In this document: positions 1 through 64,000 of the stretch, one piece after another
Layout of the letters: each line of letters starts with the position of its first letter
Numbering within the stretch: position 1 is the stretch's first letter
From: Sphingomonas sp.
GTDB taxonomy: Bacteria > Pseudomonadota > Alphaproteobacteria > Sphingomonadales > Sphingomonadaceae
DNA length: 64,000 nt
Reading direction: 5' to 3'
Assembly: GCA_021732465.1 (NCBI GenBank)
Contig: JAKFUX010000011.1
Location: forward strand, 9,374-73,373
The notes under the pieces: generated by a model
What the model saw: the letters and a program-made list of their open reading frames with translations, nothing else
What the model was told of the DNA's origin: nothing
Databases searched by the model: none
Translations under genes and position numbers: made by a program

Positions 1-152
1 CCTGGGCAGTTGGAGGGCGATAGGTTCAATCGCATCCCGACGATGGCCGATCTGTTTGCTAAAGTAGTAAGAAGTAGCAAAGTCGAGGGCTGGCCATTGC
101 ACTGACCGGCGTGCGCTTATCAGTTGCCCGCAAACAGGGTGACGGGCCGACG

Positions 153-311
153 TTGTGGGAATTTATGTGGGAGCAATTTTTGAAACCCATAAAAAGCTAA
201 TCTATAATAGATAGTTATAGGTTATATTCTACGGACTCCGTCTCCGCCAAGTGCTGTTGATTTTGTTATATAAAATCATTTTTCTTGAGTTTGTCACCAA
301 TATTGCTCCCC
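153..311 (+). mobile_element. Putative att junction of a tRNA-targeting (tyrosine-integrase) integrative element
   Basis: ACTCCGTCTCCGCCA (235-249) resembles a tRNA-Ser 3' end with no tRNA body upstream. It lies in AT-rich DNA, flanked by arm-like 12-bp-spaced repeats TGTGGGA..TGTGGGAGCAA (154-176) and inverted TTGTCACCAATATTGCTCCCC (291-311). Confidence 0.55.
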
Positions 312-415
312 GATAACAGCGGCGCTTGCCTTTGTTTGAGCGCGTTGATCGACTGTCGCGGGTTTCGCAATTGTCGTAGTCGATCCTGCCAAAAATCAGA
401 TCGCTCGATCGCCCG

Positions 416-438
416 GCGACAGTTGCGACAGTTGCGAC
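416..438. repeat. 9-bp tandem repeat (GCGACAGTT)x2.5
   Basis: gcgacagttgcgacagttgcgac read directly. Confidence 0.8.
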
Positions 439-559
439 GAGGGGCGTCATAACAAGCCCGTCACCCCCCGCCTGTTCTAGCAACGCACGACCCGCCAAAC
501 CTCAGACTGCCACTGGCCGTCAATTGTTGCACCACCTACGACCGGAGCAACCCAGCCGC

Positions 560-607
560 CGTCAGCCGCTCCTCGCGATACAGCCGGTACACGTTCTTCA
601 GGTTCAT
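560..607 (-). pseudogene. IS3-family transposase (OrfB HTH region) remnant
   Basis: Minus strand reads MNLKNVYRLYREERLT, matching the NxKxVYRLYREExL motif of IS3/IS407-group OrfB. No remainder of the ORF is visible. Confidence 0.65.
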
Positions 608-834
608 GCCTTTGGACGCGCACTGTACCGTCGACATGATGGGAATGATGGCTCGGTTGAGAATGTCACGACTATCTGCTCACGCTAGCCTAAGGGGTTG
701 GGGCACACCTTCAATTCGCTAGATCAGTCCAGAATGTTAGAGGCCGCTCAATTGGGCCAGCCTGACCGCGCTTGCCCACCACTTGACTGCTTTCCACCCG
801 TGGCGGTATCGCTGGTTTGTCAAAAGGGGGCTGC

Positions 835-1512
835 ATGTCGTTAATCGAGCGGCTTTCGGGCAGAGAATTCGAAGCCGGGCTCTCGCCTGGGCAATTACTC
901 TATTATTGGCTTGAGCGCGAGGCCTGTCACCGCCTTATGCGCCGTCCGCCGCCGGAATTGCCCGGCCCGCGCTTACTAAACCTGGGTTGCGGGCCGTATT
1001 TCTTCGACGGCTGGATCAACGCCGACGATTATGCATTTAAGCGCCGCATACGCGAGCGCCGATTTCGGCCCAACTGGCAGCTGGATATCGCTCGACCATG
1101 GGCGTGCCGCGACGGTTTTTTCGACGGTATGTTTTGCGAACATGTCATCGAGCACATTGCCTATTCGCAGGCCGTACACGTTTTTCGTGAGGCGTTTCGT
1201 AGCCTGAAGCCGGGGAGCTGGATTCGCATCAGCGTGCCCGATCTGGGCAAATATGTTCGCTACTACACCAATGAGAAACCCGATTCTGGGTTCGGGGAGT
1301 TTCCGGAACGCGCGCTTGCGATATCGTTCCTAACTCAGATGCACCTGCACCGGTCGGCATGGGACGCAGCGTTGATGGTGCGGGTGCTGCAAGAAGTGGG
1401 CTTCGTCGACGCGCGGGAGGCAGGGTTCGGCGAGGGTTCTGATCCGCAGATCATCCGGGACGACCCCGACAAGGAGCATGAAAGCCTTTATGTGGAGGCG
1501 CGGAGGCCTTGA
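835..1512 (+). CDS. Class I SAM-dependent methyltransferase (type found in surface-polysaccharide loci)
   Basis: LNLGCG motif I, EHVIEH, LKPGSWIRISVPD; ATG at 835 after GGGGG. Confidence 0.85.
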   Translation: MSLIERLSGREFEAGLSPGQLLYYWLEREACHRLMRRPPPELPGPRLLNLGCGPYFFDGWINADDYAFKRRIRERRFRPNWQLDIARPWACRDGFFDGMFCEHVIEHIAYSQAVHVFREAFRSLKPGSWIRISVPDLGKYVRYYTNEKPDSGFGEFPERALAISFLTQMHLHRSAWDAALMVRVLQEVGFVDAREAGFGEGSDPQIIRDDPDKEHESLYVEARRP

Positions 1513-2046
1513 TCTGTTGCCGGCTGCCAGACACCGGCTAGGACGTCGCTCTGTCTATCCGCATCGGAGCCTAGTCTAAACACACGATAATCCTCGGCGA
1601 CCCCTTTGCGGACCGGGCAGACCTTTTTTGCAGATTTAGCGCCCCGTTAGCAGCGTGGACGTGCACCCTTTTTTCCCTGATCCCCCGTGTGGCTAAGCGT
1701 GTAGCGAGAAATTGCCGCGTGGCCGCGCAGCGCGGTATGATCGACCTTGCCGATAGCAATCACGCCGCTGGGCACAGGGCGGGCATGTTATTGGCCAACC
1801 CGCTTGATCGGGCCGCCTTTCGCTTGCGGGACACCAGGCAAAGGACCTGAGGGCCGTTGGGAATCGAAGGGCGATACCGCAGGCCGTAAATGTCAAAATG
1901 GTGCGCATGTGCTTTCCTGCTGCAGGCCTGACGATGCAGTGCACCATGATCCACGGCCGCCCGGCGCGCGCCGAGGTTAGGCTTTCCTGCGGCGCGTGAC
2001 GGAGCGCCATAAGCGGTCTACAAAAAATCGGAGGGGAGGAGCGGTT

Positions 2047-2727
2047 ATGTGGCGGTGGCGATTATGCGTTTTGTGCGGTGCTGCCATGTTCTGGGTGTCA
2101 TCGTCATTTGCGTTGGTGCCGGGAATTCATGGATGCGGGCTGCATAGCGACCCGATATTGGCGTTTGAGCTGGTCAAGACTCCGGGCGAGCTGGAGCGCT
2201 TGATGCCGGCGGAGTGCCGATCAGCAATGCTTGAAGCCCAGCGGGCCGCATTATGGATTGATGTCGTTCGGTTCGTGCCAGCCTATCTGGCGGTGCTCAT
2301 CACCTGCTTGGTGGCGCTTGGCAGAGACCTGGGGCATTCGTCCACGCGGGGCATGTGGGTTGGCGTTTTGCTGGCGGGGTGTGCGGGTGTATTTGATCAG
2401 ATCGAAAACCACAGATTACTCCAGATCATCGCGCATTTCCCGGGCACACAGGCCGATTTTGATGTGCTGATCCCGGCCGTTCGGGCAAAATTTTTCCTGT
2501 TGAGCGCAGCAATTGCAACGATCGCCCTCTTGATGTTTCGACGCCCGGACTGGCTGCGCTGGATTGGCCTGGTCATGGGGGGCAGCGCCATGCTGTCAGT
2601 TTATGCGTTGGTCGCGCGACCGCATGATGTCGTGGCATTCAGCGTGCCGGGCTGGCTGACAATTCCGGTCACCGCGATCATCATGAGTTTCTGGCGACCG
2701 AAGCCAGGCGGCAGCGCACCCGGATGA
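2047..2727 (+). CDS. Hypothetical multi-pass membrane protein
   Basis: Several hydrophobic helices, FDQIEN motif; GGAGGAG RBS upstream of ATG 2047. Confidence 0.7.
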   Translation: MWRWRLCVLCGAAMFWVSSSFALVPGIHGCGLHSDPILAFELVKTPGELERLMPAECRSAMLEAQRAALWIDVVRFVPAYLAVLITCLVALGRDLGHSSTRGMWVGVLLAGCAGVFDQIENHRLLQIIAHFPGTQADFDVLIPAVRAKFFLLSAAIATIALLMFRRPDWLRWIGLVMGGSAMLSVYALVARPHDVVAFSVPGWLTIPVTAIIMSFWRPKPGGSAPG

Positions 2728-2916
2728 GCGGACCGGCGATGGCGGGTGACGCCTTCATGCTGTTGGCTTGACGCCGATTTCCCCAAAAGCTGGCCTGTTT
2801 TCCGCCTCCCGACCTCCGCTCTCCGCCCTCTGTGCAGCGCGGTTGCGCAGATTATTTTGACATCACCTGCCGCGCCGATAAACCAAATGCGATGATCCGT
2901 CCGCCCCGTCCCTGAA

Positions 2917-3561
2917 ATGCAGACCCAAACGCATGCTTTGCTTGGCGCGTGGCTGTTTGGTCGGCGCGATTCGACCTTGATGATGGCTGGGGCAATTGCG
3001 GGTGCTGCCCCTGATTTATCGATGTTCGTGATCGTGGCGGTGCTCGCCGCACAGGGGCATAGTGGCCAACAGATTTTCGGGCATGATTATTTTCAACCCT
3101 GGTGGCAGCACATTAATGGGCTGAGCCATAGTTTCCCGCTTTGGGGGCTGGCGCTGATGACCATGTTGTTCGTGCAAAGGGCGCGGCCGGGTGCGCGCTG
3201 GGCGGCGATTGGGGTTACTGTTGCGGCCGCAGGGCTTGCGCACGGGGCGGTCGATTTCCTGTGCCACCGCGAAGACGCGCATATGCAATTCTGGCCGCTG
3301 TCCGATTGGAAATTTGTATCGCCCGTTTCCTATTATGACCGCCGTCATTTTGGCGTGCCGGTGATGATCGGGGAGGCCGTAGCGGGGCTGGCGATGGCCT
3401 GGCAGCTGGCGCATTGGGCGCGACACCGCTGGTCGCGTGCGCTGATCGCGATCGTGGCGCTGCCCTATGCGGCGTCGCTGGTGGTGCTTGCGGTGTCGAC
3501 GGTGCGCGCGGCGCTCCCGTCGGATGGCGCGGCGCGGCAAGCCGCTGCGCCCTATCAATAA
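2917..3561 (+). CDS. Membrane metal-dependent hydrolase (YdjM-like; family often mislabelled CobQ)
   Basis: N-terminal THALLG, APD, SHS, HGAVD..H motifs, FWPLS, TM segments. Confidence 0.7.
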   Translation: MQTQTHALLGAWLFGRRDSTLMMAGAIAGAAPDLSMFVIVAVLAAQGHSGQQIFGHDYFQPWWQHINGLSHSFPLWGLALMTMLFVQRARPGARWAAIGVTVAAAGLAHGAVDFLCHREDAHMQFWPLSDWKFVSPVSYYDRRHFGVPVMIGEAVAGLAMAWQLAHWARHRWSRALIAIVALPYAASLVVLAVSTVRAALPSDGAARQAAAPYQ

Positions 3562-3662
3562 TCAGGATAGCTTAAGGGCACGGGCAACACGTTCCTCCTT
3601 GATCCCCCCCGCCAAAAGCGGCGATAGGCTTGTCCAACCAACAGTTGCAAAGGCCATAACCA

Positions 3663-4532
3663 ATGAAAATAATCGGCGTCATCGGCGCGGGCCAAATGGG
3701 CGCAGGGATTGCGCAGGTCTCCGCTCAGGCCGGGTACCGTGTGCTGCTGTCCGACGTTGATCTGGCGCGCGCGGAAGGGGGTAAGGCGGGGATCGCCAAG
3801 GGGCTCGACCGGCTCGTCACCAAGGAAAAAATTACCGCGGCGGCGCGTGATGCGGCGCTGGCATTGATTGAGCCGGTGGCAGGGGTGGAGGCGTTTGCGC
3901 CGTGCGGCCTTGTCATCGAAGCGGCGACCGAGCGTGAGGAGATCAAGCGCGCGATTTTTGCCAATGTGGGTAAGGTGCTCGCGGCGGAGGCGATCCTGGC
4001 CAGCAATACCTCTTCGATCCCGATCACCCGCCTTGCGCAGGCCTCGCCTGATCCGGCGCGGTTCATGGGCGTGCATTTTTTCAATCCGGTGCCGGTGATG
4101 GGGCTGATCGAGCTGATCCGGGGCCTGGCCACCAGCGACGCCACGGTGACGGCGGTCGAGGCGTTCGGCCAGTCGCTCGGCAAACAGATCGTGCATGCCA
4201 ATGATGCGCCGGGCTTCATCGTCAACCGCGTATTGATGCCGATGATCAACGAGGCGGTCTTTGCGCTGGGGGAGGGCGTGGCGACGATGCGCGATATCGA
4301 CACCGCCTGCATGCTGGGGCTGAACCACCCAATGGGGCCGCTGACGCTGGCCGACTTTATCGGGCTCGATACCTGTCTGGAAATCATCCGGGTGCTGTAT
4401 GAGGGCACGGGCGATCCGAAATTCCGCCCTGCGCCGCTGCTGGTGAAATATGTCGAAGCCGGCTGGTATGGCCGCAAGGTAAAGCGCGGATTTTATGATT
4501 ATTCGGGCGCCGAACCCCAACCCACACGCTGA
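3663..4532 (+). CDS. hbd: 3-hydroxybutyryl-CoA dehydrogenase
   Basis: GAGQMG Rossmann fold, ASNTSS, HFFNPVP, PGFIVNR, HPMGPL. Confidence 0.92.
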   Translation: MKIIGVIGAGQMGAGIAQVSAQAGYRVLLSDVDLARAEGGKAGIAKGLDRLVTKEKITAAARDAALALIEPVAGVEAFAPCGLVIEAATEREEIKRAIFANVGKVLAAEAILASNTSSIPITRLAQASPDPARFMGVHFFNPVPVMGLIELIRGLATSDATVTAVEAFGQSLGKQIVHANDAPGFIVNRVLMPMINEAVFALGEGVATMRDIDTACMLGLNHPMGPLTLADFIGLDTCLEIIRVLYEGTGDPKFRPAPLLVKYVEAGWYGRKVKRGFYDYSGAEPQPTR

Positions 4533-4543
4533 GGGCCAACAAG

Positions 4544-5062
4544 ATGATCAAGACGATGTTCGCGGCTATGGCTTTGGCCGCGATGGGCACCCCCGCCACC
4601 GCGCAGCAAGCCACGCCCGCCCCTGTGGCGGTGGTTGCCACGCCAGCACCCGTGCCTGCGCCGCCCTATGGCACGCCGATAACGCTGGCCCAGGCACAAA
4701 GGTTGATTGATCGCGCACTCGCTGCGGCACGGGCGCGGGGCTTTCGGATGGCGATTGCCGTGGTTGAACCCAGCGCGAGCCTGGTCGCTTTTGCGCGGAT
4801 GGATGATACCCAATATGGCTCCATCATCGTGGCGCAGGAAAAGGCGGGCAGCGCAGCGCGGTTCCGCACGCCGACGGCAGTGATGGCCAAGGCAGTGCTC
4901 GATGGGCGGGTGACGACGCTGGCCCTGCCCGGCGCGCTGCCCATTGCCGGCGGCCGGCCGATCGTGGTTGGCGGCAAGATTATTGGCGCAATCGGGGTAT
5001 CGGGTGCCAGTTCCGCCGAGGATGACGAGATCGCCACGGCAGCGATGGCCGATATGGGGTGA
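4544..5062 (+). CDS. Exported GlcG/HbpS-family heme-binding protein
   Basis: Signal peptide, Pro/Ala linker, AIAVV..RMD, EKA, GGRPI..IGAIGVSG..D. Confidence 0.85.
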   Translation: MIKTMFAAMALAAMGTPATAQQATPAPVAVVATPAPVPAPPYGTPITLAQAQRLIDRALAAARARGFRMAIAVVEPSASLVAFARMDDTQYGSIIVAQEKAGSAARFRTPTAVMAKAVLDGRVTTLALPGALPIAGGRPIVVGGKIIGAIGVSGASSAEDDEIATAAMADMG

Positions 5063-5101
5063 CCGGTGTCGCCGCGTTTCGGCGTCGACACCGGCTGCCC
5101 G

Positions 5102-5878
5102 TCAACCGCGCTTGGCCGCGCTGGCTGCCTGAATGAACTGGAAAACCTGGTGGTCAAAGCCGGGATCGGCCCGTCCTTCCCATTCATCCATTTTGGCATA
5201 CATCTGCCGCGCACCGTCCATCATTGCGGGCGTCGCGATGCGGGTAAATGGTTCGAGCAGCGTGTTCCATTCAGTGACAAAGGCCTGCGCTGCGTCGCTG
5301 GCCGGATCAAGCGGCAATGCCGCCTTGATGCGGGTGCCCAGCTCTTTCCATTTGGCTGAATAGGCGGCCTGATCAAAACCGGCATAGGCCGTTGCCATGT
5401 CGCCCCGTTTTGCCTCGAAATCGGCCCTTGCCGCGTCGCTCATATAGCGATCAGTCACGGCTTCCCATTGTTTTGCTTCATCCGTCATCATCATGTCTCC
5501 TGTCCTGATCAGCGAGCAGAAGGTCGCGGCATCGATCGGCTCGCCGCGATCGATTCGGGACAGTGTCGTCGCGAGGACGTCGCGAATTTCGCCAAGCGTG
5601 CGGGCCTGCGCGTCAACCTGGTCAAGCTTGATCGCCAGCAATTCGCGCAGATCAATCGGCTTGCGGTCGAACAACCCCTTGATGTCGGCAAGGCTGAGCC
5701 CGGCCCGCTTCAGCGCCACAAGCTGGTACAGCCGTTCCAACTCACCCGATCCGTAACACCGCCGCCCGGACGCCGTACGCAGCGGTTTTACCAGCCCGCG
5801 CGCTTCATAGAATCGCAAAGCGCGCGAGGTTAGCCCGGTGCGGCGGGCGACATCGGTAATGTCAAGAATCAGCGTCAT
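5102..5878 (-). CDS. MerR-family regulator with C-terminal TipAS-like ligand-binding domain
   Basis: MerR HTH (DVARRTGLTSRALRFYEARGL..GRRCY); C-terminal DPASDAAQAFVTEW..MYA. Confidence 0.88.
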   Translation of the reverse strand: MTLILDITDVARRTGLTSRALRFYEARGLVKPLRTASGRRCYGSGELERLYQLVALKRAGLSLADIKGLFDRKPIDLRELLAIKLDQVDAQARTLGEIRDVLATTLSRIDRGEPIDAATFCSLIRTGDMMMTDEAKQWEAVTDRYMSDAARADFEAKRGDMATAYAGFDQAAYSAKWKELGTRIKAALPLDPASDAAQAFVTEWNTLLEPFTRIATPAMMDGARQMYAKMDEWEGRADPGFDHQVFQFIQAASAAKRG

Positions 5879-5884
5879 GGGGGC

Positions 5885-5915
5885 GGTGTAGTGGTTGACG
5901 CTGGGTCAACTTCAA
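5885..5915 (-). promoter_or_regulatory. MerR-type promoter with 19-bp spacer and operator dyad, probably leaderless
   Basis: Minus strand TTGAAG-19 nt-TACACC; dyad GTTGAC-N5-GTCAAC at 5894-5910; ATG 6 nt after the -10. Confidence 0.8.
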
Positions 5916-5979
5916 GCGCTATTTTCCACGGTGTATCGTCGCCGCGAAACGCGCATCCTTGCCCATCGGCGGCTCATGC

Positions 5980-6438
5980 TCAGCCGAGCCGCAGCTCCAT
6001 CGCTTCGCCCACCGCCACGGCATCCCACGCGATTGTCAGCGCAGCAATCCGCTCGCGCAGCCGGGTCACCAGTTCTTCGGTGATCGGCAGCGGCGGGCAG
6101 GAGCGGGCATCACAGGTAACGTGGTACAGCGCGATCACATCTGCGGCACCGCCCCCCGGGGACCAGCCATCGGCCTGCATCACTTCTACCAGCCGCTCAA
6201 CCCCGTCGCTGACGGCGTTGCCCGCCATGCGGACATCAGCCGCTTCGCCATCGCGGACGCGCGAGAGGAAACCCTGGGCGGCGAGCACCTCCTCCACCGC
6301 AAAATGAACCATGTCGTGCGGGATAATCCGCTGTTTGGGGCAGTCGACATGGTGGGTGGTGCCATCAGGCTGGATCAGCTCCAGCCGGTCGACCTTTCCC
6401 GACCCCTTGGTAAAGCGCAGTTTGAGCCCAGCCTCCAT
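5980..6438 (-). CDS. Hypothetical protein (PHDMVHFAVE, possible metal-binding motif)
   Basis: ATG at 6438 preceded by GGAGG; the longer ORF start overlaps the neighbouring gene. Confidence 0.7.
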   Translation of the reverse strand: MEAGLKLRFTKGSGKVDRLELIQPDGTTHHVDCPKQRIIPHDMVHFAVEEVLAAQGFLSRVRDGEAADVRMAGNAVSDGVERLVEVMQADGWSPGGGAADVIALYHVTCDARSCPPLPITEELVTRLRERIAALTIAWDAVAVGEAMELRLG

Positions 6439-6461
6439 TGCCGCCTCCCTTGCCCCAGCCG

Positions 6462-7127
6462 CTACGCTGCAGCGGGCCGCTTTGCACCCCAACCCAGCAC
6501 CACGCGCCACAGCGGGATCGTAATCAGCGATATCTGGGCGATAATCGGCGAGTGGGAAAAGGCGCCGACCAAAATGGCGGTGGTTGCGCCGCACACCGTC
6601 GCCAGCCCGCGCCGCCGGATGCCAGCAATGGTTTCAGCGGGCACGCTGGGGTCGACCACCGGGGGCGATGTCGCCAATCGGCCCAGCCGCAGGTTCAGCA
6701 GCGCGGTGAGCAACAGCCAGCAGCAATACAGCACCACAGGCACGCGCTGGTTACTATAGGTGCTGAGGAAGGCAGTGAAAAACGGCATCGCCGCAATCGT
6801 CAGCAACAGCTGGATATTCGCCGGCACCAGCTTCTCGCTGTAATGCGCGGCACAGCCAAAGGCGCGGTGATGCCCGCTCCAGAACGCGCCAATCACGAAG
6901 AAACTGACGATGAATCCGATGAAATTGGGCGTCAGCGCCAAAAGCGCATAGCCAAATTGCTCGTTGGTCGCGCCGCGCGGCAGGTGGGGCACATGAATTT
7001 CAATGACGAGCAGCGTGATCGCGATGGCAAACACCGCGTCGGAAAAGAAAATCAGCCGTTCCAGCAGATGGTCTGGCCCGTGCCGCGTCGCGGCTGGCCC
7101 GTCATCACGGTTCGTTGCATCGTCCAT
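6462..7127 (-). CDS. TMEM175-family (DUF1211) potassium channel
   Basis: ERLIFFSDAVFAIAITLLV signature, WxxHH, 6 TM. Confidence 0.9.
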   Translation of the reverse strand: MDDATNRDDGPAATRHGPDHLLERLIFFSDAVFAIAITLLVIEIHVPHLPRGATNEQFGYALLALTPNFIGFIVSFFVIGAFWSGHHRAFGCAAHYSEKLVPANIQLLLTIAAMPFFTAFLSTYSNQRVPVVLYCCWLLLTALLNLRLGRLATSPPVVDPSVPAETIAGIRRRGLATVCGATTAILVGAFSHSPIIAQISLITIPLWRVVLGWGAKRPAAA

Positions 7128-7160
7128 TTGCGTCCCCCAACGCTAACGCCAGCCCGAAAG

Positions 7161-8408
7161 CTAGCTGATCAACATCCCCGCCAGTGCCGCGCTCATCAGG
7201 TTGGCGAGCGTGCCGGCCGCCAGCGCGCGAATGCCCAGTTTGGCGATCATCGGGCGCTGATTGGGTGCCAGGCTGCCCGTCGCGGCGATCTGGATCGCAA
7301 TCGACAGGAAATTGGCAAAGCCGCACAGGGCAAAAGTGACAACGGCGGTGGTGCGCGCCGACAGGTTCTTCATCTGGCCCAGATCGATGAACGCGACAAA
7401 TTCGTTCAGCACCACCTTGGTGCCAACCAGACTGCCTGCCGCCGCCGCCTCGCTTGCCGGTATGTTCAGCAGCAGCATGAAGGGCGACAGGACGACGCCC
7501 AATATCCATTGAAAGGTCAGTTCCGGGTGCCCGAACAGCCCGCCCACTGCGCCGAGCAGGCCATTGGCAAGCGCCACGAGCGACACGAACGCCAGCACCA
7601 TGGCGGCAACGGCCACGGCAATCCGCACGCCGGTTTGCGCGCCATTGGCGGCCGCCATGATCACATTTTCGGCGCGCTCAACCTCGACCACCGGGTCGAC
7701 CGGATCGGCAATCTGAATGTCCTGATCGGCGGCGGGCATGGGGGGCACATCGGGCATGATGATCTTGGCCATCAACAGCCCGCCGGGCGCCGACATGAAT
7801 GATGCCGCGAGCAGATAAGGCAGCGCCTGCGGCCCCAGCAGCGCTGCATAGGCGGCCAGGATCGTCCCCGCCACGCCCGCCATCCCGACAGACATCACCG
7901 CAAATAACTGGGGTGGCTTCAGCGCAGGCAGATAGGGGGCGATCACCAGCGGGGCTTCACTTTGCCCCACAAAGATGTTGGCGGCGGCACACAGCGCCTC
8001 AACCTTTGACACGCCGACGATCAGTTCAATCGCGCCGCCGACATATTTGATCACCAGCTGCATGATGCCCAGGTGATACAGGACCGCGACAAGGGCCGCG
8101 AAAAAGATGATCACCGGCAGCGCGGAAAAGGCAAAGGCGGAACCAAAGGTCGGATCAGTCGCCAGCTTGCCGAAAATCAACTGGGTGCCCGCCGCTGCAT
8201 AACCAAGCAGTGCGGAGACGCCGAGCGCCATTGTTTCGATCACGCGTTTGCCAGCGGGCACGTACAGCACCAGCACCGCCATCGCCACCTGCAGGCCGAA
8301 AGCGGCGATGACTACGCGCGGGCGGATCAGCCGTTTATTGTTCGACAGCAGAAACGCGGCCAGCAGGATGACGGCGATCCCGGAAAGGCCGATAAGCGTC
8401 TGGTTCAT
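7161..8408 (-). CDS. nupC: CNT-family (NupC/NupX) nucleoside transporter
   Basis: ANIFVGQSEAP, ASFMSAPGG, KVVLNEFVAF, ALCGFANF. Confidence 0.92.
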   Translation of the reverse strand: MNQTLIGLSGIAVILLAAFLLSNNKRLIRPRVVIAAFGLQVAMAVLVLYVPAGKRVIETMALGVSALLGYAAAGTQLIFGKLATDPTFGSAFAFSALPVIIFFAALVAVLYHLGIMQLVIKYVGGAIELIVGVSKVEALCAAANIFVGQSEAPLVIAPYLPALKPPQLFAVMSVGMAGVAGTILAAYAALLGPQALPYLLAASFMSAPGGLLMAKIIMPDVPPMPAADQDIQIADPVDPVVEVERAENVIMAAANGAQTGVRIAVAVAAMVLAFVSLVALANGLLGAVGGLFGHPELTFQWILGVVLSPFMLLLNIPASEAAAAGSLVGTKVVLNEFVAFIDLGQMKNLSARTTAVVTFALCGFANFLSIAIQIAATGSLAPNQRPMIAKLGIRALAAGTLANLMSAALAGMLIS

Positions 8409-8518
8409 TGATACCCTTTGCGCACAAAACTCACGCGCCCCCCCGGCTGCGCCAGCCGCGCACCATACAGCGCTGACGGCTTTGGGCTAGAGCAAAGCAA
8501 ATACGGCTCCAAACGCCG

Positions 8519-8594
8519 CCCGTTCGGGCTGAGCGAAGTCGAAGCCCAAGCCCAAGCGCTGCGCATGCCCTTCGACTTCGCTCAGGGCGAGCGG
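8519..8594. repeat. Palindromic intergenic repeat (REP/RPE-like)
   Basis: Perfect 16-bp IR CTGAGCGAAGTCGAAG (8529-8544) / CTTCGACTTCGCTCAG (8570-8585). Confidence 0.85.
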
Positions 8595-8635
8595 AGGTTT
8601 TTGGTAAACGAGCTATAAAGCACTGCCCGCCCCGT

Positions 8636-8670
8636 TTGACGGGCGCGGAAATCTCGCTAGCAATCGGCGT
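8636..8670 (+). promoter_or_regulatory. Putative housekeeping-sigma promoter, leaderless yhhQ transcript
   Basis: TTGACG (8636) ... GCTAGCAA (8656-8663); ATG 7 nt later; no SD. Confidence 0.5.
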
Positions 8671-9357
8671 ATGAACCAAAATGATCTCCGCATCCCGCGC
8701 TCGCTATTCGCGCTGTCGATTTTTTATGGCGGCATGGTCTGCATTGCAGGCGTGCTGGGCAATAAGCAGGTGACGCTCGGGCCGCTCTCTGCGATCGGGC
8801 CAATGCTGGGGCTGGGGCCGCTGGCGATTGAAGCGGGGATCTTCGCCTTTCTGATGCTGGTGGTGGTGTCGAGCGCGATTGCCGAGCTGCACGGTGCGGT
8901 CATCGCCAACCGGCTGGTGCGCTTCGGCTTCGTGCCGCTGATCGCGTCGATCCTGTTGTCGCTGATCGTCCTGGTTATTCCCGCCGCGCCCGACATGGAC
9001 CCGGCGCGTGCGCAAGCGTTTGAACTGATGATGGGCGCAACCCCGCGCATCTGGGTGGGTGGCATCATCTCCTACGGCATTTCGCAGACGCTGAACGTCT
9101 ATGTTTTTTCGGCGCTGAAAGGGCGTGAGGGCGGCGGGCTGCTCTGGCTGCGCGCCGGAATCGCCAGCATCCTATCGCAGATCGTCGATACCCTGCTGTT
9201 CGTCAGCATCGCGTTTCTGGGCGTCTTCCCGATCCGCGAGCTGCTGATCGGGCAGATGGTGGTAAAGGTGGGCCTCTCCGCGCTGCTGGTACCGCCGCTG
9301 ATTTATGCAGTGGTGGGGATTGGGCGGTGGCTGGACCGGGCGGGGAGTGAGGGGTGA
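8671..9357 (+). CDS. yhhQ: Queuosine precursor transporter (YhhQ/QPTR, Vut_1)
   Basis: ELHG..A, PRI..G..SY..SQ.LN, WLR..S..SQIVDTLLF. Confidence 0.88.
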   Translation: MNQNDLRIPRSLFALSIFYGGMVCIAGVLGNKQVTLGPLSAIGPMLGLGPLAIEAGIFAFLMLVVVSSAIAELHGAVIANRLVRFGFVPLIASILLSLIVLVIPAAPDMDPARAQAFELMMGATPRIWVGGIISYGISQTLNVYVFSALKGREGGGLLWLRAGIASILSQIVDTLLFVSIAFLGVFPIRELLIGQMVVKVGLSALLVPPLIYAVVGIGRWLDRAGSEG

Positions 9358-9379
9358 GGTTGGGTGTTTGGTCAGTCAG

Positions 9380-9682
9380 TCAGCCGAACGCCTCAGCAAG
9401 CGCCTTGTCGTGGCTCGCGATCGCTGCCCGTAGCGCTGCCTTTTTCTGTTCAAGCGCCCGATGTCGAAAGTACGCAATTATCGCGAATAGAATGGCCGCA
9501 GATACCATTGAAATAGCGCCGTCGGGCTCCTGCCACTTTGCATAATAGTAACTGGCTCCCACTAACGACATTCCGGCTGAGACCCACGCGGTTGCTGTGA
9601 TAACCTGTTCTGATAACCAGGAATAATGAGGCTCGGGCCTGCCGCTGCGAGGGTTGGTGATGTAGTCATGAAAGCCAAACAT
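9380..9682 (-). CDS. Small two-TM hypothetical protein, lower GC
   Basis: ORF from MFGFHDY; the upstream extension runs through a repeat. Confidence 0.5.
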   Translation of the reverse strand: MFGFHDYITNPRSGRPEPHYSWLSEQVITATAWVSAGMSLVGASYYYAKWQEPDGAISMVSAAILFAIIAYFRHRALEQKKAALRAAIASHDKALAEAFG

Positions 9683-9744
9683 GTCGCTCAATCTCACGAT
9701 TGCCAAATGCGTGCAATCGGGTCGATGGCCGCCCAACTCCGACC

Positions 9745-9901
9745 CGTCACCCCGGACTTGTTCCGGGGTCCACCGCGCACCAAAGGGCTGCACGCCTGGT
9801 GGAGGAGTGGACCCCGGAACAAGTCCGGGGTGACGAGGGAGGATGGGGCGCGATTTTTGGTATTGCCTGATCGCGCGACCCCAGCTTTCGCTGGGGTGAC
9901 G
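9745..9901. repeat. REP doublet (GTCACCCCGGACTTGTTCCGGGGTC type) plus a related single hairpin
   Basis: 29-bp IR 9745-9773 / 9807-9835; GACCCCAGCTTTCGCTGGGGTGACG at 9877-9901. Confidence 0.88.
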
Positions 9902-9921
9902 TTTTGGCTAGAGGACGTGCC

Positions 9922-10839
9922 ATGACCAACCCCGCTTCCACCCCCAATCACGCGCCAGACCCGGCGATGCTCGCCAAGGCGGAAACGCTGACCGAGGCGT
10001 TGCCTTATCTTCAGCGCTATGCCGGCAAGACCTTTGTCGTGAAATATGGCGGGCACGCGATGGGCGATCCCGAGCTTCAGCGCGATTTTGCCGAGGATGT
10101 CGTGTTGCTGAAGGCGGTGGGCATCAACCCCGTCGTCGTGCACGGTGGCGGGCCGCAAATTGGCGCGATGCTGAAAAAACTTGGCGTCGAATCGAGCTTT
10201 ATCGATGGCCTGCGCGTCACCGATGCGCAGACCGCGCAGGTCGCCGAAATGGTGCTGTCAGGCGCGATCAATAAGGAGATCGTCGCCTGGATCGGCCAGG
10301 CCGGGGGGCGGGCCATTGGCATTTCGGGCAAGGATGGCGGGTTCGTGCGTGCGTCAAAGGTCGAACGCACCACGCGCGACCCCGACAGCAATATCGAACG
10401 CGTCGTCGATCTGGGCTTTGTCGGCGAGCCGGAAGCGATTGATCGCAGCGTGATCGACACGATTTCAGGCGCCGGGATGATCCCCGTAATCGCCCCGATT
10501 GGCATTGGCGCGGATGGGCAGACGTATAACATCAACGCCGATACAATGGCGGGCGCGATTGCGGCGGCGCTGGGGGCGTCACGCTTGTTCCTGCTCACCG
10601 ATGTGGCGGGCGTGCTCGACAAGGGCGGGCAATTGCTGACCGATCTTGATCCGACCGCGATTGCGGCCTTGCGCGCTGACGGCACGATCAGCGGCGGGAT
10701 GATCCCCAAGCTGGAGACGTGCATCACCGCGGTTGAGGGGGGGGTGGATGCCGCCGTTATCCTTGACGGGCGCGTGCCGCATGCGATGCTGCTTGAAATC
10801 TTCACCCAGGCAGGGGCAGGGACATTGGTTCACCGCTAA
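9922..10839 (+). CDS. argB: Acetylglutamate kinase
   Basis: [34 protein letters not shown]. Confidence 0.96.
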
Positions 10840-10890
10840 CCCCTTGCTCACGTGTTTTAGTATAGTATAACGCCTGTATAGGCCAATGGA

Positions 10891-11202
10891 GTGCCCCGTT
10901 TGATCACGCTTATCCAGATTGCGACCGTCCTGCTCAACCTGGTCTGGTGGATCATCGTCGTCCAGATCATCCTGTCGCTGCTGATCGCTTTCAACGTGAT
11001 CAACACCTATAATGATTTTGTCCGCTCGCTGCACCAGGGCCTCGAAAAGCTGACCGAGCCGATCTACCGGCCCATTCGCCGTGTGCTGCCCGATTTTGGC
11101 CAGATTGATTTTTCGCCTGCCGTGGTGCTGATCGGCCTGCAGATTGTGCAGATGGTACTCGCCAACGTGGCCAATTCGATCCAGACGGGTGCGCCGCTCT
11201 GA
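10891..11202 (+). CDS. yggT: YggT-family membrane protein
   Basis: LTEPIYRPIRRVLP..IDFSP; argB-yggT-folD context; start uncertain (10891/10900). Confidence 0.88.
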   Translation: MPRLITLIQIATVLLNLVWWIIVVQIILSLLIAFNVINTYNDFVRSLHQGLEKLTEPIYRPIRRVLPDFGQIDFSPAVVLIGLQIVQMVLANVANSIQTGAPL

Positions 11203-11293
11203 TCGGAGCACGCCTAGCTTCCTTTCGCTGAATTGAACCTGCGCGTCTGCAAAGGGTGGCGCAGATCGCCCTTGCGCCTTATGGCCCGGCCCC

Positions 11294-12169
11294 ATGAGTG
11301 CACAGATCATCGATGGCAAAGCCTTTGCAGCCGCGCTGCGGGGCCGGATCGCCGCACAGGTGGCGACCTTGCGGGAAGCTGGCGCGCGCGCGCCTGGGCT
11401 GGCGGTGGTGCTGGTGGGGGATGATCCCGCCTCCGCCGTCTATGTCCGCAACAAGCACAAGGCGACGATTGCGGCCGGCATGGCGAGCTTTGAATACCGC
11501 CTGCCCGCCGATACCGCACAGGATGAATTAATGGCGCTGGTCGCCAGCCTGAACGCCGACCCTGCGGTTGACGGCATCTTGGTTCAGTTGCCGCTGCCGC
11601 CGCAGATCGATGCCGATGCGGTGCTGCTGACGATCGATCCTGACAAGGATGTGGACGGTTTTCACCCCGTCAACGCGGGCCGGCTCGCAACGGGTCTGCC
11701 GGGATTCGTGCCCTGTACGCCGTTTGGTTGCGTGATGCTGCTCAAGGATCAGATCGGCGATCTGGCCGGGCTGGAAGCAGTGGTGGTTGGCCGATCAAAC
11801 ATTGTCGGCAAGCCGTTGGCGCAATTGCTGATCGCCGAAAGCTGCACCGTCACTGTGGCGCATTCGAAAACCCGCGATCTGGCTGGGGTGATCCACCGCG
11901 CCGACATTGTCGTGGCAGCGGTAGGGCGGCCTGAGATGATCAAGGGTGAGTGGATCAAACCCGGTGCGGTTGTGATCGATGTCGGCATCAACCGAACCGA
12001 AGCCGGGCTGGTTGGGGACGTTGATTTTGGCGGTGCGGCCAGCGTGGCCAGCGCCATTACGCCCGTACCCGGCGGCGTGGGGCCGATGACGATTGCTTGC
12101 TTGTTGCGCAACACATTGGTGTCGGCATGCCGCCGCGCTGGGGTGGCACTTGACGAGACGTTGCTGTGA
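11294..12169 (+). CDS. folD: Methylene-THF dehydrogenase/cyclohydrolase
   Basis: [37 protein letters not shown]. Confidence 0.97.
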
Positions 12170-12786
12170 TGGAGCTGTTCATCTCGTCACTGATCACCTT
12201 TTTCGTGGTGATCGATCCCCCGGGCTGCGCGCCAATCTATGCCGGACTCACAGCGGGCGTGCCCGCGGTGCATGCGCGCGCGATGGCGATCCGCGCGGTG
12301 TTGATCGCGGGTGCGATCCTGGTGGTGTTTGCGCTGTTCGGGCAAGATATTCTGCGCGCACTGGGGATCAGCCTGGATAGTTTCCGGATCGCAGGCGGCA
12401 TCATGTTGTTTATGATCGCGCTGGACATGGTGTTCGAAAAGCGCACGCAGCGCCGCGAAGACCGTGCGCAAAAACTGCTCGACACGCCAGAGATTGAGGA
12501 CGTTTCCGTCTTTCCGATGGCGATGCCGATGATCGCCGGGCCGGGCTCCATCGCCAGCATCATGCTGCTGATGTCAAAGGGCACCGGGATAGAGCGTACG
12601 CTGGTCATCCTTGGCGCGCTGGGGACGATATTGGCGCTGACTTTGCTCGCGTTGATCCTGGCCGGGCCGCTGATGCGCATTCTGGGCGCGCGGATCGAGG
12701 CAGTGGTAACGCGGCTGCTCGGCGTGCTGTTGGCAGCGCTCGCCGCGCAATTCGTGATTGACGGGATCCGCGCCAGTTTTCCGTAG
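12169..12786 (+). CDS. marC: MarC-family membrane protein
   Basis: IDPPG, FRIAGG, PMAMPMIAGPG; overlaps the folD stop. Confidence 0.9.
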   Translation: MELFISSLITFFVVIDPPGCAPIYAGLTAGVPAVHARAMAIRAVLIAGAILVVFALFGQDILRALGISLDSFRIAGGIMLFMIALDMVFEKRTQRREDRAQKLLDTPEIEDVSVFPMAMPMIAGPGSIASIMLLMSKGTGIERTLVILGALGTILALTLLALILAGPLMRILGARIEAVVTRLLGVLLAALAAQFVIDGIRASFP

Positions 12787-12920
12787 AGCATCGTGCGGTA
12801 ATTCAGGATCACCCGTCACCCACGAGCGCAGCGAAGCAATCCAGCCTATCCGCCAGCACGCCGCTGGATTGCTTCGCTGCGCTCGCAATGACGATTCATA
12901 TTTCAAGAACGATGCCCTAG
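12784..12920 (+). mobile_element. 137-bp MITE-like repeat, copy 1
   Basis: Termini TAGAGCATCGT / ACGATGCCCTAG; internal IR GAGCGCAGCGAAGCAATCCAGC; near-identical inverted copy at 19166-19302. Confidence 0.8.
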
Positions 12921-12971
12921 ACGGTCATCCATCTATCGCCGCCATTTGCCCTGCGCCCGCTGAAACCGGCG

Positions 12972-14735
12972 CTATCGTATCCACCACAGCCGAAGCGGAG
13001 ACTTGGTGGGCAATGCCACCGGCTCCAGCCAGTCGGGCGCTTCGCCTTTGGCCAGCTTTGCATAAAAGCCCTGTTTCGCCCGCACGGTATAAACGGTCGA
13101 TTCAGCCATGTTGGGGCAGGTGAGGAGCAGCGTTGCCCCGTGCCGCCGGGCAATCGCGCGGAATTGATCGGCTGAACCGGTAAACGCATGCTGCACATCC
13201 AAAATCGCATCGCCATTACGGTGATACGGCCCGGCCACAGCGGAATGATGGGTGAGGGTAATCAGCCTTGGCCCCAGATCGACAAAGGTGAAAATCGTCT
13301 GTGCGGGAAGCCGGTTGAGCACGCCCAGCACCGGAATCGTCGGGCAACTGGCCCCCGCCCGGTTAACGGCCTTTGTGCGCAGGGTTGGCTTGTCGGGTGC
13401 GACATATTTCACCGCAAAGCCAACAAATACGCCAGAAATGATGATGAAGGACGCAACGGTGCCAAATACGCGCACCAGCATGGAACGATGTCCCAGGCAC
13501 CACGGGAACACGATCCACCCCAGCGCCACCGCACCCGGCACGGCCAGCAATTGCGCCGCCGCGCCCGCGCGCACCTGCCACAGCATCAGGCCCCCTGCCA
13601 GCAGCGCGAACAACAGCACGGCGGACCATGGCACGAAACGGTCGCTCCGCCGCGCGCGCCACGTGGCGATTATCGCCCCGATCACCCCGATGATTGGCAA
13701 TGCCGCTACGGGCAGCGCGTTGCGCCAGGGATGGTCATAGATCGGTTTGGCTTCGCGGACATTGTTCAGCCAATTGCGCGCCAGTTCGGGCGAAACCTGT
13801 TCCGGTCGCCCCACGCATTGCGGAAACACCAGCGCAAAGGCGGTGATGATCGCGATCCCTGCTGCCGCTGCCAGCGCCAGTCGGATGGGACGTCCATCAG
13901 GATTGATCCGCGCCAGCATGAACAACAGCGTCCCCGCTTCGATCATCACGCTCAGCCATACCGGGGTTAGCGCGTCACAGCGCAGCACCGCATTGGCACT
14001 TGATGCGAACAGCACATAGCCAACCGCGCTGCACCCCGCGAGCGCCAGCCCATATACTGACAGCCGGTCACTCTCCCCCCGGTCCCACACCCAGCGAAGT
14101 GCCGTGATCGCACCTGCGCCTGCCGCATAGGGCAGCATTTCCAGCCCGATGCTAAGCGACACGGCGCTCACCAGCCCAACCACGATGCCACCGCGCCGTT
14201 GGCGTTGGTCGGCCAGCCCGGCCACCGTGATGCTCAGGCAGGCAAGCTGCCACCCGTGATGATCGATCCGTTCCGGCATGAACATCAGCATCGTCGCGGT
14301 GCACAGCAGCAGGAAAATCAGCGCCAGCGGCCAGGCAACGGGGCTCACCAGCCGCCGAACGGTGAAGGCAAGGCCGGCCATCGTCACCGAAAGCGGCAAT
14401 AGCGGTGCGATGCCGCAGGCCAGCTTTTCGGCCATCACGGTGCCGACAAACGGCTTGAAGACCAAAATCAGCGCCGCAATCGGCAAATCGACGATCCGGC
14501 TCCAGTGGATGTCGAAACCGGCAGGCGGATTGAGCCGGTATTGCCGCAAATCATACCAACCCTGCCCGCCGAGCAGCGCGCGTACCTGCATCAGGCGCAT
14601 ATTGTCGTCTGTGTCGCTCAGCGATAGCCACCAGATGCTGGGCCAGCGCTGCCAGATGATGCACATCGCGATCAATGCCCACGCCACCAGCGTCAGGCTA
14701 AGCCAGTTTTTCTGCAGCTCGTGCCCGAATGGCAT
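12972..14735 (-). CDS. Polytopic GT-C glycosyltransferase, STT3/PglB/AglB-like architecture
   Basis: About 13 TM plus a C-terminal soluble domain; motifs DTDDNMR, P.G.DIHW, IDHH, NVREAKP, FVDLG..AVAGPYH; start at MPFGHE chosen over the 15077 ORF start. Confidence 0.72.
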   Translation of the reverse strand: MPFGHELQKNWLSLTLVAWALIAMCIIWQRWPSIWWLSLSDTDDNMRLMQVRALLGGQGWYDLRQYRLNPPAGFDIHWSRIVDLPIAALILVFKPFVGTVMAEKLACGIAPLLPLSVTMAGLAFTVRRLVSPVAWPLALIFLLLCTATMLMFMPERIDHHGWQLACLSITVAGLADQRQRRGGIVVGLVSAVSLSIGLEMLPYAAGAGAITALRWVWDRGESDRLSVYGLALAGCSAVGYVLFASSANAVLRCDALTPVWLSVMIEAGTLLFMLARINPDGRPIRLALAAAAGIAIITAFALVFPQCVGRPEQVSPELARNWLNNVREAKPIYDHPWRNALPVAALPIIGVIGAIIATWRARRSDRFVPWSAVLLFALLAGGLMLWQVRAGAAAQLLAVPGAVALGWIVFPWCLGHRSMLVRVFGTVASFIIISGVFVGFAVKYVAPDKPTLRTKAVNRAGASCPTIPVLGVLNRLPAQTIFTFVDLGPRLITLTHHSAVAGPYHRNGDAILDVQHAFTGSADQFRAIARRHGATLLLTCPNMAESTVYTVRAKQGFYAKLAKGEAPDWLEPVALPTKSPLRLWWIR

Positions 14736-14819
14736 CTGACGGTTGTTGGTGTCGTTCAAAGAAGCTTCCCTCGCCAGCCTCTGCGCTCTAGTGCGGCCTC
14801 CACAAAGGGCAAGCGGCAC

Positions 14820-15272
14820 GTGAAAACTCTGCATCATCTTGGCAATCAGTTCGGCGATCGGCTGGGTGTGTTGGTTGGCGGGCGCGATGTGGCGGATCAG
14901 TTGATGCGTTTTGCGGTGGCGGGCGGACTGTCGACGATCATTTATTCGGCGGTGTACCTGCCGCTGACGGGCACCGTGTTTCCCGGATCGCGGGCCGTAT
15001 ATGCGGTGCCTTTCGCCTTTGCCGTTGCTGTCACCGCGGGGTATTTCCTGCACAGCCGGTGGAGCTTCAAGGGACACGGCAAGCGCGAAGCTGGCGGTTT
15101 GCAGCAGCTGAAGTTTGTCGCGGTGCAGGCATCCGGTGTCGGGCTGAACGCGCTGATCACGTGGACAGGCACGGCGGTGCTTGGCTATCCGGCGTGGGTG
15201 CCGTTGTTACCAGCGGTCGCGGTAGCGACGATCTTTACCTTCATCCTCAATCGCTGGCTGGTATTTTCGTGA
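14820..15272 (+). CDS. gtrA: GtrA-family lipid-linked sugar flippase
   Basis: RFAVAGG, YFLHSRWSF, FILNRWLVF, 4 TM; GTG at 14820. Confidence 0.85.
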   Translation: MKTLHHLGNQFGDRLGVLVGGRDVADQLMRFAVAGGLSTIIYSAVYLPLTGTVFPGSRAVYAVPFAFAVAVTAGYFLHSRWSFKGHGKREAGGLQQLKFVAVQASGVGLNALITWTGTAVLGYPAWVPLLPAVAVATIFTFILNRWLVFS

Positions 15273-15284
15273 TGGCACAACGGC

Positions 15285-16016
15285 ATGGATAGAATCGTTT
15301 ACGACCGGATGGCGGCGCATGATTCCACCCATTGGTGGTACCGCGCGCGGCGAGAGATTCTGTTCGATTATCTGACGCGAGAGGCTGCTTTGCCCCGGGA
15401 TGCGCGCATCCTGGAGATTGGCTGCGGCACCGGGCACAACCTGCCGATGCTGGCGCGATTTGGCAGTGTTGAGGCCATTGAAATTGATCCGGTTGCGCGC
15501 GGCATCGCCAGCGAGCGGCTCGGCAAGCCGGTGAGCGCTGCCCCCTTGCCTGAACTGCCGGGCATTGAACGTGGCGCTTATGATCTGATCGCCGTGCTTG
15601 ATGTAGTGGAGCATATTGAGGACGATGTCGCGGCGTTGAAGGCGATGCGGGATTGCCTGAAACCCGGCGGCAAAATTCTCATCACCGTGCCCGCGCACCA
15701 GTGGATGTGGAGCGCCCATGATGTCGTGAACCACCACCACCGCCGTTATTCAAAGGCCAGCCTGGGCCGCGCAATTTCAGCGGCGGGGCTGGGGCATAAT
15801 GGCCTGCGCTATTTCAATTCGCTGCTGTTCCCGCTGGCCGCCGCTGCACGGGTGGCAGGGCGGATGACGGGGCGGGACGACAGCGATGATTCGCCGCCGC
15901 CCAAAGCATTGAATACGCTGTTTGAGACAATTTTCGGCTGGGAACGGCATCTGGTTGGCCGCATGCCGCTGCCGCCCGGCGTGTCGATTGTCACGCTGGC
16001 AGGGTCGGGAACGTAG
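15285..16016 (+). CDS. Class I SAM-dependent methyltransferase associated with Gtr-type loci
   Basis: HWWYRARR, ILEIGCGTG, DVVEHIEDD, TVPA..WSAHD..HHRRY. Confidence 0.9.
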   Translation: MDRIVYDRMAAHDSTHWWYRARREILFDYLTREAALPRDARILEIGCGTGHNLPMLARFGSVEAIEIDPVARGIASERLGKPVSAAPLPELPGIERGAYDLIAVLDVVEHIEDDVAALKAMRDCLKPGGKILITVPAHQWMWSAHDVVNHHHRRYSKASLGRAISAAGLGHNGLRYFNSLLFPLAAAARVAGRMTGRDDSDDSPPPKALNTLFETIFGWERHLVGRMPLPPGVSIVTLAGSGT

Positions 16017-16036
16017 CGTAGGATCGCATTACTTCA

Positions 16037-16121
16037 CCCCGCGCGTCCTGATCGCAGTTGAGGAGCGTGCCGCAGACGAATCGTGAGCGGCATGTTTCTC
16101 GACTGCGCTCGAAACGAACGG
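16037..16121. repeat. Degenerate REP-like palindromic repeat
   Basis: Right arm TTCTCGACTGCGCTCGAAACGAACGG resembles the 8519 repeat family; left arm decayed. Confidence 0.5.
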
Positions 16122-16143
16122 ATTTGCGTGCGTTAAACTAATG

Positions 16144-17190
16144 TCATTCCGGCTTGGCGCGTGGTTTGCGCGCGCGCGGTGCGGGCGTGGCGGCAGGCAA
16201 TGCAGGCACCACCGCAGGCGCTTCGGCCTGATAGCCCAAAGTCGCCTTGCCGCCGATTGGCCCGGCAACATCGGCGACCAGATAGAGCGGCCGCCGTTTC
16301 GATTCGACATATAGCCGCCCGAGATATTCGCCAATCATTCCCAGCACGAACATCTGCACCGCGCCCAGCAGGACGACCACCAGCATCGTCGATGTCCAGC
16401 CCTGTACGGCGCTGCCGGTGAAAAACCCGATTGCGATATACACAAATAGCAGCAGCGACGCCCCGGTCAGCGCCAAGCCAAAATGGCTGGCAAAGCGCAA
16501 GGGGGCGGTGGAAAAGCCGGTCATGGCATCCAGCGCAAACCGAATCATCTTGGCCAGCGGATATTTGGTTTCACCGGCATGGCGTTCTGCGCGGTCGTAC
16601 AAAAACGGCACCTGACGAAACCCGATCCATGCCACCATCCCGCGAATGAAGCGTGCCTGTTCGGGCAGCGACAGAAATGCATCCAGCGCGCGCCTGCTCA
16701 TCAGCCGGAAATCGCCGGTATCAAGCGGAATGGGCGTATCGGTGACGCGGTCGAGCACGCGGTAAAACAGGGCGGCGGTCAGCTTTTTGAACAGCGTTTC
16801 ACCCTCACGCTTGCGACGCACGGCATAGACGACATCGGCTTGCTCGGCGGCCATCGTCGCGCGCATATCGGCGAGCAGTTCCGGCGGATCCTGCAGATCG
16901 GCATCGATAATCATGATCTGCGCGCCGCAGCACAGATCAAGCCCCGCCGTCAGCGCCAGTTGGTGGCCGTGATTGCGCGACAGGTTGATGGCGACCAGAT
17001 GGGGATCGCTTGCGGCCAGCCGCTGCATGACGGGCCAGCTATCATCGCGCGACCCATCATTGACGAACACAATCTCATAGTCGTCGCCAACCGCAGCCCG
17101 GGCTGCGCCCGATACGCGGGTGTGGAGAATATCAAGACAGGCGGCTTCGTTGTAACAGGGCACAACGATGGAAAGGGCGGGGCGATGCAT
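16144..17190 (-). CDS. gtrB: GT2 polyprenol-phosphate glycosyltransferase (GtrB/ArnC-like)
   Basis: VVPCYNE, VNDGSRD, SRNHGHQ, DADLQDPP, TGDFRL, 2 C-terminal TM, IGEYLGR. Confidence 0.88.
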   Translation of the reverse strand: MHRPALSIVVPCYNEAACLDILHTRVSGAARAAVGDDYEIVFVNDGSRDDSWPVMQRLAASDPHLVAINLSRNHGHQLALTAGLDLCCGAQIMIIDADLQDPPELLADMRATMAAEQADVVYAVRRKREGETLFKKLTAALFYRVLDRVTDTPIPLDTGDFRLMSRRALDAFLSLPEQARFIRGMVAWIGFRQVPFLYDRAERHAGETKYPLAKMIRFALDAMTGFSTAPLRFASHFGLALTGASLLLFVYIAIGFFTGSAVQGWTSTMLVVVLLGAVQMFVLGMIGEYLGRLYVESKRRPLYLVADVAGPIGGKATLGYQAEAPAVVPALPAATPAPRARKPRAKPE

Positions 17191-17255
17191 TTCAATGCCC
17201 CTAGTCCATGTCCGCCCGTGGTAAAATCCCCTGATTGCGCCCCCAGCGCGCGCGA

Positions 17256-19061
17256 TCAGCCCTTGGCGGCCTTTGCGCGGGCCTCCACCAGCCGCTCCAG
17301 GATCGTCAGTGGCACGGCGCCATCGCGCAGCACCTCATGAAACGCGCGCAGATCGAACTTGTCGCCCAGGATGCGCTTGGCATTGTCCCGCGCCCGCAGC
17401 CAGCTGATATGGCCCAGTTTATAGCTGCATGCCTGGCCCGCTTGCGTGCAATAACGCTCAATTTCGCGCTGCGATCTGGGCCGTGCAAAGCCAACCGTCT
17501 CCACGAAATAATCGGTCGCTTGTTCGCGCGTCCAGCGTTTGGCGTGAAGGCCGGTATCGGCGACCAATCGCGCGGCGCGGAACAGGAAACTTTGCAGATA
17601 GCCTGCCCGCTCAATCGCGCTGGCATAGCCGCCCAGTTCATCGGCGACCTGCTCTGCATAGAGCGCCCAGCCTTCCGAATAGGCGCTGAAGCCCGACAAC
17701 CGGCGGAGCAGCGGCGAATTGAGCTTTTGCACGATGCTGAGCTGCAGGTGATGCCCCGGCACACCTTCGTGATAGCTGAGAGAGGGCAGGGTGTATTTCG
17801 GCCAGTCGCCCACACTTTTCAGGTTGATAAAATAGATCGCCGGGCGTTTTCCGTCGAGCGAGGCGCGGCGATAATAGCCGTTCGACGCGCCGTCCTGGAT
17901 TTCCACGGGCACGGCGCGAATATCGAGCGGTTCGGCGGGCGGGTTCAGGAAAGCCTTGCCCAGCCGGGCCTGCATGGCCGCCACGCCAACGTTCAGCCCG
18001 GCGAGCAACTCAGCGCGGCCTTCGGCGGTGTCGGCATAAAGCTGTGCCGGCATTTCATTGAGCGCGGTCAGGCGGGCACCAACGCTTCCCTTGGTCAGCC
18101 CCTGCGCCCTCAGGATCGCATCAAGTTCAGCGGTCAACGCGGCAACCTGTTCTTGGCCGATCTTGTGCACTTCATCGGGTGTGAAGTTGGTGGTGGTCGC
18201 CGCCTTCAGCGCATCGGCATAGATCGCTTCGCCATCCGGCAGCGCCCATAGCCCTGCTTCCTTGCGGCGCGGCAGCGATTCGACGAGCGCAATCTGCCGG
18301 TCAAGCGCGGGGTAAACCTGTGCCTCAATGATGGCGGCGGCTTTTGTGCCCCAATCCCCCGCCAACCCGGCCGCCTTGGCGCGCGTGGCGAGTGAATTGA
18401 CCATCGAGCTTGCCGCCGCTGGCTTGCCACGCAGCGCCTTTAGCTGACCAATCGTCAGATCAAGGGAGAAATCGGGCGCGACAAAGCCGCGTGCCGCCTC
18501 GTCCCGCTGGACCGCGCTGTCCTGATCAAGCGCTGTGGCAAAGGCGGAAAGCCTGGAGCAATAGGCTTCGGCATCGGCCGTCGTCTGGATTGTGTGCGCC
18601 GAATTCAGGAAATCGGGGATGGAAAAATACGCCCCGCCCTGCTGAAAGATCCGGTAAGGGCGGATCGTGCTGCCAATGCCGAATTTGTCGGGACCGACGA
18701 TGCCGCTGCGCAGCGAATACAGCACAACCTCGCGGTCCAGCTTGCTCGTTTCGGAAAGCCCGGCGGCGTCGACCGCTTCCACACGGGCAATGGCTTTTTT
18801 GGCGCGGGCAAGATCAGTGGCGCGCGATGCGAGGGAGCGATCGCCAAGCTGTGATTTTGCAGCAGCCCTTTTGCCATTGTCGAGGCCAAGCTGGGTTACG
18901 CTTTCGGGCGAATCGTCAAGATTTTCCTGAAAGATCGCCTCAAGCAGTGCGTTCAGCGCTGCATCGCCCGCACCCGGCTGGCCTGCCGCCTTCAGCGCAC
19001 CGGGCGTCAGCGCCAGCGCCGTCACAGCGCCAGTCGATGAAAGAAACTGGCGGCGATCCAT
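17256..19061 (-). CDS. DUF885-family putative metallopeptidase, Tat-exported
   Basis: MDRRQFL twin-Arg signal; HEGVPGHHLQ, EGWALYAE, RAARLVADTGLH, EIERY. Confidence 0.9.
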   Translation of the reverse strand: MDRRQFLSSTGAVTALALTPGALKAAGQPGAGDAALNALLEAIFQENLDDSPESVTQLGLDNGKRAAAKSQLGDRSLASRATDLARAKKAIARVEAVDAAGLSETSKLDREVVLYSLRSGIVGPDKFGIGSTIRPYRIFQQGGAYFSIPDFLNSAHTIQTTADAEAYCSRLSAFATALDQDSAVQRDEAARGFVAPDFSLDLTIGQLKALRGKPAAASSMVNSLATRAKAAGLAGDWGTKAAAIIEAQVYPALDRQIALVESLPRRKEAGLWALPDGEAIYADALKAATTTNFTPDEVHKIGQEQVAALTAELDAILRAQGLTKGSVGARLTALNEMPAQLYADTAEGRAELLAGLNVGVAAMQARLGKAFLNPPAEPLDIRAVPVEIQDGASNGYYRRASLDGKRPAIYFINLKSVGDWPKYTLPSLSYHEGVPGHHLQLSIVQKLNSPLLRRLSGFSAYSEGWALYAEQVADELGGYASAIERAGYLQSFLFRAARLVADTGLHAKRWTREQATDYFVETVGFARPRSQREIERYCTQAGQACSYKLGHISWLRARDNAKRILGDKFDLRAFHEVLRDGAVPLTILERLVEARAKAAKG

Positions 19062-19127
19062 GGCAATATCCTTAGCGCGGGTGGGTTTTGAACCGGTATA
19101 ACCTAGCCACACGGCGCGCGCTGGCAA

Positions 19128-19169
19128 GGGATTATGGCCAGGGGATTATGGCCAGGGGATTATGGCTAG
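19128..19169. repeat. 14-bp tandem repeat x3 (GGGATTATGGCCAG)
   Basis: Read directly; the last unit overlaps the CTAG end of MITE copy 2. Confidence 0.9.
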
Positions 19170-19302
19170 AGCTGCCAGCGTAAAATCTGAATCGTCATTG
19201 CGAGCGCAGCGAAGCAATCCAGCGGCGTGCTCGCGGATAGGCTGGATTGCTTCGCTACGCTCGTGGGTGACGGGTGATCCTGAATTACGGCAGGATGCTT
19301 TA
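19166..19302 (-). mobile_element. MITE-like repeat, copy 2 (inverted relative to copy 1)
   Basis: Reverse complement of the 12784-12920 core; termini CTAGAGC / GATGCTTTA. Confidence 0.8.
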
Positions 19303-21390
19303 GGCGCGCTCGACGGCGCTTACGGCATCCGCCGCGCGCAGCGCAGCGATAACCCGCATCAGATGGTGCAGATCATGCACCTCCACATCAATCGTGTTGG
19401 TGTGATAGCCGGTATCGCGGTTATCCAGCCGCAGCCCCAGAATATTCGCCTTGTGCGCGCCGATGATTGTCGCGACCACGCCCAACGCGCCGGGTTCGTT
19501 CTTCAGCTGGACGGCGATCTGCGCGGTTGCTCCCTCGGTCTTGTCGCCCCAGGCCAGATCAACCCAATCGGCATCATCGCCATCGATCAGCTTTTTGCAG
19601 TCAATCGAGTGCACCTCGATGAGCCGGTCCGGGTGTCGCAAGCCGACGATCCGGTCGCCCGGCACCGGATGACAGCACTCAGCAAGGGTGAAGGCGATGC
19701 CATGCTTCAGCCCGCGAATCGAAATGGCGGCTGATTGCGGCGGTAAATCGCGCAAAGCATCCTTGCCCGCAGAACCGGGCATCAGTGCCTCCATCACCTG
19801 CGCATCGGTGATCCGGCGCTTGGCAATTGCCTCCATCAGCGCGGCCTCATCGGGAAGCTTCAGCCGCTTTACAGCGGCGATAATGGCGTCGGCGGCGGGC
19901 GTTGCCGGCAGACGCTGGACGATCTCATCATAAATCTTGCGGCCCAGCGCCTGGCCTTCAGTGCGTTCGGTCTGGCGCAAATGCCGGCGAATGGCCGCGC
20001 GCGCCTTGCCCGTAATCGCAAAATTCAGCCAGCCAGGCTGCGGCACCTGCGCCTTTGATTTCAGGATTTGCACCTGATCACCATTTTCAATCCGCGTGCG
20101 CAGCGGCACGACGCGCCCGTTGATCTTGGCCCCCACCGCCTGATCCCCCAGATCGGTGTGGAGCGCATAGGCGAAATCAATCGGCGTCGCGCCCTTGGGC
20201 AACTGGATCAGCTCCCCGCGGGGGGTAAAGCCGAAAATCCGATCCTGGTACATCGCCATCCGGGTATGTTCGAGCAGCTCCTCAGGGCTTTCGGCCGTAT
20301 CCAGAATTTCGATCAGGTCGGCGATCCAGCGGACCTGGTTATCGGGGCGCACTTTGGCTTGTTTATACGCCCAGTGCGCGGCCAGGCCGTGCTCGGCCTC
20401 TTCATGCATTTCCTGCGTGCGGATCTGGATTTCGACGCGCGTATTCTCGGCGTGCATCACCGATGAATGGAGCGATCTGTACCCGTTGCGCTTGGGGGTG
20501 GAGATATAATCCTTGAAGCGCCCCGGAACCATCGGCCAGCGCCGGTGGATCAGTCCAAGCGCGCTGTAACATTCCTCCACTGTCGGCACGATCAGCCGGA
20601 AGGCCATAATGTCCGATAACTGCTCAAAACTGATGTGCCTTTCGGCCATCTTTTTCCAGATGGAATAAGGGTGCTTTTCACGCCCCGAAACATCAGCCTC
20701 CACACCGCCGCGTGACAGCAGTTGCTTGAAACTGCCGGCAATCTTGTCGATCCGATCGCCGTCACCCTCCTGCAGTTGCACCAGCCGCTTGCTGATCGAG
20801 CTATATGCCTCTGGCTCCAGCTCGCGAAAGGCGAGCGTCTGCATTTCCTTCATGAATTCATACATGCCGATCCGCTCGGCGAGCGGCGCATAGATATCCA
20901 TCGTCTCGCGCGCGATGCGGCGGCGTTTGTCGGGATTGGCGATGTAATGCAGCGTGCGCATGTTGTGCAGCCGGTCCGCCAGCTTCACCAACAGCACGCG
21001 GATATCGTCTGACATTGCGAGCAGGAATTTGCGCAGATTTTCCGCCGCGCGCTCATTCTCTGTCTGCGCTTCGATTTTGCTCAGCTTGGTAACACCGTCC
21101 ACCATCCGCGCGACATTGGGGCCGAACAACCGCAGGATTTCTTCAGGCGTCGCGACGGTGTCTTCGATGGTGTCGTGCAGAATCGCGGTGGCGATTGTTT
21201 CGTCGTCGAGATGCAGGTCGGTCAAGATGCCCGCCACCTCGATCGGATGGCTGAAATAGGGGTCGCCCGATGCCCGCTTTTGGCTGCCATGGGCCTGGAG
21301 CGAAAAGACATAGGCGCGGTTCAGCAGCGCCTCATTGGCCTGGGGATCGTAGCTTAATACCCGATCGACAAGTTCATATTGCCGCAGCAC
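19300..21390 (-). CDS. spoT: Bifunctional (p)ppGpp synthetase/hydrolase (long RSH)
   Basis: QKRASGDPYFSHP, LHDTIED, KLADRLHNMRTL, KDYI..PK.NGY.SLH, TGS, ACT; GTG start at 21390. Confidence 0.95.
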   Translation of the reverse strand: MLRQYELVDRVLSYDPQANEALLNRAYVFSLQAHGSQKRASGDPYFSHPIEVAGILTDLHLDDETIATAILHDTIEDTVATPEEILRLFGPNVARMVDGVTKLSKIEAQTENERAAENLRKFLLAMSDDIRVLLVKLADRLHNMRTLHYIANPDKRRRIARETMDIYAPLAERIGMYEFMKEMQTLAFRELEPEAYSSISKRLVQLQEGDGDRIDKIAGSFKQLLSRGGVEADVSGREKHPYSIWKKMAERHISFEQLSDIMAFRLIVPTVEECYSALGLIHRRWPMVPGRFKDYISTPKRNGYRSLHSSVMHAENTRVEIQIRTQEMHEEAEHGLAAHWAYKQAKVRPDNQVRWIADLIEILDTAESPEELLEHTRMAMYQDRIFGFTPRGELIQLPKGATPIDFAYALHTDLGDQAVGAKINGRVVPLRTRIENGDQVQILKSKAQVPQPGWLNFAITGKARAAIRRHLRQTERTEGQALGRKIYDEIVQRLPATPAADAIIAAVKRLKLPDEAALMEAIAKRRITDAQVMEALMPGSAGKDALRDLPPQSAAISIRGLKHGIAFTLAECCHPVPGDRIVGLRHPDRLIEVHSIDCKKLIDGDDADWVDLAWGDKTEGATAQIAVQLKNEPGALGVVATIIGAHKANILGLRLDNRDTGYHTNTIDVEVHDLHHLMRVIAALRAADAVSAVERA

Positions 21391-21439
21391 GCGGGTAGGA
21401 TGGCCCCGCGTGCTGCTGCTTTGCAACATATAGTTGAGA

Positions 21440-21763
21440 TTAGTTTGCGCGCGCGTTGCACTTTTCGAGCATTGCAGCATCGATTGGCGTACCGGCCACG
21501 GTGAAAGTGTTCAGTTTGCCAACGCGCTGGACGACCATCTGGCACATGATCACGTCACGCTGGGTCGATTGCTTGGCGCTGCACACGCCGTCGGTGCACT
21601 TCCACAGCGTACCGGCGGTGATCACGGTTGCCTTGGTCGGCGCGGTTGCTGGCGTTGCGGTGTAATAGCCACCGGTCTGGGCAATTGCTGCGGTCGCAAA
21701 CAAAACTGAGCTGAGCAGGATCGAGCTGGCAAGGGCAGCGGCGGTCGTAAGAATGCGTGTCAT
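21440..21763 (-). CDS. Small exported protein with 4 Cys (Caulobacter CC_3452-like)
   Basis: Signal peptide, WKC...C, C..VV..VG, KCN; GGAG RBS. Confidence 0.75.
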   Translation of the reverse strand: MTRILTTAAALASSILLSSVLFATAAIAQTGGYYTATPATAPTKATVITAGTLWKCTDGVCSAKQSTQRDVIMCQMVVQRVGKLNTFTVAGTPIDAAMLEKCNARAN

Positions 21764-21822
21764 GATGAACTCCATGATCGGTTAGGGGGTCGGTTCGGGG
21801 AGGGGTCAAAAAGCCAACCGAA

Positions 21823-21872
21823 TTAGGTTGCGAATCGATACTTAGTCGATTAGGTTTCCAGTTGCAACTCAA
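21823..21872. promoter_or_regulatory. Two tandem pseudo-palindromic operators, probably for the adjacent HxlR regulator
   Basis: TAGGTTGC-N5-GATACTTA and TAGGTTTC-N5-GCAACTCA, 27 bp apart, between divergent genes. Confidence 0.65.
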
Positions 21873-21923
21873 AACTGATATTTCATTCGCATGACAGATA
21901 AATTTCGCTAGGATTGAGGATCT

Positions 21924-22415
21924 ATGGAAGCAAAGCTGCGAGAACCCTTACGCGAACTGGCCGAATGCAGCCTGCCGGCAGCATTGGAGGCGATGGGGGA
22001 GCGCTGGTCTTTTCTGATTTTGCGCGCGGCATTTAACGGGCTTTATCACTTCGAGGAATTCCAGTCGGAACTCGGCATTGCCCGCAACATCTTGGCGAAT
22101 CGGTTGGCCCGTCTTGTCGAGCACGGCATTTTGCAACGCGAACCAATGCCTGAGGATCGCCGCAAAATTGAGTATCGGCTCACCGAAAAGGGCTTTGCGT
22201 TGCTGCCCACAATGATCGCGCTGCGCCAATGGGGTGAACGCTGGGAAACCGGTTTTCCGGCATCGCCGGTGCTGGTCGACGAGCGCGACCGTCGGCCGAT
22301 AGCGCAGGTTGACGTCAGGGCGTGGGATGGCCGGGTGCTCACCAAGGCTGATCTGCTCTGGTCGCTGCCCGAACACGTCATGAACGACGAGATTGACGCA
22401 AAGGCGGCCGAGTAG
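21924..22415 (+). CDS. HxlR/DUF24 (MarR-type wHTH) regulator, possibly thiol-redox sensing
   Basis: N-terminal Cys (ECSL), GERWSFLILR, EYRLTEKG..L.P..LRQWGE. Confidence 0.9.
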   Translation: MEAKLREPLRELAECSLPAALEAMGERWSFLILRAAFNGLYHFEEFQSELGIARNILANRLARLVEHGILQREPMPEDRRKIEYRLTEKGFALLPTMIALRQWGERWETGFPASPVLVDERDRRPIAQVDVRAWDGRVLTKADLLWSLPEHVMNDEIDAKAAE

Positions 22416-22429
22416 ATTTAGGCGTAGAT

Positions 22430-22855
22430 TTAGGCCGCGACGAGTTTTTCCAGCGCCGTGCGCACGGGACCATCGATTGGCTTGGACCGCCCGGTCTCCA
22501 GATCGACATGCACGATCGTCATCAAAATCATGCAGTGCAGGTCGCCCGTCACGGCGTGGCACAGCTCAAACCGCTGCGTCATGCTGGTACCGCCCAGTCG
22601 TTCGATGCGCACAAACGCTTCGATCTCATCATTCATGACAAACGGTTTGAAATAGTCGATTTCGGTATGGCGGACGTGGAACTCAGCCTCGGTCCATTCA
22701 GGGCCCAGATCCTCAAGGCCAGTCCATGGCCAAAACTCTGAAATCGCCACATCGACATATTCCAGATAGCGTGAATTATAGACGACACGCTGGGCGTCCA
22801 CCTCTGCGTAGCGGACCTTGAATCGGGTCGAAAAAGAAAAGCCAGGGCGTGTCAT
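22430..22855 (-). CDS. Hot-dog-fold acyl-CoA thioesterase (YbgC/FadM type)
   Basis: VRYAEVDAQRVVYNSRY. Confidence 0.88.
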   Translation of the reverse strand: MTRPGFSFSTRFKVRYAEVDAQRVVYNSRYLEYVDVAISEFWPWTGLEDLGPEWTEAEFHVRHTEIDYFKPFVMNDEIEAFVRIERLGGTSMTQRFELCHAVTGDLHCMILMTIVHVDLETGRSKPIDGPVRTALEKLVAA

Positions 22856-22919
22856 GCGCGATCTGTTGGCGGGCGGCACCCGCGCCGTCAAGCTGGCGGC
22901 GATGATGGTCGCCCGGCCG

Positions 22920-24125
22920 TCACCCGGTTTGCGCTGGCGTATTCACCCCCATGCTCGCCAGATATTTCTTCACGTTTCGTGCCGCCTGGCGCAGCCGTTG
23001 CTCATTCTCGACCATCGCGATGCGCACATAGCCCTCGCCATTTTCGCCGTAGCCCACCCCCGGCGCGACCGCGACTTTGGCATGGCTGAGCAACTGCTTG
23101 GAAAACTCCAGGCTGCCCAGGTGCGCGAGTGCAGGCGGCAGCGGTGCCCAGGCAAACATTGATGCGCGCGGCGGGGGGATGTCCCAGCCTGCGCGGCCAA
23201 AGCTTTCGACCATCACGTCGCGGCGCTTATGATAAAGCTCGCGGTTGCGCTCGACGATATCCTGCGGGCCGTTTAGCGCCGCACAGGCAGCCGCCTGGAT
23301 GGGCGTAAATGCGCCATAATCAAGGTATGATTTCACCCGAGTCATCGCCGCAATCAGTTTCTTGTTGCCCACCGCAAAGCCGATCCGCCACCCAGCCATC
23401 GAATAGGTTTTGCTCAGGCTGGTGAATTCAACCGCAACGTCCTTTGCGCCCTTTACCTGCAGGATCGATGTGGTCGGCTTGCCGTCAAAATAAAGCTCGG
23501 AATAGGCGAGGTCAGATATCACCCACACCTTGTTCTCGCGCGCCCAGGCCACCAGCCGTTCGTAAAAAGCCAGATCAACCGTCTCTGCCGTGGGGTTTGA
23601 CGGGTAATTGACCACCAGAATGGATGGGCGGGGCACCGTGAAGTTCATCGCGCGTTCCAGCGCTTCCCAATAGCGCTCATCGGGCGTGGTCGGCACCGCG
23701 CGGATTGTGGCACCGGCGATGATGAAGCCAAAGGTGTGGATGGGATAGCTGGGGTTGGGGGCCAGCACGACATCGCCCGGCGCGGTAATCGCCGTGGCAA
23801 GGCTGGCAAGGCCTTCCTTGGACCCCATTGTCACCACGACTTCGCTATCGGCATCAAGCTCGACACCAAAGCGCCGCGCATAATAATTTGCCTGTGCCTT
23901 GCGCAGGCCGGGAATTCCGCGTGATGCCGAATAGCCATGGGCATCGGGCTTTGCGGCCACCTCGCACAGTTTGTCGATCACATGATCGGGTGGCGGCAGA
24001 TCAGGATTGCCCATGCCCAGATCGATAATGTCCTCTCCGCCAGCGCGCGCCGCCGCCCGCATCGCATTCACTTCGGCGATGACGTAGGGTGGCAGGCGTT
24101 TGATGCGGTAAAATTCGTCGGACAT
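22920..24125 (-). CDS. PLP class I/II aminotransferase (LL-DAP aminotransferase/AlaC-like)
   Basis: RLPPYV, DLGMGNPD, NYPSNPT, SDLAY, SLSKTYSMAGWRIG; start at MSDEFY. Confidence 0.9.
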   Translation of the reverse strand: MSDEFYRIKRLPPYVIAEVNAMRAAARAGGEDIIDLGMGNPDLPPPDHVIDKLCEVAAKPDAHGYSASRGIPGLRKAQANYYARRFGVELDADSEVVVTMGSKEGLASLATAITAPGDVVLAPNPSYPIHTFGFIIAGATIRAVPTTPDERYWEALERAMNFTVPRPSILVVNYPSNPTAETVDLAFYERLVAWARENKVWVISDLAYSELYFDGKPTTSILQVKGAKDVAVEFTSLSKTYSMAGWRIGFAVGNKKLIAAMTRVKSYLDYGAFTPIQAAACAALNGPQDIVERNRELYHKRRDVMVESFGRAGWDIPPPRASMFAWAPLPPALAHLGSLEFSKQLLSHAKVAVAPGVGYGENGEGYVRIAMVENEQRLRQAARNVKKYLASMGVNTPAQTG

Positions 24126-24247
24126 GCGTTCTTTCCATCGGCAGCGGGTGTCGGTTCGCCCTGTTATACGCGATTTGCAGCGCGGGGCGAATGACGGCGG
24201 GCAAAGCTTGCGGTAAGCGGGGGGAAATAACAAGAATCGAGGATGTG

Positions 24248-26062
24248 ATGAGCGCGCCAGAGCACAGCACCACGCCGCCGAAGGGTTCCCGTGCAGCGCA
24301 GGATCGGGGGCAGGATCGGGGGGCGCCCGACCTCGCCAATCCTGGCTTTTCCATTCCCAGCCTTGAAGACATGCAGCACTGGACCTGGGTGATGGGCCGC
24401 GCGCAGCAAATGATGCTGGAGGCAGGGTTGCAGACCATGCAGGAAACGCCTGCACTGCCAATCATCCCCGGCTTTACCGACCGCGCGACGATGGCGCGCG
24501 CGCATGATTTCTGGATCGACAGCATGAAGCTGTGGCAGCATTTTCTGGCACCCGACTTGGCCGAACCGATCGCGGAATCGCCAGAACACGTGCAGGATAA
24601 GCGGTTTAAGGCGCCGCAATGGCGCGAAAATCCGGTGTTCGACTGGATCAGGCAAAGCTATTTTCTGGTGTCCGATCATCTTCTGCGCGGTGTTGATGAG
24701 GTTGAGGGAATGGATGACCGGCACCGCGAGCAACTCCGCTTTGCCACACGCGGCTTTGTCGATGCGATGAGCCCCAGCAATTTCCCCGCGACCAACCCGT
24801 TGGTACTGGAAAAAACGCTGGAAACCGGCGGCGAGAATCTGCTCCACGGGCTGCAGAATATGATGACAGATCTGGCAAAGGGCCAGCTGACGCATACCGA
24901 TCCCGATGCATTTGCGGTGGGCCGCAATCTGGCGATGACGCCGGGCAAGGTCATCAAGCGCACGCCGCTATACGAGCTAATCCAGTATACGCCGACGACG
25001 CCCGATCTACTGGCGGTGCCGCTGGTGATCTTTCCGCCGTGGATCAATCGATATTATATCCTCGACCTGAACCCGGACAAAAGTTTCATCAAATGGGCAG
25101 TCGACCAGGGGCTGACGGTATTCGTCGTGTCCTGGAAATCCGCAGATGCCACCATGAAGGACATCGTCTGGGACGATTATGTCGAGGCCGGGCAGATCGA
25201 TGCGATCGACACGGTCCTTGATCTGCTCAACGTCGAGAGCGTTCACGCAATCGGCTATTGCGTTGCGGGAACCACGCTGGCGGCGACATTGGCGGTGCTT
25301 GCCGCGCGCGGCCAGGCCGCGAAGGTGAAAAGCGCGACCTTCTTTACCGCGCAGGTCGATTTCGCGCGGGCTGGCGAATTGCTCAATTTTGTCGACGATG
25401 AACAGATGCAGCGGATTGAACAGCTATCGCCGGAAGGGTTTCTGGATGGGCGCTATATGGCAGCGACGTTCAACCTGCTGCGCGGCCGAGATCTGATCTG
25501 GAATTACGTCACCAACAATTACCTGCTCGGTCAGGATTACGCCCCGTTCGATCTGTTGCATTGGAATGGCGACACCACCAATTTGCCGACCAAATGGCAT
25601 TTGAGCTATTTGCGAGACCTTTACCGCGACAATTTGCTCGTCAAGCCGGGCGTGATGGCGATTTCGGGCACACCGATTGATCTGCGTGCGGTGGCAACGC
25701 CAAGCTATGTCCAGGCCGGCCGTGATGATCATATCGCCCCTGCGGACAGCGTTTGGCAGATTACGCATCACTTCACCGGGCCGATTCGGTTTGTGCTTGC
25801 AGGGTCTGGTCATATTGCGGGCGTGGTCAATCCGCCGGCCGCTGGCAAATATCAGTATTGGACAAATCCAACCCTGCCTGAAACGCTTGACGCTTTCATC
25901 GCCGGGGCCACCGAAACCAAGGGAAGCTGGTGGCCAGACTGGATCGCGTGGATTCGCGCGCAGGATGAATCGACGGTGCCCGTGAAAGGCGCGCGCAAAC
26001 CCGGCAAGGGGCGCTTGAAATCCCTGGGTGACGCGCCAGGAGAGTATGTCGCGGCACGATAA
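24248..26062 (+). CDS. phaC: Class I PHA synthase
   Basis: DKRF, PSNF..TNP, PPWINRYYILDL, lipase box GYCVAG, DHIAP, SGHIAG, GSWW. Confidence 0.96.
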   Translation: MSAPEHSTTPPKGSRAAQDRGQDRGAPDLANPGFSIPSLEDMQHWTWVMGRAQQMMLEAGLQTMQETPALPIIPGFTDRATMARAHDFWIDSMKLWQHFLAPDLAEPIAESPEHVQDKRFKAPQWRENPVFDWIRQSYFLVSDHLLRGVDEVEGMDDRHREQLRFATRGFVDAMSPSNFPATNPLVLEKTLETGGENLLHGLQNMMTDLAKGQLTHTDPDAFAVGRNLAMTPGKVIKRTPLYELIQYTPTTPDLLAVPLVIFPPWINRYYILDLNPDKSFIKWAVDQGLTVFVVSWKSADATMKDIVWDDYVEAGQIDAIDTVLDLLNVESVHAIGYCVAGTTLAATLAVLAARGQAAKVKSATFFTAQVDFARAGELLNFVDDEQMQRIEQLSPEGFLDGRYMAATFNLLRGRDLIWNYVTNNYLLGQDYAPFDLLHWNGDTTNLPTKWHLSYLRDLYRDNLLVKPGVMAISGTPIDLRAVATPSYVQAGRDDHIAPADSVWQITHHFTGPIRFVLAGSGHIAGVVNPPAAGKYQYWTNPTLPETLDAFIAGATETKGSWWPDWIAWIRAQDESTVPVKGARKPGKGRLKSLGDAPGEYVAAR

Positions 26063-26106
26063 CGTCTTAAATATCAGTTAGTTAACTGCCGACTATTGCG
26101 TTTTGT

Positions 26107-26164
26107 TGCGCTGCACAAAAAACTCTTGCATCGCGCGTTGCATGCTATATATTGCAGTGCAGCA
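26107..26164 (+). promoter_or_regulatory. Two PhaR-type boxes upstream of the phasin
   Basis: TGCGCTGCACAA (26107-26118) and TGCAGTGCAGCA (26153-26164) both fit the TGCRNYGCASMA consensus reported for Bradyrhizobium PhaR. Confidence 0.75.
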
Positions 26165-26185
26165 AACGAGAGCAAGGAGGCCGCT

Positions 26186-27034
26186 ATGGCTGACAAGACG
26201 ATCACGACTAACCAAGCGGCTCCTGTTGTAAAGGCAGCAGCAACCCCGGTTGTTGCTCCCACCGCAGCAGCGGTTGCCCCAATCCCCGCAGCGGTTTCCG
26301 CGCCGGTTGAGGTGAAAGCCGCACCCAAGCCTCCCGTGATTGCTGAAACGGCCTCTGCAAAAGTTTTGGCCAAGTCGGCGACGCCAAAGCCTGCCGCGCC
26401 AAAGGCCCCAGAGCCAAAGGTCAGCGAGCCAAAGGTCACCGCGCCGAAGGCGCTCGCACCCAAGGCGGTAACGCCGGTCGCAGCGCCCGTGAAGAAGCCC
26501 GCAGCAAAGCCGGTGAAGAAGATTGTTAGCGTAAATACCCAAGCCAAGCCAGTCGCTGCGCCTGCAGCGCCCCACACCAAAAAGGAAGTGACCACCATGG
26601 AAAACACCATCAAGAACACCACCGACAAGGCTCAGGCCATGTTTGTTGACATGAACGACCGCGCCAAGGCAGCCCTCGAAAAGACCCAGGGCATGTTTGC
26701 TGACGTGACCGAGTTCAACAAGGGCAACGTCGAAGCGCTCGTCGAATCGTCGAAGATCGCTGCCAAGGGCATCGAAACGATGGGCCAGGACGCCGCTGAA
26801 TATACCCGCAAGTCGTTCGAAAACATGACCGCGATCGTCAAGACGCTGTCGGCTGTGAAGTCGCCAACCGAGTTCATGAAGCTCCAGAGCGATTACATGC
26901 GCACGTCGTTCGACTCGATGGTTGCTGAATCGTCGAAGACCACCGAAACGATGCTGAAGCTCGCTGGTGAGATCGTACAGCCGATCTCAAACCGCGTTGC
27001 GATTGCTGCTGAGAAGATCAAGATCAGCGCATAA
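26186..27034 (+). CDS. phaP: Phasin with long Ala/Pro/Lys-rich N-terminal extension
   Basis: AAGGAGG RBS; Phasin_2-like C-terminus ([27 protein letters not shown]). Confidence 0.9.
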
Positions 27035-27075
27035 TCGGTCCGGCCCGGCGCAATGTCGGGCCAGGAAAGCCAATG

Positions 27076-27108
27076 AAAGGGCGGTTGCAGCGATGCAGCC
27101 GCCCTTTT
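27076..27108 (+). terminator. Intrinsic terminator after phaP
   Basis: AAAGGGCGGTTGCA-GCGA-TGCAGCCGCCCTTTT. Confidence 0.8.
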
Positions 27109-27164
27109 CATGTCAGTTTTCGTGCAAATTTTTGGTTATCGCGGTGGTTCGGCCACGCTTGCCT

Positions 27165-27192
27165 CTTGCCCTTGGGCGGGCAGGTGCCATAT
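27165..27192 (+). promoter_or_regulatory. Putative RpoH (sigma32) promoter of clpS
   Basis: CTTG-N18-CCATAT. Confidence 0.55.
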
Positions 27193-27203
27193 TTTCATTT
27201 CAC

Positions 27204-27563
27204 ATGATGAGCCAGCCCAACCCTCCGCGCGCCATGGCGCAGCGCCCACCCGGTGACGATGACGAGGGTACCGGCCTTGGTATCGCAACCCGCACGCGCA
27301 CCCGCACCAAACAGCCAACGCCTTACCGGGTGCTGATGCTGAATGATGATTATACGCCGATGGAATTTGTGGTGCTGTGCCTGCAACGCTTTTTCCGGAT
27401 GAGCATTGAGGATGCGACTCGGGTGATGCTGCACGTCCACCAAAAGGGCGTCGGCGTGTGCGGGGTGTTCAGCTATGAAGTGGCGGAGACCAAGGTGAGC
27501 CAGGTCATGGATTTCGCCCGCCAGCACCAGCATCCGCTGCAATGCACGATGGAAAAGGCGTAA
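27204..27563 (+). CDS. clpS: Clp protease adaptor ClpS
   Basis: [30 protein letters not shown]; start 27204 or 27234. Confidence 0.95.
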
Positions 27564-27644
27564 CTGCGGCGCGGTTACCAATTCATCGACCGCCGTTTGC
27601 GCCATCCCCTTGCGCGGCATCGCTGACCCGGTAGAAGATTTCCA

Positions 27645-28928
27645 ATGGACAGAATTATCATTCGCGGCGGCAATCGCCTGTCGGGCCGTCTTCCCATTTC
27701 AGGGGCCAAGAACGCAGCGTTAACGCTGATGCCCTGCGCGCTGCTGACCGAAGAGCCGCTGACGCTGCGCAACTTGCCGCGCCTCGCCGATGTCGACGGG
27801 TTCGGCCATTTGCTCAACCAGCTGGGCGTGTCGACCATGATAGAGGGTTCGCGCCCGGACGAGTTTGGGCGCGTTATGACGCTGAAGGGCGGACGCCTGA
27901 CATCCACAGTCGCGCCCTATGATATCGTGCGGAAAATGCGCGCCTCTATCCTGGTGCTCGGGCCGCTGGTCGGCCGGGCGGGTGAGGCAACGGTGTCGCT
28001 GCCTGGCGGCTGTGCGATCGGGAATCGTCCGATTGACCTCCATCTGAAAGCGCTTGAATCGCTCGGTGCCGAAATCGAACTCGCCGCCGGCTATGTAAAG
28101 GCAACCGCACCGGGTGGCCGTTTGGCCGGCGGACGCGTGAGTTTTCCGATCGTTTCGGTTGGTGCGACTGAAAATGCGTTGATGGCCGCCGTGCTCGCCA
28201 AGGGGCCATCGGTGATCGACAACGCCGCGCGCGAGCCCGAGATCGTCGATCTGTGCAACTGCCTGGTGGCAATGGGTGCTTCGATTTCAGGCATCGGCAC
28301 AGAAACGATCGAGATTGAAGGGCGCGACCGGCTCCACGGCGCAACCTACCGTGTGATGCCTGACCGGATCGAGGCGGGCAGCTATGCCTGTGCGGCGGCG
28401 ATTACCGGCGGTTCGCTTGATCTGTTGGGTGTGTCCGCTGCTGATATGCGCGCGACGACGGCCGCCTTGGTTGAGGCGGGCGTGACGGTGGAGGAACATG
28501 GTGATTTCATGCGGATCACAGCCAACAATGGCCTGGGCCCGTTGACGCTGTCGACCGCGCCGTTCCCCGGCTTTGCAACGGACATGCAGGCGCAGTTTAT
28601 GGCGATGCTGTGCATGGCCGACGGGGCGAGCGTGCTGACCGAGACGATTTTCGAAAACCGCTATATGCACGTTCCCGAACTCGCCCGGATGGGCGCGGAT
28701 ATTCAGGTGCGTGGCCGTACAGCGGTGGTGCGCGGCGTCGACAAGCTGATCGGCGCGCCGGTGATGGCGACCGATCTGCGCGCGTCGATGAGCCTGATCC
28801 TGGCGGGCCTGGCCGCAGAAGGAGAGACGCAAGTTCAGCGCGTCTATCACCTTGATCGCGGCTATGAACGGTTGGAGGAAAAACTCTCCGCTGTGGGCGC
28901 CGATATTGAGCGCGTCAGCGACGGCTGA
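27645..28928 (+). CDS. murA: UDP-GlcNAc enolpyruvyl transferase
   Basis: [41 protein letters not shown]. Confidence 0.98.
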
Positions 28929-28946
28929 CGCGCTCAACAGCCTGGG

Positions 28947-30272
28947 TCAGATCGCCGCCAGCGCCTGATCGAAATCGGCGATCAGATCGTCGGCATCCTC
29001 CACGCCAATCGATATCCGCACCAGATTGTCGGTGATGCCCAGCGCCGCCTTGCGGGCTTCGGGGACCGACAAATGCGTCATCCCCGCAGGATGGCTCGCC
29101 AGCGTCTCTGTGCCGCCCAGCGACACCGCCAGCTTGGCAATCCGCAGCGCATCAAGAAAGGCGAAACTCTCCCGCTCGCCGCCCTTCAGGAACAGTGAAA
29201 AGGTACTGCCTGCGCCCATATCGTGGCGCTGATAAATATCGGCCTGGCGCTCGTCGCCCGGCGTGGACGCAAGGAAACCCAGATAACCGACCCGATCTAC
29301 CTTTGGGTGATCGCGCAAGAACGCGCAGACCTTGGCGGCATTTTCGCCCGCGCGCGTCATCCGTAATTCCAGCGTCTCCAGGCTGCGCAGCAGCATCCAC
29401 GCGGTGTTGGGATCGGTGATAGTGCCAATCGTGTTGCGCATCAGCCGGATCATGTCGATGTGCTTTTTCGAACCAAGCAGCGCGCCTGCCACCAGATCGG
29501 AATGGCCGCCGACATATTTTGTCAGCGAATAGACGACAATATCTGCCCCGTGCTGCAATGGCTGGAACCAGAGCGGCCCCAGAAATGTGTTGTCGATCGC
29601 AATCGGCGGTTTGTCTGGCGAATCGCCAAACACCGCGTCACGGGCAGCGGCAACGGCCTGTACATCGACCAGCGCGTTGGTCGGGTTGGCGGGGCTTTCC
29701 AGATAGATCAGCGCAACACGCCCCATGGCGTTGGCCTTGGCCATCACGGCATCGATTTCCGCACGCGTCGCGCCGGCTGGAAAATCGACGAAATGAACAC
29801 CAAACCGGCCCAGAATGCGCGCGATCAGCGTTTCTGTGGCGGCATAAAGCGGCCCCGAATGGATAATCGTGTCGCCAGCGCGCACCATCGACAGGAACAA
29901 TGTCGCGATGGCGGACATGCCGCTGGAAAAGGTCAGCGCGTCCTCGGCATCTTCCCACACGCCCAGCCGGTCTTCGAGGATTTCCTGATTGGGGCCGTTG
30001 AAGCGCGAATAGACAAGCCCGTCCGATCCGCCCGGGCGCTTCCCTGTCACGCCCTCAAAATGGCGCTTGCCCGCGGCCGCATTGGGAAACACGAAGGTCG
30101 ATGTAAGGAAAATCGGCGGCTTCAATGATCCTTCCGAAAGCACCGGATCATAGCCGTGCCCCATCATCAACGTCGACGGTTTCAACTTTCGCCCGCCGAG
30201 CTTGTCGACCTTTGGCTTGGGGTGGCGGCGCGGCGTGGTCCCGGTAAGGTCGACTTGGGTTTCGTCGGTCAT
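28947..30272 (-). CDS. Cys/Met metabolism PLP enzyme (cystathionine gamma-synthase/methionine gamma-lyase family)
   Basis: YSRF, SSGMSA, ESPANP, DNTF, SLTKYVGGHSD, AVSLGG. Confidence 0.92.
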   Translation of the reverse strand: MTDETQVDLTGTTPRRHPKPKVDKLGGRKLKPSTLMMGHGYDPVLSEGSLKPPIFLTSTFVFPNAAAGKRHFEGVTGKRPGGSDGLVYSRFNGPNQEILEDRLGVWEDAEDALTFSSGMSAIATLFLSMVRAGDTIIHSGPLYAATETLIARILGRFGVHFVDFPAGATRAEIDAVMAKANAMGRVALIYLESPANPTNALVDVQAVAAARDAVFGDSPDKPPIAIDNTFLGPLWFQPLQHGADIVVYSLTKYVGGHSDLVAGALLGSKKHIDMIRLMRNTIGTITDPNTAWMLLRSLETLELRMTRAGENAAKVCAFLRDHPKVDRVGYLGFLASTPGDERQADIYQRHDMGAGSTFSLFLKGGERESFAFLDALRIAKLAVSLGGTETLASHPAGMTHLSVPEARKAALGITDNLVRISIGVEDADDLIADFDQALAAI

Positions 30273-30369
30273 CGGCTGGGTGTCCTTTGCGGGGGTGGGG
30301 CCATATAGTCTCTAGCGATACTAAACCGGTAGCGATAGCGCCTGCGATGTCAGCGCTGCCGGACCTCGA

Positions 30370-31413
30370 TTACGCCCCCTTCCGAATGATGATCCCGAAA
30401 CAGGTGGCGACAAAGCCGTCGAGCGCAAGTTTCAAGTGGAACGCCTCGCCCAATGCCGCAACCGCGGTGTCACCCGTTCCTGCATAGTAAGGCGGTATAT
30501 CGATAAATCGGTCCAGCGGCTGGTGGCCGAGATCGAAATCGAACGCCGCCACCTCATGGCCTTGGGCGCGCAGCCGATCAGCAAGCTCTTCGAGATGCCG
30601 ACGTTGAAACAGAACGGTCGGCCAGTTATCGACCGTTGGCCCGTCGGCCTCGCAGTTATACTCCATCGTATGGACGCTCAGCCCCCCGGGGTTGAGCGTT
30701 TTCAGCGACGCTTCGATAAAGTCCAGGCCCTGCTTGATGCTCCCCAGATGCTCGACCGCGCACATCGACCAGCAGAAATCAAAACCGGTCAGATCGGCTG
30801 GAATATCATTCATGTCGGCAACGCGGAACTCGACTTGCCGATCAAAGGTCTCGCGATCGACAAGATGGGCGTGAAACGCCTGATCGAGTGATCGGGCATG
30901 CTGGCTCGAATCGACCCAACCTTTTGCCCGCGCTGCCTCCATTTCCAGATCGGTAACGGTGACGGCGATGCCCTGCGCCGCAAAATAGCTTGGAAATGGC
31001 TCCAACCCGCAGCCGAACCCCAGGCCCCGGGCACCGGGTCGCAAAAAACCATGCTCATATACCGCCTGGGCGACATAGGTGATTTCCCAAAGTTTGCGGT
31101 GATAGATGATGCCGGCCTTCAGTTCGTTCGCCCAATAGGCACACCAGTCGCTTTCGATATCGGCCTGAGTTGATGCCTTGGATGCCAGGCCGACATGCCG
31201 GGCGGCGAGATCGGTGCGCACAGGAAGCGCTTCATGCGCGCGACGGGCAAGATCATAGCCGAACGCTTTGATGTTCAGCTCCATGATCCGGACGCTGTTG
31301 GCGATCCTGGCGATCTCATTGAGATTGGGCTGGCTCTGCGGTCCGAGCGGTTGTGCAAGGGCATTCACGCCGCGCCGCAGCCATCGACGAAGCGCGCGTG
31401 ACAATGAAAACAT
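30370..31413 (-). CDS. Class I SAM-dependent methyltransferase
   Basis: HRKLWE, GLGFGCG, DMN, FDFCWS.CAVEH, LNPGG. Confidence 0.85.
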   Translation of the reverse strand: MFSLSRALRRWLRRGVNALAQPLGPQSQPNLNEIARIANSVRIMELNIKAFGYDLARRAHEALPVRTDLAARHVGLASKASTQADIESDWCAYWANELKAGIIYHRKLWEITYVAQAVYEHGFLRPGARGLGFGCGLEPFPSYFAAQGIAVTVTDLEMEAARAKGWVDSSQHARSLDQAFHAHLVDRETFDRQVEFRVADMNDIPADLTGFDFCWSMCAVEHLGSIKQGLDFIEASLKTLNPGGLSVHTMEYNCEADGPTVDNWPTVLFQRRHLEELADRLRAQGHEVAAFDFDLGHQPLDRFIDIPPYYAGTGDTAVAALGEAFHLKLALDGFVATCFGIIIRKGA

Positions 31414-31490
31414 AAAAGCCTCGGGCGCGGTTGATCGATACGCAGTCGCTACTTCGGTATTGCGATATTACCAATTCGTTTTTGATGTGA

Positions 31491-32252
31491 TTACAACCCG
31501 ATCAGCGAAATTTGTCGTCCGTAATCGGGTTCGCCCAAATGCGTGGCGCGGCGATAGCTGAAGAAACGTGCCGGATCGGCATAGGTGTCCAGCCCCAGCA
31601 TTTCGACGGTACCAACGCCTGCATGGGCAATGCGGTGGGCAACATAAGCTTCCAGATCGAACTGCTGATGGCCGGGCCTTCCCGGCGAAAAGAAACGCTC
31701 GGTCGCCGGATCATCGTCGGCGAAGCGGGCGGCGAAATGATCATCCACTTCATAACTGGCGCGCGCAATGCACGGCCCGATGGCGGCGACGATCCGTTCG
31801 CGCTGCGCCCCCAGTGTGATCATCGCGTCAACCGTGGCGTCGGTGACCCCGCCAAGCGCGCCCTTCCAACCCGCATGGGCAGCGCCAATCACACCGGCGG
31901 CCTTGTCTGCAAACAGCACCGGAACGCAATCGGCGGTCAGGATGCCAAGCAACAGCCCGGGCCGATCCGTCACAAGCGCGTCTACGCGCGGGCGTGCCGC
32001 GTCGTCAAAGGGCGCGGTGACGATAACCGCTTCGGCTGAGTGAATCTGATACAGCGTTACCAATGTGCTGCCCGGGGCGACGGCGGCAATTGCCCGGCGC
32101 TGATTCTCGATTAGCGCGGGCGTTGGTGCCTGATCACGCCGCCCCATGTCGAGTGATGCCATCGCGCCGGTGGAAACGCCGCCGCGCCGCCCCAGAAAGC
32201 CATGCGCTACCCCGTCAAGCGCCTCCGACAGAATGACGTCGACGGGAGTCAC
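31491..32252 (-). CDS. pgeF: Peptidoglycan editing factor PgeF/YfiH
   Basis: RRGGVS, QIHS, TADCVP, AHAGWKG, FFSYRR. Confidence 0.93.
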   Translation of the reverse strand: MTPVDVILSEALDGVAHGFLGRRGGVSTGAMASLDMGRRDQAPTPALIENQRRAIAAVAPGSTLVTLYQIHSAEAVIVTAPFDDAARPRVDALVTDRPGLLLGILTADCVPVLFADKAAGVIGAAHAGWKGALGGVTDATVDAMITLGAQRERIVAAIGPCIARASYEVDDHFAARFADDDPATERFFSPGRPGHQQFDLEAYVAHRIAHAGVGTVEMLGLDTYADPARFFSYRRATHLGEPDYGRQISLIGL

Positions 32253-32776
32253 AAAACCAGCTGCATGATCAGGTCTCGGTCAATTTGTGTGCCGGTGGGA
32301 AAGGCATAGTCGCCGATATGGGCAAAGCCATAGCGTTCGTAGAATCGCTTCGCGCGCAGATTTTCTTCCCACACGGTCAGCACCAAGGCGGTGGCCGAAC
32401 GGCGGCGTGCCTCGTCGATCGTCCAATCCATCAATGCCTGTGCTACGCCCCGCCCGTGCCAATCCGCAGCGATATAGAGTTGGCTGAGTTGCAACGCGCC
32501 GGGCAGTACCGAAGGATCTTCCAACCACACGGGCGACAGTTTGACATAGCCGATGATGGCGTCTTGCGCGCACGCCAGCCTGAAATGATGGGCGGGATCG
32601 GCCAGGCTGCGGATCAGTGCACCTTCGGGGCCATAGGCCTTGTCGAGATAGAGCGCGATATCGCTGGCGGGCGCTGAATGGGCAAAGGTTGCCACCCAAA
32701 TCTTTCGGGCCATGGCGTCAAGCGCGGGGCCATCTGCCAGCAATGCGTCGCGATAGGTGACTGGCGCGTCGGTCAT
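32249..32776 (-). CDS. GNAT acetyltransferase (PaiA-like)
   Basis: HGRGVA, VWEENLRAKRFYERYGF. Confidence 0.9.
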   Translation of the reverse strand: MTDAPVTYRDALLADGPALDAMARKIWVATFAHSAPASDIALYLDKAYGPEGALIRSLADPAHHFRLACAQDAIIGYVKLSPVWLEDPSVLPGALQLSQLYIAADWHGRGVAQALMDWTIDEARRRSATALVLTVWEENLRAKRFYERYGFAHIGDYAFPTGTQIDRDLIMQLVL

Positions 32777-33840
32777 GCAAATCCTGCGGGTTGTGGCCAT
32801 TGCGGGGCGGTGGTGGCGAGCGCCTTGAACAGGCGCCCCATCTGATCAGGCGATATCAGCCGATCACGATCAGCGCTTACCCCGGCTCCCAAAGCGGCCG
32901 CGCGCGCATCAATCCCCAGCGCGACGAGCAGCGCGCCTTGTTCGACTGGCCCGAACGCGCGCACACCCCCGGATTGTGCCGCAGCTGCAAGCGTTGCGAA
33001 ATCGACATGCGCCGTCAGGTCATGTTCGCCGGGGTGTTCGAACGGGTTGGCGAACCGGCCCGACCGTATGGCCTGCAACGTGTCGCCGATCGCCGGGCCT
33101 TCATACCCATAGTCGATCGTCAACATCGCCCCGCCCTGCCGCGCGACCCGCGCAGATAGGTCGCGCATGATGGACACACTGGCGGGCGATGTTTCGATGA
33201 CTGATCCGGGCGCGGCATCGCGCAAATCTGGCGGCAGGATCGCATCAGGCACTTTGCCGCCTGCAATGGGCAGGAACAGCGTATCCTGACAGGCGACAAG
33301 CCGTTCGTGCCACCCGCCAGCGCCGCGGACCATCTGGCGGATCGGCAGCGCATCAAAAAACTCGTTGGCGATGATCAGCAGCGCATCGTGATCAGGGAGC
33401 GTGGTGGTATCCTGATGCCAGATCGCATCAGGAACGCGCGTTGCCTGCGCCGCGCGCAGCGTGGGGCTGGTTTCGACGAAGTGTACCGGCGGCGTCAGCC
33501 CGGCCTTGGCCATCACCCGCAGCGCATCGGCGGCCAGCGTACCGCGCCCTGGCCCCAGCTCGACATAAGCGACCGGCGGCTGCCCGGCCCGGTCCCACAG
33601 ATCAGCCAACCACGCGCCGATCAGCTCGCCGAACATCTGGCTAATCTCGGGTGCGGTCGTGAAATCGCTGCCCAGCGGATCGCGCGTGCCGTAATAATGC
33701 GCATTCGCTGCGGCCATATATTGCGCAAGCGAGATTGGCCCGGCGAGGGTAATCGCGCGGGCCAGCCGATCGGGCAGCGCGGCTTCGATACCCTCGCTCA
33801 TCTCAGGCGGCGCTTTCGGCTCCGGCAACCGGCTCGACAC
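32773..33840 (-). CDS. NDUFAF7/MidA-family SAM methyltransferase
   Basis: [43 protein letters not shown]. Confidence 0.92.
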
Positions 33841-34675
33841 GCTGGCGGCGACCTTTGGCGGTCGCGATCAGATAGGCACCGCCCAATATCATCGGCACGC
33901 ACAACCATTGGCCCATGTGCAGGCCGGTCGCCGCCGCGAATTCGCGCAACTGCTCATCGGGCTCACGGAAAAATTCAACCGTAAAACGCGCGATCCCATA
34001 GCCCCCGACAAAAATGCCGACGAGCTTACCCGGATCATAGCGCATCTTGGTGCGCCAGAAACAGAACCACAGGACAGCGAACAGCACCACGCCCTCCAGC
34101 CCAGCCTCATATAACTGGCTCGGGTGGCGCGCGACGTCATCGCCGGTGCGCGGGAAAATGATTGCCCAGGGCGCGTTGCTCGGCTTGCCGTACAGCTCAC
34201 CGTTCACAAAATTCGCCAGCCGCCCGAAGAACAGGCCGAACGGCACCGCGCAGGCGACATAATCATGCACGCGCAGCCATTGCAGCCCCTGCGACCGCGA
34301 AAAAAGGATCAGGCCAATCGATGTGCCAATCACGCCACCGTGGAAAGACATGCCACCGTCCCACAATCGCAAAATCTGCAAGGGGCTCAGCAACATGGTG
34401 GGTTGATAAAACAGCACATACCCTATTCTGCCGCCCAGGATGATCCCCAGTGTGGCGTAGAAAATCAGATCATCGGCATGGCGCCGCGCCATTGGCGATC
34501 CGGGCTGGGCGACAAGTTTCAGCAGATACCACCAGCCGATGACGATCCCCGCGATATAGGCGATCGAATACCATTTCAGGCTGAACCAGCCGATCCGGAA
34601 AATCGTGTCGTTCAGCCCCAAATCGGTAAACCGGATATGGTCGGCGGCGGTTGTGGCGATGGTAGACAGGATCAA
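33803..34675 (-). CDS. lgt: Prolipoprotein diacylglyceryl transferase
   Basis: [39 protein letters not shown]; TTG start approximate. Confidence 0.95.
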
Positions 34676-34742
34676 GGCTTTTCCCCAGGCTGCGAAGCTT
34701 CCATAAGGGGGTCTTACGACAAGACCAATAGGGGAGAGACGA

Positions 34743-36455
34743 ATGCCGAGTGAGCTGGACCGCCGAATTGATAACGGCATTGCCGCACTCACGGCGCTGA
34801 ATGGCCAGATGCCCGTTGTTCCCGTTGAGTTGAAGGGGCTTAGCTATCCTACAATCGCGGTCGCTCCGCCGGCGCTCAGCTATTATTTCGCGCATTTTTC
34901 GACATTGCATGGCGACAAGACGTTTCTTGTATCGGGCGACGAGCGGCTGACCTTTGCCGAGGTTTATGCCCTTGCCCAGCAAACCGCCCGCGCACTGGTT
35001 GATGGCTGCGGCGTGAAACCCGGTGACCGGGTGGGCATCGCCATGCGCAACTCGCCGTCATGGATTGCGCTGTACATGGGAATCCTGATGGCAGGCGGCA
35101 TCGCGACCCTGCTGAATGGCTGGTGGCAGACTGCTGAGCTGGCCAGTGCAATCGCCGATGTCGATTGCGCGCTGGTGTTTGCCGATGCGCCCCGTGCCCA
35201 ACGGCTGGAGGAGGCAACCGGGCTTGGCGCGCAGGTGATGGCGATCGACGACAGGCTCCCGCTTGCCACTGCGCTTGCTCCCTTGTTCGCGCGCGGCGGC
35301 AGTGAGGCAACTGTGCTGCCCATGCTGCGCGGCGATGATGACGCGACGATTTTGTTCACCAGCGGATCAACCGGCCAGTCCAAGGGAGCGCTCTCCGATC
35401 ACCGCGCGGTGACGCAGGCGGTTTTCAACTATCTGATCAGCGCGTTGATGATGCTTGGTATTTCCAGTGAAGACGGCAATCCGGTGACCACGCAGCACGC
35501 CACGCTGCTCAACGTGCCGTTGTTCCATGTCACGGCCGAAGTGCCTGTGTTCCTGCAAAGCTTTGCCATGGGGCGTAAGCTGGTGCTGATGCCCAAATGG
35601 GATGCCGAAGAGGCAATGCGGCTGATCGCGCGGGAGAAAGTAACCTATTTCGTCGGCGTGCCGCTGATGAGCTTTGAGATACTGACGCACCCCAAGCGCC
35701 CCGACTATGACCTATCAACAGTGACCGATTTTGCCGCTGGCGGTGCGCCCCGCCCGGTCGAGCATGTCCGCCGGTTGAATGAAGAAATGGGCGGGGCTGC
35801 CCCGCTGCTGGGCTATGGGCTGACCGAGACGAACGGCATTGGCTGCGGCAACTTCCGGTCCAATTATCTCGCCAAGCCCAACTCTACCGGTCGCGCCTCT
35901 GTCCCGTTGGTTGATCTGGCGATTCTGGACGGGGCAGGCAAGCCGGTCGCGCAGGGGCAGCGCGGGGAGGTGGGCATCCGATCGATCTGCAACTTCAAGG
36001 AATATTGGAACCGGCCCGATGCCACGCGCGATGCCTTTACGCAGGATCGCTATTTCCTGACGGGCGACATCGGGTACCTGGATGAAGATGGCTATCTGTT
36101 CATCGTGGACCGCAAGAAGGACATCATCATTCGCGGCGGCGAAAACATCTCGTGCCAGGAAGTCGAAGCCGCGCTGTATGAGCACCCCCATGTCGCTGAA
36201 GCCGCCGTGTTTGGCCTGCCCGATGAACGGCTTGGCGAGGTGCCGGGAGCGGTGGTTCATATCCGTGAGGGCGAAATCGTCGATCCACAAACCCTGTGCG
36301 AGTTTCTGGCCGCGCGCATTGCCGCGTTCAAAGTGCCGCAGCGGATCTGGATCATGGACGGTCCGCTCCCCCGCCTCGGCACCGAAAAGATCGACAAGGT
36401 GTCACTTCGCGCTGCGTACCGCGCGATCCATGCCGAAGAAACAGCCGCTGCATGA
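34743..36455 (+). CDS. Long-chain acyl-CoA synthetase (ANL superfamily)
   Basis: [34 protein letters not shown], terminal K. Confidence 0.92.
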
Positions 36456-36492
36456 TCTGGCGCACACCGCCCCGTCACGATAGAGCGGGGCG

Positions 36493-38742
36493 ATGGCCAA
36501 GGGTGGGATAAGCGACAAGATCAAGCAGGGTGTAACCCGGCGCGGCCTGCTCATTGGTGGCGGCGCTGGGACCGGGCTGCTGATTGCCTGGGCGATCTGG
36601 CCGCGCAAATACCTGCCAAATCTTACCGCTGTGGCAGGCGAGACGATTTTCGGTGCCTGGCTGAAAATTGGTGAGGACGGGCATGTAACGGTGGTGGTGC
36701 CGCAGGCCGAACATGGCCAGGGCGTTTACACCACCATGCCGCAGATCGTGGCGGATGAACTGGGTGCCGACTGGCGGCGTGTGGGCGTGGAACCTGCCCC
36801 GCTGAACCCGCTTTACGCCAATGATCTGGGCGCGGGGGAACTGTTCGAGGGCGTGTTTGCCGGGATTCCCGAAACATTGAAGCGCACCCACGCGACGCGC
36901 ACCGCGCTGGTCTTGACGGCGGGATCAAGCTCGATCCGTAATTTTGAGGGGGACCTTCGCCAAGCGGGTGCTGCGGCCCGGGTGTTGTTGAGCAAGGTGG
37001 CGGCAGGGCGCTGGGGTGTGGACTGGCGCGAGTGCACCACCCAGGGCGGTTTCGTGATTCACGGCAAGAAAAAGCTGGGATTTGGAATCCTCGCTGCTGA
37101 TGCCGCCAGTGAAAGCGTCCCCGATCCGCTGCCCCTGCGTCAGGGAGAGGCTGGGCGCCTATCCGGTCAGTCGCTGCCGCGCATCGATGTGCCGTCAAAG
37201 GTGGATGGATCAGCCGGGTTTGCAGGCGATGTCCGCTTGCCCGATATGGTGTTCGCCGCGATCCGGCAGGGGCCGGTGGGTGACACGCGCCTCACCAAAA
37301 TCAACCGTACGGCCGCAAGCAAGATCAGAGGCGTGTTGGAGGTGATTGAGCAACCGCGCTGGGTTGCCGTGGTTGCCAATAACTGGTGGGCGGCCAACCG
37401 CGCGCTGGATGCCCTGCTGCCCACATTCGAAACCAGCGGCGCCATTATCAACACGGACAGCATTAATTCCGCGCTGTCCGCGGCGTTGGCGGGGCCAGGC
37501 CAGCGCATGGCCGCACAGGGTGATCTGGCGGCGGTGTTCAAGGGCGCGCAGGTGGTAACCGCCGATTATCAGGTCGGGCTAGCGGCGCATGCAGCGCTGG
37601 AAACGATGACCGCGACCGCGCGGTTCGACAAGGGGCGGCTTGAGCTTTGGCTGCCAACCCTTGCTCCCGGCCTGGCGCGGGCGGCGGCGGCAGCAGCGAT
37701 TGGCATTTCGCCCGATTCGGTCATCGTCCATCCGATGCTGATCGGCGGATCATTCGGCGCTAATCTGGAACATCAGGTCGCCGAACAGGCCGCCGTGATT
37801 GCGCAGCGGATGAAGCGACCGGTGCAGCTTGTCTGGTCGCGCTATGAAGATCTGCTCCACGACCGGTATCGCCCACCGGCGGCGGCGCGGATGACCGCGC
37901 GACTGGGACCGAACGGGACGATTATGGGCTGGCTCGCCAAGATTGCCGCGCCAAACACCGGACGCGAACTCGCCAATCGGCTGACGGTGAACGACGCCGC
38001 CGTGCACGCGGCGCTGGCGCTAGAGGGGCGGGGCGATCCCTATGCCGTGGCAGGTGCGCTGCCCTTTTATCGCTTCCCGGCCTATGCGGTCGACCACCAT
38101 CCGGCGGAAATTGGCGTGCCGACCGGCCATTGGCGGTCAGGTGCGCATAGTTACACCGCGTTCTTCAACGAATGTTTTCTTGATGAACTCGCCCATGTGG
38201 CCGGCACCGAACCGCTGTCGTTCCGGGTGTCAATTACCGCTGAACCACGACTCGTTCGCTGCCTGTCGACTGTCGCGGCGCTCGGCGGCTGGGAAGGCGG
38301 CGTGCCGGGCAGCGCACAGGGCATCGCCTGCCACAGTTTTCGCGGTAGTCACATCGCGGTGCTGGCAGAGGCGCATTTTGAAGATGGCCAGCGTCCGGTG
38401 GTCGACCGGCTGGTCGCGGCGGTGGATTGCGGTCGGCAAATCAATCCCGATATCGTTCGTCAACAGATTGAAGGCGGTTTGATTTTCGGGATGGCAGGGG
38501 CGTTGGGCGGATCGACCGGGTTTACCGAAAATGTCGCCGACGCGCGCAGCTTTGCCGATCTGCGCCTGCCTCGGCTTGCCGATATTCCTGACATTACGAT
38601 CGAAATGATTCGCAGCGAAGCCGAACCGGGTGGCGTGGCTGAACTGGCGGTGCCGCCGGTCGCGCCAGCGATTGCCAATGCACTTCAGGCAAGTGCGGGG
38701 TTTCGTTTGCGGCGGTTGCCGTTTACCGCATCCGCAGCATGA
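36493..38742 (+). CDS. Molybdopterin oxidoreductase large subunit (IorB/xanthine oxidase family), Tat-like signal
   Basis: TRRGLL, EHGQG, GGSFG, WRS, DCG..INP..QIEGG, GGVAE. Confidence 0.88.
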   Translation: MAKGGISDKIKQGVTRRGLLIGGGAGTGLLIAWAIWPRKYLPNLTAVAGETIFGAWLKIGEDGHVTVVVPQAEHGQGVYTTMPQIVADELGADWRRVGVEPAPLNPLYANDLGAGELFEGVFAGIPETLKRTHATRTALVLTAGSSSIRNFEGDLRQAGAAARVLLSKVAAGRWGVDWRECTTQGGFVIHGKKKLGFGILAADAASESVPDPLPLRQGEAGRLSGQSLPRIDVPSKVDGSAGFAGDVRLPDMVFAAIRQGPVGDTRLTKINRTAASKIRGVLEVIEQPRWVAVVANNWWAANRALDALLPTFETSGAIINTDSINSALSAALAGPGQRMAAQGDLAAVFKGAQVVTADYQVGLAAHAALETMTATARFDKGRLELWLPTLAPGLARAAAAAAIGISPDSVIVHPMLIGGSFGANLEHQVAEQAAVIAQRMKRPVQLVWSRYEDLLHDRYRPPAAARMTARLGPNGTIMGWLAKIAAPNTGRELANRLTVNDAAVHAALALEGRGDPYAVAGALPFYRFPAYAVDHHPAEIGVPTGHWRSGAHSYTAFFNECFLDELAHVAGTEPLSFRVSITAEPRLVRCLSTVAALGGWEGGVPGSAQGIACHSFRGSHIAVLAEAHFEDGQRPVVDRLVAAVDCGRQINPDIVRQQIEGGLIFGMAGALGGSTGFTENVADARSFADLRLPRLADIPDITIEMIRSEAEPGGVAELAVPPVAPAIANALQASAGFRLRRLPFTASAA

Positions 38743-39761
38743 TTCTTTCCGCCCATCACCTGCCTGCCGATCACCCCCCCGTCCCGCCTCGCAAGCTGGG
38801 GGTGTTATTGACGAATCTGGGCACGCCCGATGGGCCGGATACCAAGTCGGTTCGGCGGTATCTCGCCGAATTCCTGTCGGACCGCCGGGTTGTCGAGATT
38901 CCGCAAATCCTATGGCAGCCCATTTTGCGCGGGATTATCCTGAACACGCGGCCGCAAAAATCGGCAGAGGCCTATGCGCAGGTATGGGGGCCGGACGGAT
39001 CGCCGCTGGCAAGCATCACCAAGGCGCAATCGGCAGCTTTGCAGGGCGCGTTCGGTGCGCATGTGACGGTCGATTGGGCGATGCGTTATGGCAAGCCGTC
39101 CATCCCGGAACGATTGCAGGCGATGAAGGATGCGGGGTGCGACCGGATTCTGCTCGCGCCGCTTTATCCGCAATATTGTGGGGCAACGACCGCGACGGCC
39201 AACGATAAAGCGTTTGAGGCGCTGTCAGCGATGCGCTGGCAGCCCGCCATGCGCACCCTGCCTCCCTATTTTGATGATGCACTTTACATTGATGCGCTTC
39301 GCCAATCGATTGTGGCCGGGCTGGAAAAGCTTGATTTTGTTCCCGATGCGCTGGTGGTGAGTTTTCACGGCATGCCGGTGCGCACCCTGGAACTGGGCGA
39401 TCCATATCACTGCCACTGCCAAAAAACCGCTCGGCTGCTGGGCGAAGCGCTCGGGCGACCAGTGGTGATTACTTTTCAGTCCCGCTTTGGCCGGGCCAAA
39501 TGGCTGGAACCCGCCACCGACGACACGCTTGAGGCATTGCCGGGCAAAGGCATTAAAAAAATCGCGATTATCGCCCCGGGCTTTTCCGCCGATTGCCTTG
39601 AAACACTGGAAGAACTGGCGATTCGCGGGCGGGAAAGTTTTGAAGAACATGGCGGTACGCATTTTGGCTATATCCCCTGCCTGAATGACAGCGACACCGG
39701 GATCGCCATGTTGCGCGCACTGATCAGCCGCGAACTTGAAGGCTGGCAAATCCCGTCCTAA
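38739..39761 (+). CDS. hemH: Ferrochelatase
   Basis: NLGTP, FLSDRRV, MRYG.P, PLYPQY, SFHG, FQSRFG, DCLETLEE. Confidence 0.96.
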   Translation: MILSAHHLPADHPPVPPRKLGVLLTNLGTPDGPDTKSVRRYLAEFLSDRRVVEIPQILWQPILRGIILNTRPQKSAEAYAQVWGPDGSPLASITKAQSAALQGAFGAHVTVDWAMRYGKPSIPERLQAMKDAGCDRILLAPLYPQYCGATTATANDKAFEALSAMRWQPAMRTLPPYFDDALYIDALRQSIVAGLEKLDFVPDALVVSFHGMPVRTLELGDPYHCHCQKTARLLGEALGRPVVITFQSRFGRAKWLEPATDDTLEALPGKGIKKIAIIAPGFSADCLETLEELAIRGRESFEEHGGTHFGYIPCLNDSDTGIAMLRALISRELEGWQIPS

Positions 39762-39795
39762 AGTCGCGGGATAAGAAAAGGCTAGGAGAGAGAAT

Positions 39796-40518
39796 ATGGC
39801 ACGCGTCGCAATCGTAACCGGGGGAACGCGTGGCATTGGGGAGGCGATCAGCATCGCGTTGCGCGAAAGTGGGCTGACCGTTGCGGCAAATTATGCCGGC
39901 AACGATGCGCGCGCCAAGGAATTTACCGAACGCACCGGGATTGCCGCCTTCAAATGGGATGTGGCGGATTACGATGCCTGCCAGGCCGGTTGCGCTGCCG
40001 TCGTTGACGCACTTGGCCCGGTTGATGTGCTGGTCAACAATGCCGGCATCACCCGCGACGGCACGATCATGAAGCTGACCTATCAAGCATGGAAAGAAGT
40101 GATCGACACCAATTTGGGTGGCTGCTTCAACATGGCAAAGGGTGTGTTTCCGGGGATGCGGGATCGCAAATGGGGCCGGATCGTCAATATCGGATCGATC
40201 AACGGGCAGGCCGGGCAATATGGCCAGGTGAATTACGCCGCTGCCAAATCGGGTATTCACGGCTTTACCAAGGCATTGGCGCAAGAGGGTGCTAAGGCAG
40301 GCGTTACCGTCAACGCCATCGCACCGGGCTATATTGATACCGATATGGTCGCTGCCGTGCCTGCCGATGTGCTGGAAAAAATTGTCGCGAAAATCCCTGT
40401 CGGGCGATTGGGCCAGGCAATGGAAATCGCGCGGGCAGTGGTGTTTTTGTGTTCGGAGGATGGCGGGTTTGTCACCGGATCGACGCTGAGCATCAATGGC
40501 GGCCAACACATGTACTGA
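39796..40518 (+). CDS. phbB: Acetoacetyl-CoA reductase
   Basis: TGGTRGIG, NNAGITRD, GQYGQVNYAAAK, INGGQHMY. Confidence 0.95.
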   Translation: MARVAIVTGGTRGIGEAISIALRESGLTVAANYAGNDARAKEFTERTGIAAFKWDVADYDACQAGCAAVVDALGPVDVLVNNAGITRDGTIMKLTYQAWKEVIDTNLGGCFNMAKGVFPGMRDRKWGRIVNIGSINGQAGQYGQVNYAAAKSGIHGFTKALAQEGAKAGVTVNAIAPGYIDTDMVAAVPADVLEKIVAKIPVGRLGQAMEIARAVVFLCSEDGGFVTGSTLSINGGQHMY

Positions 40519-40573
40519 CGGGCGCGGGCGCCTGCGGTAAATTGGGGCCAGATCGTTAGGGCCCAGATAGTTA

Positions 40574-40601
40574 GGGCCCGGTCTCTGGTGAGACCGGGCC
40601 C
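40574..40601. terminator. GC hairpin between convergent genes
   Basis: Perfect 12-bp stem GGGCCCGGTCTC-TGGT-GAGACCGGGCCC, preceded by a 15-bp tandem duplication (40546-40575). Confidence 0.65.
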
Positions 40602-40630
40602 CGCCCTCGATACGCTACGCGAGGGAAGAC

Positions 40631-41098
40631 TTAGCGATAGTTGCGGCACCCGTTGCGGCCATCACGCTCAATGGCCCGGCCCGCGAGCGCGCCGCCGATG
40701 CCACCGATGAGTGCGCCGGCCGTCCGGTCGCCACGACCCGCAATGGAATTGCCGAGTAATCCGCCAGCGATTGCGCCAAGCAGCGCGCCGCCCGTGCCGT
40801 CGTTGCAACGGCGGTCGTTACGGAAATCGCGGCGATAGCGGCGATCGTTGAAGCGATCATCGTACCGATCATTAAATGATTGGTTATACGCCTGATTGTA
40901 GCGGCCGTTATTGTACTGGCCACCATATTGGTTGCCGTATTGATTGCCATAGGGGTCGCCGCGATACTGTTCCTGATAAACATCCCCGCGATAGCCGCCG
41001 CGATAATCTTGCGCTGACGCTGATGCGACAGGAACAAGGGCGCTTGCGCTGATGGCGAGAGCGACGCTTGCAAGTGACAATTTCTTCAACATGGTCAT
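40631..41098 (-). CDS. Exported glycine-zipper 2TM protein with Y/N/Q/G/R-rich low-complexity region
   Basis: Signal peptide; GALLGAIAGGLLG..GALIGGIGGALAG; GAGGAG RBS. Confidence 0.85.
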   Translation of the reverse strand: MTMLKKLSLASVALAISASALVPVASASAQDYRGGYRGDVYQEQYRGDPYGNQYGNQYGGQYNNGRYNQAYNQSFNDRYDDRFNDRRYRRDFRNDRRCNDGTGGALLGAIAGGLLGNSIAGRGDRTAGALIGGIGGALAGRAIERDGRNGCRNYR

Positions 41099-41275
41099 TC
41101 TCCTCATCAGCGCCCCGCTCCAATACGGTCGGGGCAAGCTGCCGCTGTTCGACAATGGCTTTATGGTACCAGCCAGTTGAGCGAAGTCTGAATGCGTCTG
41201 TTATCGCAGGTTCATCACAAAAAACCGCAGGGCGACGGGCCTGTCAGCGGCGGCTGGCTGGGCTAAGGGTGGGTA

Positions 41276-42310
41276 ATGTCGCTGTTCCAGTCACCTGTTG
41301 TCCGATCGATACTGCTGCTCATGCTGTTTGTGCCCAGCTGGTCGACGGTGCCGCGCCTGCCCTTGCTGGGTGCGCGCGCGGCATTGGTGGCAACGCCGGT
41401 GACGCTTTATCCCGAATCGCCTGCGCGGCGACGTGTGGGGGCATTGATTTTTGAACGGGGTTATCGGCTCACCAGCGCAGATCCGGCCTTTGGCAGCTTT
41501 TCGTCGCTGATCGTCGATGGTGATCATTTCACCCTGTTGGACGATGGCGGCAACATTGTGCGTTTTCGCCTCGATTCGCGGGGGAGAATCACCAAACCGC
41601 ATTTCGCTGCGCTGCCGGCCGGACCGGGGACGGGCTGGGAAAAAAGCGACCGGGACAGTGAATCGATGACGCGTAATCCCGCATCGGGCACGATCTGGGT
41701 CAGTTTTGAGCGCGCCAATGCGATTTGGGCCTATTCGCCGGGGCTGGCAAAGCCGGTACGCCATGCAGCCCCCCGCGCGATGCAGGACTGGCCGGAGAAT
41801 GGCGGAGCAGAAGCAATGGTGCGGCTGCGCAACGGCGGCTTCATTGTGCTGTCAGAGACCGGCTTCTGGCGCGGCACCAAGGGGCAGGATTTCGTGGGGA
41901 TTCGCTTTGATGGTGACCCGACCTTGCCCGGGCGGCGCGGCTTTCGGTTCGTCTACCGCCCGCCTGACGGGTATAAGCCAACCGATATCGCAGAAATGCC
42001 GGACGGTCGCTTGCTGGTGTTGAACCGCCGATTCACGGTGCCGGCTGGGTTTCGGGCGGTGCTGACCATCGTTGATCAGCGCCTGATCGCGCCGGGCAAG
42101 CGGGTGGTTGGCCGCGAGCTGGCGCGATTCGCACCGCCTGTGCTGGCCGATAACTTTGAAGGGATCGCGATCACGCGCGAGTCAAATAACAGTACAGGCC
42201 TGTGGATCGTTTCAGACGATAACCAGTCGAGCCTACAGCAGAGCCTGTTGCTCAAATTCCGAATCGACGATGCGGCTGCCCGAAAAATCGGGGGCACGCA
42301 TCGCCAATAA
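41276..42310 (+). CDS. Esterase-like activity of phytase family (beta-propeller) protein
   Basis: FGSFS, DSES, SFE, NGGAEA, DNFEG, VSDDN; start may be downstream. Confidence 0.85.
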   Translation: MSLFQSPVVRSILLLMLFVPSWSTVPRLPLLGARAALVATPVTLYPESPARRRVGALIFERGYRLTSADPAFGSFSSLIVDGDHFTLLDDGGNIVRFRLDSRGRITKPHFAALPAGPGTGWEKSDRDSESMTRNPASGTIWVSFERANAIWAYSPGLAKPVRHAAPRAMQDWPENGGAEAMVRLRNGGFIVLSETGFWRGTKGQDFVGIRFDGDPTLPGRRGFRFVYRPPDGYKPTDIAEMPDGRLLVLNRRFTVPAGFRAVLTIVDQRLIAPGKRVVGRELARFAPPVLADNFEGIAITRESNNSTGLWIVSDDNQSSLQQSLLLKFRIDDAAARKIGGTHRQ

Positions 42311-42316
42311 ATCGGA

Positions 42317-42616
42317 TCAGGCGGCGGTTGCTGCCGGTGTCAGCTTCTTGCGGATGTCACGCTTCAGGCGACGCGCCTTGAGCGAGAGCTGATCATCGGC
42401 GGTCTTCACCAGCCAGTTGTCCAGCCCGCCGACATGCTCAACCGACCGCAAGCCGTTGGTTGAAACGCGCAGCTTCACGCTGGTGCCCAGCGCGTCTGAC
42501 AGCAAGGTCACGTTCTGCAGGTTAGGCAGAAACGTCCGCTTGGTCTTATTGTTGGCGTGGGATACGTTGTTACCCACCTGCCGGCCCTTGCCGGTCAGTT
42601 CGCAGATACGCGACAT
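42317..42616 (-). CDS. rpmB: 50S ribosomal protein L28
   Basis: [28 protein letters not shown]. Confidence 0.98.
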
Positions 42617-42704
42617 TGCTTGAATTCCTGAATTCTGGTTACCCGGAAAGAGGGCGCGGATAGCCAGTTAGATCGCATCAGTCAACCGATTCACGTGTGG
42701 GCGT

Positions 42705-42730
42705 GCAACCAATCAGCGCCATGCGGCGTT
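42705..42730 (+). promoter_or_regulatory. Putative EcfG (general stress sigma) promoter
   Basis: GCAAC-N17-CGTT; consensus GGAAC-N16/17-CGTT. Confidence 0.55.
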
Positions 42731-42769
42731 ATTACGCAAACGAACCGATCACTTGAAGGGGTTTATCAT

Positions 42770-43057
42770 ATGCGCGCTTTGCTTATTCTCGTCGGGCTTG
42801 CTGCCCTCGCCGTGCTTGGCGCCTGGTCGCTGGGCCTGATCAACATTGACCAGAGCAAGGTTGCGCTGGCGCCGGAATTGAAGATGGAAGGCGGGCAGGC
42901 CCCCGAATTTACCGTCAACATGGCCAAAATCGAAATCGGGACAGAGAACAAGACGATTGAGGTGCCCACCGTCGGCACCACCACGCGCACGATCACGGTG
43001 CCAACGATGACAGTCGAAAAGCCAGGCAATGCGCAGGAAGCCCCCGCGACAAAGTAA
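42770..43057 (+). CDS. Small membrane-anchored hypothetical protein
   Basis: N-terminal TM, GGQAP.F.V, repeated TIxVPT. Confidence 0.8.
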   Translation: MRALLILVGLAALAVLGAWSLGLINIDQSKVALAPELKMEGGQAPEFTVNMAKIEIGTENKTIEVPTVGTTTRTITVPTMTVEKPGNAQEAPATK

Positions 43058-43105
43058 CGACACCTGTGGCTAGCCAATCGCCGCGCGATCGGGGCATAAG
43101 CGGGG

Positions 43106-43561
43106 ATGTTTCCCTTGCCCGATCCGATGCGCGCGGCGCTGGCGGCTGCGCATGAAGCGGCCGCGACAGGCGAAGTGCCGGTCGGGGCGGTGATTGTGCA
43201 GGCTGGGCAGATTATCGCCACTGCCGCCAATGCGCCCCGCGCGCTGCATGATCCGACAGCCCATGCTGAAATTCTGGCGATTCGCGCCGCAGCAAAGCTT
43301 CTGGGTCGCGACCGGCTTGACGGATGCGACCTGTGGGTGACGCTGGAACCCTGCGCAATGTGTGCAGGCGCGATCAGCCATGCGCGGCTTGACCGGCTCT
43401 ATTACGGTGCAGACGATGCCAAGGGCGGCGCGGTGGCGCACGGCCCGCGTTTCTTCACGCAACCCACCTGCCACCACCGCCCGGACGTTTATGCAGGCAT
43501 TGGTGAAGGCGACGCTGCCGCGCTGCTCAAGGCATTTTTTGCGGCGCGTCGCCAAGGCTAA
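43106..43561 (+). CDS. tadA: tRNA adenosine deaminase
   Basis: GEVPVGAV, DPTAHAE, TLEPCAMC. Confidence 0.9.
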   Translation: MFPLPDPMRAALAAAHEAAATGEVPVGAVIVQAGQIIATAANAPRALHDPTAHAEILAIRAAAKLLGRDRLDGCDLWVTLEPCAMCAGAISHARLDRLYYGADDAKGGAVAHGPRFFTQPTCHHRPDVYAGIGEGDAAALLKAFFAARRQG

Positions 43562-43636
43562 CGCTGCCCGCCCGATCTAATTCGTTGATGCGTGTTGTGA
43601 ACTGGTGCGATTCGCGGCAAAGGATGATACAGCGCC

Positions 43637-44950
43637 ATGGCACCGCTTTCCCCCTTTCCCTGGATCGATGTCGCGATCATCGCGGCTCTTGTCTTGCTCA
43701 ACGGCGTCTTTGCGATGTCTGAGCTGGCGATTGTCTCGTCGCGCCGGGCGCGGCTGGAGGCAATGGCGCGGGCGCAGGTGCGGGGTGCGCAAGCAGCGCT
43801 GGCGCTGGCGGCAGATCCCGGGAAATTCCTGTCGACGGTGCAGATCGGCATCACGCTGATCGGGATCCTGGCTGGCGCCTATTCGGGGGCAAGCCTGGGC
43901 GCACCGGTGGGCGCCAGGCTGGCAGCAATGGGCATGGCCCAGCCGCTCGCGCTATCTATGGGGTTCGCGATTGTTATTGGCGTGACGACCTATGCGTCCT
44001 TGGTCGTCGGCGAACTGGTGCCCAAACAGATCGCCCTGCGCGCGCCGGAAGCAATCGCCGTGGTGATGGCATTGCCGATGCAGTGGCTGGCGGTCGCGAC
44101 CGCACCGGTCGTGTGGGTGCTCGATTCGACGAGCGCGGGCCTGTTCTGGCTCATGCGCCTGCAACGCGAATCGCAGGATCATGTGACGGCTGAGGAGCTT
44201 CACATGATCGTCGCCGAGGCATCGAAATCGGGCGTGATTGAGGAGCATGAACGCTCGATCATTTCCGGCGTGGTTCGGCTGGCGGATCGCCCGGCGCGTG
44301 AAGTGATGACGCCGCGTACCGATATTGAATGGCTTGATGTTGATCTTGACGAGGCCGGGATTCGCGCGGCGTTGATGACGGCGACGCACACCCGGCTGCC
44401 GGTGGTGGAAGGATCAGTGGATGCCGTGATCGGCGTGGTCCAGGCGCGCGATATCGTTGCGGCGGTGTTTGCTGGCGAGCCGCTCAACCTGCGCACGTTG
44501 ATGCGCAAGGCTCCCGTCGTGCTTGATCAGCTCGATGCGATGGACGTGCTGAATGCGCTGCGCAAAGCTGAGGTACCGATGGCGCTGCTGCACGACGAAT
44601 ATGGCCATTTCGAAGGCATCGTAACGCCTGCCGATCTGTTGTCGGCAATCGCCGGCGAATTCGCCTCCGATAGCGATCCCGATGACGAACCCAATGTGGT
44701 TGTGCGTGATGACGGTTCGCTGCTCGTCGCAGGCCAGATGGCCGCAGATGCCCTGGCTGAGCGATTGGGCATCGATCTGCCGGAGGATCGCGATTTCGCA
44801 ACCGTCGCGGGGCTGGCGCTGGCGGTGTTCCGCCATTTGCCCGGCGAGGGGGAAAGCTTTGTTGAACAAGGCTGGAAGTTCGAAGTGGTCGACCTTGACG
44901 GTCGCCGGATCGACAAATTGCTGGTCAGCGCGGTGGTGCGGGCGGATTAG
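43637..44950 (+). CDS. CNNM/CorB-type protein (DUF21-CBS-CorC, 'hemolysin family')
   Basis: FAMSELA, TVQIGIT, GELVPK, VMTPR, DEYG..GIVT. Confidence 0.92.
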   Translation: MAPLSPFPWIDVAIIAALVLLNGVFAMSELAIVSSRRARLEAMARAQVRGAQAALALAADPGKFLSTVQIGITLIGILAGAYSGASLGAPVGARLAAMGMAQPLALSMGFAIVIGVTTYASLVVGELVPKQIALRAPEAIAVVMALPMQWLAVATAPVVWVLDSTSAGLFWLMRLQRESQDHVTAEELHMIVAEASKSGVIEEHERSIISGVVRLADRPAREVMTPRTDIEWLDVDLDEAGIRAALMTATHTRLPVVEGSVDAVIGVVQARDIVAAVFAGEPLNLRTLMRKAPVVLDQLDAMDVLNALRKAEVPMALLHDEYGHFEGIVTPADLLSAIAGEFASDSDPDDEPNVVVRDDGSLLVAGQMAADALAERLGIDLPEDRDFATVAGLALAVFRHLPGEGESFVEQGWKFEVVDLDGRRIDKLLVSAVVRAD

Positions 44951-45025
44951 GGTTTGAAGCGATAAGGGCGAAGGTCAGGGTAACGGTGATCTGACGGTCG
45001 GCCTTTTAGCGAATGGGTTGTTAAA

Positions 45026-45541
45026 TTGCCGACGATGCAGCTTGCAACGGTCACAGCCCTATGTCGCGCTTTTGAAGCGGCCGACCTTGATTACTGGATC
45101 GACGGCGGCTGGGGCGTCGATGCGCTGCTCGGTCGACAAACGCGTCCTCATTCCGATTTGGACCTCGCCGTTCATTTCGCCGATCTGAAGTGTTTTCAGC
45201 AAACGCTTACGGCGCTGGGGTATCAGCTGATCGTTCAGCCGGACGGTCGGGATTGGAATCCCGTGTTTCTTCATCCAATCGACGGGTCGGTCGATCTCCA
45301 TGGCTTTGTTCTGAATGAGTTTGGGGAAGGTGTCCTTGGTGCCCCAAGCGAGAATTCATCTTATCCTGCGGGTGCGCTCAATGGCATTGGCACATTGGAC
45401 ACCTTACAGGTTCGCCGCATTGCCGCGCCGTTTGTGCTGGCCTTCCGAAATGGCTTTGAACCGCGGGCTGTCGATCATCATGATGTTGCAGCTCTGTGCG
45501 CGCATTTCGGCCTGATGCGCCCTAGCCGCTTTCAGCCTTAG
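45026..45541 (+). CDS. ANT(2'')/Lnu-like nucleotidyltransferase
   Basis: WIDGGWGVDALLGRQTRPHSDLD, VDLH, DHHD; start uncertain (45026/45035). Confidence 0.85.
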   Translation: MPTMQLATVTALCRAFEAADLDYWIDGGWGVDALLGRQTRPHSDLDLAVHFADLKCFQQTLTALGYQLIVQPDGRDWNPVFLHPIDGSVDLHGFVLNEFGEGVLGAPSENSSYPAGALNGIGTLDTLQVRRIAAPFVLAFRNGFEPRAVDHHDVAALCAHFGLMRPSRFQP

Positions 45542-45636
45542 GGGAAGAGCATCGCCCAAGATGGCGGTCAGGGCAAATGGGGGGTCAGCACGCTTGCAAA
45601 CGCCACAATGTTGACGCCAGGCGCGCCGAATCCGGA

Positions 45637-46167
45637 TTATCCCCCCAGCTTGCCGAACGCCGCTTCGAACCCCGCAACATCGCCCGCTGTCAGCAGCTTC
45701 GCCTGTTCGATCCAGCGGTCGCGCGAGATCCGGCCGGCGAAACTGCCCATCTGCGCGTCGATGTCGGCGATTTGACCGGGTGATAGCGCCGCGAGCTGAT
45801 CGACGCTGGCAATGCCGAGTTCGGCAAGCCGCGCCGCTGCCTTGGGGCCAAGCCCCTTGAGAAGGGTCAGCGGTTGGTCAGTGGCTGCCGTGGGTAACGA
45901 TACCGCTGGCAATGGCGGCAGGTCGGGCATGTCCGCAACGGGTTCGTCTGTGGGTGCGACGGCCACTGGCGCATGACCTGCCAGCGCGGCGTGTTTTTCA
46001 GCTTCGGCAACCTCGCCCGCCTTCACGCGCCGGCGCATCGTTCCCCAGGCGATCATGGCGATGGCGCACAACGAAGCGATGGCAATCAGGATCATTGTCA
46101 GCGCCGTCATCGCGCCAGCATTTGCAGATGCCGCAAAACTCAACATCGTCACGCTTGCCATACCCAA
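45637..46167 (-). CDS. Membrane-anchored helix-hairpin-helix protein (NuoE/L21 C-terminal-like domain)
   Basis: LKGLGPK..L..LGI..QLA..GRISRDRWIEQA. Confidence 0.78.
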   Translation of the reverse strand: MGMASVTMLSFAASANAGAMTALTMILIAIASLCAIAMIAWGTMRRRVKAGEVAEAEKHAALAGHAPVAVAPTDEPVADMPDLPPLPAVSLPTAATDQPLTLLKGLGPKAAARLAELGIASVDQLAALSPGQIADIDAQMGSFAGRISRDRWIEQAKLLTAGDVAGFEAAFGKLGG

Positions 46168-46181
46168 TATGCTCCCATCCT

Positions 46182-47447
46182 TCAGGCCGATTGCCGCGCG
46201 ATTTCGCGCCAGCCAATGTCATGGCGACAAAATCCATCGGCAAAGTCGATCGCCGCAACGCTGCGATAGGCCTTGGCCTGCGCGTCTTGAACGGTGCCCG
46301 CCCGTGCCGTCACGGCGAGAACGCGGCCACCGCTTGCCACCAGCGCACCATCAACGCTTTTGGTTCCAGCCTGAAAGACGATGGCGCCTGCTGCCTCTGC
46401 TGCATCAATGCCCATAATCGCGCCGCCAGTTTGCGGTGCAGCTGGATAGCCGCGCGCCGCCATCACCACCGTAAGCGCGACATCGTCGCAAAACACCGGG
46501 GCGGCGCATTCGGCCAATGTGCCACGCGCCGTCGCCAGCATGATGGGTAGCAGGTCGCTGTCCAACCGCATCATCAGCACCTGACATTCGGGATCGCCAA
46601 AGCGCGCATTATATTCGATCAGCTTGGGGCCATCCGCTGTCAGCATCAGCCCGGCATAGAGCACCCCTGAAAAGGGCATTCCCGCCGCTGCCATCGCTGC
46701 CACTGTCGGGGCGATAATCTCATCAATCGCGCGCTGTTCGAGCGCGGCGGTCAGCACGGTGGCGGGGCTGTACGCGCCCATGCCACCGGTGTTGGGGCCG
46801 GTATCGCCGTCGCCGACGCGCTTGTGATCCTGCGCGGACCCAAATGACATGATGGCTGTGCCATCGGTGAGGACGAACAAGCTGGCTTCTTCGCCCTCCA
46901 GAAATTCCTCGATCACGGCGTCGCCGCCGGTTTTGCCGAACATGCCGGCCAGCGCTGCTTCGGCTTCCTCGGCGGTATTGGCGATCGTCACGCCCTTGCC
47001 TGCGGCCAGTCCGTCGGCTTTGATCACGACGGGCAGCCCGAAATCGCCCAGCGCGGCCATGGCGCCATCATGCGAGGTGACGCGCGCATAACGCGCCGTG
47101 GGGATGCGGGCGCGCTTGCACAAATCCTTGGTAAAGCCCTTTGATCCTTCAAGCTGCGCTGCCTTGGCATCGGGGCCGAACACCGCAATCTTCATCGTGC
47201 GCAGATTATCCGCCAGCCCGTCGACCAACGGCGCTTCGGGCCCAATCACCACCAGCTCAACCGAATGGCGCAGGCAGAAATCAATGATCGCGCGGTGATC
47301 ACCCGGATCAATCGCCGCGATTGTTGCGTGTTGGGCTATGCCGGGGTTGCCGGGTGCGGCATAAAGCGTTGTCAGGTCCGGTGACTGCGCCAGCTTCCAT
47401 GCCAGCGCATGCTCGCGGCCCCCCGATCCGATCAGCAGGACATTCAT
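46182..47447 (-). CDS. purD: Phosphoribosylamine-glycine ligase
   Basis: [45 protein letters not shown]. Confidence 0.97.
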
Positions 47448-48834
47448 GTCAGATAGTTTCCCCGATGATGTCTCAGATAGCCATGGTTCGCGGCTGGTAG
47501 CGGAGACGATCCCCGGCGACAATGCGGCACCCCTTAGCGTGGGGGAGCTGTCGATGAAGCTCAAGCGCTTTGTCGAGGGTGAATTTGGCCATGTCCGGCT
47601 GCGCGGGGAGATATCGGGGTATAAGCGCGCGGTTTCAGGCCATGTCTATCTGGCGCTGAAGGATGACAGCGCGGTGATTGACGCGGTGATCTGGAAGGGG
47701 GCGGCCAGCGCCTTGCCGTTCACGCCGCAAGACGGGATCGAGGTGATCGCAACCGGCAAGCTGACGACCTATCCGGGGCGATCCAAATACCAGATCGTGA
47801 TCGATCGGATGGAGCTGGCGGGCGAAGGCGCGCTGATGGCGCTGCTGGAAAAGCTGAAGGCAAAGCTGGCGGCGGAGGGCTTATTCGATCCGCAGCGCAA
47901 AAAGCCCTTGCCGTTTTTGCCGCGCACGATTGGCGTGGTGACATCGCCGACCGGCGCCGTCATCCGCGATATCCTGCACCGTTTGGCGGATCGTTTCCCC
48001 AGCCATGTGCTCGTCTGGCCGGTGGCGGTGCAGGGCGATGGCGCAGCGGCGCAAATTGCACGCGCTGTGCGCGGGTTTGACGCGATTGCACCGGGCGGGC
48101 CGGTGCCGCGCCCCGATCTGGTCATTGTGGCGCGTGGCGGTGGCTCGATTGAGGATCTGTGGGCTTTCAATGAAGAGGCTGTCGTTCGCGCGATTGCCGA
48201 ATGTTCGATCCCGATCATCTCCGCCGTGGGCCATGAAACCGACACCAGCCTGTCCGATTTTGCCGCCGATCTGCGCGCGCCCACGCCCACCGCCGCTGCG
48301 GAAATCGCCGTGCCGGTCCGGCTTGATCTGATGGCGACCGTGGCGGGCTATGCCCAGCGCAGCGAACGATGTGTGCAGCGGTATCACGAGCGCGCGCGCG
48401 AGCGGCTTGATGCGCTGGTGCGGGTGATGCCCAGGCGAGAGGCTTTGCTGGGGCCGCAGCGCCAGCGTGCAGATGATTTGGGCGCACGGCTCGATCGCGC
48501 ACTGGAGGTGCGCGTGATGCGGGGGCGGGCGCAGCTTGACCGCATCGGCGCCGTGCTGCGCCCGGCGATGCTTGACCGCCAATTGGCCAGCGGGCGCGAC
48601 CGGCTGACGCGGACGGTGCAATTGCTCGAAGCGGTTAACCCCAGCGGATTGCTGAAGCGCGGCTATGTGCTGGTCCAGGCGCGCGGGGGCGGTGTGGTGA
48701 CCAGTGCGGCGCAGGCGCGGTCGGCCGCTGCGCTCACGCTCCATTTTGGGGACGGCAGCGTTGATGCACGGGTTGAGCGTGCGGCGGCAAAGCCGTATGA
48801 AAAGCCCAAGGTCGATCAGCCGAGCCTGTTATAG
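47446..48834 (+). CDS. xseA: Exodeoxyribonuclease VII large subunit
   Basis: [38 protein letters not shown]. Confidence 0.96.
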
Positions 48835-48879
48835 CATCGGCGAAAACGAACGCGCAGGCCGCGTCTGGGAACCAGTAGC

Positions 48880-49080
48880 ATGTTGATGTCAAATACCGAT
48901 CGCGCCGCTCGCCTTCATTATATGGCGAATAGTTTTCGTGTGCTCGCACCGGGCGACCATGTCGCTTGTGCGGTAACGGGGGAGCGGATCGGGCTGGATT
49001 CGCTGCGTTATTGGAGCGTTGCCCTGCAGCAACCCTATGCCAGCGCCGCGATCGCGATGGCAGCGATGTCGCCCGCATAA
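48880..49080 (+). CDS. DUF2093-family small protein
   Basis: PGDHVACAVTGERI.LDSLRYWS..Q.PY. Confidence 0.85.
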   Translation: MLMSNTDRAARLHYMANSFRVLAPGDHVACAVTGERIGLDSLRYWSVALQQPYASAAIAMAAMSPA

Positions 49081-49109
49081 TGGTGCACCGGGGGGGCAGG
49101 CGAACAGGG

Positions 49110-50087
49110 ATGAGGCGCGGTCGCCGCTGGGTGGCCGGGCTTGCCATCATGATCGTGCAAGGCAGTTGCCTTGCCCCCGCGGCGGAGCGCCCGGTGCCGG
49201 CCCCCCGTGTTGCCCCAAAGGCCGTCGCACCTGCCGCCCAATCTCCTGCCGCCCAATCGCCTACTGGGGCCTCTGCGGCACCAGCCAGCATGTTACCGGC
49301 CAAAGGATTGCTCACCCAAACCGGGTTTCGGCTGAATGGGCCGATGATTCAGGGCGGCACGGTGATTGGCACCGCGCCTGCGGGGACGACATTGCTCAGC
49401 TTTAACGGTGGATCGCTGCCGCTTGCCGCCGATGGCCGGTTCCTGTTTGCGTTTGATCGCGACGCGGGCCCCACAGCGACGCTGTCCGCAACGCTGGAGG
49501 ATGGGCGCGTTCTTACCGAAACGCTGTCGGTGGCCCGGCGCGCCTGGAACATCGAGCGGCTCGATAGCTTGCCGCGCTTTGCCCAGCCAAGCGAGGAGTT
49601 TAATCGCCTTCGCCCCGCCGAGCTTGAACAGATTAATGCCGCGCGGCGAATCAGCGTCACGTCTGCTGGGTGGCAACAGCCATTCTTATGGCCAGCGGTG
49701 GGCCGACTTTCAGGCATGTTCGGGTCGCAGCGCATTTACAAAAATGGTGAGGCGGGCAGCTATCATTCGGGCACGGATATCGCTCGGCCCTCGGGCGCAA
49801 CGGTGATGGCGCCTGCTGACGGCGTCGTGATTCTCGCGGCGGACCATCCCTTCACGCTGGAGGGCAATCTGTTGATGATTGATCACGGCATGGGCCTGAA
49901 CAGTGCGTTTCTGCACCTGTCCCGAATTGACGTGCGCGTTGGCGAAACGGTGAAGCGCGGGCAGCCGATTGGCGCTGTCGGCATGTCGGGCAGAGCCACT
50001 GGCCCGCACCTCCACTGGAGCGTGAAATGGCGTGACAGCCGCATCGATCCGCTGTTGCTCGCCGGGCCGATGCCGGTTTCGCAATAA
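49110..50087 (+). CDS. M23-family metallopeptidase
   Basis: HSGTD, IDHG, ATGPHLHW. Confidence 0.92.
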   Translation: MRRGRRWVAGLAIMIVQGSCLAPAAERPVPAPRVAPKAVAPAAQSPAAQSPTGASAAPASMLPAKGLLTQTGFRLNGPMIQGGTVIGTAPAGTTLLSFNGGSLPLAADGRFLFAFDRDAGPTATLSATLEDGRVLTETLSVARRAWNIERLDSLPRFAQPSEEFNRLRPAELEQINAARRISVTSAGWQQPFLWPAVGRLSGMFGSQRIYKNGEAGSYHSGTDIARPSGATVMAPADGVVILAADHPFTLEGNLLMIDHGMGLNSAFLHLSRIDVRVGETVKRGQPIGAVGMSGRATGPHLHWSVKWRDSRIDPLLLAGPMPVSQ

Positions 50088-50172
50088 GTACATATTGAGC
50101 GGCGGAAATCCTGCGCGGTCACGACTCCAGACGAATACAAGTCAGGGCATTGTTGAGGGATCGTGCTGGATG

Positions 50173-50682
50173 CTAGCGAATTCGCTTGGCATTTACCGAT
50201 GGTACTTTGGCAAAAACCATATGAAAGCTGCCAAGCGCACCACGTTTGATGGTCACGGTGCTGTTGAGTTTCGGCTGGTTTAAAATAGCCTCAGAGGTCT
50301 GCCAGACCGCACCGCTATCAAGCGTGTACTGTATGAACCGACCCACGATTGCGATTCCGGTGATCTTGGCAACCAGTTCTTTTGCCTCAGGTTCGGCAGC
50401 ATTGCCGAGGATCGTTCCCTCCGTAAACGCTAGGCCGAACCCGCGTTTTTTGTTCTGTCGCAATTCGGCGCGCTCGATCACGACGACATCCTTGGCCGTA
50501 ATCGATGCCTCGAACATTTCGGTCGCTTTGTCATAACAGGCGAGTCTGGCGCTGCTATCGATGATTTTGCGGCATTCACCTAACGCAGCAACAGATTTAG
50601 GCCGATCATCGGCCCAGGCCGGCTCGGCGTGCATAACGACAGCCATCATCACGGCGGCGACGGCATAGGGCGCGATGGACAT
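50173..50682 (-). CDS. Exported hypothetical protein (C..I.D..ARLACYD, C-terminal OB-like strands)
   Basis: Signal peptide; GAAGGAG RBS; divergent from the TBDR. Confidence 0.8.
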   Translation of the reverse strand: MSIAPYAVAAVMMAVVMHAEPAWADDRPKSVAALGECRKIIDSSARLACYDKATEMFEASITAKDVVVIERAELRQNKKRGFGLAFTEGTILGNAAEPEAKELVAKITGIAIVGRFIQYTLDSGAVWQTSEAILNQPKLNSTVTIKRGALGSFHMVFAKVPSVNAKRIR

Positions 50683-50926
50683 ATCGTCTCCTTCAGAAAA
50701 TCGATGGGTTGGAGGCTAGCCCTAGCATGCCAGCAGCGCAACAAGCGCCATTTTGGCCGATGTTGCTCAAATGGCACATTGCGGGTGGAAAGCGGTTTTC
50801 ACTATTGCACCGGCATTACAGTTTTGGGTAGCAATGGAGATTAGAGGGATACGAAATCGAAATTCGAAGCAATCATCCGGTTGCCCGACAAAAAAACGTC
50901 ATTAAGTAACAAGGGGATACGTTGAA

Positions 50927-53900
50927 ATGACACCTTTCATTCGCCGCCAATTGCTCGCCTCGACGATCGTCGCAGGCGCAATGCTTGGTTCCGCACCCGC
51001 ATGGGCACAGGACGCGACGCCGTCCGATTCCACGCCAAAGGCCGAACAGGTAGACATCGTTGTTACCGGTTCGCTGATCCGCAACCCCAATCTGGCTTCG
51101 TCGAACCCGATCACGGTGTTGAGCGAAAACGAAATTCAGCTCCGCCAGGTTAACACGGCCGAAGATCTGCTGCGCACGGTGCCGGGCATTGTGGCGAGCA
51201 TTGGCTCTGCCGTGAATAACGGCAATGGCGGTGCATCCTTCGCCGATTTGCGCGGCCTTGGTACCAACCGCAACCTGGTGCTGATCGATGGCAATCGCCT
51301 CGCTCCGTCGGGTCTTGGCGGCGTGTTCGATCTTAACAACATTCCCGTCGCGCTCATTCAGCGCGTTGAATCGCTGACCGGCGGTGCAACGACGACCTAT
51401 GGTGCCGACGCGATCGCGGGTGTCATCAACTTCATCACCAAGCAGGATTTCCAGGGCGTTGATCTGACCTCGTCCTATCAGGTGACCGGCCGGGGCGACG
51501 GCGCCTATTATCGCTCCGATCTAACGGTTGGCACCTCGACCCCCGACGGCCGTGGCAACGTGGTTTTCTCGGTTGGGTATCAGGAATCAAAGCCCGTAAC
51601 TCAGGGTGATCGCTCTTTCTCCATCAACAACGTCGATTCGTTTTCCGGCGGTACCGGCGGGTCCGGGACGAGCGTGCCGGCTCGCCTGCTCGGCCTGCCA
51701 GTCGGTAATCGGCAGTTCAACACGGACACGGGCGATCTCCGGCCGACGGCGGCCTTCGATTCCTTTAACTTCAATCCTTTCAATATTTTCCAGACGCCAT
51801 TCACGCGTTACAACATCTATGGTGCCGCTCGTTACGAACTGAGTGACGACGTGGAAGTCTACTCGCGCGGTCTCTTCTCGAAGAACGTCGTCCAGACGAT
51901 CATCGCTCCATCGGGCGCTTTCGCGACGCCGGTGCGCATTCCGCTGAGCAACCCGTTCCTGCCTGTCGCGGCGCGCAACACCATCTGCTCGCAATTTGCT
52001 GGCAGCGCTCTCGATTTTAATCGGAATGCGGCCGGCGTCCAGTCGCTCGACCCGGCATCGTGCGGCGCTGCTGCTGCGGCCACGGGCCCCAACGACCCCA
52101 ACTACCGCGAAATCAGCGTAAACCTCTCACGCCGTACGCCTGAAGCTGGTCCGCGCACGAGCACCTTTACCACGACCTATTTCGATTATCGGCTTGGCTT
52201 CCGTGGCGATATTGGTTCGCATGTCAGCTGGGACATCAATGGTTCTTATGGCCAGAGCAACAACAGCTCGCTGACGGGCGGCTATCTGCTCAACAGCCGT
52301 ATCGCTCAATCGTTGCTCACCCAGGGCAACGGCGCCACGGCAACCTGCCAAGTCAGCACCAATGGTTGCGTGCCGGCCAACTTCTTCGGCGCCCTGGGAT
52401 CGCTTACGCCCGCCCAGACCGCTTTCCTGGTCGGTGATTCGATTGTGACGACGGACACTGCTCTGACGCAGTTCCATGCCGCGATTAGCGGCGATTTTGG
52501 CTATAGCAGCCCCTTTGCCAATGATCCCATCGGCTTTGCGGTTGCCGGCGAATATCGCAAATATGATGCGAAGATTTTCTCCGATACGCTCGCCTCGTCG
52601 GGCGATCTTGCCGGCGCCGGTGGTGCGCAGCCAAACGTGACTGGCTCGTATGATGTTTATGAAGGTATCGGCGAAATCAGCATTCCGTTGGTTCAGGATC
52701 GCCCATTCTTCAAGGATTTGACGATCAATGGCGGCGTTCGCTATTCGGCATATTCGGTGAACGCCGCGACGCCGAGCACGTTTAATCCAACGACGTGGAG
52801 CTTCCGCGGCTCCTGGCAAGTGGATGAACACTTCCGCGTCCGTGGCACCTATGCACGGTCGGCTCGCGCACCCAATATTGGTGAATTGTTCTCGCCGCAG
52901 ACGACTGGCTTGACCAACCTGAGCGCGACGGCAGACCCTTGCGCCAACCTGCTCGACAACGGCACGAATATTCCGGGCCGTGCTGCGCCAACCGGCGCTC
53001 TGCGTGATGTCTGCATCTTGCAGGGTGCTCCGGCTGCGCGGATCGGCACGATCCCCGTGCCGACCGCAGGCCAGGCCAACCAGACTTCGGGCGGCAACGC
53101 GCTGCTTGGACCTGAAATCTCGAACAGCTTCACGGCTGGTTTCGCGATCACCAATCCGTTTCCTGGTTTCACGCTGACTGTTGATTATTTCAACATCAGC
53201 CTTACCGGCGCGGTTTCCACCCCTACCCCGGGCGATGTGATCGCTGCATGCTTCAGCGCTGTGTCGACAGCAAACCCCGCGTGCAGTCGTGCCAATATCG
53301 GGCGCGATACGGTGACTGGCGGCCTTTCAGGCGATACCAACACCGTTCCCGGCCTGCTCCTGGCATTGTCAAACCTGGGCGTTATCAAGACCGATGGTAT
53401 CGATCTGCAGGCCGCCTATGCTCGCGACCTGGGCTTCGCAAAACTGAACCTTGATTTCGTCGGCACCTGGACAAACCGAAATACGTTCCAGGCTTCGCCA
53501 TCGGGGGTCAATCGTGATTGCGTCGGCTTTTACAGTGCCAACTGTGCATCGATCCAGCCGAAGTACCAGTTCTCGCAGCGGACGTCGTTGAGCTTCGACA
53601 AGGTCGATTTCTCGGTACTGTGGCGTTACCTCAGCCCGACTCAATACGAGCCGCTCGAAGCATTTGAGAATGGCGCGTTGTTCAGCGGTCCGGTCCCATC
53701 AGAGGGCGGTCGAGTATTCGACTTCAACCGCATCAGTGCATACCATTATTTCGATTTCACCGCGCGCGCTGCGGTAACCGAAATGATTTCGCTCACCTTC
53801 TCGGTTCAGAACCTGTTCGACCGCGCTCCTCCGCTCGTGGGCAGCACGGCAGGTTCGACCGCTTTCAACAGCGGCAATACCTATCCGTCGACCTATGACT

Positions 53901-53944
53901 CACTTGGTCGCCGCTTCGCGGTTACGGCGCGCCTGCGCTTTTAA
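50927..53944 (+). CDS. TonB-dependent receptor
   Basis: Signal peptide, IVVTGSLI, LRGLG..RNLVLIDG, YGADAIAGVINFI, RAPNIGELF, C-terminal LRF. Confidence 0.96.
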   Translation: MTPFIRRQLLASTIVAGAMLGSAPAWAQDATPSDSTPKAEQVDIVVTGSLIRNPNLASSNPITVLSENEIQLRQVNTAEDLLRTVPGIVASIGSAVNNGNGGASFADLRGLGTNRNLVLIDGNRLAPSGLGGVFDLNNIPVALIQRVESLTGGATTTYGADAIAGVINFITKQDFQGVDLTSSYQVTGRGDGAYYRSDLTVGTSTPDGRGNVVFSVGYQESKPVTQGDRSFSINNVDSFSGGTGGSGTSVPARLLGLPVGNRQFNTDTGDLRPTAAFDSFNFNPFNIFQTPFTRYNIYGAARYELSDDVEVYSRGLFSKNVVQTIIAPSGAFATPVRIPLSNPFLPVAARNTICSQFAGSALDFNRNAAGVQSLDPASCGAAAAATGPNDPNYREISVNLSRRTPEAGPRTSTFTTTYFDYRLGFRGDIGSHVSWDINGSYGQSNNSSLTGGYLLNSRIAQSLLTQGNGATATCQVSTNGCVPANFFGALGSLTPAQTAFLVGDSIVTTDTALTQFHAAISGDFGYSSPFANDPIGFAVAGEYRKYDAKIFSDTLASSGDLAGAGGAQPNVTGSYDVYEGIGEISIPLVQDRPFFKDLTINGGVRYSAYSVNAATPSTFNPTTWSFRGSWQVDEHFRVRGTYARSARAPNIGELFSPQTTGLTNLSATADPCANLLDNGTNIPGRAAPTGALRDVCILQGAPAARIGTIPVPTAGQANQTSGGNALLGPEISNSFTAGFAITNPFPGFTLTVDYFNISLTGAVSTPTPGDVIAACFSAVSTANPACSRANIGRDTVTGGLSGDTNTVPGLLLALSNLGVIKTDGIDLQAAYARDLGFAKLNLDFVGTWTNRNTFQASPSGVNRDCVGFYSANCASIQPKYQFSQRTSLSFDKVDFSVLWRYLSPTQYEPLEAFENGALFSGPVPSEGGRVFDFNRISAYHYFDFTARAAVTEMISLTFSVQNLFDRAPPLVGSTAGSTAFNSGNTYPSTYDSLGRRFAVTARLRF

Positions 53945-53969
53945 ACGCTGACGCTTTAAACTAAGTTCA

Positions 53970-54002
53970 GGGGCATGCCGGATTCGGCATGCCCCTTTTT
54001 TT
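53970..54002 (+). terminator. Intrinsic terminator after the TBDR
   Basis: GGGGCATGCCG-GATT-CGGCATGCCCC followed by TTTTTT. Confidence 0.9.
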
Positions 54003-54046
54003 GCCCTAACGTTTCGGAATTAACCTTGTTGATTGAGGATAGTTTT

Positions 54047-54304
54047 ATGATCCGCAGTTTTTCAGCCCTCGCCATGCTTGCTCTGCCGATCCCCGTTCTC
54101 GCGCAGGATTCATCGCCACCTGCTGCCTCGCCTGAAAAGCCAAAGACCGAAATGATCTGCCGCTCCGATCGAACAACCGGATCCATGATCGCGTCGAAAA
54201 AGCGTTGTTACACGCGTGACGAATGGGATCGACTTGCCCAAGGCGCGCGCGCGATGACCGAGCGGATGATGGACGACAATCGCAGCCGCCCCGGCAACCA
54301 ATAG
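54047..54304 (+). CDS. Small exported 2-Cys protein (C-x5-TGS-x7-C-x-T..W)
   Basis: GAGG RBS, signal peptide, ICRSDRTTGSMIASKKRCYTRDEW. Confidence 0.8.
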   Translation: MIRSFSALAMLALPIPVLAQDSSPPAASPEKPKTEMICRSDRTTGSMIASKKRCYTRDEWDRLAQGARAMTERMMDDNRSRPGNQ

Positions 54305-54320
54305 GCGATCGTCAGCCACC

Positions 54321-55622
54321 ATGAATGCGACTGTTTCACTCGAGTGTGAAAAACTCCTTCAGGGCGCTGCGGTCGCGCGACGCCAGGGCGACCGGGATCG
54401 GGAACAACGCACGCTCGCGGCTGTGCTCGATCTTGATCCGAACCATCCGGTCGCGCATAACTCGCTCGGCATGATCGCGCTTGCCCGGCGTGACGGCCAA
54501 ACCGCTACGCTCCATTTCGAAAGGGCCTGTGCGGCTGACCCGCACGAGCCAACGCTATGGGTAAATCTGGCCAGTGCTGCCCGGATGCAGGGTGATACCG
54601 GCCGTGAAAGGGCCGGGCTTGAGCGTGCGCTGTCGCTCGATCAGCGCCACCTTATTGCCAACATCCGGTTTGCCGAACTCCATGAACGTGAGCGTGAGAC
54701 TGCTGCTGCAGCCGCGCGCTGGTCTGCCGTAATTGCACTCGTGGCACCGATTCCAGACAAGTCGCCGGCATATCAGGGGGTGTTGGCCCATGCGCAGGAT
54801 TTCGTCGAACGCTATCAGCGTGAATTCAGCGACGTGATCGACCAGAGCTTGGCCGAAATTCGGGGCACCGTCCCCGCCTCGGATAGGCTTCGCGTCGATG
54901 CCTGTATCGATGCGGTGCTTGGACGACGGCGGATCTATCTCAATCAGCCGCATGGGCTCCATTTCCCCTTTCTCCCCGCCGAGGAGTTTTTCGCGCGAGA
55001 AATGTTTCCGTGGCTGACCGAATTTGAAGAACAGGCCTCGGCAATCCGCACTGAGTTACTCGCCCTCATCGAAGCCGACATGCCCGGGCTCGAACCCTAT
55101 GTCAGCATGCCACCAGGTACTCCCGATAACAAATGGACTGCCCTTGATGGCAAGCTTGATTGGGGCGCCTATTTTCTGTGGAAATTCGGGGAGCGAATCG
55201 ATTCGGCCTGCGCGCGCTGCCCGGTGACAGCGGCAATCATCGATAAACTGCCACTTGCCGACATGCCCGGTCGGGCGCCGACCGCGTTCTTCTCACTGTT
55301 AAAGCCGCATACGCGTTTGCCGCCGCACACCGGTGTTACCAACGCGCGCGCGATTGTCCATCTGCCGCTCATCGTCCCGCCTGGCTGTGGCTTTCGTGTT
55401 GGCGGCGAGACGCGCGAATGGCATGAGGGTCAGGCATTCGCTTTCGACGACACGATCGAGCACGAAGCGTGGAACAACAGTAATCAGCTTCGGGCGATGC
55501 TGATCCTTGATGCGTGGAACCCGCATATTACGCCGGATGAACGCACCGTGCTCCGCCATTTCTTTGCAGCAGCCAATGCCAGCGGACTCGACCCGGGACT
55601 CGCCGGAGGCACCGGCAACTAG
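54321..55622 (+). CDS. TPR-containing aspartyl/asparaginyl beta-hydroxylase-family 2OG oxygenase
   Basis: N-terminal TPRs; FSLLKP, PHTGVTN, HLPL, FDDTIEHEAWN. Confidence 0.9.
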   Translation: MNATVSLECEKLLQGAAVARRQGDRDREQRTLAAVLDLDPNHPVAHNSLGMIALARRDGQTATLHFERACAADPHEPTLWVNLASAARMQGDTGRERAGLERALSLDQRHLIANIRFAELHERERETAAAAARWSAVIALVAPIPDKSPAYQGVLAHAQDFVERYQREFSDVIDQSLAEIRGTVPASDRLRVDACIDAVLGRRRIYLNQPHGLHFPFLPAEEFFAREMFPWLTEFEEQASAIRTELLALIEADMPGLEPYVSMPPGTPDNKWTALDGKLDWGAYFLWKFGERIDSACARCPVTAAIIDKLPLADMPGRAPTAFFSLLKPHTRLPPHTGVTNARAIVHLPLIVPPGCGFRVGGETREWHEGQAFAFDDTIEHEAWNNSNQLRAMLILDAWNPHITPDERTVLRHFFAAANASGLDPGLAGGTGN

Positions 55623-55623
55623 A

Positions 55624-56092
55624 CTAACTGATATCGAGTTCCAGGCCGCCATCGCCTTCGTCCACATTGATCGCCGCGCCATCCTTCACATCGCCACGCA
55701 GGATCAGGTCGGCGAGCGGGTCATGAAGATAGCGCTGCACCGCGCGCTTCAGCGGCCGGGCGCCATAGACGGGTTCATAGCCTGCCCGGCCCAGCCAGCT
55801 ACGCGCCCCCTCGGTCAGGGTAATCGTCACCTTGCGATCTGCCAGCAGTTTACGGACACGATGAACCTGAATGTCGACAATCGGCGCCATCTCGCTTTGG
55901 CCAAGCCGGTGGAACAGCACAATTTCGTCAAGCCGGTTGAGGAATTCGGGCCGGAAATGGCCGCGCACCATCTCCATCACTTGCGGCTCAACCGAGGCAA
56001 CCGGATCGCTGTCAGCACGCGCTGTCAGATACTGGCTTCCCAGGTTTGATGTCAGCACGATGATCGTGTTGGTGAAATCAACCGTGCGACCC
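55624..56092 (-). pseudogene. clpB: Truncated duplicate of the clpB 3' end (469 bp)
   Basis: Colinear with 57070-57538 at a constant offset of 1446; no start or promoter. Confidence 0.92.
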
Positions 56093-56119
56093 GAATTGCT
56101 GCAGGCCATAGATTTGGCA

Positions 56120-56507
56120 CCGGTGATGCCGCAGTGAACCAGGCACCAGCGGACGACCGCTTCGTCGGATACGTTCGATTTCTCGCTGCTGTGGCGCTAC
56201 ATCAGCGGTGGCGAGCTTTGAACCGCGCACCTCGGCAGCAGCGTCGGAGCCGGTGGTTCAACGAAGCCCGCCAGAATTGTCGGTACAAATCGCCGGATTC
56301 GAGCCGATAACTATTTGGCTTTGTCGATGAGGATTTAGGCTTCCACAAATTCTCGAATGAACTTCGTGATCGACGGATTATTCGGCCTTGATCCGCGGGA
56401 CCTCGACAAACCGAACGAAATGTTCCCGTTCAGGGGCGGCAGCATTTACATGTCGGCCTATGTTGTACTGGGCCTATGTCTCACGATTCTGCGTCAGGTT
56501 GATCCTA
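56120..56507 (+). pseudogene. Decayed TonB-dependent receptor C-terminus
   Basis: QRTTASSDTFDFSLLWRYIS, then (after frameshifts and a stop) RIRADNY..LFGLDP..FRGGSIYMSAYVVLG. Colinear with QRTSLSFDKVDFSVLWRYLS..RISAYHY..LFDRAP..FNSGNTYPSTYDSLG of the intact TBDR. Confidence 0.78.
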
Positions 56508-56577
56508 GAGGATCATCTTTATCTGAATGAAAATTGGACCGAGACCGGTTTTTCGTTCACGCGCTAATCTGTATTGC

Positions 56578-56602
56578 AAACTACCGAAAATTTTGGTAAT
56601 TT
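56578..56602. promoter_or_regulatory. Imperfect palindrome upstream of the Cys-rich gene (lux-box-like)
   Basis: AAACTACCGAAAATTTTGGTAATTT. Confidence 0.45.
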
Positions 56603-56690
56603 TGTCAGTGTTGATCAACATATCATCCGAAACATATGCAGTTCGATCTATCGATTGCTTTATGCACCATAGAAAATGGAGAAATTTGAT

Positions 56691-56996
56691 ATGAGAAAGA
56701 TCAGATACCTTTATTCATTGAGTATTCTTTTGATTCTAGCGCCCTTTAATGTCGCCATTGCTCAAGACAATCCGCCGACAAACCTTGTTGAGTGCCTTAA
56801 TCAATGTATTGCGGCCTATCCTGACAGGGGTTATGAATGCTCAACTTCATGCGATCAAGCTTTCGGTAGCGGCGGTCGTGATGACAGTGACGGCAATCCG
56901 GTGCCCCCTTCTGCAGGCCCGCGTGTTTTTTATTGTCCGGGCGGCATAGAGTATCTTATTGGGGGTAATGTCTGTTATCTTAATAACCCAAATTAA
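56691..56996 (+). CDS. Small exported 6-Cys protein, AT-rich
   Basis: GGAG RBS, signal peptide ending AIA-Q, CxxxC..CxxxC..C..C. Confidence 0.75.
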   Translation: MRKIRYLYSLSILLILAPFNVAIAQDNPPTNLVECLNQCIAAYPDRGYECSTSCDQAFGSGGRDDSDGNPVPPSAGPRVFYCPGGIEYLIGGNVCYLNNPN

Positions 56997-57022
56997 AAGA
57001 AAATATCGAGCAAGCCATATGT

Positions 57023-57056
57023 AGGGCGCGAGAGGTCACACTTCCCGCGCCCTTTT
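57023..57056. terminator. Terminator between the Cys-rich gene and clpB
   Basis: AGGGCGCG...CGCGCCCTTTT. Confidence 0.65.
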
Positions 57057-57069
57057 GTTGTCCCGAACG

Positions 57070-59649
57070 TCACCCGACCTGCAGCACCAGCGCGCCATCG
57101 CCATCCGTAACATGCACGGCTTGACCATCCTTGATCGCGCCCGACAGGATCAGGTCGGCGAGCGGGTCTTGCAGATAACGCTGCACGGCGCGCTTCAGGG
57201 GGCGCGCGCCATAAACCGGATCATAGCCCACGCGACCCAGCCAGCTCCGTGCCCCCGCCGTGAGTTCGATTGTTACCTTGCGTTCGGCTAGCAGCCGCCG
57301 GACACGATCAACCTGAATGTCGACAATCGGCGCCATTTCGCTCTGGCCAAGCCGGTGGAACAGCACAATTTCGTCCAGCCGGTTGAGGAATTCAGGCCGG
57401 AAATGGCCGCGCACCATCTCCATCACTTGCGGCTCAACCGAGGCAACCGGATCGCCATCAGCAAGCGCTGTCAGATACTGGCTTCCCAGGTTTGATGTCA
57501 GCACGATGATCGTGTTGGTGAAATCAACCGTGCGACCCTGCCCATCGGTTAGCCGCCCGTCATCCAATACCTGGAGCAAGATGTTGAACACATCGCCGTG
57601 TGCCTTCTCCACCTCATCAAACAGCACCACCTGATAGGGGCGGCGGCGTACCGCTTCGGTTAAAACCCCGCCCTCATCGTAACCGACATAGCCCGGAGGG
57701 GCGCCGATCAATCTGGCGACGGCGTGCTTTTCCATGAACTCGCTCATGTCGATACGCACCATTGCGGTGGGATCATCGAACAGAAACTCGGCGAGTGCCT
57801 TGGTCAGCTCCGTTTTGCCAACGCCGGTTGGGCCGAGAAACAGGAAGCTGCCCAGCGGCCGATTGGGGTCCTGCAACCCCGCGCGCGCGCGGCGCACCGC
57901 GGTGGAAACGGCGTGCACGGCCGCTGCCTGGCCAATCACGCGCTTGCCAAGCGTTTCCTCCATCTGGAGCAACTTGGCGCGCTCGCCCTCCATCATCCGT
58001 TCGACTGGAATGCCGGTCCAGCGCGCGACGACCCCGGCAATATCCTCCGCGGTTACTTCCTCCCGCAGCATTGCCCCTTCGGTTGCGCCCGCTGCCTCGT
58101 CCAACTGGCGCTGCAGTTGCGGGATGGTGCCGTAGGAAAGCTCGCCGGCCCGCGCCAGATTGCCGCTGCGCTGCGCCTGCTCCAGCTCAAGCCGTGCGGC
58201 ATCAAGCTGTTCCTTCAATCGGGCTTCAGCCGCAATCTTGTCCTTCTCGGCCTGCCAACGCTGCGTCAGGCCCGCCGATTGCTGTTCCAAATTGGCAAGT
58301 TCGCCCTCAAGCGTTGCCAGACGATCACGCGATGCTGCATCAGTTTCGCGCTTCAACGCCTCGCGCTCGATTTTCAGCTGGATGATCCGCCGGTCAAGGA
58401 TCTCAATTTCCTCGGGCTTGCTCTCCACTTCCATGCGGATGCGGCTGGCGGCCTCATCCATCAGGTCGATCGCCTTGTCGGGCAGAAAACGGTCCGTGAT
58501 GTAACGGTGCGACAGGGTGGCTGCGGCAACAATGGCCGCATCGGTAATGCGCACGCCGTGGTGCAGCTCATATTTCTCCTTTAATCCGCGCAGGATGGAG
58601 ATGGTGTCGGGCACGGTCGGCTCACCGACGAACACGGGCTGAAAACGCCGCTGGAGGGCGGCGTCCTTTTCAACATGCTTGCGGTATTCATCCAGCGTGG
58701 TTGCACCCACACAGTGAAGCTCGCCGCGCGCCAGCGCCGGCTTGAGCAGGTTGGAGGCGTCCATTGCCCCCTCGCTTTTGCCCGCCCCGATCAACTGGTG
58801 CATTTCATCAATGAACAGCACGATATCGCCCTCGGCAGCGCGCACTTCATCCAATACGCCCTTCAGCCGTTCTTCAAATTCGCCGCGATATTTGGCACCA
58901 GCGACCAGACTGCCCAGATCAAGCGACATCAGCCGCCGCCCTTTCAGCGTATCGGGCACATCGCCATTGGTGATGCGGATCGCCAGCCCTTCTGCAATCG
59001 CGGTTTTGCCGACGCCGGGCTCGCCGATCAGGACAGGGTTGTTCTTGGTGCGGCGCGCCAGAATCTGGATCGTGCGGCGGATTTCCTCGTCGCGGCCAAT
59101 AACAGGATCAAGCTTGCCGTCGCGCGCCGCTTGGGTCAGGTCGCGCGCGAATTTCTTCAGCGCATCATACCGGTCTTCGGCACCCGCAGTGTCTGCCGTG
59201 CGGCCCTTGCGCAGATCGTTAATCGCGGCATTCAACCCCTCTGGCGTCGCGCCCGCTTCCTTGATTGCCTTGCCCGCCACGGTGTTGAGCGACAGCGCCA
59301 GCGCCACAAGCAGACGTTCAACCGTGACATAGCTGTCCCCCGCCTTGGCAGCGACCTGTTCGGCCTGATCAAGGATCCGCACCGCATCATTGTCGATCCC
59401 CGGCGCTTGCTGCGCGCCCGAACCAGACACGGCAGGCACCTTGGCGAGCGCTGCATCGGTTTCGCTCAGCGCGCGTGCGGGGTTGCCGCCTGCGGCCTTG
59501 ATCAGGCCAGAGGCGAGGCCCTGTTCATCTTCCAACAGCGCTTTCAACAAATGCTCCGGCCCGATCCGCTGATGGCTCATGCGGATTGCCACGGTCTGCG
59601 CCGATTGGAGAAAGCCCTTGGCGCGATCAGTGAATTTGTCGAGGTTCAT
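57070..59649 (-). CDS. clpB: ClpB disaggregase
   Basis: Two AAA+ domains ([16 protein letters not shown]), coiled-coil M domain, MNLDKFT start. Confidence 0.98.
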
Positions 59650-59699
59650 GCGCAGTTCCTGTTGGTTGCCCCAGGGGATTAGCCGTGAAATACCGGACC

Positions 59700-59729
59700 G
59701 ATGTAGTGTTGCCAATCTGCAACACAAGG
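59700..59729 (-). promoter_or_regulatory. Putative RpoH promoter of clpB with a palindromic spacer
   Basis: Minus strand CTTG-N18-CTACAT; perfect dyad GTGTTGC-N6-GCAACAC at 59706-59725. Confidence 0.55.
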
Positions 59730-59820
59730 GTTGGCCGGCAAGCGTGCCTGATTGTAAATCGCGCTCGCGTCGTGCGGGCCGGGCGGCTAGGCTTGCGCCA
59801 AATCAGAAATGGGGTGGTGG

Positions 59821-62004
59821 ATGCGGAAATTGTTGGGGCGCTTGGGCGCGGGCGTGCTGGTGTTCCTGATCGTCGCTGCAATCGGGCTTGCCGTTTGGGA
59901 GCCGTTGACCGCGACCGCTGCGCCACCGCCGCCGCCGCACCGCTATGATACCCGGATCGTGCGTGACACTTTCGGCGTGCCGCATGTGTTTGGCACCAGT
60001 GACGCCGATGTCAGCTACGGCATCGCCTATGCCCATGCCGAGGATGATTTCACGACGCTCCAGGACGTGCTCGCCATGACACGCGGTCGGTTTGGCGCGC
60101 TGAACGGGCAAGCCGGTGCCGGGGTTGATTTTGCGCTGCGGCTGGTGCGTGCCCGCGAAACGGTGACGCGCGATTACATGAAGCAACCCGCTGACGTTCG
60201 GGCCTTGCTTGATGCCTATGCCGCCGGGCTGAACCATTTTGCTGAAAAACATCCGGGTGAGGTGCGGTTGCGCAACCTGTTTCCCGTCAATGGGCAGGAT
60301 ATTGCTGCCGGGTTCGTGTTGCGATCACCCTTTTTCTTCGGGCTTGATGCCGTGCTGGGCGCGCTGGTCGGCGAAAAGCCATTGCCGGTTGAAACCGCCG
60401 GGCCAACGCCTGATTCGCCAAATATCATGCCGCTGCCGGCCAAGGGGCAGGTCGCCGTCCGCGATGCCGTGCGCGATACGGGGGAGGGCAATATGAACGG
60501 ATCAAACGCATTCGTTGTCGCCCCCAAGCGATCAGCGGACGGCTTTACCCGGCTCGTCTCCAACGCGCATCAGCCCTATCGCGGCGGCGTGGCCTGGTAT
60601 GAACTGGTGGTGCATTCCAAGGCCGGTTGGGATTTTGCCGGGGCAACCTTTCCCGGCGCGCCTTACCCCTTGTTGGGGCACAACAAGACGTTGGGCTGGA
60701 CCAACACCGTCAACCGCCCTGATATGATCGATATCTACAAGCTGGTGCTGAACAAGGATGGCACGCAGTACCGGTTCGATGGCAAATGGCTGCCGCTGGA
60801 ATCGCAGCGTGTATGGTTGCGCGTGAAGCTTTGGGGCCCCTTCGTGCTGCCCGTGCCGCGCACGGCGTATCGCTCTGTCCACGGCCCGGTGATTATCAAC
60901 AAGGACGGCGCGTTCGCCATCCATTATGCCGCGCCCGAACAGCTGGGCATGGTTGAGGAATATTACCGGCTGAACAAGGCGCGCAATTTTGCCGAATGGC
61001 AGGCGGCGCTTTCCAAACAGGCGATCCCGGCGACCAATTTTCTGTATGGCGACGCGGTGGGCAACATCGCCTATTTCTACAATGCCGCCTTTCTGAAGCG
61101 CAAACCCGGTTTTGATTATACGCATATTCTGCCGGGCGATACATCGCGTGCTCTTGATCAGGGAACCGTTCCCTGGGCGAATATTCCGCGCAACATCAAC
61201 CCTGCATCGGGTTTTTTGGTCAACGCCAACAACACGCCCTTTCAGGCGGCAGGGATTGGTTCTGAGCTGAACCCGGCGGATTTCTCCCCTTTATTGGGCA
61301 TTGAAACCGATACCACCAATCGCGGCACAAGGTCGATCGAGCTGATGGGGGCTGATTCATCGATCAGCGCAGCCGACCTTGAAGCGATCAAATATGATAC
61401 CGCAATCAGCCGGGTCGGCTGGGCGGCGCGCTGGTTCAACGAGATTGCCGCGGTTGATCCCAAGGGCGACAAGCTCATCGTCGATGCCCATGCGCTGATG
61501 CAAGGGTGGGACTGGAATTATGACGGCAAGGGTCGCGCCGATGCGCTGGCGGTGCTTCTGCTGCGCAGCGGCAATCGCATCCATTACCCCCGCAAGCCAT
61601 GGCCCGTGGCGCGTGACGAGCTGAAACTCGCGGCCGAGTATCTGATGGAGCATTTTGGCAAGTTAGATCCGTCGCTCGGCACGGTGCTGCGGTTACGGCA
61701 AGGGACCGTCGACCTGCCGATGGATGGCGGCCCCGATGTTTTGCGCGCTACCTCTATCTGGGATGAGGCACCTGATGGCCGTCTGGTGGTAAAGCACGGC
61801 GACAGCTTTGTGATGTTTATCGCGTGGGACAAGGCCGGCAAGGTCAACTCCACCTCAATCCAGCCTTACGGCGCGGCTAGCACACGGCCTGAATCGAAAC
61901 ATTATACGGATCAGATGCCGCTGTTCGTGACGCACCGTACCAAACCCGTCTGGTTTGATCCGGCTAACTTGGCAAAGCACCAGGAGCGCTCGTACCAGCC
62001 CTGA
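59821..62004 (+). CDS. Penicillin acylase family Ntn-hydrolase
   Basis: RDTFGVPHV, YAHAED, GSNA (nucleophile Ser), NAHQP, ANN. Confidence 0.92.
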   Translation: MRKLLGRLGAGVLVFLIVAAIGLAVWEPLTATAAPPPPPHRYDTRIVRDTFGVPHVFGTSDADVSYGIAYAHAEDDFTTLQDVLAMTRGRFGALNGQAGAGVDFALRLVRARETVTRDYMKQPADVRALLDAYAAGLNHFAEKHPGEVRLRNLFPVNGQDIAAGFVLRSPFFFGLDAVLGALVGEKPLPVETAGPTPDSPNIMPLPAKGQVAVRDAVRDTGEGNMNGSNAFVVAPKRSADGFTRLVSNAHQPYRGGVAWYELVVHSKAGWDFAGATFPGAPYPLLGHNKTLGWTNTVNRPDMIDIYKLVLNKDGTQYRFDGKWLPLESQRVWLRVKLWGPFVLPVPRTAYRSVHGPVIINKDGAFAIHYAAPEQLGMVEEYYRLNKARNFAEWQAALSKQAIPATNFLYGDAVGNIAYFYNAAFLKRKPGFDYTHILPGDTSRALDQGTVPWANIPRNINPASGFLVNANNTPFQAAGIGSELNPADFSPLLGIETDTTNRGTRSIELMGADSSISAADLEAIKYDTAISRVGWAARWFNEIAAVDPKGDKLIVDAHALMQGWDWNYDGKGRADALAVLLLRSGNRIHYPRKPWPVARDELKLAAEYLMEHFGKLDPSLGTVLRLRQGTVDLPMDGGPDVLRATSIWDEAPDGRLVVKHGDSFVMFIAWDKAGKVNSTSIQPYGAASTRPESKHYTDQMPLFVTHRTKPVWFDPANLAKHQERSYQP

Positions 62005-62067
62005 TTGTCACACGTAAATTCAATGATATAACCTTTCCGTCTCTACCCGCCCAAAAGGATTCCCCTG

Positions 62068-64000
62068 ATGAAATCGAAGCGTTTTGCGTTGTCTAGCGTC
62101 GCCATTGTTGCGTTGATGATGCCGGTTGCGTCCGGCGCGCGTGCGCCTGAAGCAACAGCGGCACCTGCCCCCGTCGCATCGCTGATCAAAAAGGTCGACA
62201 TCCCCCATCAGCGCTTCACCCTGCCAAATGGTTTGCGCGTCATCGTGCACACCGATCGCAAAGCGCCCGTGGTGGCGGTTTCCGTCTGGTACAATATCGG
62301 GTCGAAGTTTGAACCAAAGGGCCGGACCGGATTTGCGCATTTGTTCGAACATCTGATGTTCAATGGTTCAGAAAATGCACCGGGTGATTTCTTTGAACCG
62401 CTAAAGCAGGTCGGCGCGACCGACCTGAACGGCACCACCAATTTTGATCGCACCAATTATTTCGAAACCGTCCCCACGCCAGCGCTGGAAAAAACGCTGT
62501 TCCTGGAAAGCGACCGGATGGGCTATCTGCTCGGTGCGGTGACGCAGGCTGTGCTCGATGAGCAACGCGGGGTCGTGCAGAACGAAAAGCGTCAGGGCGA
62601 TAACCAGCCTTACGGCCTGTTGCAGTACAAGATTTTCGGCGGGCTTTATCCAGAAGGCCATCCCTATGGCCATACCGTGATCGGGTCGCTGGCGGATCTG
62701 GATGCGGCCAGCCTTGATGATGTGAAGGGCTGGTTCCGCAACCATTATGGGCCGAACAATGCCGTGTTGGTGCTGGCCGGCGATATTGATGTGAAAACCG
62801 CTAAAACGCTTGTTACCAAATATTTCGGCAGCATCGCGCGCGGCCCCGATACCGCGCTGCCCGCCGTGGCGATCCCCACGCTCGCCGCCCCCAAGGCCGA
62901 TGTGATCAAGGACCGGGTTGCGGCTACGCTGGTCACGCGGTTGTGGGCAGTGCCCGGTCTGAACGATCCCGATGCTGCCGGGTTGACGGCGGCGGCATCG
63001 GTACTGGGGGGCTTGTCCAGCTCACGGCTTGCCAATGTGCTGGTACGCAAGGAAAAACTGGCGGTTCAGGCGAGTGCTGGATTTGGAGCGCAGTCGCAGG
63101 CGGGCGTGTTTCAGGTCGTGATGGTCGTGCGCCCCGGCGTCGATGTTGCGCTCGCGAACAAGCGACTGGATGAGGTGATTGCCGATTTTCTGAAAACCGG
63201 GCCAACGGCGGACGAACTGCAACGTACCGTGACATCCAGCGTGACGCGCCGGATTGCAGGGCTGGAATCGGTTGGCGGATTTGGCGGCAAGGCGGTTGCG
63301 TTGGCGTCGGGTGAGCTATTCTCAAACGATCCCGTTTTCTTCAAAAAGCAGCTGGCAGACCTTGCCGCGCAAACCCCCGCCGGGGTGCAGGCGATTGCGC
63401 AAAAATGGCTGTCGCGCCCGGTATATGCCGTTTCGGTGGAAAGCGGCCCGCGTGAAGCGACAGGTGACGTCGCGGTCGCGCCAAAGCCCGCCCCGGCAGC
63501 CCCGGCCGTGCCTTTCCAGGGCACGCGCGGCGCACAGCCGGCCGTTGGTGCGGTGGCCAATCTTGTCTTCCCCAAGGTGGAACGTACGCGGCTGCGCAAC
63601 GGCATCGAGCTGATTTATGCTCAGCGCGATGCCGTGCCGATTACGCGCGCGCAGATCAGCTTTGACGCTGGTGCCACGGCTGATCCTGCCGACAAATTGG
63701 GTGTCCAGCAATTGACCTTGTCGTTGCTGGACGAGGGCACAGTGTCGCGCGATTCGATTGCGATTGCGGAAGAGCGTGAGCGGCTGGGCGTTAGCTTTGG
63801 TGACGGCACCAGCGCAGATCGCACATTCCTGAGCGCATCCTTCCCCAGTGCCAATGTAGCCGGTGGGCTTGATCTTTTTGCCGATGTTGTGCGCAATCCG
63901 GCGTTCCGAGCGGAGGAGGTGGCGCGGCTACGCAACACCCAGCTCGCCGGTATCCAGCAAGAGCTGACCAACCCGCAGGGCCTTGCCGGGCGCGTGCTGC
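62068..64000 (+). CDS. M16 (insulinase/PqqL) zinc peptidase, runs off the window; missing from the ORF track
   Basis: Signal peptide MKSKRFAL.., LPNGLRVIV, GFAHLFEHLMF (HxxEH), ESDRM. Confidence 0.93.
   Translation, partial: MKSKRFALSSVAIVALMMPVASGARAPEATAAPAPVASLIKKVDIPHQRFTLPNGLRVIVHTDRKAPVVAVSVWYNIGSKFEPKGRTGFAHLFEHLMFNGSENAPGDFFEPLKQVGATDLNGTTNFDRTNYFETVPTPALEKTLFLESDRMGYLLGAVTQAVLDEQRGVVQNEKRQGDNQPYGLLQYKIFGGLYPEGHPYGHTVIGSLADLDAASLDDVKGWFRNHYGPNNAVLVLAGDIDVKTAKTLVTKYFGSIARGPDTALPAVAIPTLAAPKADVIKDRVAATLVTRLWAVPGLNDPDAAGLTAAASVLGGLSSSRLANVLVRKEKLAVQASAGFGAQSQAGVFQVVMVVRPGVDVALANKRLDEVIADFLKTGPTADELQRTVTSSVTRRIAGLESVGGFGGKAVALASGELFSNDPVFFKKQLADLAAQTPAGVQAIAQKWLSRPVYAVSVESGPREATGDVAVAPKPAPAAPAVPFQGTRGAQPAVGAVANLVFPKVERTRLRNGIELIYAQRDAVPITRAQISFDAGATADPADKLGVQQLTLSLLDEGTVSRDSIAIAEERERLGVSFGDGTSADRTFLSASFPSANVAGGLDLFADVVRNPAFRAEEVARLRNTQLAGIQQELTNPQGLAGRVL

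Follow-up and report, generated by a model that had tools for sequence, protein, structure and literature searches.

Four neighbouring genes in a 64,000-nucleotide stretch of Sphingomonas sp. DNA (the window) appear to make up a periplasmic glycosylation module of the three-component Gtr type that includes one further enzyme and in which the transferase (GT-C) is a divergent member of the oligosaccharyltransferase (OST) superfamily; we give this reading a probability of about 0.75. A synthesise-flip-transfer module had been proposed here from the letters of the DNA, and predicted fold, motif conservation and linkage to GT2 and GtrA genes all support it. The literature search yielded no paper on this GT-C family.

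Organization of the locus

Open reading frames were found at 12972-15077 (minus), 14721-15272 (plus), 15285-16016 (plus) and 16144-17190 (minus), with the four genes where the sequence-only reading had placed them (Table 1). Pfam identified GtrA (PF04138, 1.4e-19, full length), the methyltransferase (Methyltransf_23, 6.5e-21) and the GT2 (PF00535, 2.1e-29), and the GT2 also matched the NCBIfam models PgfS (247 bits) and ArnC (165 bits) over their full length, both below cut-off. The GT-C gene exists as proposed, with a suggested extent of 12972-14735 that is probably slightly short: since GGGAAG lies 6 nt upstream of TTG 14759 and homologues mostly have 595 aa, translation probably starts at this TTG, 8 codons upstream of ATG 14735. 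The methyltransferase gene follows gtrA after 12 nt, and no convincing sigma-70 consensus was seen in the spacer that separates this operon from the GT-C gene. In fold searches the methyltransferase gave a generic class I fold, with the sugar O-methyltransferases AtmM and RebM among the best matches; the fold gives no clue to the substrate. The locus is chromosomal and lies among housekeeping genes, being neither a prophage nor an O-antigen locus.

Table 1. Genes, motifs and domains of the locus (positions in the window; residues of the GT-C protein).
Feature	Position	Strand	Remarks
AglB/STT3-like GT-C gene (P0001)	12972..14759	-	595 aa with TTG 14759 as start, 587 aa with ATG 14735
C-terminal periplasmic globular domain, residues about 452-587	12975..13382	-	homologous to AglB/PglB core domain
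AVAGPYH, residues 499-505	13221-13241	-	motif script
TIFTFVDLG, residues 480-488	13272-13298	-	motif script
R389, periplasmic junction of two late TM helices	13569..13571	-	candidate phosphate-binding Arg; 99% conserved
NVREAKP, residues 325-331	13743-13763	-	motif script
V326-R327-E328, long loop 304-336 (EL5)	13752..13760	-	counterpart of [I/V]-x-E core of TIXE/SVSE; loop from model
D158-H159-H160	14256..14264	-	counterpart of second DXD motif; 99/100/99%
IDHH, residues 157-160	14256-14267	-	motif script
H77-W78-S79-R80, EL1, invariant	14496..14507	-	H/W/R 100%, S 92%
PPAGFDIHW, residues 70-78	14502-14528	-	motif script
DTDDNMR, EL1 acidic motif, residues 41-47 (D41, D43, D44, R47)	14595..14615	-	counterpart of first DXD motif of OSTs
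Divergent intergenic region, GT-C gene and gtrA-methyltransferase operon	14760..14903	.	gene coordinates
gtrA, small GtrA-family membrane protein, 122 aa (P0002), putative Und-P-sugar flippase	14904..15272	+	PF04138
Class I SAM-dependent methyltransferase, 243 aa (P0003)	15285..16016	+	Methyltransf_23
GtrB/ArnC-type GT2 polyprenyl-phosphate glycosyltransferase, 348 aa (P0004), C-terminal TM helices	16144..17190	-	PF00535

Predicted fold of the polytopic protein

By predicted fold the polytopic protein is an STT3/AglB-type GT-C, in line with the OST-like transferase suggested from the sequence. The AlphaFold2 model (pLDDT 96.8, pTM 0.95) consists of about 13 TM helices and a C-terminal periplasmic domain. 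VIA-align matched it best to AglB (3waj), with Z 27.5 over 506 residues (rmsd 3.3), followed by STT3B (Z 23.9), DPY19 (22.0), PglB (19.8) and ArnT (17.7). Foldseek returned AglB with E 3.9e-13, its best 21 matches being OSTs or DPY19 without exception, and the protein-language-model neighbours fell into STT3, AglB_core and Dpy19 clusters. Searched on its own, the GT-C protein matches nothing in Pfam or NCBIfam, and its identity to AglB in structure-based matches is 13-16%. Among its relatives, one reaches the gathering score of Pfam STT3 (24.6 vs 24.5 bits), another scores 19.2 bits, and a third matches PF22627 AglB_core-like (E 0.01); in two relatives the STT3 model aligns onto the D158-H159-H160 region. 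Comparison of the family with canonical proteobacterial STT3-like proteins by hhalign set R389 against their invariant Arg, R349, and D486 against the WWD Asp (E 0.0038, probability only 8.8%). Because of this low probability and the missing Pfam and NCBIfam matches, homology to OSTs follows mainly from predicted structure, which makes the protein a member of the STT3/AglB/PglB superfamily, though a very divergent one.

The C-terminal domain by itself matched 3vu0 (Z 10.2) and 3aag (Z 9.1), and the family profile aligned with the sequence of 3vgp, the AglB C-terminal domain (E 0.0065), with WWDYG set against plDlGP. The domain holds D486-L-G-P at the WWDYG position, H497, H505-R506 and the Cys pair C464/C540, and we regard it as an OST core domain in which the Ser/Thr-binding Trp pair has been replaced.

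Conservation of the putative catalytic motifs

In an alignment of 117 family sequences with 28-81% identity to the query, D43, R47, H77, W78, R80, H159, E199, C253, D254, C307, H505 and R506 are present throughout (100%), D44, D158, H160, E328 and R389 in 99%, S79 in 92%, and D41 and D486 in 91%; position 326 is V or I in 99%. Retention of the catalytic residues, as claimed earlier, was thus borne out for the EL1 acids, Asp-His-His, [V/I]-x-E and R389 (91-100%). DTDDNMR, which directly follows TM1 in the model, and IDHH occupy exactly the positions assigned to them by the sequence-only reading, and the P.G.DIHW motif after DTDDNMR is present as PPAGFDIHW. Regarding the other two motifs, NVREAKP was given a span 3 nt too long (13743-13766) and TIFTFVDLG a span covering part of it (13272-13286). 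The invariant polar residues and the Cys pairs C253/C307 and C464/C540 all lie in loops that are periplasmic under a 13-TM OST topology.

Both Trp of WWDYG are absent from all 117 relatives. The Asp and Gly of this motif are kept (consensus A-P-L-D-L-G-P), as is the [V/I]-x-E core of TIXE, so that the earlier statement of a loss of sequon recognition holds only in part; judged by its sequence, a peptide acceptor is still conceivable.

Gene linkage and distribution

At the Sphingomonadaceae loci a GtrA gene is found beside the GT-C gene in 68 of 69 cases, a methyltransferase gene in 66 and a GtrB-like GT2 gene in 55. Two gene orders occur, one of them a single gtrA-GT2-methyltransferase operon divergent from the GT-C gene. 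MarC, FolD and ArgB are likewise conserved around the cluster within Sphingomonas, and general synteny could account for part of the neighbour conservation there. Among 40 distant GT-C loci, examined with a Pfam check, 17 carry a GT2 gene no more than 3 kb away and 14 a GtrA gene, compared with chance expectations of about 2% and 0.3%, respectively (from 7 GT2 matches and 1 GtrA match in the 2.7-Mb genome of the organism itself). This linkage, about 20- to 100-fold above expectation, recurs in many unrelated contexts and in different gene orders. A methyltransferase gene was seen at only 1 of the 40 loci and appears to be a lineage-specific addition linked in Sphingomonadaceae; the proposed co-occurrence of all four genes is seen in this family, and GT2 and GtrA turn up again beside part of the distant homologues. 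A GtrA gene was present in 26 of 37 genomes with GT-C and in 83 of 264 without; the partnership does not hold everywhere, as PF04138 is missing from 7 near-complete genomes that carry a GT-C homologue.

Comparison with known systems

The best structural match is AglB of Archaeoglobus fulgidus (3WAJ, 7E9S; CAZy GT66). Both proteins have about 13 TM helices and a C-terminal globular core domain, an acidic motif just after TM1 and [I/V]-x-E in EL5, and, as had been noticed, the Asp-His-His is identical, at nearly equal numbering (158-160 here, Asp161-His162-His163 in AglB, where Asp47, Asp161 and His163 are the metal ligands; PMC8342417). AglB can also take a monophosphate-linked donor, and the 7E9S structure contains bound dolichol phosphate (PMC8342417). 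Unlike AglB, the protein studied here has no Pfam STT3 match, the WW of WWDYG is replaced, and the C-terminal region is about 135 residues long instead of about 400, with two conserved Cys pairs. Its neighbours are GtrB and GtrA rather than agl glycan-assembly genes, and the donor is therefore probably a single sugar. Campylobacter PglB (5OGL, 3RCE) shares the GT-C/STT3 fold and the C-terminal domain (3aag), and likewise has its active site on the periplasmic side, with acidic positions in the loops EL1, EL2 and EL5 as well as a conserved Arg; in contrast to our protein it has WWDYG and an MI motif, an Und-PP-heptasaccharide donor and a pgl cluster.

For the combination of OST fold and monosaccharide donor, the C-mannosyltransferase DPY19 (7ZLG) is the nearest functional analogy, as an STT3-like GT-C whose donor, Dol-P-Man, is a polyprenyl monophosphate carrying a single sugar and whose acceptor is a protein site other than the sequon. 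It is however eukaryotic, recognises WxxW, forms a C-glycosidic bond and shows no detectable sequence similarity. The gene set resembles the three-component systems GtrA-GtrB-GtrC of Shigella and Salmonella, ArnC/ArnT, RgtE with RgtA-D of Rhizobium, and streptococcal GtrB/PgtC2 and PgfS/PgfM1: a GT2 (here matching PgfS and ArnC) synthesises Und-P-sugar, its flipping has been linked to a small protein of the GtrA type, and a GT-C performs the transfer on the far side of the membrane; as in Rgt, paralogous GT-Cs may share one synthase. The GT-Cs of these systems are ArnT/PMT_2-like or of other families (ArnT Z 17.7 here, AglB 27.5), an OST C-terminal core domain is reported for none of them, and our locus differs further in its chromosomal housekeeping surroundings and its methyltransferase. 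Haloferax volcanii AglP, a cytoplasmic class I SAM methyltransferase encoded with the AglB pathway, methylates a Dol-P-linked N-glycan sugar before flipping and sets a precedent for what we propose for our enzyme, which shows only a generic class I fold.

Alternative explanations

The GT-C could be a genuine OST that moves a pre-assembled Und-PP- (or Und-P-) linked oligosaccharide en bloc to Asn at an altered sequon in periplasmic proteins, with GtrA, GtrB and the methyltransferase decorating the glycan or serving another pathway. Its closest solved structures are indeed OSTs, and the first acidic motif, Asp-His-His, the [V/I]-x-E of TIXE, the Asp and Gly of WWDYG and the C-terminal core domain are all kept. 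Against this, the Trp pair is missing from all 117 relatives, neither pgl/agl assembly genes nor an initiating phosphoglycosyltransferase or Wzx-type flippase were found near the GT-C gene in the window, and such genes do not recur in the 40 distant loci, where it is GT2 and GtrA, enzymes of a monosaccharide carrier, that appear repeatedly; we consider a genuine OST quite improbable. Even less credible is that the protein is no glycosyltransferase at all but an RND/AcrB-like transporter, as annotated, or, in the manner of PIG-U, a scaffold with GT-C fold and no catalytic role. NCBI and UniRef do name relatives 'AcrB/AcrD/AcrF family protein', confirming the suspected mislabelling, and GPI-transamidase PIG-U chains occur among the weaker structural matches (Z 12.7-12.8), yet there is no match to ACR_tran or any other Pfam model, no RND structure is among the best 50 matches of either fold search, and a scaffold would not need invariant acidic, His and Arg residues at OST catalytic positions.

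A stand-alone transferase acting on an envelope polymer, with its sugar lipid made elsewhere and the linkage reflecting local synteny, we regard as unlikely, although several observations fit it. Within 3 kb, about one in two distant homologues has neither GT2 nor GtrA, second GT-C paralogues in Sphingomonas stand alone or with GtrA only, and the housekeeping genes around the cluster keep their places as well. The organism's genome also carries two further GtrB-like genes, and the donor could be made by its second GtrB-like gene, between tig and clpP, or by its GT2-GtrA fusion. Linkage far above expectation in unrelated contexts and gene orders argues against local synteny, as does the Sphingomonadaceae layout with gtrA, GT2 and methyltransferase in one operon divergent from GT-C.

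Proposed mechanism

The preferred reading, a four-gene module with an OST-like transferase, builds on the observed gene identities, predicted fold, motif conservation and linkage, with donor, chemistry, direction of flipping, methylation and acceptor inferred. The GtrB-like GT2 would transfer one sugar from a nucleotide sugar to undecaprenyl phosphate at the cytoplasmic face, where the methyltransferase may, in Sphingomonadaceae only, modify the lipid-linked sugar; GtrA would aid passage of the Und-P-sugar across the membrane, and the GT-C would hand the sugar to its acceptor on the periplasmic side. The GT-C probably acts like AglB, with a divalent metal held by D43, D158 and H160, E328 supplied by the mobile EL5 loop and R389 close to the lipid phosphate. 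With other residues in place of the Ser/Thr-binding Trp pair, a classical N-x-S/T sequon would not be the acceptor; another protein site and an envelope glycolipid or glycan, for example a glycosphingolipid in Sphingomonas, seem about equally likely. Protein acceptors are known for Gtr-type three-component systems, and in streptococci proteins are glycosylated by pairs of a GtrB and a GT-C (PMC12041528). The GT-C is thus probably part of an uncharacterised periplasmic sugar-attachment system that is common in Sphingomonas and its relatives.

Predicted fold of the polytopic protein

The AlphaFold2 model of the polytopic GT-C protein, for which an alignment of 117 full-length family members (28-81% identity to the query) served as input, reached a pLDDT of 96.8 and a pTM of 0.95, with 568 of 587 residues at or above 90 (residue numbers refer to the reading from the ATG at 14735). 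In an exhaustive comparison with 48,161 PDB representatives the oligosaccharyltransferase (OST) AglB ranked first, while PMT, ALG and Aft/Emb enzymes followed below the structures listed in the table. Foldseek gave the identical order, with AglB at E 3.9e-13.

Closest PDB structures to the model of the GT-C protein
PDB	Protein	Z	Aligned residues	rmsd
3waj	A. fulgidus AglB	27.5	506	3.3 Å
6s7t	human STT3B	23.9	538	
7zlg	DPY19 C-mannosyltransferase	22.0	544	
5ogl	PglB	19.8	502	
5f15	ArnT	17.7	445	

The model has a GT-C fold with about 13 transmembrane helices, a long first external loop and a C-terminal periplasmic/lumenal globular core domain, and its residues 459-587 alone match the C-terminal globular domains solved in isolation for AglB-S2 (3vu0, Z 10.2) and PglB (3aag, Z 9.1). 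On the basis of the structural ranking and these separate domain matches, the predicted fold is that of an OST-type GT-C including the OST-specific core domain, beyond a generic GT-C, which bears out the STT3-like fold proposed in the sequence-only reading. A search for naturally occurring fusions between the GT-C and partner domains, made in long ORFs and in a 952-aa relative (P0255), found no extra Pfam domain.

Catalytic and acceptor motifs

The six motifs quoted in the sequence-only reading lie where it had placed them, apart from small slips at two ends, and are not chance matches. Among the 117 aligned members D43, R47, G57, H77, W78, R80, P111, H159, E199, C253, D254, C307, H505 and R506 are conserved to 100%, D44, D158, H160, E328 and R389 to 99%, and D41 and D486 to 91%, and residue 326 is V or I in 99%. 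Of the cysteine pairs, C253/C307 is present in 100%, and C464 (93%) goes together with C540 (86%). With the 13-helix OST topology, both cysteine pairs and all invariant polar residues come to lie on the periplasmic side, consistent with an active site and disulfide bonds in the periplasm.

The metal ligands of AfAglB are Asp47 in the first DXD motif together with Asp161 and His163 in the second, Asp-His-His motif, and Glu360 of TIXE contacts the metal through water (PMC8342417). The window protein has D43 after the first transmembrane helix, D158-H159-H160 at almost the residue number of AglB, and [V/I]326-x-E328 in a long loop (304-336) as counterpart of TIXE; D41/D43/D44 and these two motifs are 91-100% conserved and follow each other in the OST order and in the corresponding loops EL1, EL2 and EL5. 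Given these positions, and as the structural alignment already begins at residue 13 of the model against residue 15 of AglB, the motifs very probably coincide in space with those of AglB.

The Ser/Thr pocket of AglB is formed by WWDYG and DK/MI, and TIXE has the further role of forming hydrogen bonds with the backbone of the sequon (PMC8342417). In place of WWDYG the window protein carries the segment A-P-L-D-L-G-P, and among the 117 relatives Trp occurs at neither position, while the Asp is kept in 91% and the Gly in 70%; H497, H505 and R506 are new invariant residues on the acceptor side. The acceptor site had been described as rewritten, a fair word for a motif lacking both Trp in 117/117 relatives, but to speak of lost peptide recognition would be an overstatement, as Asp, Gly and [I/V]-x-E are kept. 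Judged from these alignments, the site is altered, not erased.

Sequence relationship and distribution of the family

Sequence evidence for a relationship with the GT66 OSTs is weak but consistent. A family profile matched 3vgp, the C-terminal domain of AglB, with an E value of 0.0065 and with the segment plDlGP aligned on WWDYG. The Pfam STT3 model (PF02516) scored 24.6 bits in one family member (gathering score 24.5) and 19.2 bits in a second, the matches covering TM2-TM7, where the second motif lies, and AglB_core-like (PF22627) was found in a third relative at E 0.01. Those protein-language-model neighbors that have a Pfam family belong to STT3, AglB_core-like and Dpy19 clusters. Alignment with six canonical proteobacterial STT3-like proteins by hhalign (E 0.0038, probability only 8.8%) sets R389 opposite their invariant Arg and D486 opposite the Asp of WWD. 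For the window protein itself there was no Pfam STT3 match at E ≤ 1, and thus none at the gathering score, nothing usable in NCBIfam (TIGR04154 only 9.7 bits) and nothing by phmmer against PDB sequences at E ≤ 10; an HMM built from the six canonical proteins did not detect the family significantly.

These six genes come from sampled Pseudomonadota outside the class of the window (loci L104, L106, L107, L109, L110 and L112). Their products carry DGY, DTD and I-x-E motifs together with WWD-x-G in five of six (WWDFG in L106) and LWD-A-G in L109. Canonical STT3/PglB-like proteins exceeded the Pfam cut-off in 13 of 401 genomes; bacterial OSTs are usually described as delta/epsilon-proteobacterial.

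A library-wide HMMER search yielded 4293 family clusters (50% identity) at E ≤ 0.001, of which 1273 reached E ≤ 1e-30. Of the 301 alphaproteobacterial genomes sampled, 37 contain a homolog of the GT-C; in the window's own family 14 of 15 genomes have one, and in the other classes of Pseudomonadota only 4 sampled genomes do. The suspicion that relatives are mislabeled as 'AcrB/AcrD/AcrF family protein' was confirmed by their database names. An identity as RND efflux pump is unsupported: the window protein has no ACR_tran or other Pfam match, and both fold searches were free of RND structures among their 50 best matches.

Organization of the gene cluster

The GT-C gene had been read from the ATG at 14735, yet the TTG at 14759 is the more likely start, judging from a GGGAAG six bases upstream and from the length of most homologs (595 aa). 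Divergent from it lies a two-gene operon of gtrA and the methyltransferase gene, and the GT2 gene is convergent with this operon. The gtrA frame reaches a further 61 codons upstream to a GTG and thereby overlaps the start of the GT-C gene; we took ATG 14904 as its start because the Pfam domain begins there. The GT2 protein, whose C-terminal segment is hydrophobic as expected for C-terminal transmembrane helices, aligned end to end with the NCBIfam models of two polyprenyl-phosphate glycosyltransferases, PgfS (247 bits) and ArnC (165 bits), with scores below the equivalog cut-offs. The methyltransferase shows 79-100% identity in Sphingomonas among the matches listed. Its model (pLDDT 82.9) has a generic class I fold, and the best Foldseek matches included the sugar O-methyltransferases AtmM and RebM, but also TleD and prenyl-diphosphate C-methyltransferases. 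By analogy it is plausible that the enzyme methylates a lipid-linked sugar, for which H. volcanii AglP is a precedent.

Features of the cluster, of other contigs of the same genome (C58, C10, C18) and of fetched loci (L numbers)
Feature	Location	Strand	Basis or remark
GT-C gene, polytopic membrane protein	12972-14735 (ATG) or, more likely, 12972-14759 (TTG)	-	ORF
gtrA	14904-15272	+	Pfam GtrA_DPMS_TM (PF04138) 1.4e-19, positions 1-117 of 117
gtrA frame from GTG	14721-15272	+	
SAM methyltransferase gene	15285-16016	+	Methyltransf_23 6.5e-21; 12 nt downstream of gtrA
GT2 gene (gtrB)	16144-17190	-	Glycos_transf_2 (PF00535) 2.1e-29
DUF885 gene	17256-19127	-	TAT signal
second GT-C paralog	C58:3-290 (L082:3-290)	-	truncated by contig end
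second GtrB-like GT2 gene	C10:62529-63536 (L142:6030-7037)	-	between trigger factor and clpP/clpX
single open frame	C18:43130-44239	-	GT2 match and PF04138 GtrA/DPMS transmembrane domain
FAD oxidoreductase gene	L091:8841-10415		
FAD oxidoreductase gene	L128:8825-10423		
FAD oxidoreductase gene	L088:4600-6336		
FAD oxidoreductase gene	L119:11197-12693		
FAD oxidoreductase gene	L122:11927-13429		

The cluster lies among housekeeping genes: Vut_1, acetylglutamate kinase, FolD and MarC precede or follow it at one end, and DUF885 and RelA/SpoT are found at the opposite end. The GC content is uniform over the region, which is neither an island nor a prophage. A promoter and terminator scan of the cluster stayed at background level. 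The DUF885 gene shares its strand with gtrB and stops 65 nt before the gtrB start, so that the two may be co-transcribed; only 11 of 80 Sphingomonas loci have DUF885 close to the cluster.

Conservation of the gene neighborhood

We surveyed 80 Sphingomonadaceae loci with purpose-built HMMs and based the counts on the 69 with enough upstream DNA: GtrA was present in 68, the methyltransferase in 66 and GT2 in 55. The genes occur in two orders, either as in the window or as a single gtrA-GT2-methyltransferase operon divergent from the GT-C gene, and this rearrangement argues for a functional connection over mere synteny, even though MarC, FolD and ArgB are likewise syntenic around the cluster. At 40 loci fetched from outside the Sphingomonadaceae, tblastn with the GtrA, methyltransferase and GtrB of the window found almost no partners beside the distant homologs. 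This was a problem of sensitivity, as clustering of the neighboring genes, a Pfam check and the HMMs then revealed GT2 as the most recurrent neighbor family, followed by GtrA. Within 3 kb, GT2 was detected in 17/40 loci, GtrA in 14/40 and the methyltransferase in 1/40. The 2.7-Mb genome of the window contains 7 matches to the GT2 HMM and 1 to the GtrA HMM, which corresponds to chance expectations of about 2% and 0.3%. We conclude that GT-C, GT2 and GtrA form a functional unit that recurs, and that the methyltransferase is an addition of the Sphingomonadaceae. Of the proposed co-occurrence of four genes, the whole set therefore holds within the Sphingomonadaceae, but at distant loci only the GT2 and GtrA part does.

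At the genome level, a PF04138 gene is present in 26 of 37 genomes with the GT-C versus 83 of 264 without it, figures that are descriptive only, since the relatives are not independent, and that include one unpublished genome (G040, GtrA-positive and GT-C-negative). Seven near-complete genomes carrying the GT-C have no PF04138 gene. The features of Gtr-type systems, namely GT2, GtrA, a GT-C whose first periplasmic loop bears an acidic motif, and genetic linkage, are all found, the linkage not being universal.

In five distant loci a FAD amine-oxidase/NAD_binding_8 oxidoreductase of about 520 aa adjoins the GT-C homolog, in three of them followed by a GtrA gene; these loci may represent a variant module with an oxidized or rearranged sugar.

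Several Sphingomonas genomes contain a second GT-C copy, either alone or with its own GtrA, which is reminiscent of Rhizobium, where a single synthase serves the transferases RgtA-D. The second copy in the window's genome keeps LPDTDDVMRL and MHWSRLPD and adjoins argG (argininosuccinate synthase). The GT2 on contig C10 scored 421 bits, versus 314 bits for the GtrB of the cluster, against an HMM built from the GT2 genes flanking distant GT-C homologs, and may supply the donor for this paralog. The frame on contig C18 probably encodes a fused synthase-GtrA protein.

Proposed pathway, donor and acceptor

In the pathway that we propose, the GT2 enzyme would produce an Und-P-monosaccharide, the methyltransferase would possibly modify the Und-P-linked sugar, GtrA would aid its translocation, and the AglB-like GT-C would transfer the sugar in the periplasm by means of an AglB-like metal site. 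The presence of GtrB and GtrA among the neighboring genes and the lack of glycan-assembly genes argue for an Und-P-monosaccharide as donor class, against en bloc transfer of an oligosaccharide to the Asn of N-x-S/T. DPY19 uses Dol-P-Man. The AglB structure holds bound dolichol monophosphate (PMC8342417), and together these two cases indicate that the OST fold can use monophosphate-linked donors.

The acceptor may be a protein, or it may be a glycolipid or glycan. A protein is favored by the nearest structural relatives, all of which are protein glycosyltransferases, by the retained peptide-binding domain and TIXE core, and by the occurrence of the family across bacteria with very different envelope lipids. 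Structural neighbors of the model from Verrucomicrobiota (ESM Atlas clusters, TM 0.80-0.82, 834-867 aa) carry TPR repeats, which would likewise fit a protein acceptor; TPR fusions of such kind occur in TMTC-type protein O-mannosyltransferases. Toward a glycolipid or glycan point the bacterial Gtr-type systems, most of which modify O-antigen, teichoic acids, lipid A or arabinogalactan, the paralogs inside one genome, and the several glycosyltransferases of Sphingomonadales glycosphingolipid glycans that are still unidentified (PMC13028669). As streptococcal pairs of GtrB and GT-C glycosylate proteins (PMC12041528), there is precedent for either acceptor type. We tentatively assign a probability of roughly 0.3 to the reading that the family is an unrecognized AglB-derived bacterial protein glycosyltransferase, which would transfer single sugars from Und-P to sites different from N-x-S/T in proteins of the periplasm or the membrane; such a system would be widespread in Alphaproteobacteria, and in Sphingomonas the sugars would possibly be methylated.

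Implications

Within the reach of computational tests, the four-gene interpretation is supported by the sequence comparisons and the models. In the literature, including the work on Sphingomonas glycosphingolipids, we found no description of an alphaproteobacterial OST-like family or of this cluster. The three-component architecture and the OST-type GT-C superfamily are already known; undescribed are the union of the two, the change in the acceptor motif and the family as such. New GT-C families are still being founded on single characterized members, for example GT136 (PMC11127046), and the present family, which is without a Pfam model and goes under a misleading efflux-pump name, is a candidate CAZy GT family. 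Its recognition would allow re-annotation of thousands of entries, and the enzyme may be of use in glyco-engineering through a different acceptor specificity.

An OST-fold enzyme in a GtrB/GtrA monosaccharide pathway would link the envelope transferases of the Gtr/ArnT type to the OSTs of N-glycosylation. Should the acceptor be a protein site other than N-x-S/T, protein glycosylation by OST-fold enzymes would comprise a third kind in addition to N-glycosylation and C-mannosylation by DPY19, and lipid-linked protein glycosylation by OST homologs would extend beyond the delta/epsilon-proteobacteria. Sphingomonas has no LPS, and the glycosyltransferases for its glycosphingolipid glycans are only partly known (PMC13028669); in this genus the cluster points to envelope or protein modification.
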